A DNA stretch of 64,000 nucleotides from Utricularia gibba (GCA_002189035.1 NEEC01000002.1:992001-1056000); one strand, 5' to 3'; positions 1 to 64,000 are shown, counted from the stretch's first letter. The notes: a model not told the origin generated them from the sequence alone. Made by a program: numbers and translations.

Positions 1-1
1 G

Positions 2-2122
2 TATTTTGAACCATGCAATGCGGCGAAACCGTGGCTCGGTGTTTCCTGTCTTCGCAACAGAGTCGCCTATTTGGTGCTGGAGAACTTGAATCTTCGCGGC
101 GCTTTGCCAATTTCGCTGGCCTCGTTGAGAGAACTTCGAGTTATCAGTCTCAAGAACAATGGGTTTTCGGGTCGGATTCCAGATCTATCTCCTCTCACAA
201 ATCTCAAACTTTTCTTCATCTCCCACAACCAGTTTTCAGGTGACTTCCCAGCCTCGCTCACCTCGCTCACCAAGATGTACCGTCTTGATCTGTCGTACAA
301 CAACTTCTCCGGCAACATTCCAATGAGCGTGAACGCATTGCTGCATTTGCTGACATTCAGGCTCGAAGGAAATCAGTTCACGGGTTCTATTTCTTTTCTG
401 AGTTTGCCCAATTTGCAGGATTTCAATGTCTCTGGAAATGGGTTTACGGGGAGATACCCGCCTCGCTTTCGGGTTTTCCGGTATCAACGTTTTGGAATAA
501 CCCCAATCTTTGTGGGCCGCCGCTGGCGGCGCAGTGTGCGGTGCTTTCTTCAAGTCCGACGAATCCCGGTCGCGCAATGGCGTCCCCATTGAACCTGACT
601 TCAACCGTAACGTCTTCTCCGATCACAATGCCAGGGGTGATCGGTGGGCCGGCGAAACCCCTAGATATCCACCGGGGTAAAATCAGTTCATTAGCTCTCA
701 TTTTCATAATAATTGGGGATGTTATCATTCTGGGCATGGTTTCTACGCTTCTATATTGGTATTTCTGGAGCAACTATTCTAGCAAGGTAATATCTGGGAA
801 GAATGGAAGTTCCCATGTGGAGAAGATTGTGTATTCGTCGAATCCGTACTCGTACCCCACGCAATCTGCATCCGATCAAAGAGGCAAGATCGTATTCTTC
901 GATGGCGAACGGCGGTTTGAATTGGAGGATCTGTTAAGAGCCTCCGCTGAAATGCTCGGAAAAGGCGGATTTGGGACTACGTATAAGGCGATGTTGGAGG
1001 GTGGGGTTGTGGTGGCGGTCAAGAGATTGAAGGATCTGAATGGGATTTCGAAGAAAGAATTTGAGCAGCAAATGGAGATCTTGGGAAGATTAAGACACCC
1101 CAATTTGATCACCTTAAAAGCATACTACTTTGCAGGAGATGAGAAGCTCTTAGTTCTTGATCATATGGCTTGTGGCAGCCTGTTTTGGCTGCTTCATGGT
1201 ACTTCAATTCTTGCTACTTTTCATGTTAATTTCTTCTTAGTTCAAGCCAACAACGCACATCCTTCTGCTAGTGGATGCTTCTTTTTCATATCCTTTCTGC
1301 AGTTAGTTCTTGTTTATGCAGAGATAGTGGATGCTTCTTTTTGACTGCTTCACGGAACACCATCCTGTGTTTACTGCTTTTTCATTTTCAGTTTCTTGTT
1401 ATTGTGAAGTGCAGCTTTAATCTCCCGACTTTCGGTTGTCTTTGGAAGTGCCTGAAATTGTGGGAATATTGACAGGAAACAGAGGACCTGGCAGAACTCC
1501 ACTGGATTGGACTTCAAGGTTCAAGATCGCAGCAGGAGCAGCTCGTGGACTGGCATTCATCCACAGTTCCTGCAAATCCCTTCGTCTCATCCATGGCAAC
1601 ATCAAATCAACCAACATACTCATCGACGACGATGGAAACCCGAAGATATCCGATTTCGGCTTGTTGGCATTCGCATCACCGAAGTCCAACGGCTACCGAG
1701 CACCCGAAGCATATGTCGACACCAGAAAACTAACCCAAAAGTCCGATGTTTACTCCTTCGGGGTCCTTTTACTGGAACTGCTGACCGGAAAATGCCCCCT
1801 TTCCATGGACAACAGCAGCAATGAGACAGGGACCCTCGACTTGCCGCGGTGGGTGCAGTCCGTGGTGAGGGAGGAGTGGACTGCGGAGGTGTTCGATTTG
1901 GAGCTGATGAGGTACCGTGACGTGGAGGAAGAGATGGTGGGGATGCTGCAAATAGCCATGTCCTGCACTCAGAACTCGCCGGAGGAGAGGCCAAAAATGA
2001 ACCACGTTGTGAAGATGATTCATGAGCTCCGCGGCTACGACGATTCCCAGTCTCACGGATCAGCTGAGACGGCGTCGGATTCCATCTCGTTGCCGGAAGA
2101 CGCTTGCCGAGCCAGTGAGTGA
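2..2122 (+). CDS. LRR receptor-like kinase, LRR-III atypical type (At1g68400-like); 5' end outside the window; one apparent frameshift near 448-451
   Basis: LRRs (LxxLxLSxNxFSG) in ORF 71-592, TM segment [26 protein letters not shown], kinase with [25 protein letters not shown] and HGNIKSTN (HGN replaces HRD, typical of LRR-III). GT-AG intron 1199-1475. Adding one G at 448-451 restores [13 protein letters not shown]...NNPNLCG and joins the two ORFs. Confidence 0.9.
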
Positions 2123-3121
2123 GTAGACTTGCTTGCCGTCTGTATCTTCTTCTTCCTTCTTAGAGTAGGAGAAGACATCGTATGCGTCTGTGTTGGTTGC
2201 ATTACATTTGGGGTGTAGTTGCAATAATGCTATTTTAGTGTGGTTCAACTTCGCAAGTCCACTGGTCTAAAATAATAATAAATAAAAGTAGAGGGTATGA
2301 AAAGCGACATATTTACTCCATCCGCGAGTTGTACCAACGGCCCAATTGAGCTAGCCCAAGGATAAACAGGCAAGATTAAAGCCCATGTTGTGAAAAGTGG
2401 GCCCCAACAAAATTGCATGCCCCATTGCAATTTCAATAATATTATCATCTTAAAAACAAACAAGGAATTATATTTGGATATTTTTAATCTAAATTTAAAA
2501 AATAAAAATTCAAAATTTTCGAGAAATGATTCGATAAAATTTTTATAAAATATTATACAAACTGACTTGAAATTAATGAAAAATTATATATGAATAAAAG
2601 AAAGTAATAAATTAAGTATAATGACTATATAAATTTTATATGAAACTTTTTATTGAGCAAGGTGAAGTATTTTTTATATGAACTCAAAAATTAAGTATGT
2701 TTAATGTAGGATAATTTAAAGACGGATGATCACTTAGGAACCTCTTAATCATGATTTGAGGTAATTTCAATATTGATGATTGTATATAAAGATTGTAATT
2801 AAAAAAAAAAAACATAATATCGTGGATGATCACATATTCGAAACATATAATATCATACAACACAACGGTGTCGTGACATGGATGACAATGAAAGTCATGC
2901 ATTGAGAACTTTCTAGAATAAGATAACCTGCATTGCATTGCATCGTTATTGCTTAACCCAGTCTGAGAAGTCTCGTGTAAGTCTCCGGTGAACGAGGTCT
3001 TGGTCTCGGTCGTCTCCGCGTTAGACCTCGTCAACGTCTCCACCATTGCCCCAACCAAGATAAGAGGAAGGTAGCGCATTCTCAAAATTGCACTAAACAA
3101 ACTTGCTCATAGCAATAACAG

Positions 3122-5340
3122 ATGGGTTCGGCAACGGAAGGGCCGTCGGCTCCTCAGTCGAGGAGGGATCCATACGAGGTGCTGGGCGTGTCTAGGGATG
3201 CGTCTGATAATGATATTAAGGCCGCCTATAAAAGTCTTGCTTTCAAGTGAGTTAATCATTACACAACATTGCAATTTTTGTCTATTTCCCATCCCGATTG
3301 GCTGTTGTTTCATGTGTACATATTCCATGCGGCCACCATTTGGGTGCTGGGATTTATGTTCTTTCATTGATTGGCAGGTACCACCCAGACAGGAATCCTG
3401 GCGATCCGAAAGCTTCAGAGCTTTTCAAGGAGGTGGCATACTCGTATGGCATTCTCACTGACGCAGGAAAGCGTCGACAATATGATAACTCGGGATTTGA
3501 GGTAGTACACTGGTTCATCATTTTTGTCCCAATCTGCTGGATGATAATGTTTATTGTTTGCTCAATGGGAAAAAGGCTCTGGATGCTGGGGATGCGGATA
3601 TGGAAGTTGACCCATCAAGTTTTGGACCATTCCAGACCATGGTTGCTGCTTTCTTCAGGTTTTATTTTATCCATGGAATTTTTTCATCTCCTTTTTATCA
3701 CTGACTGTAAGGAGCTAACTTTTTTTTTTTTTAATTTTTTGAAGCAAATTGGGTGTTCCCATCAAGACCAGTGTTTCTGCAAATGTGCTACAAGAGGCTC
3801 AGAGTGGAGCTGTAAAATCTCAATCTCTTCCACTTGGAACTTCACTAAATGATAGGGTATGGTTTATTCTGTTGTTCAGTTTTTCCATCTTGTGCCTTCA
3901 TTCATATGTGTCACATTGGAATCTCTTTTCCCGCAACAAAAAATCAGGTTGAGAAGCAGTCGGCTCGCTTCTACAAGGTAACTATCAGTCAGGAGGAGGC
4001 TGACGCAGGGATTGTGATCAGGGTCACGTCTGCTGGGCAGAGCAAATTTAAGGTCAGTTTTTTTAAATTCAGTTCTATTTCGACAAGCCGACTGGAGCAT
4101 TCTCGTTGTTCAGTGCCCTCCAGGACGACTTCTTTTTTGCTTTTCTAAGACGGATAGAAGATCCTGAAATGCTTTATGTCCATTGCACGTTATGTTCTGT
4201 TACTTAGACTACGTAATTCCTGGTATTCAGCTTCTATACTTCGAGCAAGATGAAAAGGGAGAATACAGCTTAGCCTTACAGGTAAAGACTAATTTTTTCG
4301 GTGGCATTGGAAAGCAAGTAGTTGCCTTTCGTCTCAGAAAGTTGCATTGGTTTCTCCATGTACAGGAAGACAGTGAGAAGACAGGCAGGGTTACTACTGC
4401 TGTACTGTATTTCTTGCATTTCCAAGTCTACAGAATAGTAAACACGGTATGTGATTTCTCTCTTCTTTCCCCTGGATCACGATCCAATTTCATACATTTG
4501 TATTTGATCAACATCTGCATCCATCGGTGTTATAGTTGGCAGTGGACCAAGACACAGAAGCTGCTTTCTTCAAAACATTAGAAGGGCTTCGACCCTGCGA
4601 GGTGTCAGAGCTGAAGGCTGGAACTCATGTGTTCGCTGTTTATGGTTAGATTTGTCTTGATACATTCCTTGTTTGTTGTCTATGAAATGACAGCAAGTTC
4701 CTGAAGTGACTCATTGTCTACATTTGAATAAACAGGAGACAACTTCTACAACGCTACTTCATACACAATCGAGGCCCTTTGTGCAGAGACATTTCAGGAT
4801 ACTTCTCGTAGACTCGAGGACCTTGAAGCTCAGATTGTTAGCAAGAGAAGTGAGTTACGCCAGTTTGAAACAGAATATAGGAAGGTAAACATCATCCTCC
4901 TGCTGCACATGTTAGAGCATGCGTCGTTTGCCGGTCATTTAATATGGCCTGTGTCTCCTCCTTCTTTCAAGGCAATGGCAAAATACGAAGAAGTGACCAA
5001 GAGATACGCTCAGGAAAAGAAGTCTGTAAGTCTATTTTTTTGCTGAAACATGATTTTATGGACACTGGATCAGCAAATATGAGTGGAACACTTTTTGAGA
5101 AATCAAAGGAACATATTTTGCTAATCCTGATTCTCGTTATCCCTCGAACAGGTTGATGAGCTGCTGAAACAGCGAGATACCGTCCGCTCATCATTTACAC
5201 TTGCAAGATCAGTTTCTGTTCAGAGTGGAATTGGAACAAGCAACAGAATCTCCTTTAAGGAGCATAGACCCCACATCCCTGGAGGAGAGGCCACCTCACA
5301 CTCAAAGGACATGCCCAAGAAGAAATCTCTGCGGCTTTAA
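3122..5340 (+). CDS. ARG1: J-domain chaperone, ARG1/ARL (DnaJ 15/16) family, multi-exon
   Basis: Spliced translation [24 protein letters not shown]...YHPDRN (HPD motif)...[15 protein letters not shown]...SKFKLLYFEQ...YFLHFQVYR...[23 protein letters not shown]...[11 protein letters not shown]...VDELLKQRD matches ARG1 as I recall it. All exon joins are GT-AG and in frame; stop at 5338-5340. Confidence 0.88.
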
Positions 5341-5660
5341 ATGGTAAGTCTTCATTTGATGCTAAGCTGCGCTAAGGAGCATACCTTATTGGCATTTCCC
5401 TGCTGTTTGCTGTTGGTTTATCTTGTAGCTCTAGTTTCAGTTGTACGTATGTAATAAATGTGTGAACAATATATATTTGTCACTCCTTTGGACACCACAG
5501 CTTCCATCTTCTTTCCTTCATTCTGCCCCGGGAGAGTTCTTTGCAACTAAACGTGGTAATTAACTGCTTCAATTCCCACATCTGGGAAGATGAGTGAAAA
5601 TGGCACATCCCCATCCATGGGAAGGAGGACCAACCCACTTCTCCGTCCCTGTCTGAGCAC

Positions 5661-5790
5661 AGGCACCTCAAACAAGGTTGGTTGGGATGTGTCTTGTCCC
5701 GAGTAAAGGCACTTCAAGTAAGGCTAGTTGGGATGCCTCTGTCTTGAGTAAAGGCGCCGCAAATGAGGTTGGTTGAGCCCAGGGGATGGC
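5661..5790. repeat. Degenerate ~45-bp tandem repeat (about 2.5 copies), possibly part of a TE remnant
   Basis: Units aggcacctcaaacaaggttggttgggatgtgtcttgtcccgagtaa / aggcacttcaagtaaggctagttgggatgcctctgtcttgagtaa / aggcgccgcaaatgaggttggttg. Confidence 0.45.
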
Positions 5791-7188
5791 GTCGGAGTCC
5801 TTTAGCAAGAGTCAAAAACGAACTCCACTAAAGTCCCATAACTCTCTGCTATCCCTCTGGTTTTCCGGCCACCAAGCCACACGAACTGGGAAAACATGAA
5901 CGTTGGATAGCTCTGTATATGATTATTTTCAGGGATTGACGTCACTGACAACAGATCCTTACTCCGTAGTTGTGGGCATCGTCAGCGTGGACTGAGGACC
6001 CAAACCTCATCACAGGTTTTCTTGCATCAAAAAGTAATAACTTTCCACATTCTCGTTTTAACTTGTGAGGATATGAAAACTATTTTAATAAAGTAATATT
6101 TTGAAAAAAAATATTTGGACGATAAATTGAAAATGAGATGGGAAATCTTTTTTTAGAATTCTCTTTTTGTAAAAATGAGCGTACCCTTTTTTAAAAAAAT
6201 TAAAAATATTAAACAAATTCAATCCTAGAATATCTAATTCAATAAAATTCTAAAAAATATAGAACAAATTTTATTTTCTACTAAACCCACCGTGATGGCC
6301 GTCGGACGGTGGATCGAAAAAAATAGGAATTAATTTTATTAAATTATAAATTAATAGAGATAAAATGTAATTAATTTTTAAATATTATATATCAATTAGA
6401 ATTGGTATTTAAAATATGATGATAAAAATAATAAAAATAAAAAATAATAAAAATGGAATATGGCGAATACATTAAAATGTGGGAACTAAATATTTCTAAT
6501 CCGCCAAAATGTGGAAATTAATTATATTATTTTTATTAAATATGGTAGATTAATCGTATCAATTTTAAAAATAATTGAAATGCATGGGGTCGGGTGCCCT
6601 ATTTAGCAAACACACAAAATTTTGTACGTGGGACTTGATTCTTTTACAAGATCGTTATTGTTGTTAGAAAAAATTATATTATTTTCTAATTGCAAATAAT
6701 GAATATTCTAGCGTCTTCGAAAAAAAAAGAAATAATAATTTGAAAACAACGAAAAGTGGGATAATCCAAAAATATTTGTAATAAAATTGTGTGTTGAGAT
6801 TCGATTTGAAGCGCATTGTGATTTGGAGCAGGAGGATAAAGGAGTGACGAGTTGGGAATGTCGAGAAAACGAACACGTGGAAAAATGAAGTGCTGGTCAC
6901 CAACTGGAACTCGTTCACTGCAAAAAGTGGGAGTTGATGGTTTTCGTCTTCCCACTGCCGTCCCCCTCATACATTCCGCTGATTCGACTGATCCTTTGAA
7001 CTCGTCTCTTTCACTCAACCCCACCCCACCCCCACCTCCTCTCAGTTTTCACTCCCCAATCATATGACACACAATACGGTGGTGAATTCGAGATGCACGA
7101 CCCCATCCTCTGTATCTTTTACTCAGGCGAGGAGGAGGAGGAGGAGGTGATTCCGATGTGTATCTGTAATGATATTATACTCATTCTG

Positions 7189-8192
7189 CTAAAAAGAAAC
7201 ATTTTTGTACTGAGACATGTGTATATCTACGGATCCATCGGAGTCCCAGAAGCTGCTGCTGCTCCTCCCTAGCTCCTCCGCCAGCCAGTCAATCTCCTCC
7301 ACTTCGCATCCTGGAAAACCAGGATTGGTCTCCAGCAGTTGCAGATCGCCCCACCTTTCTTCTCCTTCTTTCTCATTTGACACCTGAAGGAACTGGTTCT
7401 CGTTGCTCTGTGTCTCGGGAGCTGAGAGATACGCGCTTTTTACTGAGTAGCTGCTGTCCGAATGATCGTTGTCTACGAACAGCGGCGGTTGGGAAGCAGG
7501 GCTGATAGTGAGACTACTGGCGTTCTTCAGATCCTCGGGTTCTGAAAAGGGGGGAGGAGCAGCCGCAGAGTAAATATCGTGACTCTGATTCTGCTCCATC
7601 TTCTCCCGCAGCCTCGGCATCCAATACAGACGAAGCGTTTCCAGAAACTTGGTACTATTGGAATCAACCTTGAGCTGGCGAGCCTGTTTCTGGACACGGG
7701 TTCGCCAGTAGTTCTTGATCTCGTTATCGGTTCTTCCCGGTAAATGTTGCGCAATTTTAGACCACCTACGCTTTCCCAAACTCACTTATTAGGAATCTCT
7801 TTTCCCTGTCAAGAGCGAATCATGTAAAGAACTGGATTCACTTCACCTGTTCCCCCATTTGGAATGAAGCTCCAAAATCAGAAGCTGCTCGTGATGGCTC
7901 AGATTCCCACGTTTTATATCCGGCTTCAAGTAATTCAGCCATCTCAATCTGCAGCTCTTCCCCGTTCTCCTCAGCTCTGCAACACAACCAAATCAAACAA
8001 GAAAGTGAACGAAAAGCGCAGTTTGATCTAACTCATGACAGCTCCCTCCTTACTCGCGAGTTTTGCTAACGTGTTCCATCTCCCTTCGCCGTAGGACCCT
8101 ATGAACTGAGTCAGAAGATTGTCTTCTTCAAGAGTCCATGGCCCCCGCCGCAGATCACCTCCCTCGCCGTCGCTCTTCCAATCGGACCCCAT
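7189..8192 (-). CDS. MYB62: R2R3-MYB transcription factor, subgroup 20 (MYB62/MYB116-like)
   Basis: Exons 8192-8054, 7976-7847 (canonical 130-nt exon 2) and 7765-7189. Translation [24 protein letters not shown]...[16 protein letters not shown]...[32 protein letters not shown]...YWMPRL. Confidence 0.9.
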
Positions 8193-11100
8193 GTTCCTCA
8201 GTAAACCAAATGGCAGAGGAGCAACATAAAAAAGCTATGTTTCGTGTTGTCGTTTTGGATGCTCTTATATCGACCTCGCTTTCCCATTTACCTGCCACCT
8301 CATCGTCAACAAAAAACTAATTGTGACGTCGTTAACTTAATTTTTATTAAAACTTATTATTTGTATAATTAAATCAGCTTTTTTTAAAATACAATTTGAA
8401 ATTGGTACAAGAATATATATTTTTTATATTACATTTTTATTATTAAATACTCACTTTTAATACTTATGGAAAATTATCTTAAATTTTGATTGACTGAAGA
8501 GTTAGATTTAGAATTCATAACTGATATTTAAATGTAAGTATTAATGAAATAATTTTATTTTTAATACAATATATTATTATATTATATCATTTATTTAGTA
8601 TAAATGTTTTAAATAAAAAAAAGATGTGGACCATTTGAGCTACTCAAATCACAATTTAATCGTTCATTTTAAAAAAATAATAATAAAATTTAATATTTTT
8701 ATTATAAAAATATTTAATTATATTTAAGCCATAATTGAATCATAAATGAATCATTCATGTTTTTTATATTTTAAAACGATTCGAATTGAACTTAATCGTT
8801 CAACCACAGTTTTTACAACAACACTTAGTATTTCTAAATTTGGAACTACTTATTTTAGAAACAACATAGATCAATATGATGGTGAAAGTCTTTTTTAAAT
8901 ATTTTTTTAGAAAAAAAATTTAAAAATTGTTAATGATCCGGGTTTTGGGCCCACCTTACAAGAGTCCACTACTTTTCATAACGCGGTCCAAAACGGCAAC
9001 GAATGTTTTTTTTTTTTTTTCAAGAAGTATTATCGATTGATTATTTACATTTTAAAAAAGAAAAAGAATCAATGGATGAAAGAAACGTGTTGACTGAGAA
9101 TCAGTACTCTCCGCCCACGTTTCTAATTAAAAGCGCATGTCCTGTTAGTTGAGTGGTTGGTACACGTAGGATCCCAAATTCCAACTCTGTGCTCCTCCCT
9201 TTTTATTCAAAAAAAAGAAAAAAAAATCCACAAATTCCATTCTGGTAATCACCCAGTTCTTCTTCTTCTGTATATATTTATTTATTTAATAATTTTAAAT
9301 AAATAAGTAAATGGGTCAAGGGGGAGGTTCTAGTGAGGTTTTGTTAGCATTTATTGATTCTAGAGTTGTGGAGGGTTGGAGGCCCATTTCACATAAATTG
9401 CTTGTTTGGCTATTAATGCTGCGAGTTGATTTCCAGTCCTTGAATGTTGTCCGAAAACCGGGCGTTGTAATTGTGGAGCGTCGGCAGCCACACACGCCGT
9501 GGACCAACGCCAATTTATTGTACTTTTTTCGTGCATTGTGGATGTCCCATTACTTCAACTCTCCCCAAGCTTACGTGTCCAGGATCAATCCGCTTTGTTC
9601 ACTTGAATTGTAACTTCAATGTATCAGAAGCAAGAGGATCATAATCTACTTGCATCGCCATAGCTTCTGTTGGATGAAATTTTGGAATTTTTGGCGAAGA
9701 TGGGTTGTGGATGAATTAGATTTATGATGAGCCACGTTGTAAAGTAGTGTGCAGGAATGGAGTTTGAAGGAGGAGTGTATGATCTGTGGGTGATGGGTTT
9801 TGATTGGAGTTCGAGAATGGCAGTTGAGTTGTGTAGGAATACTTGTAGATCCGAATCGAATCTGTCTGGTCTGGGGGACAAAGAGGGTACTTGTATCTTT
9901 GATGCGTGTCTGTTTCATCTGGTTTCCATCGGTACCGGAGCCAGTATTGGGTAGCCGTGACTGTCATGTGATGTTCCATTTGGCATTTCGTGGAACACAT
10001 TCCAGGCTCGACTGAAGGGTGTGCAGTCAGTACTCTGCGCATTTACTTGTTTCGGCCTAATTCAATCCAGGGCTTGGGGCCTAACAACACCTGTTGCTTG
10101 AGCTCATACTCAAAAGGTCCTAACTTTGTCTTCTTTGTTCGAAAATGGGAGCTGAGAACCAGGGCCCAAATCTGGTGTGCTAGCAATCGCCATGCTCCAT
10201 TTCTTAAGAGAAGAAAAGTGGTACTGCTCTCATTCATTATGTTAGGAGATAGATGACTTGCAGAAAAGGTTGGACCTCTGCTAAACCACATCTGGTGACA
10301 GAGATGCCAATTCCTCTCAGACAGTAAGAATGCTCTTTCCTAAACCACATCCAAACCAGTTCCATCTGTATATGAATGTGCACTCTACGTGTTCCTGCAA
10401 TCCCACATACATAGTTCCATTTGCTGCTCTTTCCCAAAAAGCATGAATCATGAGCACAAAACCCTTCTCCCTTCACTGCCACGCAGTTCGAGCAATTAAA
10501 AGCAAGGGAGTTTATTACGGAGCACGAGAGGAGCTGGCAAGCAGGCCGCAATCAATAGTCTTCACTCCACCCCGCCGGCCTTGCTCCTCCCCTAGCCCTG
10601 CCCCAGCACCAGCCCACTTTAAACCAATTGTGATCCAAATTTTCGCTTCACCTACTGACTGACACACGTCCGTAGTTAACCTTCCCTTTAAATAGATGCA
10701 GCAGCTGAAGAACCAACATACCATACCATAGCATACCATCGCATGCCCCCCTTCGAATTAATTATCTTTTGCCTGAAAGCAAGCAACTTAAAATAAAAAA
10801 AGGCGTTGTAGTTTTCAAGGATCAGGCCTCGGGATCTCCAGTCCATCTCTGGTGCGCAAATGCAGATATATTTTTTTGTGATAAAAGGTGTGGTGGTGTG
10901 TGTTGCTCCTGCCTGCATGTGTGTGTGATATGATGATACAGGAGTCAGAGACAATTCACATCAGACACAGAGATAGAGACTTGAAGACACAGTGAAGAAG
11001 GTTTCGTGGTCCTGTTCATGCAAGCCAGCATTTCTGGTTCTATCTGCACATTTTTTTTCTTTTTTCATCTTTCCAGTCTGGTGATGGTGAACTCAACGCC

Positions 11101-13265
11101 CCCCGCCAACTGGACCAATTAATAATTATATATCTTTTTTTTTTTTCATTTTTCTTTAATAAAAAACCAGTTACGCCATTGATGGATCATCTTCAGCTTC
11201 ACGATAGAACCCAGCCATAGCCTTTAAAAGCCGCTGTTGATCACGCCTCCCTTTTAATTACCGACCACCTTCCCTTTTAAAATATATTATTATAATTCTC
11301 CTTGTTTAATATTCCAACTTTGTGTTTGTGCGCGTGCGTGCAATTACTAAACATTTCAGAATTAATTTTTTTTATTACATATAAACAAAATATTTTTTTA
11401 AAAAATAAAGACCTAAATAATAACTTACAGAAATTCAACTTATATTAAACTCTTCTTTAAAAGTGTTTTTTTTGCGTCAATGGGGATCAACCATTACTAA
11501 CGCAAGTTTCAATTTGAAACGAGTTTCGAAACGGTATACTTTTGAAATCAAAATTATTGATGTATAGGTAGACCATGGTAAGAAATTTGGTTATCCTATC
11601 TTGTGTGTGATAAAATTGACCATTGTTATTACAAAAATGATTAACTATGTGTGTGAAATAGATTGGAAATATAGCCATTTTGGTAAATGATGGGTGCGCA
11701 TGGTGGCCGCTCCATTGTTGGATGGAGTTTCCATGTCACGTAGTAGAGTGTATGAAAACAGTGGGAGAGAATTAGTTTAGGGTTTAGGAGATGAAAAGGT
11801 GAAGCTGGGAGCAACTATTGCATGCTTTTCTTTAGAATTTTACTAGGAACGTCAGATCTGGATTGCCAAGGCTTCACTCCAAGTCGACACAGAAGAGAGG
11901 GTCACGCCAATCATGGGTTTTTTGAACAGTGGATTCACAGTCCCTCTAGCATTGCAAAACCACATGGAGTTCTCCACTTTCGTGTACTTCAATAATCACA
12001 TTCTCAAAAGAGAAGCCCAGTGAAACAGAGGACACAGTAAAAGGAAGAACGAGGGTGTCTGTAGATCTTGGTTCACCTCTCAGTTCTTACAGTAACTGTA
12101 AAAAAAAAGAACAATAATCTTCCAAGTAATACCGAATGGACAAGAGGAAATGAGCCGGAGATTGCCATCCAAGGAAGAGAGTTCGCAGTGTCATATGTTA
12201 CTACACAATGGAAACTGATTGTCTGATGTCCGATCCCGGGAGCTCATTAGTTGTAAAGCCAGTCCATGAGCATTTTTGCCATCGACTGTGTCATGTTCTA
12301 CAGTGTAATAATGATATTTAGGTCACTATTACATCAACAAAATTGTGTGGGAAGGCAGGATCTGAGGCGGAGGCTAGATCGAGATGGGAATTGAATATAC
12401 ACTGCAAAATTCAGAAAAAGAAAAAATAAAAAAAAGTGACGCAATAAAGTTGTGGTATGCACTGTGCAGACAGGGTTTTGGTTTTTCCATGATTAGGGCA
12501 CTGAAATACGAGAAGGAAATAAGGAAGATCCGAAGACTCATACAAAATCCAACTCACCATCAACAGTGTCCTAGCCTGAGAACCAGAGGGAAAGACGAAG
12601 TCTAGGTTCAGACAAGGCAGCTACCCCCCTATCGCTTTTATTTTCAAACCTTGAGCGAGCGAGCATGGGAAATGAATCCAGGGTTTCGATTTGATTAGAT
12701 GATGAAAGGAAAGGGGGGATTCCGACAAGGAAAGACAAAAATTGGGGTGCAGAAATTCAGATGTGTGAATGTGAGAGGTCGAGTTTGTACAGGGGACCCT
12801 TCTTCGCTTCTGCACATCCTCCCTCCCTTTTCTTTTTCCTTCAAAAAATCCAGGTTTTTGTCATTTTCGTTAGGATCCCATCTTTCTGCTTGCTGCATTC
12901 TTGACAATGCCTTGTCGATTCCAACAATTACTACCTTCACACAACACAAAACCCACAAGAAAAAAAAAAAAAAGAGAAAAAGAGAAAAAGCAAGCAAAAT
13001 CCTTTCCAAAATGGATTTCTACAGACATGGCCGACCGGCAGACCTAAGTTAGAAATTCTAGAATTAGAATTAAATACTCTCAAAGTGGATTCCTCTCAGT
13101 CTTTTTGTCACTGTGTAAGATAACCTAAAAAAATTGGATTTTTTTCGTATTATCACATGTTAGAAACAGTTGCTTTTTTCTCTCAAAAGTCAAATGGAGC
13201 AACAAATGAGCTTACAATTTCAAACGTTATTATAAAAAGTAGTGAAAGACAAGATGACAAGTTAA

Positions 13266-14598
13266 CTATCTCCGGTCCCAACCCTTCTGGCTAAGTGCTA
13301 AATCTATAAAACTGCCGCCGCCGCCGCTAGCGAGGCTGTGCGCTACCGGAGCTCCGATGCAGGTGTAATTCCCTTCTGTGGCCGCCGTTGCGAAGGTGGG
13401 GGTATTGAGTACGTGCCCCAAGATAAAATCGTTTGCGGCTGCTGCGGCGGCGGAAGCTGGAGCAGGAAACTGTGGGATGAGACGTTGGGAAGAAGCGTAG
13501 ATGAACGACGGGGGTGGTGGCTGAGTTGGCGGTGGCGCGTGAGCGGAGATGACACCGGATGTTGCTGGGAATAATCTCGTTGTCGGGTAAAATGATCTGA
13601 ACGCCAACTGAGGGTCGGCAACTGAATGATACCCACCTTGCTGAATAACCGGCTGCCCCGGTCCGCCTTGCGGAGTAACCGGCTGTCCACCACCGCCGCC
13701 GCCACTGAATAATGTAAAAGCACAGTAAGCACTCCATCGGAAACCAAGTTTTTTAAAACAAAGAAAAAGGGTACCTTGAAACGAAGCCTAAATGGGTTGG
13801 AGCCAGATCATTAGTGAAGACGAGTTGCCTAGCTTTGTTAAGCGTTTCTGTCTCCCTCTCTGGAAAAAAAGACAAAACTTATTCATGAAATGAAAAAAAA
13901 CAAGGCAATGAATTTCCTTTATGCTTGATATGACTTGATGGGATGTTACCTTGGCGATGGCGATTCATGTGTCCACCAAGTGCTTGAGATTTGCAGAACT
14001 TTAGGGAACAAAACCTGCATTCGTAGACCTTAGATGGCTCATCTTTTTCCTCCTTGGCGCCGCTTTTCTTTTTCCTGTACACTTCTGCAGCAAATGCTAA
14101 TTAAAGCAACTTTGATGAGACTAATCCTACACCAAACAAACAAACAAAAAAAACCCTAAAACCATTCATCTAATCCACTCAAGAATTCCCTTCTTTTGTT
14201 TCCTCTGGTATTCCAAATACCCAACATGCTTCTCAGATGAAAAGAGAGTGGATGAATAGAAGGGATGCAGTAAAAGAATGGGACAAAATGATGGTATGTG
14301 AATCGTACCAGGAGAAGACGAAGTGTCCTCAGATGTCTGTTTTCCATCTCTGGTATAGTCTTCGGGTAAGTTGTTGAGGTCCAACGGATTTTCCTCTGAT
14401 CTCCTACAGACACACAACAAAAACATGTGAAACGTAATGTGACTGGCAATAATCCACAGAACAAACAAGAAACTGTTCCATACATGGGAATCCAGCGAGA
14501 AAAATGAAGGAGATGCAGATTCGTGAGAAGCTTCGGAGTTTTAGATGGGGAATGCAACTGCGAGAGAAAGCAAGGGCCAGATCTCTATCAGCTCACAT
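13266..14598 (-). CDS. JAG: JAGGED-like C2H2 zinc-finger protein with N-terminal EAR motif
   Basis: Exons 14598-14597 (AT), 14403-14309, 14085-13950, 13859-13775, 13704-13266. Motifs PLDLNNLP (EAR), YECRFCSLKFCKSQALGGHMNRHRQERETETLNKARQLVF, Pro-rich tract and YTCIGAP. Confidence 0.9.
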
Positions 14599-17141
14599 CT
14601 AGCTAGCAGTTCTTCTTCTTCTTCTCTCACACCCGTGTGTGGTAATGGAATTGAAGAGTAGCAAGAAAAAGAGCTCCCTCTCTTGTGAGTATAAGAAAGA
14701 AGTATTTGTTGATGAGGAGGAAGGTGAGGAGATGGCTGGCTGGCTGGCTGGCTGGTTTTTGAGGTTCTGAGAGGGACATTGCCTCATTCCTTTTATTTCT
14801 CTTTACCCCCCTAGCTACCTTCATTGCCCTACGTACCTACTACCCCACCTGCATGTAGAATTTACACACTCCGTAACACTGTGTTAATCACTCTCCTTGG
14901 AATTAGGGTGACTTAACTCCTGGTTCAGGGTGTGGAGCCCCGGTCCAATCCGGTCCCAGGACCCTGGTTCAGAGTGTGCCCCCAAGTTCGAAATTTGGAT
15001 GGTATCATTTATAAAAATAGTCATTCCATCTTTATCTTTTATATATTACATTTTTATATATACGACGATTACTTTTATCACACACTTAAAAGTGATAACT
15101 TTTATGATACATCTTGTTTACGTGCGTATAGAAATGGTTTTCAAACCCTAGAAAAACCAACCCAATTTCATTAAATCGTGTTTTCAATACTTTTTGTTCA
15201 GTTTCGTGTGACATTCATTCCATTGTTGTACTTTCATGCCCTCGTGTGAGGTGTACCCTAATTGGGCCTCGTTGTGGACATCCAGTCCCATAAAAGCCCA
15301 TCATTGGGTCACGGCCCGATGTGGTCCAATCAGCCGTTCTAACCACACACATTTAACATCAATACGCCCTTTTTTTAATAACTGTCCTTTATAATCCCAC
15401 CCTTCCTGTCCGTACATTAATAAATATTTAGTATTTATTTATTCATTCAAAAAAGAAGGAATATTTACGAAATTTTGTTTGTTTTTATTCAATAAACTAT
15501 GATTAACACCTAATTACAAAATCATTAGTGGGTTTAATGAAACTCCACCAATTAATTGAGCTCCTCTTAATGAAAATAATTACCCTACTGGGGCCCATTT
15601 CCAAATATGTCAAAGGTGGGTTTGGTTTAAAATAAAAAAAATGAAATTTTCTTTCATATCATAATTGGATAGGCTTTGATTTTTAAATGATTAAAAATAA
15701 TTTAAAGGTGGTAATTAAAAATATTCCATGAGAAATATAAAAAGAATATTTTCACAACATTTTAGGATCATTAAATTCCATCTTCATGGTAATTTAAATC
15801 TCCAAAAACTGGTATCTTCTAAATTTCCTACTCACATACCAAATAAGACATTATTTATTTAAGATGCGCGGTCCCCGGGAGTCCAGTCTAAGGGCCAATT
15901 AGGCATCAGGCTGTGGTCCCCAACGTGGCCAGAACGAGGAGCCGTACATTTCTGACGTATCGATCCTCAATTGGCCCTTTATTCGACCCGGCTGTGGCTG
16001 CAAAGTGGGTCGGGTCATGGGAATCGGATGGATGCTACTCCAAATTCAATCGAATTAAACGAGTCCAATAAACACGAATATCAACAAAAATTACACATAA
16101 ATAAATAAATAAATAATAAATTCTAAAGGGAAAGATTCTGTGCAGAGTAAAGCGCAAAAAGAAATATATAATAAGGTGGAAATTGTATATTTGGGTAGCA
16201 AATATCTTAACAAAATATCGGAAATATTCCAAAAAAAAAACAATAAACAGTGAATCTTTTTAATTATAATAATATTTCTAATTGGTAATAATCTACTGGA
16301 TTAACGCGCATGAGGTGTATGGTGTGGACGCAAAAAAGGCCACTGCCACTGCTGACTGCCCTTTGTGGTGGTGGTTAATTACTGGTTAGGATTAAATTAA
16401 TGAATAATTAACTGTTAATCGCGTTAGTTAATTCTTCTTCTTGTAGCCAACGCCTCCCTTTTCTTTTCTATGGGTTATAAATAATAACGGATCCTCAGTG
16501 TGTTGACCTTCCCTTCTTTCTTTCCTCTCTTGGCGATACTGACGCTTCATCCACATCTCTCGTTTTCCCAATTTTTTTCCTTGCGGAGTTTGTTTATGTT
16601 TGGTATAGCTTTTCTTTTTTCAGGTAATTCTTGCAATGCCAGTCTCGTTTGTGCTTGTTTAAAACTGGGTCGTCGGTTTTCTGGGAAATTTCTTTGGTGA
16701 GCGACCAGATTAGCTTTTTCTAGTGTAGCGTCTTTTTTGATCTGGTGGGTTTTGTGTTAAGAATCGATTCATTGAGATCTTTTCGCCTTTTCTGTTTGCG
16801 GGTTGCGTTGATTTTCGCTGTTCTGCAGATTTGCTCCGTTGGTTTTCGTCGTCAAACATCAAACCGTTGTGTGCCTGGTGTGTGAGCTTTTGGAGTTTTT
16901 TCATTGGATGCTTTTCTAAGTTTACGTTAATCTGGATCTGTGCGGGGAGAAACGAAATGGGTGTCGCTTGAATCTTTAATGTTACGACAAGATTAGCTTT
17001 TTGGTGCTAAAATTTCGCGCACGCTGCTATTCAACGTTTCAGCACCAGTGCTCCATCAGATCTACTCTCTTTGTCTCTATGATTAAAAAAAAACCTCTTT
17101 GTAATTGCAGATCCTCCTTTTTGAATCCATTTCTTGCGAAA

Positions 17142-17725
17142 ATGAGTCCATGTACAGTACAGTCCATGGCCGTCGCCGCCGGATCTGTGGAGGTGGTTTG
17201 CCCAAAGCCACGCCGGGTGAGCGCCGCCGCCGCTAGACCTTTCAGATGGCGTTTTAAGTGAGTAATCATCCGGCTTAATCAATTCCTTGCGGCTTAAATT
17301 AAAACCCCTGTTGTTTGTGTTGTGTGTAGTCATAACCAAGAAGATTGCGACGCGAAAGCCGGAGACGATTTACTCGACATCCTCCTCCCCAAGGCCAAGG
17401 TTCATCCACTTCCCCCAAAAAACACACAGGCAATGAACTCTCTTTTCCTGATCAAAACCGTTCATTTGGAATTGCAGAAGGATGGTAGCCGCGAAAAAGA
17501 TCAATTTTTTCGAGAGATCGCCGCGTCGCCGCCGCCGTATTTTTCTGGGTCACCCCGAGTAGAGTCTCTAACCCATTAGCTCAAGATGCACGATTTGGGG
17601 TTGAAAAATTCACCCCTGTTTCTCCGAGAGGCTTTCCGATCAAAGTCCGGGGAAGTTTTGGCAGCAAACCCGCCGTCAGGGTCGAAGGCTTCGAGTGCTT
17701 TGACAGCGTCCCAGCGGTGGCTTGA
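17142..17725 (+). CDS. Conserved plant protein of unknown function (At1g68490/At1g13390-like); apparent frameshift at 17553-17556
   Basis: Motifs VVCPKPRR, CDAKAGDDLLDILL and SPPPYFSGSP. Adding one C gives SPPSRVSNPLAQDARFG...AVRVEGFECFD...PAVA*. 5'UTR intron 16624-17110. Confidence 0.8.
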
Positions 17726-19022
17726 GATCTGAACATATAACCACACAAACAACAGATTTTGTAATGGAGCCCGAAAGCTAAGATTTTTGTTGGTTTCTGC
17801 TTCGTTTTGAAGGTGCGTGCGTGTGTGTGTATGTGTGTGTGCTTCGTCTTCCGTTTGAATGCAAATTGCATGTAAATTGTAAGTACGGAAGCGAATATTT
17901 ATGAATGTTTTTAGCTTTAATCCACCGACTTTTATTTTTGTAGCCGTTATTTATTAAATAATAATAGCAAATTATCGTTGCCTGATTGGGTCAAACAACT
18001 TAAGCCCAATATATCAAATTGATTGGGCCATCAGCCCATGGAATTCGGGCCCGAACCCATATCAGTCAATATCCGACTCAAGGCCCAAAGTTCTTGTTCA
18101 ATGCGCCACCTTTGATAATTTAAACAGTTGAAGGAGTTTCAATTAAAACCTGATGCCATACCTCTCATAATAACATTATGTTTTATAGTATAATATAGAC
18201 AATTTACACTCAAATTTACACATGAATTAATATTTAATTAATTAGCATATGTTTGTACATTTAAGCATATGAATTATATACATAACGAAATGAGGAGATT
18301 AATGTTAACTATATCTATACTAATACATGTTTTCCTATTTATATAACTTTTTAAAATTATTTCTCTTCTCAAACATTAGTCCATTTGTTTTTATTACATA
18401 TTCTCATCCACCCTCGAAAACCAATGATTCGTTGTAGGTTTCTCTGAGATCGAGAGCATTTAATGGGGAAGATGAGGAGGGCCCGTTCTTCGTTCCAGTG
18501 ACTGCAGAAGGTTGATTCGCAGGGTGAGATGGAGCGCACCCGCGACAAGAGGAAAATGGCAAAAAAAGATGGGTACTATACCAAGGTTAAATGGTGAGAT
18601 ATGATTGGATTCTGCGTGTTCTTAAGAACAGAAATCCAAGAGACAAGCTCAGGCCTCCATGCAGCTTTGTATTCAATGCTCCGCTCCTTTCCCCAGACTC
18701 CCATCTACCAGAATGAAAGAGAAGAGAAGACCAGACCAGACAGCCTCCTCTACACTGGGCTTTCTCTTTTTCTCTCGACTTCCATTACACTATTTTCAGA
18801 CAGATGTTTAACTGAATTGTGTCACTGTTTCTCTTTAGTTTGGGGAATCCTCTTTCTTTGACCTTAAGCCCCACAGACGGGTGTTGGTTTGCAGGGAAGG
18901 GGAGTGAGTTAAGTATTTGCTTCCACTCCCTTGCACTGAAAGCTCACTCACTCTCCCTCTTCTCCAATCCAAATTCACCCTCTCTAGTAATTTTTCCAAC
19001 TCCGATCCAGCACTGTATTTGT

Positions 19023-19262
19023 ATGTCAACAGTGATGCATTCCAAGACCCTTTTCTCCTTGGCGGTTCTGGGGATCTTGATTTGGGTTTCTGGTAACGCG
19101 GCCCCGGCAACAGCGATCAGAATCCTCCCACCGCGGCCTCCTCCGTCGGCCGGAACGATGCTCACGAGGGGCAATGTGTCTGGTGTCAGCAACGATAAAG
19201 AAGCCACATTTTCCGATTACAAGAGGAGAATACCCAGCTGCCCGGACGCCCTCCACAATTGA
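19023..19262 (+). CDS. CLE27: CLE peptide precursor (CLE27/CLE43-like); mature peptide RRIPSCPDALHN
   Basis: 79-aa single-exon ORF with a hydrophobic signal peptide (LFSLAVLGILIWVSG) and a C-terminal 12-mer CLE box at 19224-19259 directly before the stop. Confidence 0.88.
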   Translation: MSTVMHSKTLFSLAVLGILIWVSGNAAPATAIRILPPRPPPSAGTMLTRGNVSGVSNDKEATFSDYKRRIPSCPDALHN

Positions 19263-19851
19263 CTCAGCAGTGAGGTTTCACTACTGTTTGTTAAAATTTA
19301 AATCATCTTCATCGCCCAGGCAGAATTACCCTTTTCTTGAACCAGAACGATCTGCTTTCTAGTTGTGTAGAAAATTACTGCGCTGTAAACTGGTGTCCAG
19401 TATGCAGACCATCATCCTGGGGTGAAACTGCATTGTTGTTTGACTGACACTGGAACACTAGTACTTGATCCATAAACAGGAGCAGTAATTGCAGATGGAG
19501 ATGGATCTCACCCCTTTCGCTTTCAATCCAAAAGTAGACGCTTGTTTCATGAGACCAACTGCACCAAAATCCACCAAACAAACAAACAATGCAACCCTTC
19601 TCTTCCCTGTTTTTTGATTGATCTCGGTTGGATAAACCCGGTCCGACTGGACAACCCGTGACCCGGAAACTCCATGCTTCATGGATGTTGTCCAAGATAC
19701 TATATATTTATTTGAAAATTAAAGTTTTAAATTGGGGATTGATTTTGTCATTATTAGTATAAATAATAGGGACTATTTTTGCTCAATTTTGAAACAATTG
19801 AGACTAATTATAACACTAAAATATTTTTTCGAATAATCAATTATGACATTT

Positions 19852-20187
19852 GGCCCACGTTTGGTTCACAGATTTAGCTAAGTTTATAGATGTGTTTAAT
19901 ATTTGAATAATGTTTGGTATATAGGTTAATGATGTATATAAATTTACTCGATAGGTTTAAATAAATCCATCAATAACTCATAGATATAAATTTATATAAA
20001 TCCATCTAGATGGTGGGTTTCAATATACCCATCTTATAACATTCTTAGTTTTTCAATCTTAGTATTATTTTAAGGGATATTTAATTAACTTCATATATAA
20101 ATATACTAAATACATTTTTTATAAATCAATATATCAAACGCATGTTCTACATATAAATAATATTAACTGGGTAACCAAACATGTTTT
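19852..20187. mobile_element. Possible degenerate MITE (PIF/Harbinger-like GTTTGG termini)
   Basis: AT-rich ~330-bp tract bounded by gtttggtt (19859-19866) and aaccaaac (20173-20180). No clear TSD. Confidence 0.3.
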
Positions 20188-20643
20188 CCTACGCATAGCC
20201 CATGGTTATATGTTTAAAGATATCCAAATAATTTATACCCAAGTTTAACTCCAGCCCACAAATCAAACTAAGACTTGGGTAAATATTAGGGATAATGAGG
20301 TCTTGATGTCAGCCCAGATCTATTTATTTAGGACCGGCCCAAAAGTCATTGTTCCAGATCCAAGCCCACTTGTGGAAACAGACAAGACGAGGAAATGGAC
20401 AAAACGGGTCCACGGTTCGGGTTCATATTATTGGCTCGATGCTGTTGTGTGTGATTCCTGAGTGCCACTAAAAAGTATATTGTTTTGACGGCACGCAGTA
20501 CGTCACACTGGTTTCTGTCTGGTAGCGGACTTCTGTGAGGATAAATACTTCTCAAACTTCGCATTTTCTCCGCATCCCTTCTTCAGTTAGATTCATCTCT
20601 CAGTTCCCTTGATTCCTTTTTGTTCTTTCTGGTGCTCTGTGCC

Positions 20644-21450
20644 ATGAGGATGAGCTGCAACGGCTGCCGAATACTGCGGAAGGGTTGCTCCCAAGACTGC
20701 ATCCTGAAGCCATGTATTCAGTGGCTCACTTCCCCTGAATCTCAGGCCAACGCCACACTCTTCCTCGCCAAGTTCTACGGCCGAGCAGGCCTCGTTAACC
20801 TCATCAACGCCGGTCCACCACACCTCCACCAAGGTTAGTGTTAACTTCTCCGGTGTCCAATTCCGATTCGTTTCTACTTTCTGGTACTGATGATCCCCTG
20901 CTCTTCGATTCCAGAGATATTCAAGTCGTTGCTGTATGAAGCTTGCGGAAGGATCATCAATCCGGTGCATGGAGCCATCGGTTTGATGAACTCCGGCGAT
21001 TGGGAACGATGCCAGGCCGCCGTAGACGCCGTTCTCCAGGGCTCCCCTGTCATGATGCAGGCCACCAGGGACGATGATTTTGACCTGGCTCAGGAACTTC
21101 ACCCTGTCCAAGCCTGTGACATCCGTCACATATACAGAGGCGCCGCCGCGGACCTCCACCGCGTCAAGATGACAAACCGATTCAAACGCACCTCCCCAGG
21201 TAAGAACCTGGAAAAACTCACCCTTCCCCGCTTCCAACTCATAAGAAACCACAGTTGCTTTTTGCCGGAGGCGAAGAGATTCCCCATTCCTGACGATTCT
21301 TCATCCATCGAAACATCCCCGCCGGCTCTCCTCCGCCCCCCGCCGCAAGCTCTCCAATTCAAAGCGGAGGCCCCGCCGTGCGACATCGGACTGGAGTTGA
21401 CTCTCGGCCCCAATCAGTTCATTCAAGCATACATCTCTGCCTCGGTCTAG
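20644..21450 (+). CDS. LBD42: Class II LOB-domain protein (LBD40/41/42-like)
   Basis: [24 protein letters not shown] (CX2CX6CX3C), [30 protein letters not shown] and C-terminal LELTLG. Intron 20834-20914. Confidence 0.9.
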
Positions 21451-22988
21451 TCTCTTCCCCTTGTCCTTGGAACACAAGAGCTCTCTTTTTTTTTTGTTGT
21501 GCGCGTGTTGCTTGTGAGTTTCGGCTACTTGAGTCGTGAGTGGTAACTGCGGTGGCAATTTTGTCATTTCCATCCATTTGGTTTTTGTAAGGATGACTTG
21601 GACTAATATAATAAACAATATCCTCTTAGGTTTCTCGAGGCAGACGCATCAACCTCCCTTTTTGACTTTTCAGTACATAATGAGCCAATCAATGTTCTAA
21701 AATAGGTTAAATCCATTTATTTTGAATTGAATGTTTTTCAAAATAAATTCAACATATTGTAAAAATATAGTTTTTGATAGAAAAAATTAATTCATAATAT
21801 TAAATATTACTGTTTAACAAACATATGATAAAATTATGGGTGGTTACATTTAGTACGTCACCTGTTTTGATATATTAATCATTTTGGGAAAGCGTCAGCC
21901 ACTTTAAATTTGTCCTTTGAGTTGAGCGGTCAATTTGGCTCTTGGGGGAGCGTAGGGGGGAGAGATCTGATTGGCTGGTTTCGGCCCCTCCCTCCCACTT
22001 CTCGGATACTTGGCCCAGCCCACGTACCAAGGGATCCCAATATTTTTATATAATACAAATTGAAAGGTGTCCCCACCAACACCGTCTCAATAAATATCTT
22101 CCATGCTTACACGGTACACCTTATCTTAACGGCTCTTTTTCAAATCATAAAGTATTTGTCGGAGGGGGCTAAATATAGTAATTCGTTTGCATTTTGGGAC
22201 CAATCGGAGCGCCGCCGCAATTGGCTACGAGAATGTTCTCCAAGGTGTGTTGATCACACGTGGACCAATTAAATCTAGATTGTCTTGAGAATGTTATGCT
22301 AGAAGAGTATGAATATGATAATAGTAAATAGCATGCCTTTAGAATGTTTATCTACAATGTGTTGTAGAGATTAGGATTAGATGTAAAAAAATACTCAAAA
22401 GAATGATTAAAAAAACTATGTTTTAAAACGATACAAAATCAATTGCTAATTTAGATCCTCATTTTTTTACATACATAGGAATCGGTATTACTATTGCATG
22501 CACGTCACCTTCTTACATTATCCCAAATACTTGAATATACCAACCATGCTGGCAGTAGGAAGATTCCTGTAGATTCTGGAATATTCTCTCGCGTGCTCGT
22601 TTTTTGGGGTTGACAGAGATTCCTATACGACAAAGAGTGGATTCAACGCTTGGAAAATTCGCTTCCATTTTTGAAGGATTTATTCATTGATTCAACGATG
22701 GCGGCGTGTGGGACTGAAACAGGAAAAGTCGCCTCAACGTGATTGGAGGACGCCGGAGTGACGAGGATCGATCGCTGCACTCGAACAGGTCGCCGCGTAT
22801 CCGAGGTGGCGGTTGGAAGTGGGCGGCGGCTAGGCTGTCGGCGACAGGAATTATATAATAATTGAATCAATTAATTGTAATTTACGCGTAACCCCCTCAT
22901 TTTTCAGATAATTGAATATGGGTCCAGGCCCACAAGTCTGTCTCCTGTATGATATCATGCATATATGGAAGATCCTGTTTTGAGTCAG

Positions 22989-24663
22989 TCACTTGTTCTT
23001 CAGAGCTTTGGAAATTGCATGAATGGTAGAAGGGGTTGTCCGGCAGCATCCGCCGATCACCGCCGCCCCGGCATTCCGCCATAGGGTTGCCAACGCCTCG
23101 AAGTCCCCATCCGCGGAGCATTTTGAAGGCTGAAAGAAGTCACAGATGCTGATTCTGAGTTTTTATGGTCATTTACAGGGAGAATACCTCTTTCTCTCAA
23201 GTGTCCACTCACCAGCCATCTCTTGGCAACGCCATCCCAAGTCTCGCCGCTGTTGGGATACACGATTATTGGCTTTGAAGTAAACTGCACAGATGATTTC
23301 ACTTCAGGTTTGGGATGCTGGAGGATTTTTCAGTAAATGGAACTTTTATGTCTGAAGCTTGCTTACTTGTTTGAATCTGTGGATCAGGCCCACGACAAAC
23401 TCTGGGGGTGCACAGTTTATCCCAATTGCGGTAACTCTTTGGCTCTTGTTAGTGGTCTCCAGCAGCTCCTCAAAGGATTCTCCAGAAGGCGCTTTTTCTC
23501 CATCGATGGAGCTGAAGCAGATCCATGACTGGATCGCCACGTTTTCTTCGTCAAGCAACTCAACTAAAGCCTATGATGAGGAATCATATTCAATTTATCA
23601 TATAGGTGCATCTGAAGCTACTGATTAAAACCATGAGTTTGTAAGTGAAGTATTGCAACACCTGCGTCTCGATCTTGTTGGGAATGGTCTCGAAAGCGAG
23701 TAAATCAGGGCCGGCTTGCAGAAGAACCTGAAGTCTACGACGGTGAAAGTCTTTCAGCTTATCCAAAGTTACAGTTTCTCCGTAGTTGCCGCTGATTGAA
23801 AAGGGAATCCGAGTACCAGAATGAGATGACAAGATAACTGATAGATATGATAGCAAAGTCGTTCACAAACCTGTATTCTGAGCCATCCGCAAGGTATGCA
23901 CCATAGCTGCCGATAGAGGCTGCAACCAGAGCCTTGTTATAGCGGTGTCTTGGTTTCCCCTGCAATGAGTTCCAGAACTTATCTCGTACTTCGGTCGCAA
24001 GTTTCACGCTTTTTGTGAGCAAAGATTCGGCTTCTTCTTGGGAAAGTCCCCTGGAAAGGAACCCTGGTAGAGTTGCCTGAACAGGAAGAGTTACAATAGG
24101 AAGTCAAAAAGGTAAGGACTTGCACATTCACTTTCATCCGCAAATCTGGAGAAAAGGGCAACTGACAGCCAATATAACATCAGCGAAAAATCTAAACCCG
24201 CACGCATATTCATCTCAAAACAACGCAAATTTCAAATGAAAATCCAGAAATTTAACCAGGAGAACCTGCCATACAGAAAGAACAACTTTTTAATCCAAAT
24301 CCGATACCTGGTAAGAAGAAGTCACAATAATATCCGCACCCGCTTCCAAGTACTCCAAGTGCACCTGCACCCGTCAACAAACAAAACAAGAAATGGGCAA
24401 CCTAAAAACAGGGCTAGGAGCCTAATACGTAAATCAATCAAGATTTAGATCAAGGGCATTAATGAAAGATTCAATACCCGTTGAATCAGATCAGGTTCTT
24501 GGATGAGACAAACAGCGCTCCAAAGAGAATCATTCAAAGAGGCACCGTGAAACTCCAGTTGGGTGGCCAGGCCGCCGTCCATGACGGCACATCCTCCGGC
24601 GTCTTTGATGAGATTCTCCAATACATTCCCCGGAACGCTGCCGCACCCACCCCCACCCACCAT
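22989..24663 (-). CDS. HMT1: Homocysteine S-methyltransferase 1
   Basis: Seven in-frame GT-AG exons. Motifs DGGLATQLE, HLEYLEAGAD, ASIGSYGAYLADGSEY, AFETIPN, GINC, VYPNSGE and GGCCRTTP (Zn ligands). Confidence 0.93.
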
Positions 24664-25034
24664 CGTAAAGGCGGGATTCCGAAGAAGGGACGGTTGATGG
24701 TTGTCTGGAAATATGTTGACCATTTTTGAATTTGGTGGGTTCCAATTCATCCTTTGCAACAAACATGGAAGTCAATACCAAAAAGTAGGTAGACTGGGCG
24801 TACCATTTCCAAAAAAAAAAATTAAAAAAAAAATCTCATACTTTTATTTTAAATATAATTTTTAATATCTCATTTCTGAAGATAGCACACACAGTGTGTG
24901 TTTAACCTAAGCAGTTCGATCATGAAAAAACGATGCCCTGATCTTTGTTTCTTTTTATTTTTTTTTCTTGACGGCGCGTTTCTTTAAGTACTGGCACTCT
25001 GTTCTGTGATGTGAAGTGGATCAGCGGTGGTAAA

Positions 25035-26341
25035 ATGCCTGAGTACTGTGTGACCGGAGGAACTGGTTTCATTGCAGCTTATCTCATCAGCTCGCTTCTG
25101 CACAATGGGCACACTGTAAGAACAACTGTTCGTGATCCAGGTACAATGCCCTTTGCTTTCCTTGTCCCCAAGTATTCTTCTTGATGCGTAGCAATCAACG
25201 TGGAGCGCCAGAAAACTTAACCAAGGTTGGATTTTTATGGGAGCTAAATGGAGCCAAGGAAAGACTGAAGATCATGAAAGCTGATTTGCTAGAGGAAGGA
25301 AGCTTCGACGATGCCGTTGATGGCGTCGACGGCGTGTTCCACACCGCATCTCCTGTGCTTGTGCCTTATGATGATAAGGTCAAGGTTGGATTTCATATCC
25401 TCGGTTGGTCCCTTTGGGCTGTGAGATAGATAGCCAGACACTGTTTGTTGCAGGAAAACTTGATTGATCCCTGTGTTAATGGAACCCTGAATGTGCTGAA
25501 ATCCTGCAAGAAAGGGAGATCCCTGAGAAGGGTTGTCCTAACCTCATCTTGTTCCTCGATTCGATATCGATACGGTGTCGATGAAGCATCCTCTCTGAAC
25601 GAATCGCACTGGTCTGATCCCGAATACTGCAAAGCCAACAACGTAGGCTCATCAAGAATCTCATATTGACGCTGAGGATATATCAACTTATACACATTGA
25701 GAGTATTTGATACAGTTATGGTACGCTTACGCGAAAACGGTAGCAGAGCAGAAGGCATGGCAGTTTGCAAAGGAGAGTGGGATTGATCTTGTAGTGGTGA
25801 ATCCTTCCTTCGTTGTTGGCCCACTTCTAGGGCCTCAACCCACAAGCACCCTGCTTCTAATCCTGGGTATAATCAAAGGTTTGCAGAACTTTCTATCATC
25901 ATCATCATCTCGATTTCTCCGTCTGCAGAGCTGGGTTTTTGCAGGGCTGAGAGGAGAGTATCCAAACACAAGGGTGGGGTTCGTGCACATAGAAGATGTG
26001 ATGAAAGCACACGTTCTCGCAATGGAAAACAAGGAAGCTTCAGGGAGGCTGATATGCTCAAACACAGTAGCTCACTGGTCTGAAATCATCACCATGCTGA
26101 GAAACAAGTATCCATCCTATCCCTACGAACACAGGTATGATCTACAATCCATGTTTCCTCCACACATTCGTATCGAATTTCATGCCAGTTACCTCGCAGA
26201 TGCAGCGCCCACAAGGGAGATGAATTCCCCCATGAAATGGACATCGCCAAGATAACTCATCTTGGGCTCCCTCCCTTGAAATCGCTGGAACAAATGTTTG
26301 ATGACTGCATTACCAGTTTCCAGGCGAAGGGGTTTCTCTGA
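25035..26341 (+). CDS. TKPR2: Tetraketide alpha-pyrone reductase 2 (CCR-like, sporopollenin pathway)
   Basis: Six exons. [16 protein letters not shown] (NADPH binding), [36 protein letters not shown] (YxxxK), [25 protein letters not shown]. Confidence 0.93.
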
Positions 26342-26843
26342 GAAAGATGAATTTATAGCTTCCCGCTCTATTGAGCCGGGAGACGTTTATATATTAGGGT
26401 CTGTGGCCCAATAAAGCCCATCTCGAAGAATCTTTCACAAATTCCAAAAAATGCCGTATTTATTAATTTTCTTTCCTTTTTTGAGTAATAAATAAAAATA
26501 AAAATAATCTCGGTTCGGACCGGACCGTTGACCGAATCAGCTTCCCCCCACAGGCCGACTGCTCCGGTCCCCGTAGACATTATAACTCTGTGACAAAGTT
26601 CCACCCAACCACAACAACCGCATTTATTTTTTTACCAAATAAAAAATATTAAAATAATAACAATCAATATATTTGGCTATTTTAAAATTAAAATAAAAAA
26701 ATCTCAGAAAGATTTCTCAACCGGGACGGCTCAGGCAGCCAAAGAAAACCCACACTTATTACTGGACCGGGTCTAGCCGAACTACAGAACTCGTTAGGAC
26801 AAGAAGATTGACTCTTGGAACAAAATCCTACTTGCAAAAATCC

Positions 26844-28058
26844 TCAGACAGGCACCACGCTGTTGATCCATTCCAGATCCAAGTTGTCGAAGTCCCGCAA
26901 TGCGTTCGAGTTGAGATCATCGTCCCCGAAGTTGAAGCAGCCTGACTGGAAGTCTCGGACGATGTCGTCCAAGCCCGGAAATGCTGTGGAATCGTCCATG
27001 TAGCTGCACTCAAACGCTGTGGGATCCGCCATGAAATCGTCGTCCACGATGGGGGTGTACTCGGGAGCTGCAGGATCGGCCACTAGCAGCTCCTGGGACA
27101 GATTACCAATATCAGAACTGAGGGAATCCGGGAGGGCGGCGCCGGCCCCGGCCCGGAGATCATCGGAGGTGTCGGAATATGGAGGAAGATCATCTATGGG
27201 GGAGCATGGCAGACCAGTCGAATTCCAGAGTACCCCGTTGTCTAAATCACCAGGTAGATCATCGAAGATGTTATCCAGGGAGAAATTTGAGGGTATGTAG
27301 GTGGAGTAATCGAGCTCCAAGCCCAAATCCATGTCTTCATCCATCATGGAGAAATCATTCAGATCCTCCTCACTTGTTGCTACTGTCTCTGAGTCAGCAT
27401 ATGCAGCAAGAGTAACTACTGCTCCCTTTGTATGGTAACCAGAGATGGGGGATTCTAAGGCAGATGGATAGGTATGGGAAACTTGGGTTTCAACAGAATC
27501 AATGGAAGCATCAGAAGCAGCAGCAGTTTCGTCATCACTGTGATGCTTCAACTTCTTTGAGCTCTTTTCGGGGCATGAATCGGAGGCAGGGTGGTTACTA
27601 TTTCTCAGCGCATTGAATTCCAGACGTTTCGCTTCGTAAGCAACTGATGCTTCTTCCGGGGTCAAATAAGTACCCAGCCAGATCCGTTTCCGAGTAACTG
27701 GGTCCCGAATTTCGGCGGCGAACTTCCCCCATTTCCGTCGACGGACGCCTTTGTATTTCCCTGAAACAAACTCCCCTGGGGCTGCTTTGATTTCACCGGC
27801 CTTCTTCAAGATAGAGCCCTTTTGGTTGATTTCAACGTCTACGTAGTTGCTGTCCTCAACCGAAGTATCACAATCAGTAGAAGCAGCAGCCAATGAACCT
27901 TCATAAACGACGACGAACTTGTTGTCCTTTCTCCTCTGCGATGGCTCATCGTCATCCGAAGACTCCGTTGCGTATGGATCCGAACAGATAATCCTGATTT
28001 TCATGGTCGCAGATTCAGACCGGGTTTTGCGGCTAGTTTCGTTGCTCAAAGTCGGCAT
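26844..28058 (-). CDS. CRF: AP2/ERF transcription factor, cytokinin response factor CRF9-12 (group VI-L) type
   Basis: Intronless 404-aa ORF with the CRF domain [21 protein letters not shown]2 domain [20 protein letters not shown]...WLGTY and a long acidic C-terminus. Confidence 0.9.
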
Positions 28059-28070
28059 TTTTTCCGAGAC

Positions 28071-28268
28071 TCAGAAACCGTTCACCGAAACTGGACGAAG
28101 CTTATAAGAAACAAGAACGAAACTGAAGAGCCGGGCTATTCGGTAACACCCAAAACAAACAACTCCTGAACAAGTCCTGCAACACCCCAAATGTTGCGAA
28201 ATCGTTAGAACAAGAAGATGGCGAATAACAGAGCGTTTCAGGGATCACCTTGTGGGCCTCAAACGCAT
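28071..28268 (-). CDS. Intron-split upstream ORF (41 aa) in the CRF leader, resembling the CPuORF53/54 conserved-peptide uORF family
   Basis: Exon 28268-28249 + 72-nt GT-AG intron 28248-28177 + exon 28176-28071 translates to MRLRPTRTCSGVVCFGCYRIARLFSFVLVSYKLRPVSVNGF*. The stop lies 12 nt before the CRF ATG. Confidence 0.75.
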
Positions 28269-29748
28269 CGAAATAGGTTGAAATGAAAGAGATGTTGGCT
28301 CTGCGGAAACGCAGAAAAGGAACTAGAAAACAGAGCTCCCTCAGAATGCAGTAGTATCTCCTCCTGCCCTCCCTTCAACGAACGAAAGCCCAGTAAAAGG
28401 GGATGAAACTAGAATCAGATTTCAGGTATTTATACAGAGACAAAAACAAGAACACCATCTATCTACCCATCACAGAGGAAGCCAGTAAAGGATTAGAATT
28501 CAATGGTTACAATTTCCCAACATATGACACACACAGATCAATCGATAAAAAAAAAGAACCAGATGAACAACAACAGGCTATGTGGACCACTCTCTCTTCC
28601 GACTACCACTCAGTCACCCCTTCCACACTGTCAAAATCCCTTCCTGTTTCTGCTCAAGATACAGGCAGAAAGTGGGACACAAGAAAACTGGTCTACATTG
28701 ACCGAAACCCAGAACGAAAATCTCAAGAAAATCACATAAACAAATCACTACCTCCTCCAATCTATTGCTCCTCCCGATCTCCCCAAATCCTTCTCCTTCT
28801 CCAGAACGGCTTTATAAACACTGCGCTTGGTGTATCTTGGGAGATTCCATAACAGGCACGGCCGTCCAATACCCCTACATATATATACATTCTATATCAT
28901 TTTGGTATTGGGAAATAAAATCTCTGCTTTTTTGGACAGCACTTGACGCGCTTTGAGGCGCGTGAAACAACAATACCTTCATCCTCCCCAATTTTTTTAT
29001 TTATTTCAATTTTGGAATCCTTCCAACGACAGCATCCGATATTTTCATATTTAGCTGATTTTGAATGTGGAATATTTCCTTCCTTATTTTCCCAGATTCA
29101 GATACTTGCCAAAGCTTTTTCCCCCTCCCCCTCCACGTAATAATATGCAGAATTGTGGATTCGTGATCAATGTTCTAATTTCGAATTTGGAATTTGATTT
29201 AAAAAATGAAATTTCTAAAATATTGTTTGTGATTTTAAAAAATCAAGATCGATTATTATAAGAATCACGAATCATATTCTATAATTTAAAGTATCTTTAA
29301 TATCTATATTCTTTAAGTATACTTTTGAAATGATATGCATGTTTCGAATAATTTGATATAAATAATCAAAATTTGTTTGATTAATAAAAATTAGGTGGGA
29401 TAAGTGTTTTGAAAAACATTATTATTAGATTATTCAAATATCTTATAAATTACCCATGTATTAAAAATATGTTTATCAAATACAGGTTTATTCAGAATAG
29501 TAATTGTATGTTTGGTAGGATACTATAATTGATAATGCACTTGAGTTCTTAGTATTTAGATAATGACGTATTATATGGTTAAGATTAAATTTTATTTGAT
29601 ATATATGTTTCAAATAATATTATATTTAACATATATGTTTAAAATAAATATTTTATAAATTAAGTGGTTTCTAAAATCTAAATAGAAAATAAATTTTGAA
29701 ATATTTTATAGTAATTTTATAAAACATAGTGTTGGATTAAAGGGTGTA

Positions 29749-29790
29749 GGGGGGGTGACGCGCGGGTTTGTCGGGGGGAGGGGGTAAGGG
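29749..29790 (+). other. Putative G-quadruplex-forming motif
   Basis: G7-tgacgcgc-G3-tttgtc-G6-a-G5-taa-G3: five G-tracts with short loops in otherwise AT-rich DNA. Confidence 0.55.
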
Positions 29791-29945
29791 TGGCATGTAG
29801 ACAAGAGGGTGTGCGTGTACACACACTCATCATTAAATGTGGGATTTATTTAGTTAAACATTTTGGCGATTTTTTAAATCATTTTTTGGAATTAAGGAAA
29901 TGTTGGTCGTGCCTGCCCGAATAAATAAATGAATTACCCGGGGGT

Positions 29946-30261
29946 GTCACGTGATGGGCCGTCGGGAATGGGCGATGGAGCCGGCAACCGAGATGGAATT
30001 AAATTCGCATCCGACGCCCCACGGCTCGCCACGTCCGCCGGGACATGGGAACGCTGCGACAGGATGCTGCTTCCACCCCCATCTCAAAGCCGTCACGTGA
30101 CCTAGACTGCCACCTATTGAATGCTCGGGTGTGCATTGGCGAGACTCCCGTACGGCTTTCTTCTTTTTTTTTTATTTTAATTTTTTTTTCAAGTAAAATT
30201 AATTTAATTAGATGTATTCGGTCGGAAAATTGTTTAATGGATTATGAGATTTTGTCACGTG
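29946..30261. promoter_or_regulatory. Cluster of three GTCACGTG G-box elements
   Basis: gtcacgtg at 29946-29953, 30092-30101 (full palindrome gtcacgtgac) and 30254-30261. Confidence 0.45.
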
Positions 30262-31501
30262 TAATTGTGAAGGGGAAAGAAATGTAAAAAAGGAATGACT
30301 ATGCTTTGACCAGGGGCACTGGGGCCCGCCCTCCGCCTTGCCGCCAAAGCATGTTTTGGCGCCAAATAAGTGGGACCCATGTATTAATAATAAATAATAA
30401 TAATAATTTGGGGGTGCCAGCCCATGCCCATACCCATACCCGTACCCAGTAGAGGAAAGATATTTTCGTTCATGTCCCCGGCCCCCCTCCCCGCCACTCC
30501 CGTCGCCATTCCCCCTTGAATAAATCTATATGGGTACTGTACGGATACCGGAAATATTGAGGGCAGTTTAATTTTCCGGCATGAGGAGTGAATGCGACGA
30601 CACCAGAAAAATACGAAAGAAAAAAGGAATTGGGTTAGCTGGCGGAATAATAAAATGCGCAAGTGGGTGGATTGAATGCGGGGGAGTTTGGAAGCGGGTT
30701 CGTGTCAGAGGGGAGGGGGGTTTCGGGTCGAGAACCGGGTCCCGGTTCAGGGCGTCCTGAGTCGTCGCCGTCGCTGCTGTTGCTTCCCGGCAGATCGCGC
30801 GGCCTCACGTATCTATCGCCAGTATCTTTTCCCTGATTCCTTCTCATCGACTGCCGCTGCGCCTAACACCTTTTTATCCGCTGACACCCAAATCTGAACC
30901 CAAACATCTTTTTTTTTTGTATCCTTCTTTTCGTATTAGAAAACAAAGAAAACAAAACAAAATTTCGTTGACTTTTTATTAGTGTTTTTTTGCAAGCAAA
31001 GACAACATATTCTCTGGGATTTGACTTTGACTTTCGTCCACAAAAGAGGGCGGCTGTGTCATAACGGTGTTGACTTTGAAAATTTAAGATTTGCGTGTCA
31101 TCTGATTTTGGATTTTGAATAAAACAATGTGGATGATATTTAATTTCAATTTTATTTAAATTTATCAATTAAATATCTTATAATTTATAAATATATTTTT
31201 AATTTAATGTAATCCCATCTATCAAACGTACGTCAACTATACGAAATGTTGCATCACATACATGTGTGATGAAGTTATTACCAATTTCATATTATAATCT
31301 TCGTTGATCTACAGTAACCCATCCCTTTTTTTCCCGTTACCGTCAGTTAGTTTCCGAAAGCACCCACGTTCGGAAAATCACGATTTAATCGTTTTGAATT
31401 CGACAAAAAGTATTAAAGTCTTGCAATTTATATGCATACTAAAAAGATACCATCAATGCTAAAATGTATTATTTCATTTCCAAAGAAATCTTTCTATTTT
31501 C

Positions 31502-31621
31502 AAAAAGAGCCGCCGCTTGGTGTTACAAATATATACATATACATACATCAGAATTTTTCTAATTTTTTCGAAATATCCTTCGGAAAATTATGAAGTGCTT
31601 CGACACCAAGCGGCTCTTTTT
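31502..31621. repeat. Short inverted repeat (19-bp arms, ~80-bp spacer)
   Basis: aaaaagagcc(gcc)gcttggtgt at 31502-31523 against acaccaagcggctcttttt at 31603-31621. The match is perfect except for a 3-nt duplication in the left arm. Confidence 0.7.
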
Positions 31622-33090
31622 GTGATGGGCTTCGGCGTTAATGTTGGGGCCCATATCGGCCCATATAAATTACATAAAGGTGGCTTTTGTTCTCGGTTCA
31701 TGGTTGTGGAGTGACCAAATTGGATTGGATTAAATCAATCCAGAATTAACAAAAAAATATAAAATGAAAATCGTATTCTATTCGAAAAATATGATTTTTA
31801 TGATTTGATTTTTTATTGATTAATTACATCAAAAAAGAAATCTTTATTTATTATAAATACCATTAAAGTAATTTTTATATTGGTAGCAAAAATTCATTTG
31901 TTTTGTTTATCATTATGGATTTGATGTGAAAAAAGAGTAACTTAAAGTTAAATTTAATAATAATTAGCCTAATATTTTACTAATTCAATAAAACTAATTA
32001 AAAACATACCTTTTATCGTAATAATGGATTAATATAGTTAAAACATTATCAAATAGATAGAATTAGAATTACATTTATTAATCCAAAATCAATTTAAATC
32101 CAAATCAAATTTAAATGAAAAATGATGAAACCATATCGGATCTAATTGAATGAATTGGATCGAATCATTTAACGTCCACCTCTTTAATTTTTTGAATTTG
32201 CTTGGATAATAAATACTATTTAATTCTTTTTATTTTGAGGACCAATAAACATGTAAAAAAAAATGAAAATCAGTAAGTAAACAAAAGAGTCACATGTTCA
32301 ACGTTTGACCGACCAGCTTTCCCCATTACAAAGTCATCGCAATGAATCGTCTGACCAACTCCACAGTCCCGACCGAAAAAGGTTGAATCTTTGCGATTAC
32401 ACATCAAGTCCAACGTTTTTCCTTGTCCTAAATTCAATAGAAATCTGGGCATCCTCACTTTCTCTCACACACACTGAATTAAAATTTTAACATTAGATTT
32501 TTCACTAAGATGATGCCCATATTTCTAAATACCCATTAGTTTCATTTCGAAACTTGAAACATAAAAAATATTATGTATTAAATATCTATCGGAATTATTT
32601 ATTATATAATTATATTCATTTATCTTAAACGTTTAAATAAAAAAAGTAAATTTTAAATTTCGAATTATTTCAATGTTGTTTTCATTTAATTATAATATCA
32701 TATTCATATTTCTAAATATGGTTTCAAAACCACACAATTCAAAAGAATCTGACAAAGTCCACAAAAACCGGTTCGGCATGGCGGTTGTTGGTCAACTGGG
32801 TTATGGCAAATACGCTCCAAAACAGAAGCAGTTGGTTTGTTTTATTGTTTGAACGCTAGGACAGAAAGGTTGTGAATCCGCTTCTCTGAATTCACACGCA
32901 GCCTTTTTGGGTGTCAACCCAAACACACACAATGATTTTGTAAGATTCTACTCGCCCTGCGCGTAGTCAAAGTTTGATAGGAAAAAAGTCCCGCGTTTCG
33001 ATAGTGAAGCAATGGACTTGTAATGGAGTATAAATATGGGGAGGAAACTCACCAGCACAGCACGGCACAGCAGCAGCCATCTGGTGGATC

Positions 33091-33476
33091 ATGGACTTCC
33101 ATGAACAAGACTTGTTCTTGCCTGAGGAGGAGGATGCCTTCTACTCTGAGATGAGGAAGCAGCTCTTGCATCTAACTGAAGATGACGAAGAGGGCGGAGG
33201 AGCAATCTACGTGGACGAAAGCTACTACTATTTGTGGCCGGGGAAGGTGGCCTACGCACCACAGGTGACTTTGCAGAGGCCGGTGACTGGAACCGGCGTT
33301 TTCATCCCTCAGGCGAGCCAAGGGAAGCCCAGAAACAGATCAAGTGAGTGGTGTGATTGCTTGTGCTTCCAAGGAGTTATCAGCTCTGTTGTGTTGATTC
33401 ACAGTTGTTCCATCTGTCTGCAGGGAGGAAAAACAGCAAGGCGAGGAAACAGAAGCAGATGGAAAAGAAGAATTAG
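33091..33476 (+). CDS. Small (101 aa) plant protein of unknown function with GTGVFIP motif
   Basis: TATA (tataaata) near 33028. Exon 33091-33343 + intron + exon 33424-33476. Acidic N-terminus (EMRKQLLHLTEDDEE), GTGVFIP motif and basic K/R-rich tail. Confidence 0.7.
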
Positions 33477-33801
33477 GCTGGATTCAAATACGCTTCAAAA
33501 ATACTCAAACTACATGAAACCCCTGCAATGACTAGTGTTTAAACTATAAGGTCTGAGTTTAGTTACCGTTAGACTCTTAGGAGGGGAGTCCCTGTTGTAT
33601 GCGCGCTAAGAGAACCGATCTCCTGCACCGGAAGAATCATGAGACATAATCCACCCATTGGGTGCAAAGGGTCTCTGAAACTTACCTTTATCTCAATAGT
33701 TTTGGATCATTTAAAACAACGTATTAGATAAAAAAGCATTAAAATATGTCGACAATAAACAACAAATGAAACAACAATCTCCATGTGAGGCTGAAAGAGG
33801 A

Positions 33802-35790
33802 TCAGTTCTTAGAGGTGTGAAGGTGGTGAACAGAGATGGCACCATTCCAACTGCAACTAGCGACTACATCTGCTATGGATGGATGGAATGCGGTGTCGAT
33901 GCAGGCGTGATCATACGCCCTGATCTTATTGAGAAGGTTTGACGTCTTGGCATCATAAAGGAATACACATCCCTCGATTGATCCAGAGGCTAATGTCTTG
34001 CCATCAGCACTGAAATTACACTTGATGGGGAATCCACTGACTCCATGGCTTTCATACCTCTTGTATTTGTTGAGTCGGAATGGCGGGTGTGTGGAGAATA
34101 TTGCAATATAGTTTCCGTTGGATTGTGCAACGAAGTATGGTTCATATGGATGGGATCTGATGCAGGTGCATGTATATGCTTCAGCATAGACCTGAAAGGA
34201 TGCAACCAGTATATGTTGGTTATGGCACAAGCTCGAGACACTATCATCTCAAGGTTAAAGGGACGTTGAGAGAGGATCACAGGGATTTTACCTGCTTGGA
34301 GAGCGGAACTTCGCGTGAAATATCCCAGACAATGATTGAATTTTCGCTGATGTTGCTTTTGGATGTATCACTGGAGGTTATGAAGTGCTTTCCATCAACT
34401 GTAAATTCTACATCAAGGATTGGCCCGAGACGTTGTATGTACTCATGAACCACTTTGCCTGCTCTGATATCCCAAAGTTTCAGCTGGCCTTTTGATCCAC
34501 CAGAGAGAAAGACATTGTGGTTGCTTGGACTAAACTTCACAACTTCTATGATCTGGTCTTCTTTGAAAGCCTGAATCTCCGATGCCTTTTCAACATCAGT
34601 CAGCCTTGAAGTGCAATCGTAACCACAAGAAAGTACAGAGAGTCCCTGTGGTGACCATTTGACATCTTTCACTACAGCATTGTGGCATTTCAGGGCACGG
34701 GCTAGTTTTCCACCTCTGCTCCATGCATTCCATATGCGAACTTCACAGTCCATTCCCGCAGATGCAAGAAGATGATCTGGAAACTACTTCATGGAACAAA
34801 TCAGAAATTCACAAAAATAATAGGACAGACCGAGTCCGTGCACTCCATGTATGAATTGTAAAACATTATACTGGGGGACACTTTATAATTTAGGGAACAA
34901 CAATAACCGCTGCTATAGTAAACTTCAATCATAAACTCAATGCAAAACCAAAATCTACTTTATGCTACACACATGCACGACCAAGGAATAAATTTTTTAT
35001 CCTTAGTTCAAAAAGGGTAAATGACAAAAGTGAATGGCAATATAAGCACTTACGATGTGTTCTAGACCATTGTAAAGCATTCACTGCCTTAGAATGGCCA
35101 CTGAGTGAAGCAGAAAGTGACGTAGATGCATGACTGGTGAGTGAATTGCTCCACTTACGATGCCTCAACGATGCCATAATTCCATGGGGGACATCAGATT
35201 CTGAAAGACTTCCAACAACTGCATCGAAAGAAGGGCATATGAAGCCACAAAATGAAAGTGGTTTAGCACACACAGCACCAATCAAACGTCAAAGTCATAT
35301 GCTATCCAGTAGCTAGAATAGGAGAAAAGGCCTCAATGAAGAAAACAGAGGATCGGTGTTTAACTTGGGTGTGGATCAGCATAACTTGGGTGTTGATCAG
35401 TCGTCTCCGCTTGAGCAGCCAGAGCTGCTCTTTGTCTCTTAGATACATAGGCTCCAGATATTGGGGCTTCTGGGGAGAGAATGGGAATCCTGAAATCCAG
35501 CCCCTGGAAAGAATTTGATGTGGAAGGATTGGGTATACATGGTAAAAGCAAAAGAAAGACAGAGATGAAAAAGAAAAGAACCTTTTGTGTTTGAGTTTTT
35601 CCCTGTGAAGGTAATAGTGGTCGCCGAGCTTCTGTTTCCAATGCGAATGAGGGGTCAGATGGTCTCTTAGCTGACAGCTGAACTACTTCCAGACCCTTAT
35701 TAGCCGTTTGAAGAGTAGGCGCGCTAGATTTGGGGTTTACAAGTGGCTGTGCTGGTGTATTTAACAAAGCAGAATAAGTTGCCACAGCAT
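33802..35790 (-). CDS. WDR25: WD40-repeat protein, WDR25-like; start codon uncertain
   Basis: ISGAYVSKRQRA, LSGHSKAVNALQWS, HLLASAGMD, VKDVKWSPQGLSVLSCGYD, LKLWDIRAG, QSNGNYIAIFS...FRLNKYKRYESHGVSGFPIKCNFS. GT-AG joins are in frame from exon 2 onward. Confidence 0.85.
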
Positions 35791-36601
35791 TTTTCTGTGG
35801 GGGTGCTCAATGCCACAGCCCCCGGAAAATCGATGACTTTAATCGCAAAAGGAGGATCCCTAAATTACCGGGAAACTGAGATCGCAAGATCACGCCTTTG
35901 ATCTTGGGGTGAGGATGCGACGGCAAATAATCATCCGGGGGAACTTGAGGACCATCCCGTTTCCCTTCTTCTGTAACCCCTAATCAGATACAAGACACCA
36001 CCCCTTTAAGAAAGAAAACTGGGAACAAATTCCATTATTACCTTCCTCGCCGATATGACCAACGCCCGATTCTCCGGTAATCATCTTGTACCGTATTCTG
36101 GACCGTTCGAAGTCGCCGCTTAACTTTCCGACGATTCTATTCGCTTCACAGTAGACACACCCATCAACTCCCCCAAATTTCCCAAATGAACGCGGGTTCC
36201 GGAAGTATCATATCCCTTGGCCTTTCCCAAATATAAATATCTATTTTAATTTTGAATAAATTTAATTTCTTAAAATTCCCATTAACCATGTTTGACCCTT
36301 TGGTCTCGATGTTTTTTTAATAAATATTACAAATATTCTCACGATTTTCCCGATTTAATAAAATTTTGTAAATCACTGTGAGATAATTAATTACTCTGAT
36401 TTAATATTTTCCCGAGGGTAAATATGTCCTGTTTTTTTGAAAGTTTCTTTATTAGTTCTACTGAGGGACGGTGCAGGAGTAGCGAAATCCCTAATACCGA
36501 TCACCGATTGCAACCTCCGGCAACTCTTTTCCGGGCCGGAGACAGCCCCTCCGTGTGAATTGGTTTACTGCGGCTACTTAGTGAACTTACAAAGATTCAC
36601 A

Positions 36602-39600
36602 ATGTTCACGCCGAAAAGACAGTGGACTGAGCTATCTGTAGCTGAGAAGAGTTGGACGGATCGCAAGATAAACACTTCCAGGAAGGAGAAAACAGTGGCT
36701 TTTGCTGATGATCCGCGGCCACCCCCGACGGGTTTGTTGAGTGACGACGGTGGGAGTGTAGGGCGCACAGAGAATATGGAGGACTGGAAGAAGTTTCGGG
36801 AGGCGGGTTTGTTAGATAAGGCTTTAGTGGAAGAGCGTGACAGGGAGGCGATGAGGAATTCCATAAAGCATCTCGAAGGGGAGGTAACGGATTTTTTTTG
36901 AAGTTTGTCATTAAGGTGAACAGCTGAAAAATTTCCTATCGTATCTCTTAACATCTTGGCATCACCTTGCCGTTTCCAGCTTTTGAATTATCAGCACAAT
37001 ATGGGATTGCTGCTAATCGAGAAAAATGAATGGACTTTAAAACACGAAGAACTTCAGGAATCACTTCGAGAAGCATCTGAGATCCTTAAACGTGAAAAAG
37101 TAGCAAATTTAATAGCTATTTCTCAAGCGGAGGAGCGAGAATCAAATATTAGAAGTGCTTTGGATGTTGAGAAACGTTCAGTTGCTGAGGTGATTTATGC
37201 TTCCTAGAGTTTTAATTGTAATTCACGAAGAAAGATAACTTTAAGGTTTTTGTGAATACACTATCCATCCCTTCTATTGGTTAGTTTATTAACTCACGTG
37301 CCATATCTATCTTTCTTGTAGCTTGAGAGCACCCTCCGGAAATTATATTTGGATCTTGAGAAAATCAGAAAGGAATCTGAAGCGAAGTTGGCTGAGGCCA
37401 ACAAGTTCGCAGCTGAAGTACAAGAAAAGTCCATGGAAATGCAAAAAAGGTCACTTGAAGCTGATTCAAAACTCGCTGAGGCACATAAGAAGAGTATAGA
37501 ATTGGAAAGGAAATTCCAGGAAGTTGAATCAAGAGAAAATGTTTTGAAGAGGGAACGCTTGTCCTTTATTTCTGAGTATGTCTAGACCCATTTAGACATC
37601 ATAGAACATGCTTTGATATTATTTTTGTAGCTTTTAATTTTATACACTTGATTGGTTATCCATGCCCAGACGTGATGCACATGAATCTACCTTTATGAAG
37701 CATAAAGAAAAAATGCGAGAGTGGGAAGGAAGGCTCCAAGAAAGAGAAGAGACGCTTTGTCGAAGCCGGAGGGATATGAATGATAGAGATGAAAAAGTGG
37801 TTGCATTTGAAGGGAAGTTGAATGGGAAAGAGAAACAACTTTCAGCGGAACATGATGCACTCGAATTGGAGTGCATGGCCTTGAAGAAGCGTGAGAGTGA
37901 AGTCACTAAGAAACTACACGACCTAAAAGAGAAACAGGAAGTCTGTTCCTGTATCCATTTTTTTTTAGTCTTACGATGCATTAGATTACTTAAAATAATC
38001 ATCATCTCTATGCTTTGTGGCAGAAAGTAGATTTGGTCCGAATTAGTCTTGAAGTGAAGGAGAAGGACCTGAAAACTTCGGCTGAGCGACTGACTGCTAG
38101 AGAGCATGTAAGTGTCTTGTATCTCTCTAGGCAGATTCTTCTTTGCTGTTGTGTTTTTTTGAGGGGCTTTGTTTCCTGTGAACGTTTTTTTTTTTTTTTT
38201 TTTTGTTCTTGTGAATTTTAAAAGTGATAATTTATTGCTTTAAAATTTCGTATCTTCGTTTGGCAAAATAATTTCCATATGGAATTAACGTTGAACCAAA
38301 TGTTATGTTTTAAATTTCTATCTAGATGGAGATCCAAAGCCTTCTTGATCAGTCTGCATTAGATGCAGAAGAGCATGAATTTGAAGTTAATATGGACGAG
38401 AGAAGAAAATTATTCCTGGAGGGCTATCAAAACAAACTTGACCTTTTGGACATGAAACTAGCTGAACTTGGCCATACGGAAAAAATGTTGAAAAAACAGG
38501 ATGAAGCTGTGGAGCAGAAGTTCGAGCGGGTTATGGGTAGAGACAAGGATGTACACTTATTGTTGAAAGGTCTGAAGGAGAAAGAGAAGGCCCTTAACTT
38601 GGAATCTAAGAACTTGGACAAGATAAGGAATACAGTTGCTTTTGAGGAAGATAAGATGCAAGAACTCAAAGATAAGCTTGAGACTATCAAATCTGAAGTT
38701 AATGAGAAGGAAATACAGATTAGTAATGAAAACGAAGAGTTGCAAATTGCCAAAAAAGAGAGGAGGGAGCATATGCAGTTTGTGGATGAGTTGCAACAGG
38801 AGCTGGAAAAATTCAGAGTTCAAAGTCACTTGCTTTCTAAAGAAATCGACAAGATGAAGGAAGACAGGAAGAGGTTCGAGGAAGAGTGGAAGGCCCTTCA
38901 CAAAAAGAGAAGTGAGCTTACTAGTGACTCACAACAACTAGAAGAAGAAAAAAAAATGTTTGAAGTCTTAAAAATCAGTGCCGAAAAGGAATTGAATGGA
39001 ATTAAAATTTCAATTGATGAGCATATGAAGAGAGAATTAGAATTTCTGAGGCTCTCAAAAGAATCTTTTGAAGTTTCAATGAAGCACGAGCAGTCATTAC
39101 TACTTGATAAAGCTCGAATTGAGCATGAACATTTAGTTGTTGAATTTGAGCATAGCAGAAAAGAACTTGAGGCTGAGATGCAGGAGAAAAAAGAGGAAAT
39201 GGTGGGATGCCTGCAGGAAAGAGGGCAGCGTTGGAGAAGAAGATCAAGATGGAAAACGATAACATGAGGCATTTGAAGGAAGTTTTGCAGAAAGAAATTG
39301 AAAGTATAAGGTCTGAGAGGAACATTTTAAAGCTTGACGAACAGAGCACTGCTGTGAATAGGAGGTGGGTGGAAGAGCAGCAGGAAGAAATGCAGAAGGA
39401 TATTAATGAGCTTAATGATCTATGTCAAAAGCATAAAATGCAGCGAGAAGAATTCATTAGGGATAGACAGAGATTTGTCTCTTTTTCTGAAGCATTAAGT
39501 AATTGTCAAAATTGTGATATGATGTCAAATTGCATTTTACCTGAGGTTGATGTCCCTGAAGTAGATGGCGAGTTAGCTTTGGGAGTAGGGCTTCTGGAAA

Positions 39601-40923
39601 AAGTTGCTTCTTATAAGGAAAATACTGAGAGAACCCTGGTCGATAGTACACCAAAATCTGCTGGCTCTGTTGCAAGAATTTCCCAGCTTCTTAAGAAGTG
39701 CACTCAAGGTGTTTTTAGGTTATCTCCCAATAATAGACGACAAGACGTGCCTCCCCCAAATTCTGAGCAAGCAAGGGTATCAGCTGAGGCTTCTCCCAAG
39801 GGAGATTTTAGTGTAGTACAAGAAGTGCTAGAAACTCCATCGGTTTCCCACTTCAAGAGTCATCCGCAAAAGTGTATCAGTAGCACAAATTCCATCAAGG
39901 GAGATGTTGAAGATGCTGAAGCTTTCCTGAATGGAAATTCAGAACAGCATCCTTCAACGGTTAACGTGAAAAGTAGGGGAGGTTCACGTCTCAGAGGAAA
40001 AGCTTCTGGAGCTTCTAAGAGGAAATCGATAAACAATGCTCCTACGGTGACAACGAATCATGGTGCGACAGAAAACACCGAAGGAGCACATGAAGGCAAT
40101 GGTGATGGTGTTCATAGGAAGAAGCGCCAAAAGTCTGCTCCATCTGTGGACATCAGAGGAAAGCAAAATTATAACCTTCGACAACGTAAAACGTACGTCC
40201 AATATTTCTTTCATATATTCTTTCAGCAGGGTGCTGCTTTGATAGCCTATCCTGGAATTCTTTGGGTATTTACTTCATCTCTGATTATTGGTGGAAAAAT
40301 ATTAATTTTGTGTTGTTCAGATGATGCCCTTTCCTAGAAGCTTATATAGTGTATGCTTGAACTCCTGAATTATCACACCAGTTAATTGTGTGTGTGTGTG
40401 TTTCAATCTCTTCCAGGCCAGTCAAAGGAAACAGTATTTCCTTTGAAAATGGAGGCAAGATCAATGGTGAAGGCAGTGATGTAGCTCTCACCCAAGATCA
40501 GAAAGTCAATTCTGCACCGCAGATGGTGATCTCCCCTTGTGATATACATTCTTCTGAAGGGTTGAAGTCCAAGCATTATGAGGTGCTAAAGTCTACTTCT
40601 GCATTAACCGAATTTCCGATCAAGATATTTCTACATTTTTTTCATGAATATCTTATCGTACTGTCTATTTATTGCATAGCTACTCATGTGCTTTCTATGA
40701 CTTCCAGGCTTCAAATCACCATGCGAATGACAAGTCTGATACTGGTAAGCTGGCCGGAATTCCGGAGCTGCGTGAGGAGATGAATGGGTCTTCATGTTAT
40801 AATGATGAAAACCCAAACGAGATTGCATTTTTAGGTGTTGATGACCCTTTAGAAAATGAAGATGATGAGACTGCAGGTAACGCTTCAATTCCCAGAAAAC
40901 TGTGGAATTTTTTCACGTCCTGA
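36602..40923 (+). CDS. CRWN: CROWDED NUCLEI / NMCP1-type nuclear lamina coiled-coil protein; apparent frameshift at 39223-39225
   Basis: MFTPKRQW start, [15 protein letters not shown], long coiled-coil rod, RKKRQK NLS-like stretch, NYNLRQRK and C-terminal KLWNFFTS. The large exon is split between ORFs 38326-39267 and 39207-40337. Confidence 0.92.
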
Positions 40924-41776
40924 CAACTTGAAAGCTGTGAGATTTTTGCTGTACATGGAAGCTTTATGATAATAGTCCAGTACCAGACATTTTTTCTTGA
41001 CCCTGTGTTTATCAGCAGGAAAGAAAATATGTTCCATCGTTGGCTTACAATAAATCAGGGTAGTTATCATACCATTGTGAGACATACACGTGTGATCGTA
41101 TTTGCGAGCAACTTCAACCAGCTGTATTCCCATATATCTCTCATTGATGGCTTACAGTGCGGTGAATTTTTTTTTTCAATGGCTACTGTAGGGTGGTGAT
41201 AGTATTCTTGGATCCGTTCTTACAACTTGATATCTCATCTTCATACTAGAATGTTTTTCTTACAAACCTGTTGTTGCCATTCTCTCTCATCCGAAAAGTC
41301 TGCTGCAATTAGACAATGTTGGGCCCTTCTTCGCCCAACAATTCTTGTCTTCATTCCTGCACAAGCTGAGGTTTGTCGACAGGGGCAATGTTGCCATTCC
41401 AGCTGGCTGCGCATGCAACATCCAATCATTGTTTACATCTCGGGTTTTCTAATTGCCCATGTAATGATGGGACAAGAAGACCCTGTGGTTCCAGCACGAT
41501 GGTTTATGATTGTCCTTATGAATGCAAATTGTTTTGTTAGCGCTTGTCTCCTTTTGCACTCATGGATATGGAGACACGGATGATTAGACTATGAATTATG
41601 CTTTAATAACATGCAAGTGATGCTTCCTTCCTATTCACAGATGTACCTCCTCTGGGCCTGAGTTCTCTCGCCCACAGAACAAAATGGAGATTCACAGCTT
41701 CAGGTACAACTTTGTGAAGAGGAAATCCAACAATAAGATCTTACTCTTGGTTGCATCTGTATGAAGAAGAGGATCA

Positions 41777-42523
41777 CTAGATTCTGAGTAGGTAGAGACT
41801 GAGCTCTGGGCCTCCATTCCCATCAGGATTCATCATGTAGAAAGCTTCTGAGTCCTTGGATCCAATGACTCTTTCAAACTTGGCTCTCATGAACATCATC
41901 TCTCCTTCTGAATCTCCGCCGTCTACGGCTGCCGGAAGCACCCCTGCGCCCATGGAAATTGGCCCTATTGCATTCAGAACTTTCCATTCCCTAGAATTGC
42001 AATCTCTGCGAATCGCGTACGCACATTTCTTCCCATTGCAATACGTTTTCCAAATGGGCTCATCCAGGAGCTTGATCCCTTTTTTCTCCATCTTCTTCTC
42101 GCACTCGAGGACGATTCTTACTAGCCCTGAAGCCATTTCTTTGACGAGAATGCTTGTCGGAGTCGCTAATTCTACTACAAAAGCTGGTTTCTGCTTGAAA
42201 TCTTCTTGGAGCGCGAAATGTACATGGCCGCGTCTGTGCCCGAAAAGGGTACCCAGAACTTTCGTGCCGAGCCCAGAAGAGAACTGGGTTCGGCTTCTTC
42301 CGAATCCCAAGGAAAGTGCAGTGCGCAACTTGGGAGCCGCCATTAGAGAGAGCTTTCTCCTTGGAGCAGGGGAAGAAATGCTCTGTTTCTCTGCAGATTT
42401 GGTTGTGAAAGCCACGGCTGTTTGTTCTAAATCATCATCTTCTTGTTGCTCAGCAACTTTGTTTTTCCAACTGAAGTACCTTCTGGAGAACGTAAGCGAA
42501 TCATGAGCTTCGAGTGACTTCAT
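41777..42523 (-). CDS. MIZ1-like: MIZU-KUSSEI 1-like DUF617 protein
   Basis: Intronless. VLGTLFGHRRGHVHFALQ, LVKEMASGLVRIVLECE, WKTYCNGKK, SMGAGVLP, MRAKFERVIGSKDSEAFYMMNPDGNGGPELSLYLLRI. Confidence 0.92.
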   Translation of the reverse strand: MKSLEAHDSLTFSRRYFSWKNKVAEQQEDDDLEQTAVAFTTKSAEKQSISSPAPRRKLSLMAAPKLRTALSLGFGRSRTQFSSGLGTKVLGTLFGHRRGHVHFALQEDFKQKPAFVVELATPTSILVKEMASGLVRIVLECEKKMEKKGIKLLDEPIWKTYCNGKKCAYAIRRDCNSREWKVLNAIGPISMGAGVLPAAVDGGDSEGEMMFMRAKFERVIGSKDSEAFYMMNPDGNGGPELSLYLLRI

Positions 42524-44490
42524 CGCGGCCGCAAGAGAGAAACTTTTTTTAGCAGTATGTGGGAAATCTAAGAGGGAGCAGAACAGAAAAGGAGAGGGCA
42601 ACGGATTGGGATTGGGTTTCTTCTTGTCTCACTCCTATGAAATACAAATTTGTGGGTTCTACTTGTCGGCCATTTTAACCTGACAAAAGAGAAAAAAGAA
42701 GCAGCACAACGCCAAAGCAGAATTTCAAAGCCTGAAACAATGCAAAAGATCCAAATCTCGAGGCAGTAGAAGAAAGAAAAGAATTTGAGGAGACAATCAC
42801 AATGTTGAATCAAATGGTGAAAGCCGGCCCCTCACTGTAAAAAAAAAAAACTGTAAATCCAGATCCAGAGTACAAACTAGAAAGTGAACCTGCTCCTCCA
42901 TGTAATCACAATCTCTCTCCATAAATGGCACCTACCGACTGACTCAAGAAGAAAGACTGATTGCATCGGAAAAAAGAAAAGAGAAATCAAACAATGAGTA
43001 GATTTGCTTCGAGCCCACAAAGCACTCACTAAACCAACCAAAACCCAGAAATTTCGCAGATAAACTCCGCCCAATCACATCACCCAACCAGCGAAGATCA
43101 TTAAATTCCGAGTGTAGACCCAGTCCTCCATTTCCGCTGGAACAGTGCAGGCGATAGCACCAAAGGCCCATTACCATTCCAGGCTTCCTTGCCTCTGAGT
43201 CGGGCCGCCCCACAATAACCCAAAGGCCCATTATCCGTACAAAAATAGGCCCATCATGAGGCGCTCCGTTTAGTCAACTATAACAAACGGATTCCATTAG
43301 TTTCTTGATCCCCAATTTAATGACGCGCCTGGACCTAGAGCAGCCTCATTAGAAAATCTAACACGTCGTTTTAGTTAGGTAAAGCAAACGTTGACTTTGG
43401 ATAAAAAATTTATTGCACCTAACTCCTAATTCTTACCTCTATCCCATCTAAAGACTCAAGTCAAAAAAAAAAAAAAAAAAAAAAATCAAATCCAATCCAA
43501 ACAACACGTAAGAACGACTCGAAAATTTATTAGGACGTGTTTGGTGATGAATTATAGTTAATATAAGAAATATTTTTATTTATATAAAAAGATGTGAAAT
43601 GACGATTCCAATATATAAAACCCATCTTAAGAATATCAAATCTCAATCTCAATTCTTCATAAATCTTATCTTATTTAGGCTTTGTTCTCTTTTCATAATT
43701 TTTGAAAATTCTAATCTTTGATCGTTAAGTGATAAAATCGTAAATTTAGATTATGTGATTAATTTCATAAATTATTAAATTTCTTAAATATGTGTATCCT
43801 TATTAAGCACCAGATTTCGATATATTTATTAATATTTGTCAGTTGATACCATCCAACATATATCTTTCTAAAGTGTGCTGATTTAAGTATTAAATATAAA
43901 TTATAATGAAAAATATTTAATATAAATATGAATTACATGGATTAAATAAAACATATTAGACTAATAAATTGTAAATAAAAATAATAATATTTCTAAATTC
44001 GTGTTTCTTTTTATACAAAAGCAGTAACAAAACTATTTTCATATTATTTGCAAAAATATCCATCCTCCAATTCTCTTAACACAGTCAAAATGGAAAAAAA
44101 ATTGTTAGACTTCATTATTCAAAAGGTAAGAAGTTGACCCGACCCGTGTGGTGGATCCGAATTAAGCGTGTCCATCTAAGACCTACTCCCTAACCTAACA
44201 CTCAACAAAATAATAAATGGATGATGGGCTTTTTCATTATGGGTGAAGAAATTGTGATTTTGTTGTAAAAAAAAAAGGAATAAAAAATTAAAAAATATAC
44301 GACACACGACCCACACCCAACCCAGAAGCTTGGATCCGGGCTCGGGTTCTGGGTCGGCCCGCGGGTCGTGATCAACGCCCAGTATTCGGTCCTAGTTGGC
44401 AGGCTGAACTCTGAAGGACCGTGGAACAGTCATTGGATGTGTGAACGATCTGCTAATAAATAATTACATATTTAATTATTTAATATCGTC

Positions 44491-44497
44491 TATAAAA
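44491..44497 (+). promoter_or_regulatory. TATA box of the nsLTP gene
   Basis: ctataaaaa about 65 bp upstream of the ATG at 44559. Confidence 0.6.
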
Positions 44498-44558
44498 ACA
44501 CCCTGTTTGATTCAACTTCTACACCCCCGACGAGAAGTATTCAGGGAGAAAAGTGAAA

Positions 44559-44903
44559 ATGGCGCGCCTATTCGACTTGATCGTGTCCGTTGTCCTGATC
44601 ATTTGCCTGTCTGCGGCGGCGACTCCGATCGTAGGCGCGATCACCTGCGACACTGTGCAAAGCGTTTTATCTCCCTGCACCGAGTACGTCCAGAGAGGTG
44701 GAAGTCCACCGGCCGCGTGCTGCGACGCCGTGGCCAATCTGGCGTCTGCAATTCAAACCCCGTCTGATCTCCAGGATGTCTGTGGCTGCGTTTCTACTAT
44801 GGATCCCGCTGCCGGCATCGACCCGAATCTCGTGTACGGGCTCCCGGTCACTTGCGGACTGCCGAATGCGTCTGCCCTCCAGTGCCCCAGGTCCTCTGGT
44901 TAA
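44559..44903 (+). CDS. LTP: Non-specific lipid transfer protein, type I-like 8-Cys scaffold
   Basis: Signal peptide followed by C-X9-C-X13-CC-X19-CXC-X21-C-X9-C. Confidence 0.88.
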   Translation: MARLFDLIVSVVLIICLSAAATPIVGAITCDTVQSVLSPCTEYVQRGGSPPAACCDAVANLASAIQTPSDLQDVCGCVSTMDPAAGIDPNLVYGLPVTCGLPNASALQCPRSSG

Positions 44904-45043
44904 GTGTTTTAATCAATCCAGGCCAGCGAGGCCAATTTGCTGTAATTGTGAACTAATAATGTGGCAACCAAACATCTGCGTTTGACTTGCCCTTGTGTTT
45001 ATGTTAAGAAATCACTCTCTGATTTCTATATAAACCAGATTAT

Positions 45044-45483
45044 TGTTGGATAAGATTTCAGCTTATCTTGTTCATTCTCGCAAATTATTGATGTAAATGA
45101 AACCAAAAATAAAAACCACAATACTTTTGGTAAGTGAAAACCCGAGAATCTGGATAAAAACCACTCTTTTTTAATAACACAAAATAAGTATAGGATTTAA
45201 ACCACACCATCATCAAGTTAATCAATACAAGAGTTACAAAAACTAGTAACCTTCCTACAATCTATCTATCGTTGCATCTGATGAACTTGATAAGAGATTA
45301 AACTTCTTGGAGATGAATCAAACCCAAGGTTTCTCTCAAAATCGATCACTTGTGATTAACCTCTTGTTTTTTCTTTATCTTAAATGGTCCACATATTCAC
45401 TTTTATTTGTGGTTGTTCATGTCAACTTTTCATGCATTTAATACATATTCCTTTCATATTCATGTAGTGGACATGCTCAATCA
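45044..45483 (-). mobile_element. Candidate solo LTR (Copia-like), reverse orientation
   Basis: TG...CA termini flanked by identical 5-mers attat (45039-45043 and 45484-45488). The minus strand ends ...GTGGTTTTTATCC...GGGTTTTCAC...TCCAACA, which resembles Copia LTR 3' ends as I recall them. The TSD is AT-rich, so this evidence is weak. Confidence 0.4.
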
Positions 45484-48317
45484 ATTATTGTACCTTATGA
45501 TTGGATCTAAATATCTACTGAATATTATTTGAAGTAGTCCACTTACTTCAACAGTTTATCCCTATAATAAAAGCTATCCTCCAAATCGGGGACGAAGAAT
45601 GTCCCTTTTTGCTTTCCACACAAATGGGTAAATACTTGTTGCACACTTGCTGATCACTTAAGACGACCATTCATTTTGGGCTTTTCCAAGCACCCCAACC
45701 AACTCCATCGGAAAATGGGCTGGCCCAATGATGCAAAGAAATTCCGAAATTGTCCCTTCATGTTGAGGTGGGTACGAATCAGATTCGACGATTTACTGAT
45801 CAAACCCTCTAAATTAGCATAACAATTGTGACTTGACTAATACAGGTCGATATGCTAGACCTATTCCAGGTCACGAGTTGATTCGAATCATTTCACAATT
45901 TATAAACCAATATAAATCGAGTTTAATTCATAAGTACTTAATTCAACTAATTACATTGAAACACATTTTTTTGTTATTGGCTATGTTAAAGATCCAACTC
46001 GTCTAATCCGTTGAGTTCACTCATATCTATGTATTATAGACCTGTCTTGTCGAGTAACCAGATGGATATCTTAGTTGATTCATATATGTACACACCTCTA
46101 ATTCATGAATGAGCATGGTCATCATTATTGGAACGTGTTTTTTTATTAATAATGATTTGCAATTTCAAAATTTATAGTATGATATTATTAGAATCGCAGA
46201 ATTTTAATTTCAAATATAAATATTGAGAACTAATATCCACAATTTACGAATAGAAATAATAATTTTTTTGAGGAATGACGTGGACGAGCTTTATTAAATG
46301 GACCCCACAAACAAGTGGAAGCCGAAGTTATTTAGGATATAATCTGATTAAAGTGAAATATTATATTTAAATAAAATCATTATATTGATTAATTTTATGT
46401 TGAATACAATAGAGCAGATTTTTCGACTATCAAATCGCGAACACCTGTTGACTACCAACCAAGCGGTTTTTATTATTCAATTTAATTTAATTATAAATTA
46501 GGGTTTTGTTGGGAAATTTGAACACCAATTTTGACTGAGCGAGCAACATTTTCTTTTTTAAAAGTAGTATTAAAAAGAACCTTCCCTATCGTTGAATGAC
46601 CAGCTTTCAGATCGACCGGATAAGTCGAGAGGCGGCGGCGGGCATGCACAATATTTAATTATTACTAGTTAAATTATTCATATCTAACTGAAAATATATT
46701 TATTATAATAAATGTGTTTATGATGAATAATCTGAAGTAATATTCATTTATAGATATTCGATTCAATTAATGGATTTAATTGCTAACTTTCGATGTATGA
46801 AAATTTCATGAAATCTGTAAAAATTTTTAAAAAAAATAGTGTAAAATGAAATAAATAAATAAATCATGTTCGATCAGTAAAACTTATACATTTTTCTATT
46901 GTTTTTTAAGACATAAATATCAAATAAACATTTATTTAAATATTTAAAAATAATTACAAACCATGAAGTTAGAATCTAATCTTTCATGACTTAATAAGAT
47001 AGGTTCGACATAAACATCGAAATGATGTATTGTGAATATTGAGAATCATCATGATTTATGATTTGGAAGATATCATATCGGTACGAAGGTATACTTTATT
47101 TTAATAATGTACCTTGGGTTAGAACACACAAGAATAGTACACATAATCCTATCAGAAATTTGAAATTTTATTTCATAGTCACATCTTCTAGAAGATGGAT
47201 GATGAGTAGTTTTTACTTTAACATGAAATCTCTATTTTAGCCTTTGGTGCTGGCTTGTACCAGTTCAGTGAATCAACCAAAGTATGGTGCATATGGTGGG
47301 GGTAATTCGGGTGTTTCCTTTTTCTCCTTTGATTTTTTAAAATTATAAATATAAAAAAAAATAGATTTTTATCGCTTTATTTTTGAAATGCAAAATATCC
47401 TCCGATACAGTTTAGGTTGAGGTGGGAATGAAAAGGAGCGGTCGACAAACCAGCCAATCATCAGTTGCCATGAAATGATTTTGTTTGCGGTTTTTCTTTT
47501 CTTTTCTTTATTTTTTTAAAAAATAATCACAAATTAATTAATTGCAGATGGAATTTCGATTTGACCGCCAGCCGCTTTTTTAGGCTTCTCCCTTTCTCCT
47601 GCTTCCCAAACATCATAATCCTCATCCCACCGGAGCCTGAAATTGAATTTCCTCTGTTTTTCATTTTCTCCAATCTAAATCTACGATTTTGACTGTTCCC
47701 GTTTGGGTTCAGATTCTCGATACCCGGAATTCACCCTGCTCAGTTCCTGTGGAAAGATCTTTCTTTTTGTTTTGGCGAGCTTACTTCCCCCATCGCGTGA
47801 TTCTGAGGTTCTGATTAGGTTTTTTTTTTTTTTTTTATCTGAACTTGGAGAACCCAGCAAACGGGGCGTGTTTATTTTCTTGATTTTGTGATGAATCTAC
47901 TTTTGGATTGTTTGTGAAATCCAAGTTATTCATTGGGATTGATTTTGTTGTGGATTCTTTTTTCTGTTAATACGGGGTTCTGTGGGTTTGGAAATTATGT
48001 GCTGTTAATCTCAGGAAAAAGTTGCTCTGTTCTGTGATACCTGAGGGGGGTGAGAGTTGGGTGATTGTTGTTAGGATTTTTAGTTGCCGCATTGGGATGG
48101 AATTGGTGATAGAAGTCGGTTGATTTTGTGGTTGGCTATCTTGGGAAAGTTTAATTGTTTAGTGAGCCTTCATCGATTTATTGTATGATGTTCTGTTGGT
48201 AGAACCCTTGAGGCTAATGTTTCCTTGCGGGCTCGTTCCTCTTCCTTTCGTTATCTGCGCATGATTTGCATGTGTTTAATTGTTTCTGGCTTGTATCAGG
48301 AGGCGTCTACATTAATA

Positions 48318-50181
48318 ATGGGATGTTTCACAGCGCTCAAGGGCAAGAAGAAATTTGAGCAGACTAGCTGTGTTAGGAGTACAAATGCACGGAAGCATTT
48401 GCTGACAGTGTTGCCTGAACCGCAGACCGGTACTCCCACTCTACATTCTGCACCACCAAGCTTCAGAGCAAGGGTGAAACCTTTGCAATCAAGTCAGGGA
48501 GTATGCCGCAGTAGAATAAGGACCCTATCCTCTCCATCAGGTATGGATGCTGCTGAACAATTTTCTTCCGTATATCCTCAGTCTGAGGAGCTAGAGGAGC
48601 AAAGGATCCGGATTGTTTCTGGGAAAGAGCACAATTCTCTGAGACCTCAACCACTTCCTCTACCATCTTCATTTGGAGCTAATGCCCTGAAGCCAACACC
48701 TAATTTTCGGATAGTCAGTAATAGTGAACCTCTTGACATGTCTGGGCCACTTCCTCTGCCACCTTGCCCCATTCCAACGTCCTTGGGGGCTATTGTTGAT
48801 TTCCCATATGAAGAAATTGCATCGGCTTGTGATAACTTCTCTCCTGAGAGATGTGTATCCGAGGGTCTCTACTCAACTGTTTACCGTGCTACGTTTTCTG
48901 AAAATGTATCTGGGTGGAAAAAGTTTGAGGCAATGGTCATTCGTCTCCACTCAAGCAATCAGGTATCTACTGGTTATTGGTTTTAGCGTCATATCATTTT
49001 GTTTGACACTAATCTAGAATACTACTTCAGGGTTTGAGAGAATTCGTGAATGATGTTAACATGCTTGCCTCTCTGCAACATCAATTTCTTTGCAAATTGA
49101 TCGGTTTTCATGCCCGGGAAAACTCAGATTTCAGGATGCTGGTTTATGAGAGGTTGTTTCATGGAAGTCTTGATAAGATTTTGTATGGCAGATCAAATGG
49201 TCCTCCTATTGACTGGAACAGCCGAATGAGGGTTGCTTTAAGTGCTGCACAAGGCTTAACCTTCCTGCATGAAGAAGGTCCTTTCCAGGTAGTAATTTGA
49301 TATCATATCTAAACCCAAAACTGATTTCTTAATTCGGCTAATCCATCTCCTGTTCACTAGGCTATGTTCTATGATTTTACAACTGTAAATATCCAGATCG
49401 ACAAAGACTTTAGTGCAAAGCTTTCTGGATATGGTTGCGTTGGCCATATTCCAGAGGTGGATTCTTCAGAGTGCTCGGTTAGTGTGTATTAACATTAAAG
49501 GCAGCTGCATCCGTTGGTGATTACCTTTCTATTGTGCATAACTTCTTTGATAAACTCATTATTCTTCAGGCGTTGGGAAATCTTTCCGTGGAAACGCTGG
49601 AACGTGGTTTGCTAACCCCAAAGAGCAATGTGTGGAGTTTTGGTGTTGTGCTTCTTGAATTGCTGACTGGAAGAAAAAACCTTGACATTCGGCAGCTGAA
49701 AGAAGAGAGAAACTTGGTCAGATGGAGTCGACCCTTCTTAGCCGATGATTGCAGGCTGTCACTTATAATGGATCCTCAGCTCAAGGGACATTTTCCTGTG
49801 AAAGCAGCTCGGAAAGTGGCTGACATTGCTCAACAATGTCTCAACGTGGATCCATCTGAAAGACCAACCATGAGGACAGTTGTGGATCACCTCAAATCCA
49901 TACAGGATATGAAGTACACATCCCGGTTTCCTCTTCAAGTACCTAGAGAAGTCCATGGAAAATACATGTCAAGATCCCCCAGTCTTAACATGATCATTAC
50001 CCCAGCTCCAAAGTCCCTCGTTTCCCCTTCCCCTCCTGCTGCTCGACAAACTCTGCTTTTACCGACACTCTCTCTTCCTCCAAGAAGATGCTCATCTACT
50101 CTGTTATGGGAGGAAAGTGATCGGCAGGGGAGACAGGAATCCAGAAAATCATCATCCTCAGTCTCTTATGGGTACATGTGA
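48318..50181 (+). CDS. Receptor-like cytoplasmic kinase (RLCK-VII/PBL-related), probable pseudokinase
   Basis: Exons 48318-48962, 49031-49288, 49361-49477, 49571-50181. MGCF N-terminus, FPYEEIASACDNFS, LVYERLFHGSLD, KSNVWSFGVVLLELLTGRK, RPTMRTVV; catalytic motifs are degenerate. Confidence 0.87.
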
Positions 50182-50545
50182 AGGATCCTTGTTAATGAGC
50201 TCTTTTCATCTTCAATTTTATCCCTTGAGCAATCTTATGTTACAAATCACATATATAGAAGCTGAATATATTCAGTAGATTGGTTGAGAATTTGTTGGGC
50301 TGTCTATAAATGCTTGTAAGTTCTAGACACATCTTCCTCTTTTTAGTTGGCCAGGTATATTCTTCTCATCCCCAAAATGTTTTTGGATGGTTGCAGCTTT
50401 TTCACTGTACCAGACAATTTCTGTATATTCATCCTGTTGTATTGCATGTATCCCAAAATTCAACTGCCTCTGTATATGATTCATGATCTTAATGCTATTT
50501 ATATTAGTAATGCTGTAGTAATAATGTTCAGTGACAGAGCAGAGA

Positions 50546-53500
50546 TCAGGGCTGTTGATCGCACGCTTGATCTTTTTCCTGGTCTTCCTCTTGGGTTGTA
50601 ACTGTAAAATCTTTCTTGCCATGCGCTGGAGCAATGATCTCTAAGCTCTTGAGCCCATTTTGCCTAAGATATGTGTGCAAGGGCAAACTCGCTTCTTGCA
50701 GTAGGCTCATCATGCTCACACGCCCGCTGCATGCGGTTGCTGGTTCTTGAAATGGAAGGCAATTCAAATCTATTCCTTCTTCATCACCTTGGCATCCAGG
50801 AGTCTGGATCTCTGATCCCCTCTCGTTGTCAAACAGTGATGACGCTTGAAGAGGGATGCTCTCGACCTCTGTTTCCTCCTGCTCCACAGCATGCTGAATC
50901 CTTCCTGCTGTTTCTGATTGGCGCTTCATCTTGCGCATCATCAAGGTCTTGAATCGCCTCTTGACAGTCATGCAGACATTACATGTGCATGTGGGCTTGT
51001 GCTTGCCTTTGCCACTGGGAGGCTGTATGCATACGATACAAGAGCAGCCAGATCGGTGACGTGGGTGTTTTGTAGTCATTGCAACCGACATTGTGGTTTC
51101 CCTGATCTCACTCCCGGTTGCTACTGCATTTCAGGCGGGTTCCATGACCGGAGCCTCAGTTCCATAAGGTGGTCTGCAATCATTTAGAAGTCAAAAACAG
51201 TAGGAATACAATACCTTTGTTTCTTCCAAGAAGAAATTGCAGCTCGCTGGAGCTCAGTTCATCTGGAGCAGAGCAGGAGCTCCTGATCCCAACAATTATA
51301 CAGAGTGATGAAAGGCTGTATATTGAATCGGCATTCGAACTATTGAATACAGTTGATTCAGGAAACTATCTTCTATACAAACCTTGTCAGGCCGCTCACA
51401 TTGTCTTGGCATGCCCATTTTGAAGGAACAAGGAAATCAGCCGGGTGTTTACGCCATTTTAAGCAAGAATCACACTGAGTGAACTGCTCATATTCACTGC
51501 ATTTTCCGCAAAGACGAGTCATTCAAGTTCCCATGATGATCATTCTAGGAGTATGCTCATTTAGTGGCCTTTTGGGAACAGGGGAAGAGTTTCACTACCC
51601 GGAGAGACGAACAACGAAGACACTTCTCTTTGCGAAAACAGGCGGCTCCTGACAACAAAGAACATCAGTTGAAAGCTCCGCAATGAAGGCTGGAAATGGA
51701 AAAGTTGTTCCTACTTCAAACTCTTCAAACTCATGATCATCCACTGAGAAAGTGCTTGGCTGAACTCTTGGAGGTGCCCTCAGCATATCCTGTACCTCTT
51801 CCCAAGTGAAACTCAGCTCCAATGGATCTTGCCCATCAATTAGAATCTGTTTGTTTTTCGAGCCAATGTTTCTTCTTTTGTGTCGTGGAAACAACATTGA
51901 TGGAGCTACGACATTCTCTTCAGTGTCATACAAGCTCCTGTCTGTGACTTGGGGACCTGCAATCTTAGACAAGACTCTCACGGTAAGATTCCGACTTGAG
52001 TTATTCTGCATGCTTTCCAGAGGTAGATCACAGTGAGAAGCACAGCCACCACTACTGGTATCAAGTGGGTCCTGCTCCATTATCAATCTGAGTGTTAATC
52101 AAGGAGCCATTTCTGAAACCATCGTACTTGATGCTACCTTGTCCAGATAGGTGCTAGTTGAGGCTTTTCGGCAACCCATCAGAAGCTTTCCGTCGGGATC
52201 TATACGACTGAAAGTCACTGGCAGATGAAGGGCCAAAGAAATGAGAAAAGAAGCTCCGGTGATAAGATAAGAAATCATACCAAATGTTGAAACCATACCG
52301 GTGTCTCCAGCTTGTAACTGCATTGATTGAATGAATGGGGAAACACCTTCCAAAACATACATTCTGCTTTTGTTGTTCGGCCAAAACCGGAACTGTAACA
52401 TCCATTCATTTCCTTTTACATCCTGAATCCTCAGAGGAAGGCCCTCTGGCCTTGTGATTGGCGGAAAGTATGCCTGCCATGTTTCATGTTTCAGTCAGAG
52501 GATATGCTGCTATCAGACAATGAAGGCATGTCTGAGTTCTGCACTCAGCACGCCCAGAAGATTGAAAGAACAGTAACCGAACATCAATAAACATATCATA
52601 ATGTTCAACATACTTCAGCACAGGATTTAGGGAGAACTAGACGACCAATCCGGCCAGCATCACTGGCACTTAGAAGCTTTTCAAACAAGGGAACAATGAT
52701 TGAGTTTGAATTTCCGATGATGAATCAAGGAGATTGCAAAATAATTTGATTAACAGACAAAGTGCATGTAATAACAGTGTTAAATCAAGGATACTCCCTA
52801 GACATTTGCTGCAGTTCCTGATCAGCTATTCGAGGATGGTAGCGCGCAAGTAGTTGATTCTTGATGATCCTTTCCACCCTTGCAGCTGGCACCCGAGGGA
52901 CAATGCAGGAGTTTTGTGTTGAAGCAGGACCAGAATCTGATATCTTCAGTGAGAGGCCAAGAAGAACCCCTTCTTGACAGGAAGATGATTCATTAGGTTC
53001 ATGCATGAAACCATCAGCAGACATGCTGATGCTCACGTTTGTCAAAGCTAATGGAGTGTTGTTTCGATCCACTGAATTCTCCTTTAAACCACAGGTTCTA
53101 ATTCTGTCATGCCGTGGTGCCTGCACTAGCCCCTGGAAAAGTAAGATTACACCAAACACTGCATGAGTATCTTCTACACAACTTACAGAAAAACGACAAG
53201 GTGCACTAAAATTCATAAAACTTACAGACGGTAACAAAGAATTGCCGGTGCAAATCTTGCAGCACAGACCACCGGTATCAAGAAGTTCAATCATTGAACT
53301 AGAAGCAATACATCCACCATGAAGGCGCTACCAACAACGGAAGGTCATGAAAAAGAAAACTAAAGTAAGAGAAGCTTCCCACCAAGCAGAATAATGAATT
53401 ATGATTAGCAGTTCATAAAAGTTGCCATCCACCTTCCCGCATGAGGTGCACTCTCTCCATCCTGAATCATGAGAATGGAAGGTTTCACAAAAGACCAAGT

Positions 53501-53775
53501 TTTTGTACACAATCCTGCCAAATATAACTGCTTTGTTTAGAAAATGGTACAATTTCAACAAATCCACAATAATCGATCGGCCAAAAAAACTCTGATCATT
53601 TGCACTTCAAACAGAGTTGAAAACAAACGAAACAGAAAAAGGCTCTGCTTTCACTTCTCAATGAATCATACCCACAGCTGGGACAGAGAGTCGCAAACGC
53701 ACCGGACTTCAAAGGCCATCCTTCAACCCATTCATCGAAACTCGAATTTTCGCATAATGGATTCATGCACTTCAT
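50546..53775 (-). CDS. VAL: VAL/HSI2-family B3 transcriptional repressor (PHD-like, B3, CW, EAR domains)
   Basis: MKCMNPLC...GWPLKSG...[94 protein letters not shown] and IDLNCLP (EAR). Confidence 0.92.
52711..52794 (-). other. U12-type (minor spliceosome) intron of VAL with a non-AG 3' end
   Basis: 5' site GTATCCTTG at 52794-52786 and branch motif TCCTTGAT at 52731-52724. No AG dinucleotide occurs anywhere between the donor and the conserved VPLFEK codons. Confidence 0.75.
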
Positions 53776-54714
53776 TTCAGAAGCAAGAAAAGAAAATGGG
53801 GAGACCAAAAGAAGCTAATGGGGTCTTATCAACTTCAAAACAATTGGGGAATGGAGAGGCATCGGGAAACCTTATAAGGCACGCCGGACTTAGAAAAACA
53901 CTGATGATTGCGGGATTGTTGAGAAAGATACATGCAAACGGATTCGCAGGTTGGTAGCTGCCACATCCCATCAAACACCAACTTTTTTCATTTCACTAGA
54001 CTAGCATTCTTTTGTTTCCATAATACAAAAGATGAAAAGCACTGTGCCTCAGTGCTTGTTCATGACTTCTTGATTTTGAGTTCATAGTCGTCAAATAAAA
54101 TTGACAGGATTGCCAGGGAAGTACATGCATGATACAATTTAGGAATTAAGAGCTACACTACAAAGGCTGGTCTCTGAACAGAGGCACAACTGAAGGCAGT
54201 GCAACAGAAAAAAAATATGTAGAGCGAAAGAGGCAGCTCGCAGTCTTGAACCATCAAAATTATGATCTGGGAACACTCGAAAATGGACGTAAGACCAAAG
54301 CACTTTTTACAGTATGAAACTTTTGTGGGTTTGCAAAACATCCAAATCCAAGATCATGCCTTGCGCACAAAAAAAAAACGATCATTCAAATCATATGACT
54401 CGATAGTAGACCTGGAAATGGGGATCATACCAAGCTTGCATTTCCATATCCCCGAAACCAGAAACGAACATTTCACAGGGATTTGGATTGGGATCAAAGC
54501 ACACAGGGGCCTCGGCATGGTGGGGAAGTAGGGAGGAAAAGCGAGAGCTTTGATTTCATTTAATCTCATACATAAAATTAAACTTATTTTTCAATATAAA
54601 ATGCAATATATATCATGCGATTTTGATTTTTTTTGGCTCAATAAATATAGTCAAAATTTTTTTAATAATCAGATATGAATTATATTAAGATGTAGGGCTT
54701 TGTGCGTAAAGCCA

Positions 54715-55330
54715 TCAACTCCCGCTGCAACTATCGGAAGCGGTTGCGCCAGCGACGGCCGCCGTGATCTTCATATTTTTCTCTTCCTGCTTCTCCCTCA
54801 ATGATCGAACTGGAGAAACCCTCTACATCAAGAATTCAAGAAAAAAGCATTTCAGATTCGGAGGGAATGAGCGAGTTCACGAGGATGCGAATAACGCAAC
54901 TTACAACGCACGTCAGTTTGATTTCTTTGAGCCGGTACAATCGATCCACCTCACTCTCCAGATGGTTCTGCAATTCTCCTCTTTTCGAAACCTCGTCCAT
55001 TTGCAAGTCCAAGAAACGAACCCTCTGTTTCAGCATCTTCTCGGTTTTCACCTTGTCGGCTCTCTGCCTCTCCATTCTTTCTCGGACGGCTTTCAGCTCC
55101 TCCTCCAACGATGAATCGAAGGATCGCATATCCATGGGAGGTTGGGTTTTCGAAATGGGTCGTAGATCGAAGGATTGTTGTTGTTCTCCTTATTGGAGAT
55201 GTGAATGGGCTGGACCTCGGATTGTTTCGTTGGAAGTGGGTTTCCGTGTGCGGCTATGGGTGGAGGATTCTTTTGTGCGGGTGGTCTGCAACTTGATTGG
55301 GGCGGTCGCCGACGAAGGTAGCGGAGGCAT
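54715..55330 (-). CDS. Small coiled-coil protein resembling the N-terminal region of 3xHMG-box (HMGB6-like) proteins, without HMG boxes; 5' part frameshifted
   Basis: 55135-54905 + intron + 54822-54715 gives MDMRSFDSSLEEELKAVRERMER...EVDRLYRLKEIK...RVSPVRSLREKQEEK...*. An adjacent upstream frame carries SCRPPAQKN and SNKENNNNPSIYDP, and a further ATG lies at 55330. Confidence 0.62.
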
Positions 55331-55397
55331 TTGGCCCCTCTGCCAACTCTGTGAGTGAAAGTTCGAGCAGCGAGAGGGGGGAAAGTGTCGGCGATTG

Positions 55398-56112
55398 GGG
55401 TTTGAATTTGAGGCTGAGTTGGTGATATACATCTTTTTGCATTTTTTGTTTGCAAAATACATCTTCTTGTATTAAGTTAGTAAAATACATAATTTTACTA
55501 AATCGACTGCGATTGCTGTTGACTCCGTCGCATTTGGAATGAAGTCCGCCAAGTTCATCGTCATTCACCCGCCGGTCCAGAAATCTGGCCCCACCATTGC
55601 CGCCTAGCACCACGCGGTGCTGAAGGTTATCATCTTCTTCGGCCAGGCTTTATGTTTAAGCCAGACCTGCGACGTCCGTCATACAAGATGATTCGTCGCT
55701 TCCTGGATCTGTTGCCCATGCCCTTTTATACTATGCGTCGTAGAATTTGCACCGCTGTCAGTAGCCGTATGTCTGCTTCGGAAGTGAGGTACACCGCCGA
55801 AGTTCTCCGGCGACGCCCGCCGCCGTGCAATCTATTGGTTTTTGGGATGACCCACGAAATGTTCCTCTGGAGTTCTCTCAACTTTGGGGCCGTAGAGGCA
55901 CCCGTCAGTCGAAGTCTACGGTGTGCATTACTTCACGAAAGTGAGCCAACTCCGAGATTTGATTCAGTATTACAAGGCGGAGATCAGCGGCGAGTGTCGA
56001 CCGGTGCAATTAATGTAAAATGATGTATTTTCCTAACTCAATACAAAATGATGTATTTTGCAAATAAAAAATACATAAAGATGTATTTTACTAATTTTTT
56101 CTTGAATTTGAA
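55398..56112. mobile_element. Pack-MULE-like non-autonomous TIR element (~715 bp) with a captured gene fragment
   Basis: 55427-55498 matches the reverse complement of 56015-56086 at 64/72 nt. Weaker identity with mostly transition mismatches extends to about 55398 and 56112. The arms contain repeated AAAATACAT subunits, and the interior is an IRX15-like fragment. Confidence 0.75.
55539..56009 (+). pseudogene. IRX15: Decayed 5' fragment of an IRX15/IRX15L (DUF579 xylan synthesis) gene
   Basis: MKSAKFIVIHPPVQK (stop at 55605), VAHALLYYAS* in another frame, MSASEVRYTAEVLRRRPPPCNLLVFGMTHEMFLWSSLNFG, then after a deletion HPSVEVYGVHYFTKV...GECRPVQ, cut off at the right TIR. Confidence 0.85.
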
Positions 56113-57762
56113 TCAAATAGGCGGATTGACGACTACTCGGTGGGGGTTTTCGTGTGGTCGTGATCAACGTTCAACCTTTTCAAGCTCGATTTCCAATACG
56201 AGCCCCGAACGGTTTTGAAGAACAAGTGGACTCACTTACACCACATTGGTATTTAAGGTTAAAAAAGTTGAAATTTTCCAAGATTTGATTTTTTCGATGC
56301 TGTAGTTGTGAGATTATCATCCTTCCTTTGTTTTTGTTTTCCTTGTAGAAAACATGCACACAGTCACGACCAAAGATGGTTCGGATGTCTGGTCCGTATG
56401 CTGTGGATAACAAAGGACATTGACTGTGGATCGCAGACAACTGACACGTCAAGGGAGGCGTGCTTCTTTAGGCAGAAGCAGGTACAAGTTAGTGGTTGTG
56501 TGATGGCTTCTGTTCTACCTCAAGCGGTAGCTTCTTTTCATAAAGATTCAGAACCCATTAAACTCGGCACTTCGAGGTTCAGCTACATGAATTCCTAGAA
56601 GTTCAGAAATGGGGTTTGCTGGGATTCCTTGTGTATACTTGACTGCTATACCTGGTATTCTAATTGGCGCCATTCAGACCTGCAGCCGCGACTTGAACGA
56701 ATGGAGAGAAACTCGTAGAAAGCCGGGTCCCTCGGTCGCTGACTCTGGTAGAGAATGGGTCTGGGATTTAGCCACAAAGCTTATATCTGAGAGAGGCCTT
56801 TTCCAGAGGGGAAGGCTATCTCTCAAAGTTTCAGCTGGGAAGAATCACACCTGATGACGACACCTTTTTCTTAAAGGTCGAGTTGTCTTTCTGCTTATCG
56901 AGAGGTATGAACGGATCGAAGCTGGTGAAGCATTTCATTCCTGTCGGCAATGGCTGGAGGAGCTCATCAAGGGAAATCTATGGAGATGGAGGAAATGGCT
57001 TCCCCATCGCTTTTAATGGTATATTTTACATTGATACAAAAATGAATACTTGAAGCACGTGTCTAGTTGCAACTTCGGTGTCGTGGGACCCGCACAGGAC
57101 GTAACGCTGGTGCCCCACCGGCGTTCTTTATCGGCCGCTATCCCCGCCATGAATGCGTTGGCACCGCCTCTGCGCAGCTGTCTTCAAAGTTGAAATTGAT
57201 TGCCATTTTCCTTCCAAAATCCGACTAAAAGGGCGATTAATCTATTGGGGTATGATCTTAATGGCCTTCTTCTTGGATCTGTCTGCACAACGTGCAATGC
57301 CAGTGAACTATGTCCATTTTCCCCTGGTCCCCTTACTTTAATCTTAAAGACGTTTTTTTTCTTCCACCCTCCGCCCTCACTTTCAATCTTTTTTCTGCAA
57401 CTCTTCTCGAATTCTCCTATACCCAGAAGCTCTCGTCTTTCTTTTCCTCTGTTTGCGGTCGTAGTTGATTTAAAGCTCGTAATTTTTGGTTTCAAGGTGC
57501 TGATATTTCAGGTAGTTGTTTGTTTTTTACACCTTGTACGAGGTGGGTTTTAAGTAGATCTGAACCAGTTTGGTTAAACTCTTCAGATCGGATATTTAGC
57601 ATCTCCCTGGTGATGTTTGAATCAACTACATTATGCTGTGTTTTCTTGTATTTTGCTTGGTTTGAATTTTTTTTACTTTTCCTTCGTTTTCGAGCCCTTT
57701 CAGATCCCTCGATGTGTTACTGATTTCAGATTTCGTGGGCTGATTGCTGAGCTTGACCATAG

Positions 57763-60413
57763 ATGAAGAAGAGAAATAAGCCTTTGCTGCTTTGGGATTT
57801 TGGTCTTCTGTTGCTGTTATTTGCTGGTGGTCTTGTATCTGCAGCTAATTATGTTCCAACAGACAAGATTTTCCTAAACTGTGGAGGGCCTGCTGATTCT
57901 AGTGATTCTGATGGGCAGATATGGACTTCAGATATTGGTTCCAAGTTTTTATTATCTAGCAGTAGATCATCCACTGCCTCAGCGTCTGTGCAGCTGCCTG
58001 ATATTCCTCAGGTGCCTTATATGACTGCTAGGATTTTCGAATCCGAATTCACATATTCCTTCCCTGTTTCTTCCGGCCACAAGTTTGTTCGTTTGTATTT
58101 CTATCCTGCATTATACAATGGCCGGAACGCTTCCGATGCATTCTTCTCGGTGACTTCTGGTGGATACACCCTTTTGAGTAACTTCAGTGCTGCTCTTGTC
58201 ACAGCTGCTTTGAACTTTGACTACATCGTGAAGGAATACTCTGTTAATGTCCCTTCTGAGGTGTTGAACATCACGTTTACTCCTTCTCCGAATGCGACAA
58301 ACTCGTATGCATTTGTTAATGGAATTGAAGTTGTTTCACATCCTGATATATATAGTTCAGATGGACGAATATCTGTGGTTGGCCAAGCTTCAGGTTTTGT
58401 TATTGACAACAGTACGGCACTTGAGAATGTATATCGTCTGAATGTTGGTGGAAATGTGATTTCTCCTTCCGGGGATACAGGCTTGTTTCGAGCATGGGGA
58501 GATGACTCGAATTACATTTTCAGTGCAGCAAATGGAGTTACAGAATCTCTTGATCAAGATATTAATATTACTTTCCCTGCAGAAACACCAAGCTATCTTG
58601 CACCTTATGATATGTATGCTACTCTGAGATCAATGGGTCCAAATGCATCTGTCAATGTGAACTACAATCTAACTTGGGTGTTTGATGTTGATTCGGGGTT
58701 CTCCTATATCGTTAGGCTTCATTTCTGTGAGATCACAGATGTTATCACCAAGGTAAATCAGAGGGTTTTTACCATTTTTTTGAACAATCAAACTGCAGAG
58801 GAAGAAGCAGATGTGATTGCCTGGGCAGGGGGTCCTGGAATACCCTTTCACAAGGATTACATTGTTGTTTTTCCAAGTGGACCTCCAAGACAGCAGCTTT
58901 GGCTTGATTTACATCCAAACACGCGTAACTTACCTCAATATTATGATGCTGTGCTGAACGGATTGGAGATATTTAAGATCAGTAGTAGCAATGGAAACCT
59001 TGCTGGCCCCAATCTGGAACCACTTCCTAAGATTCCGATAGATTCCTCCGAAAACCGTTTTCAAGGATCACATAATGCTCAAAGATCTGCCATTTTGGGA
59101 GGTGTTGTAGGAGGAATTGCAGCTGTTGTTGTAATTGGCTTGCTTGTATTCTGTGTGTCTAGAAGGAGGACCTGGAAAAAGGTTTCCACTTCTAGTGATG
59201 GCTGGCTTCCGCTCTCTCTCTACGGAAACTCACATTCTTCTGGATCAGCCAAGACAACTACTACAGGAAGCTATGCTTCCTCCCTCCCTTCAAACCTCTG
59301 TCGACACTTCTCGATTGCTGAGATCAAAGCTGCTACTAACGACTTTGATGAAGCCCTTGTCCTTGGAGTTGGTGGTTTTGGGAAAGTCTACCGTGGAGAC
59401 GTCGACAGTGGCACAAAAGTTGCGATCAAGCGAGGGAACCCCCTATCCGAGCAGGGTATTCATGAATTCCAAACTGAGATTGAGATGCTCTCTAAGCTCC
59501 GGCACCGGCACCTGGTTTCCCTTATAGGGTACTGTGAAGAGAACTGCGAAATGATCCTCGTGTACGATTACATGGCTTATGGAACTCTGCGTGAACATCT
59601 GTACAAGACCCAGAAGCCGCCATTGCCATGGAGGCAAAGGCTTGAGATTTGCATTGGTGCAGCTCGAGGCCTACACTATCTTCACACTGGTGCAAAGCAT
59701 ACTATAATCCATCGGGATGTGAAGACAACAAACATTCTCTTGGACGAAAAGTGGGTGGCCAAGGTTTCGGATTTCGGCCTGTCGAAAACTGGCCCTTCTC
59801 TGGATAACACCCATGTAAGCACCGTGGTAAAGGGAAGTTTTGGCTATCTTGATCCAGAGTACTTTAGAAGGCAGCAGCTGACCGAAAAATCAGATGTGTA
59901 CTCCTTTGGGGTTGTTCTTTTCGAAGTTCTGTGTGCTCGCCCTGCTCTAAACCCAACCTTGCCAAAGGAACAAGTGAGCTTGGCCGAGTGGGCTGTGCAG
60001 TGCCACAGGAAAGGCACACTGGATCAGATGATGGACCCTATCTTAAGGGGAAGATAGCATCGGAGTGCTTCAAGAAGTACACCGAGACAGCAGTGAAATG
60101 TGTCTCAGATGTTGGAATGGACCGGCCTGCCATGGGAGATGTGCTATGGAACCTAGAGTTTGCTCTGCAACTCCAGGAAAGTGCAGAGGAAAGTGGGCTG
60201 GTTCCTAAAGCAGGGGAGATTGAAGCATTTGAAGCTCAGTGCAAAAGGAAGAAGGATCTTGACTCATCACCGGGTTATGGTGGTACCACTACCGAGTCAA
60301 AAAGCAGCGCGACAACACTGAGCACCAGCGGCCAAAGCCTCATCAGTGAAAGCTCCGATGGGCTCACTCCAAGCGCTGTCTTTTCACAGATCATGGATCC
60401 AAAAGGCAGGTAA
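57763..60413 (+). CDS. FER: FERONIA (CrRLK1L malectin-like receptor kinase); apparent frameshift at 60047-60050
   Basis: Signal peptide, two malectin-like domains (LYRLNVGG, YIVRLHFCEI), TM, GWLPLSLYGNSHSSGSAKT..TGSYASSLPSNLCRHFS, intact kinase (HRDVKTTN, DFG) and C-terminal TPSAVFSQIMDPKGR*. Adding one G restores ILRGKIASECFKKY. Confidence 0.95.
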
Positions 60414-60684
60414 GTTGACAAGGCTGTGCTTCCATCCTCGAATTGAATCTACTTGTACCAAGATACATTACATGCTGGTATGTCAAGGGTTTGTTGGAAT
60501 TTGGACAAACGATGTCGTTTGGATGTAAGATCCTATACTTGTATCGGTCGATACGTTACACAGATACTGAGCAGGTTTTCCAATTCAAACAAGCACAAGT
60601 AGGCGTCTTCGAGCAACAAATCACTATAAACTTACACACAATATGTAGTTGCTTAGGGAACAACAGCTAGCTCTGGGATGGCGT

Positions 60685-61391
60685 TTATTTCTCAAGAATG
60701 GCAACCAGCTTCTTGTGCAGCTCCGGTTTGTTAGCTCCGACAAGTTTGTCGATCTGCTGACCATCTTTGAGGAAGAAGAAAGTTGGAGTTGCTTTTATGT
60801 CCCATGAAGTGCTGAAATCCTGAAGCAAACAAATGTCTGAGAAAACTTCGCCTGTAGCTGATCCATACAACACAAACAGAAAGAACAACTCACTATAAGT
60901 TCATCTACATCCACCGTCAGAAACATGGCTGAAGGATACTTCTGAGACAGCTCAATAAAGTAAGGTGCAATCATTTTACAAGGGCCACACCATTCAGCAC
61001 TAAAGTTTGCAATCACCTGTTAGAATAACCAAGCCGAACACTCCTTAATTATGGAAAATTCACTAATTCCATGAGCAACTCAAAAAGTCCATCTTAGAAC
61101 CAGAGAAAATGGAAGGATTAGAAAATGATAGTCTCACAATCTTTCCATCCCTCTGAGCTTCGGCAATTTTCAGATTCCAATTTTCCATTGTTGTAATAAG
61201 CTGCACATTTCCACCAGCGAAATCAACATGACTATCGTCTTCATCCGCATTCCGAGACTGCAACACAAATGATTAAAATTGCAGGATGATCTCCCACTTA
61301 CATGCTAAACCATTAAAACTTACAGACATCTGGAATTGAATGCACATGTCAATGGAAACTCTCTCCTTACCTTAATAGCACAGATACCCAT
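60685..61391 (-). CDS. TRXH9: Thioredoxin h, subgroup III (TRX h9-type) with N-terminal acylation motif
   Basis: Exons 61391-61371 (MGICAIK), 61257-61138, 61016-60894, 60819-60685. WCGPC active site, [14 protein letters not shown] and LVGANKPEL. Confidence 0.92.
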
Positions 61392-62665
61392 TTGGCACTG
61401 CCTCAGAGAAGCCTTGAAACCGAGCTCCCTACAACAACTCGAAGCACAACACATGAACAAGAAGACAACCAGTCGATCCCACAACAGCAAAATCATAAAT
61501 GATTATTTTACGATAACCCAGAAACTAATTCATTGCCCCCACTTCAAACGACAACAGGGGGGCAGGACTAAGTCTACCAGTGATCTGAATGTGAAAGATT
61601 CGATCAAACAGATATCGAAAAAAGCATCAAAACGTTACCTTTGAAAGCAGGAGGAAGCAAGAAACAGAAGACTCGAAGATCGGAAGTCAGGGCATGTGAT
61701 AAAAATTCTTTATTCGCACGACGGTGAAAATTCTTGATTCGCGCTTTACAACTCATAAGACGACACTATTCACTTTTTCCAGAAGTTCCAGAAGTTCTGC
61801 ACAAATTTCACCAGGAAAATTAGATGGGATTTTGTCAAAACAACGAGCACCGTGGAAGACAACAAATGCACATGCAAATGCAAATTAAATTATCTTTAAA
61901 TTAAATTGAAGAGCCAAACGTCCAATTTCACAGCAATTACCAAAACCCCACACAAACCGAGTCAATAAATATCATTAATTCATATCAAGTGTGGCTAAAT
62001 AGTAATTACACCTTCACATATAAAAAGTGCTAAAAGGCCGGCCTTCTTTATGCTTTATGTCCTCCATACTTTTCTGATCCGCTGGTAGCTTTCAGGTGCT
62101 GTGGCGGTGCCGTCGTATTGGTTGCGTCGCCGACGCCGGCAGAGTCACAGGGTTTAGATTCCTTCGCTAACTGTGCCCATTTCCTGCTGTGCTTCCGAAT
62201 CCCGATTCGATGAATAGCGTTGCAATGATCGTGTTTAATCTCCGAATTTTCAGGTTCAAATGGGAGAAACTTCAGGAGGCTATAGTGGTGAATCCTGCGG
62301 CTCCGATTCCGGAGCATTGTGCTCCTTCGTCCACGGGCAGTGATGGGGTGTTCATCAAGTCAGAGATCGTCCGCTTACATTTGTAAGAAACAGATTAGTG
62401 TCCATTGTTTTGCTTAGGAGGGGCGAATTCCTTTCTCGAGAGAAGATGCCGAATTAGATCATTCAAGCGGGCTTCAGCTTTGGGAGCCATCTCTAGCTCA
62501 ATCATCCCAGTGAAACTCCAATTTATTTCTGGGATGCAGTGTTCATACAATTCAAGTCTGTTTCACGAAATCCAACTTAGATTGGATTAGGTGTAGAATG
62601 GAAGAAAGCCCTTTTATCAAAAAAAGACTCCCAAGTTCACTTTCAAATTCCAACACCAGATGAAG

Positions 62666-64000
62666 TTACTGGGGAAGCACTGCTGTGCATTCGATTTCAA
62701 TCCTGGCGTCCATTGGCAGTGCAGCAACCTGAAATGTAGAACGAGCGGGTGCCGGTGCCGGGAAGACTGCAGCACGAAGCGTAGAACAGGGTTCTCTTGT
62801 ATTAGAATCAGCATTGAGTAGTTGGAGTAGGATACAGGAAAAATACACTTGAATATTAACCACATGTAAAATGTTTGCAATTATATAGAAACTTACACTT
62901 TGCATATATCTCATTAACTTTCTTGAAATCCTTAAGATCAGCCAACCTGCACAGGAACAAAAACATGGTGTCAATTGCGTGCAGGAGGTCCTTTGTCTTA
63001 AAGTACAGCCGGATGCATTCATTTGCGTTCATTTTCCTGTTCCGGTGGATGTAAAAATAGTGAACGTGGAGAAAGACAAAAAAACAAACATGATTGTTGT
63101 CTTGACGACTGAGGAATAGTTGGCACCACTTGCTTCAAGAATCATTCCCATATTCTTGAGTACCTAGCATCAGTCAGCACAAGATGCAGTTGTAAAAAAA
63201 TGAAGCCACCATAAAAACACAGGGAAGAAAATGAAAACCACTACTCAGTTGGTGATCGACTAACTGTACAAACGACTACAAAATATAAATATTTGGATCA
63301 AACGACCATTTCACAGGTTGAGAAGACCTAAGTAAAGATTATAGGATATTCGATGCGTTCATAAACTTTCTTGCCTTATAAGGGGGATTCCAAGAAGAAA
63401 AGGGGAAAACTAGCAAGATTACCTGCTCAGTCTGTTCTTCCACAGTTTCTGCAACAAATTTCCCCGTCTGGAAATGGTAACTTGTAGACATCAGCTATCT
63501 TATCCATGCTTAAGAAGATGACGCAGCAGAAGCATTTAAAGATCACAAACCTCAGGAACAAGCCCAAGAACCCCAGAGACAAATAAAAGATTGTTGGCTT
63601 TGATGGCTTGAGAATAAGGCCCCAATGCCAAGGGAGCCTTGTCTGTCCGAACAGCTTCCTTCACAACTAAATCCATAGTAAAAAAAAAACCATTCAAGTC
63701 TCAAAAAAAAAAAAAAAAAAAACAGATACAAAATTAGGCGCATCACATCCTTCTTATCAAACAATAGTATCGAGCGTGTCTGCATTCTTGTAGCAACGTA
63801 GTTGAAAAAGAAGAAAGAAAACACGAAGCACTGACTAGGGTTGGGGGATGTAGAAATGCCCAAAGATGCGAACGCCGGAGATCGAACTGATCGCAGCAGA
63901 TTACTGCCGACGTAGGAGGCACATCCTATGGCCACCGCAAAAGGTGCCCAACTCCTTAGCTTTCCCCCGTCGACTGCCGAAAGACGGAAGCTCGTCGCAG
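62666..64000 (-). CDS. RidA: RidA reactive intermediate deaminase (YjgF/YER057c/UK114), organellar; start codon outside the window
   Basis: Spliced translation ...AVAIGCASYVG...KEAVRTDKAPLALGPYSQAIKANN...VLKNMG...[56 protein letters not shown]. Confidence 0.92.

Follow-up and report, generated by a model that had tools for sequence, protein, structure and literature searches.

A VAL1/HSI2-type gene with a conserved U12-type intron that appears to have lost its AG acceptor

We analysed a stretch of DNA of 64,000 nucleotides (hereafter referred to as the window), which carries on its minus strand a VAL1/HSI2-type gene of 12 exons (Table 1). The gene was laid out by coordinates and phases only, and Pfam and protein searches were run exon by exon. 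The resulting coordinate and phase table showed all 12 exons to be without an in-frame stop or frameshift. Ten introns are GT-AG and measure 66-157 nt; the other one, between exons 4 and 5, is the subject of this study. The gene comprises 714 codons (2,142 coding bases) if that intron ends at AA and 715 codons if it ends at GG. Introns 3 (53133-53225, 93 nt), 6 (52218-52298, 81 nt) and 8 (51649-51714, 66 nt), all on the minus strand, are stop-free multiples of three, such that retaining any of them would add residues and not truncate the protein. Introns 7 and 8 are 66 nt each.

The domain searches identified zf_VAL1_N (PF25813, 33.1 bits; cut-off 27) and zf-CW (PF07496, 28.4 bits; cut-off 27.5), each on a single exon. 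The B3 domain (PF02362) scored 28.7 bits on one exon, slightly below the whole-protein cut-off of 30.1, and the last exon encodes a DLNCLP EAR-type motif. This order, with a VAL1-type zinc finger, B3, a CW zinc finger and a C-terminal EAR motif, is that of VAL repressors, and ..IVPLFEK.. and ..AYFPPI.. are VAL1/HSI2-type signatures. The best full-length matches were VAL/HSI2-type proteins with about 45-48% identity overall, the best named match being from Coffea canephora. The B3 exons were 91% and 84% identical to the best orthologue, as against 33-36% for the linker exons, which points to purifying selection on the gene. For exon 5, where the B3 domain starts, the 91% identity is to the Wolffia australiana orthologue P0070.

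No homologue exceeds 80% DNA identity, even in the B3 exon, which marks the lineage as highly diverged. A word search for transcript fragments of the same species gave no match to the reading frame of exons 3 and 4. A word search with the frame of the B3 exon returned fragments of at most 87% identity, none of them from the same species. An exhaustive representative search with the last exon recovered 149 VAL relatives, none with more than 80% identity; the gene product is thus very probably absent from the searched collection.

Table 1. Features of the VAL1/HSI2-type gene and of its U12-type intron (positions in the window)
Feature	Position	Strand	Remarks
VAL1/HSI2-type gene	50546..53775	-	ATG at 53775, TGA stop at 50548-50546, 12 exons
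Exon 4	52795..53132	-	338 nt, phase 2, terminus ...CAA ATG TCT AGG GA
U12-type 5' splice site GTATCCTTG	52786..52794	-	adjoins the end of exon 4
Intron, ancestral bounds	52711..52794	-	84 nt, GT...AA, without any AG
U12 branch box TCCTTGAT	52724..52731	-	sole A at 52725, presumed branch A
Candidate AT end	52717..52718	-	78 nt, 8 nt from branch A, in frame
Candidate CG end, after first G	52715	-	GT-CG, 10 nt from branch A, out of frame
Candidate GG end	52714..52715	-	intron 52794-52714, 81 nt, 11 nt from branch A, in frame, R-E-N-S-N-S
Candidate AA end (AA at ancestral acceptor)	52711..52712	-	84 nt, 14 nt from branch A, in frame, R-D-S-N-S; changed base 52711
Candidate AT end, after T	52710	-	15 nt from branch A, out of frame
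Exon 5, start of B3 domain	52614..52710	-	ends GAA/GTATGT; would begin at 52713 with the GG end

A reading made earlier from the DNA alone (hereafter, the sequence-only reading) had described a minor-spliceosome intron behind exon 4. We confirmed on the minus strand the exon end ATG TCT AGG GA, the 5' site and the branch box. The 5' site GTATCCTTG, directly after the exon end, matches the /RTATCCTT of U12-type introns (here and below, a slash marks a splice junction). The branch box TCCTTGAT, of the form TCCTTRAY, begins 63 bases into the intron and lies near its 3' end, with distances of 8, 11 and 14 nt from the presumed branch A to the three in-frame ends. By inspection, the 14 nt downstream of this A (TTCATCATCGGAAA) hold no pyrimidine tract, as is U12-like. 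The intron opens with GT and contains no AG, and so shows neither of the canonical pairs, GT-AG and AT-AC; about 4% of conserved plant minor introns are likewise non-canonical, so that the terminal pair is not strictly defining. A scan of the minus strand found no AG throughout 52794-52679. The first AG falls in the FEK codons (52678-52677) in the wrong phase, and its use would run into a stop; reading through the intron from exon 4 gives E-Y-P-stop. The sequence-only reading was correct on the exon end, the two motifs, the read-through stop, the missing AG and the phase of the first downstream AG, as well as on the lengths of the three in-frame introns and the distances of their GG and AA ends from the branch A. 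Rescue by a U2-type acceptor was rejected, as the first downstream AG lies 47 nt past the branch A, is out of frame and would delete the start of the B3 domain.

Neither motif is more abundant in the window than in shuffled sequence, with 7 observed versus 4.9 expected matches for RTATCCTT and 6 observed versus 12.6 expected for TCCTTRAY. The joint chance of the placement seen here, with one motif exactly at the exon end and the other 8-14 nt ahead of the next exon, was about 1e-7 as estimated from motif frequencies. The significance of the motifs lies in their placement and not in their abundance, and 28 distinct homologous introns show this placement as well. Elsewhere in the window, RTATCCTT occurs without an accompanying branch box. 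One such match, GTATCCTT at 60932-60939 (minus strand), falls within a thioredoxin coding sequence (..CAG AAG TAT CCT TCA..) and was dismissed as a chance match, not a second U12 intron. A second copy of the branch-box octamer TCCTTGAT (52784-52791, minus strand) lies within the 5' splice site GTATCCTTGAT, such that the same 8-mer stands at both ends of the intron; we take this repeat to be a coincidence of two overlapping consensus sequences. A search of window positions 1-64000 against Rfam gave no family at gathering score.

Arabidopsis HSI2/VAL1 (At2g30470) is a U12-intron gene whose splicing is defective in u11/u12-31k, u11-48k and u11/u12-65k knock-downs (PMC4892727, PMC3422263). To compare the intron in the window with those of other VAL genes, we aligned six B3-region fragments, which retrieved 80 VAL loci on host-plant contigs in metagenome assemblies, 12 of them cDNA-like and the rest genomic. 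From 66 loci we obtained 28 distinct genomic intron versions delimited at both ends. All 28 have the same phase, a GA/GTATCC start, a U12 branch box, and AG followed by T or C, and they follow ..(P)RITDQEL..SG plus GA. The branch boxes were TCCTTAAC, CCCTTGAT, TCCTTGAC, TTCTTAAC and similar sequences. Their lengths range from 89 to 2,039 nt, which makes the 84-nt intron of the window the shortest of the set; the distance from branch A to AG was 10-17 nt, apart from one group with 23 nt, with a median of 14.

The end of exon 4 aligns with ..PRITDQELQQISG-D of the orthologues. Like HSI2/VAL1 and its orthologues, the window has an intron in the same gene family, at the same position (past ..QQ(I/L/M)S(G/R), after the second base of the next codon, and before ..SNS/LNL..VPLFEK of B3) and in the same phase, with a matching GTATCC at the 5' site and a branch box of the same type. 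The homologous sites are used exactly in other plants, as cDNA-like contigs from these read ..GGAGA/TTCAAA... Two of the loci, L008 (cDNA) and L026 (genomic), represent one Brassicaceae-like gene (..KYTDKEVQQISGNLNLNIVP..) with an 89-nt GT-AG intron, and the Arabis nemorensis protein P0049 has a junction peptide identical to theirs. Given the position, phase and U12 signals shared with 28 VAL introns, including the Brassicaceae-like one, the comparison identifies the intron in the window as the positional orthologue of the established VAL1/HSI2 U12 intron. The central claim of the sequence-only reading, a U12-type VAL intron without AG that has to be removed for B3 to be read, finds strong support in motifs and positional homology; its lean towards a GT-AA junction finds less, as discussed below.

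Half of the homologues have weaker 5' sites (such as GTATCCAT, GTATCCAA or GTATCCCC), whereas the 5' site and the branch box in the window are both full consensus. In a group of nine loci (L018, L019, L047, L051-L055 and L058), the TCCTTAAC box lies 23 nt from the AG, beyond the usual U12 window, and the 5' site is weakened to GTATCCAAC; this intron could be a drifting U12 intron, could use another branch point or could be undergoing conversion towards the U2 type. In L022, L025, L038 and L043, the 5' sites (GTATCCCC) and branch boxes (TTCTTAAC) are both below the U12 consensus, and these loci are accompanied by junction peptides with an extra residue (..QQITSG-D..).

The sequence-only reading had proposed aligning orthologous VAL introns to find the ancestral terminus. 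The alignment gave a uniform answer: the acceptor position reads AG/T or AG/C in 28 out of 28 distinct homologues, and only the window reads AA/T, followed by the same TCA AA. The codon spanning the acceptor encodes Ser, consistent with AGT, in nine unspliced ORF fragments of other plants, versus Asn (AAT) in the window. From the AG in all homologues versus the AA in the window, together with these Ser and Asn codons, the alignment indicates that the AG acceptor was lost through a single-base event. A G-to-A change at 52711 and the loss of one G after the A run are equally possible and indistinguishable. Only the missing AG is particular to the present genome; the VAL1/HSI2 U12 intron itself was already known.

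The missing base might also be an error of assembly or base calling, the true sequence having G at 52711 or one more G behind the AAA run, in which case the intron would be an ordinary GT-AG U12 intron. The assembled bases in 52700-52730 read ...TCGGAAATTC at the lost acceptor; a single base separates the window from the state of every homologue, and the site adjoins a short run of A. However, neither a frameshift nor a stop interrupts the 2,142 coding bases, which suggests good local accuracy. Moreover, about 0.9% of GT-type plant minor introns are naturally without AG (from the counts of Larue and Roy 2023), which is far above any plausible per-base error rate, and a lineage with no more than 80% DNA identity to its homologues has had ample time for a real change. 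We therefore regard an error as highly improbable.

Loss of the acceptor AG is a classic inactivating change, and the gene could accordingly be a disabled copy in which the intron is no longer removable, so that read-through stops after E-Y-P and the B3, CW and EAR parts are never made. Several features argue against this. The remaining splice sites and all 12 exons are intact, and conservation is much higher in the functional domains than in the linkers. The 5' site and the branch box are full consensus, when half of the homologues are weaker at the 5' site, and an in-frame end with a terminal G is present at the optimal distance. A disabled copy thus seems very unlikely. Because the gene is otherwise intact and conserved, the intron is probably still removed.

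Where, then, would the intron end? The candidate ends near the branch box include three in frame (AT, GG and AA) and two out of frame (CG and AT). The AT end at 52717-52718 is unlikely as an acceptor, as its distance of 8 nt from the branch A is below every branch-to-acceptor distance found among the homologues. For the others, published work provides a frame of reference. Among conserved minor introns of plants (about 23,300), Larue and Roy (2023) counted 16,477 GT-AG, 5,903 AT-AC, 690 AT-AA and 115 GT-GG, with GT-AT (19), GT-CG (5) and GT-AA (1) rarer still; among about 73,700 conserved minor introns of animals, they likewise found one GT-AA. In mutational work, introns with a 5' G reportedly end in G or T, whereas those with a 5' A may end in any base; we cite this rule second-hand from the summary in Parada et al. 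2014, the primary mutational studies being Dietrich 2001 and 2005. Selection of the U12 3' site is said to rest largely on distance (Parada et al. 2014; Turunen et al. 2013), with an optimum of 11-13 nt from branch point to acceptor (Turunen et al. 2013).

The sequence-only reading had leaned towards the AA end, with D-S-N-S given as the sequence of VAL proteins at this place. Indeed, 44 full-length orthologues bear out D-S-N-S, and AA occupies exactly the place of the AG in all 28 distinct homologues. In this scenario, a real U12 intron would still be cut at its ancestral position as an 84-nt GT-AA intron, with R-D-S-N-S kept. Its distance of 14 nt from the branch A equals the median of the VAL homologues, and the choice of a U12 3' site is said to be largely set by distance. 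The AA end also leaves nine residues between the S of QQxS and LFEK (R-D-S-N-S-I-I-V-P), the same linker length as in most of the 44 orthologues. Against the AA end stand the counts, the rule for a 5' G and the optimum of 11-13 nt, all of which favour GG. A GT-AA junction is virtually unobserved, with one case in each of the plant and animal sets above, and the only partners reported for a 5' G are a 3' G or T. Plants are not known to have ADAR enzymes, the A-to-I editors of animals, and this counts against an AA end made usable by editing, a rescue that is known from animals. Such A-to-I editing rescues some animal GT-AA sites (Parada et al. 2014). We therefore consider it unlikely that the minor spliceosome still joins the 5' G to the terminal A at the ancestral position.

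Thus, homology favours the AA position, whereas mechanism favours GG. The GG at 52715-52714 has a terminal G, preserves the reading frame and lies 11 nt past the branch A, and on these grounds, together with the published counts of termini, we rate it the most likely productive acceptor. Overall, the explanation we prefer, with moderate confidence, is that a U12-type VAL intron of the GT-AG subtype lost its AG and is still removed by the minor spliceosome, most likely at GG. The sequences show the motifs, the positional homology, the loss of the AG and the integrity of the gene, and we infer the splicing, the use of the minor spliceosome in this species and the choice of end. In the sequence of events that we propose, a single-base change would have turned the conserved AG/T acceptor into AA/T. 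U11 and U12 would continue to recognise the full-consensus 5' site GTATCCTT and branch box TCCTTGAT, and the second catalytic step would accept a non-AG end within a short distance window past the branch A. The likeliest such end, GG, would yield an 81-nt GT-GG intron, and its use would put Glu-Asn in place of the usual Asp in the linker ahead of B3.

Two points count against the GG end. First, the AA end fits the protein spacing in the 44 orthologues exactly, whereas the GG end would lengthen this spacing by one residue; in some orthologues, too, the stretch is longer, by one or two residues. Second, CG (10 nt) and AT (15 nt), both out of frame, would compete with GG. By rough odds, if the intron is real and removed, GG would quite probably be the main end and AA would be an improbable one, with the remainder going to a mixture that includes the out-of-frame ends. 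Our absolute confidences are lower than these conditional odds, since they leave room for an unspliced gene and for an error in the assembly.

Such a mixture constitutes a further alternative, in which splicing is imprecise, with ends at CG (10 nt), GG (11 nt), AA (14 nt) and AT (15 nt); the mRNA would be partly in frame and the rest degraded, making this a hypomorphic allele. Turunen et al. (2013) describe the choice of the U12 3' site as prone to error and splicing at non-canonical ends as less efficient, two of the candidate ends are out of frame, and minor introns of the GT-CG and GT-AT types do exist. By contrast, the conservation of the gene at the domain level is consistent with continued function, and we judge imprecise splicing to be rather unlikely. 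It represents in its strongest form an idea of the sequence-only reading, namely that this could be a rate-limiting splice in a repressor of seed maturation. Since non-canonical ends splice less well, that idea appears plausible in general terms.

The preferred reading, removal at GG, can be compared with known minor introns. At the acceptor position, the window differs from the 89-nt intron of the Brassicaceae-like L026 and from all other homologues, which have AG there, in that it has AA and no AG. GT-GG U12 introns (human ARAF, BANP and SLC12A7, and the 115 plant cases) resemble the intron in the window in having a U12 5' site, a branch box and a 5' G. They end in a 3' terminal G without a preceding A, typically derived from an AG ancestor through a single change; the GT-GG minor introns of BANP and SLC12A7, for example, are AG in other species. 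In the described cases, however, GG occupies the old AG site, whereas in the window the old AG has become AA and the candidate GG lies 3 nt upstream. Unlike in those cases, use of GG in the window is predicted to shift the junction and add one residue. AT-AA introns, the commonest non-canonical class in plants (690 cases), indicate that an AA end is tolerated by the minor spliceosome. Their first base is A, which reportedly can be joined with any base at the 3' end, whereas the intron in the window opens with G, and a final A is exceedingly rare in introns of that kind.

After germination, VAL1/HSI2 switches off the programme of seed maturation, and the intron has to be removed if the B3 domain is to be read. 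The locus offers a clean natural example of a conserved U12 intron minus its AG in an intact gene, and a test case for whether the minor spliceosome chooses a 3' end by its distance or by its last base. No new mechanism is involved, as VAL U12 introns and non-AG U12 ends are both already documented; the twist relative to known cases is that the end which probably works is displaced by 3 nt upstream from the dead AG and does not coincide with it. If the GT-AA junction, which we doubt, proved true, U12 splicing would have a natural exception, fixed in evolution, to its rule for pairing the first base of an intron with the last. That exception would sit in a conserved developmental repressor, with a pairing that mutational work reportedly disfavours.

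The locus also carries a warning for annotation, as standard gene callers will mis-model this gene, just as the record of a Hibiscus paralogue already does. The Hibiscus syriacus protein 'HSI2-like 1 isoform 2' (P0075, KAE8715166.1) reads ..QQTSGEYPFDSKSS.. at the junction. KAE8715166.1 thus runs into the U12 intron (GA/GTATCC = E-Y-P), an annotation error caused by the minor intron.
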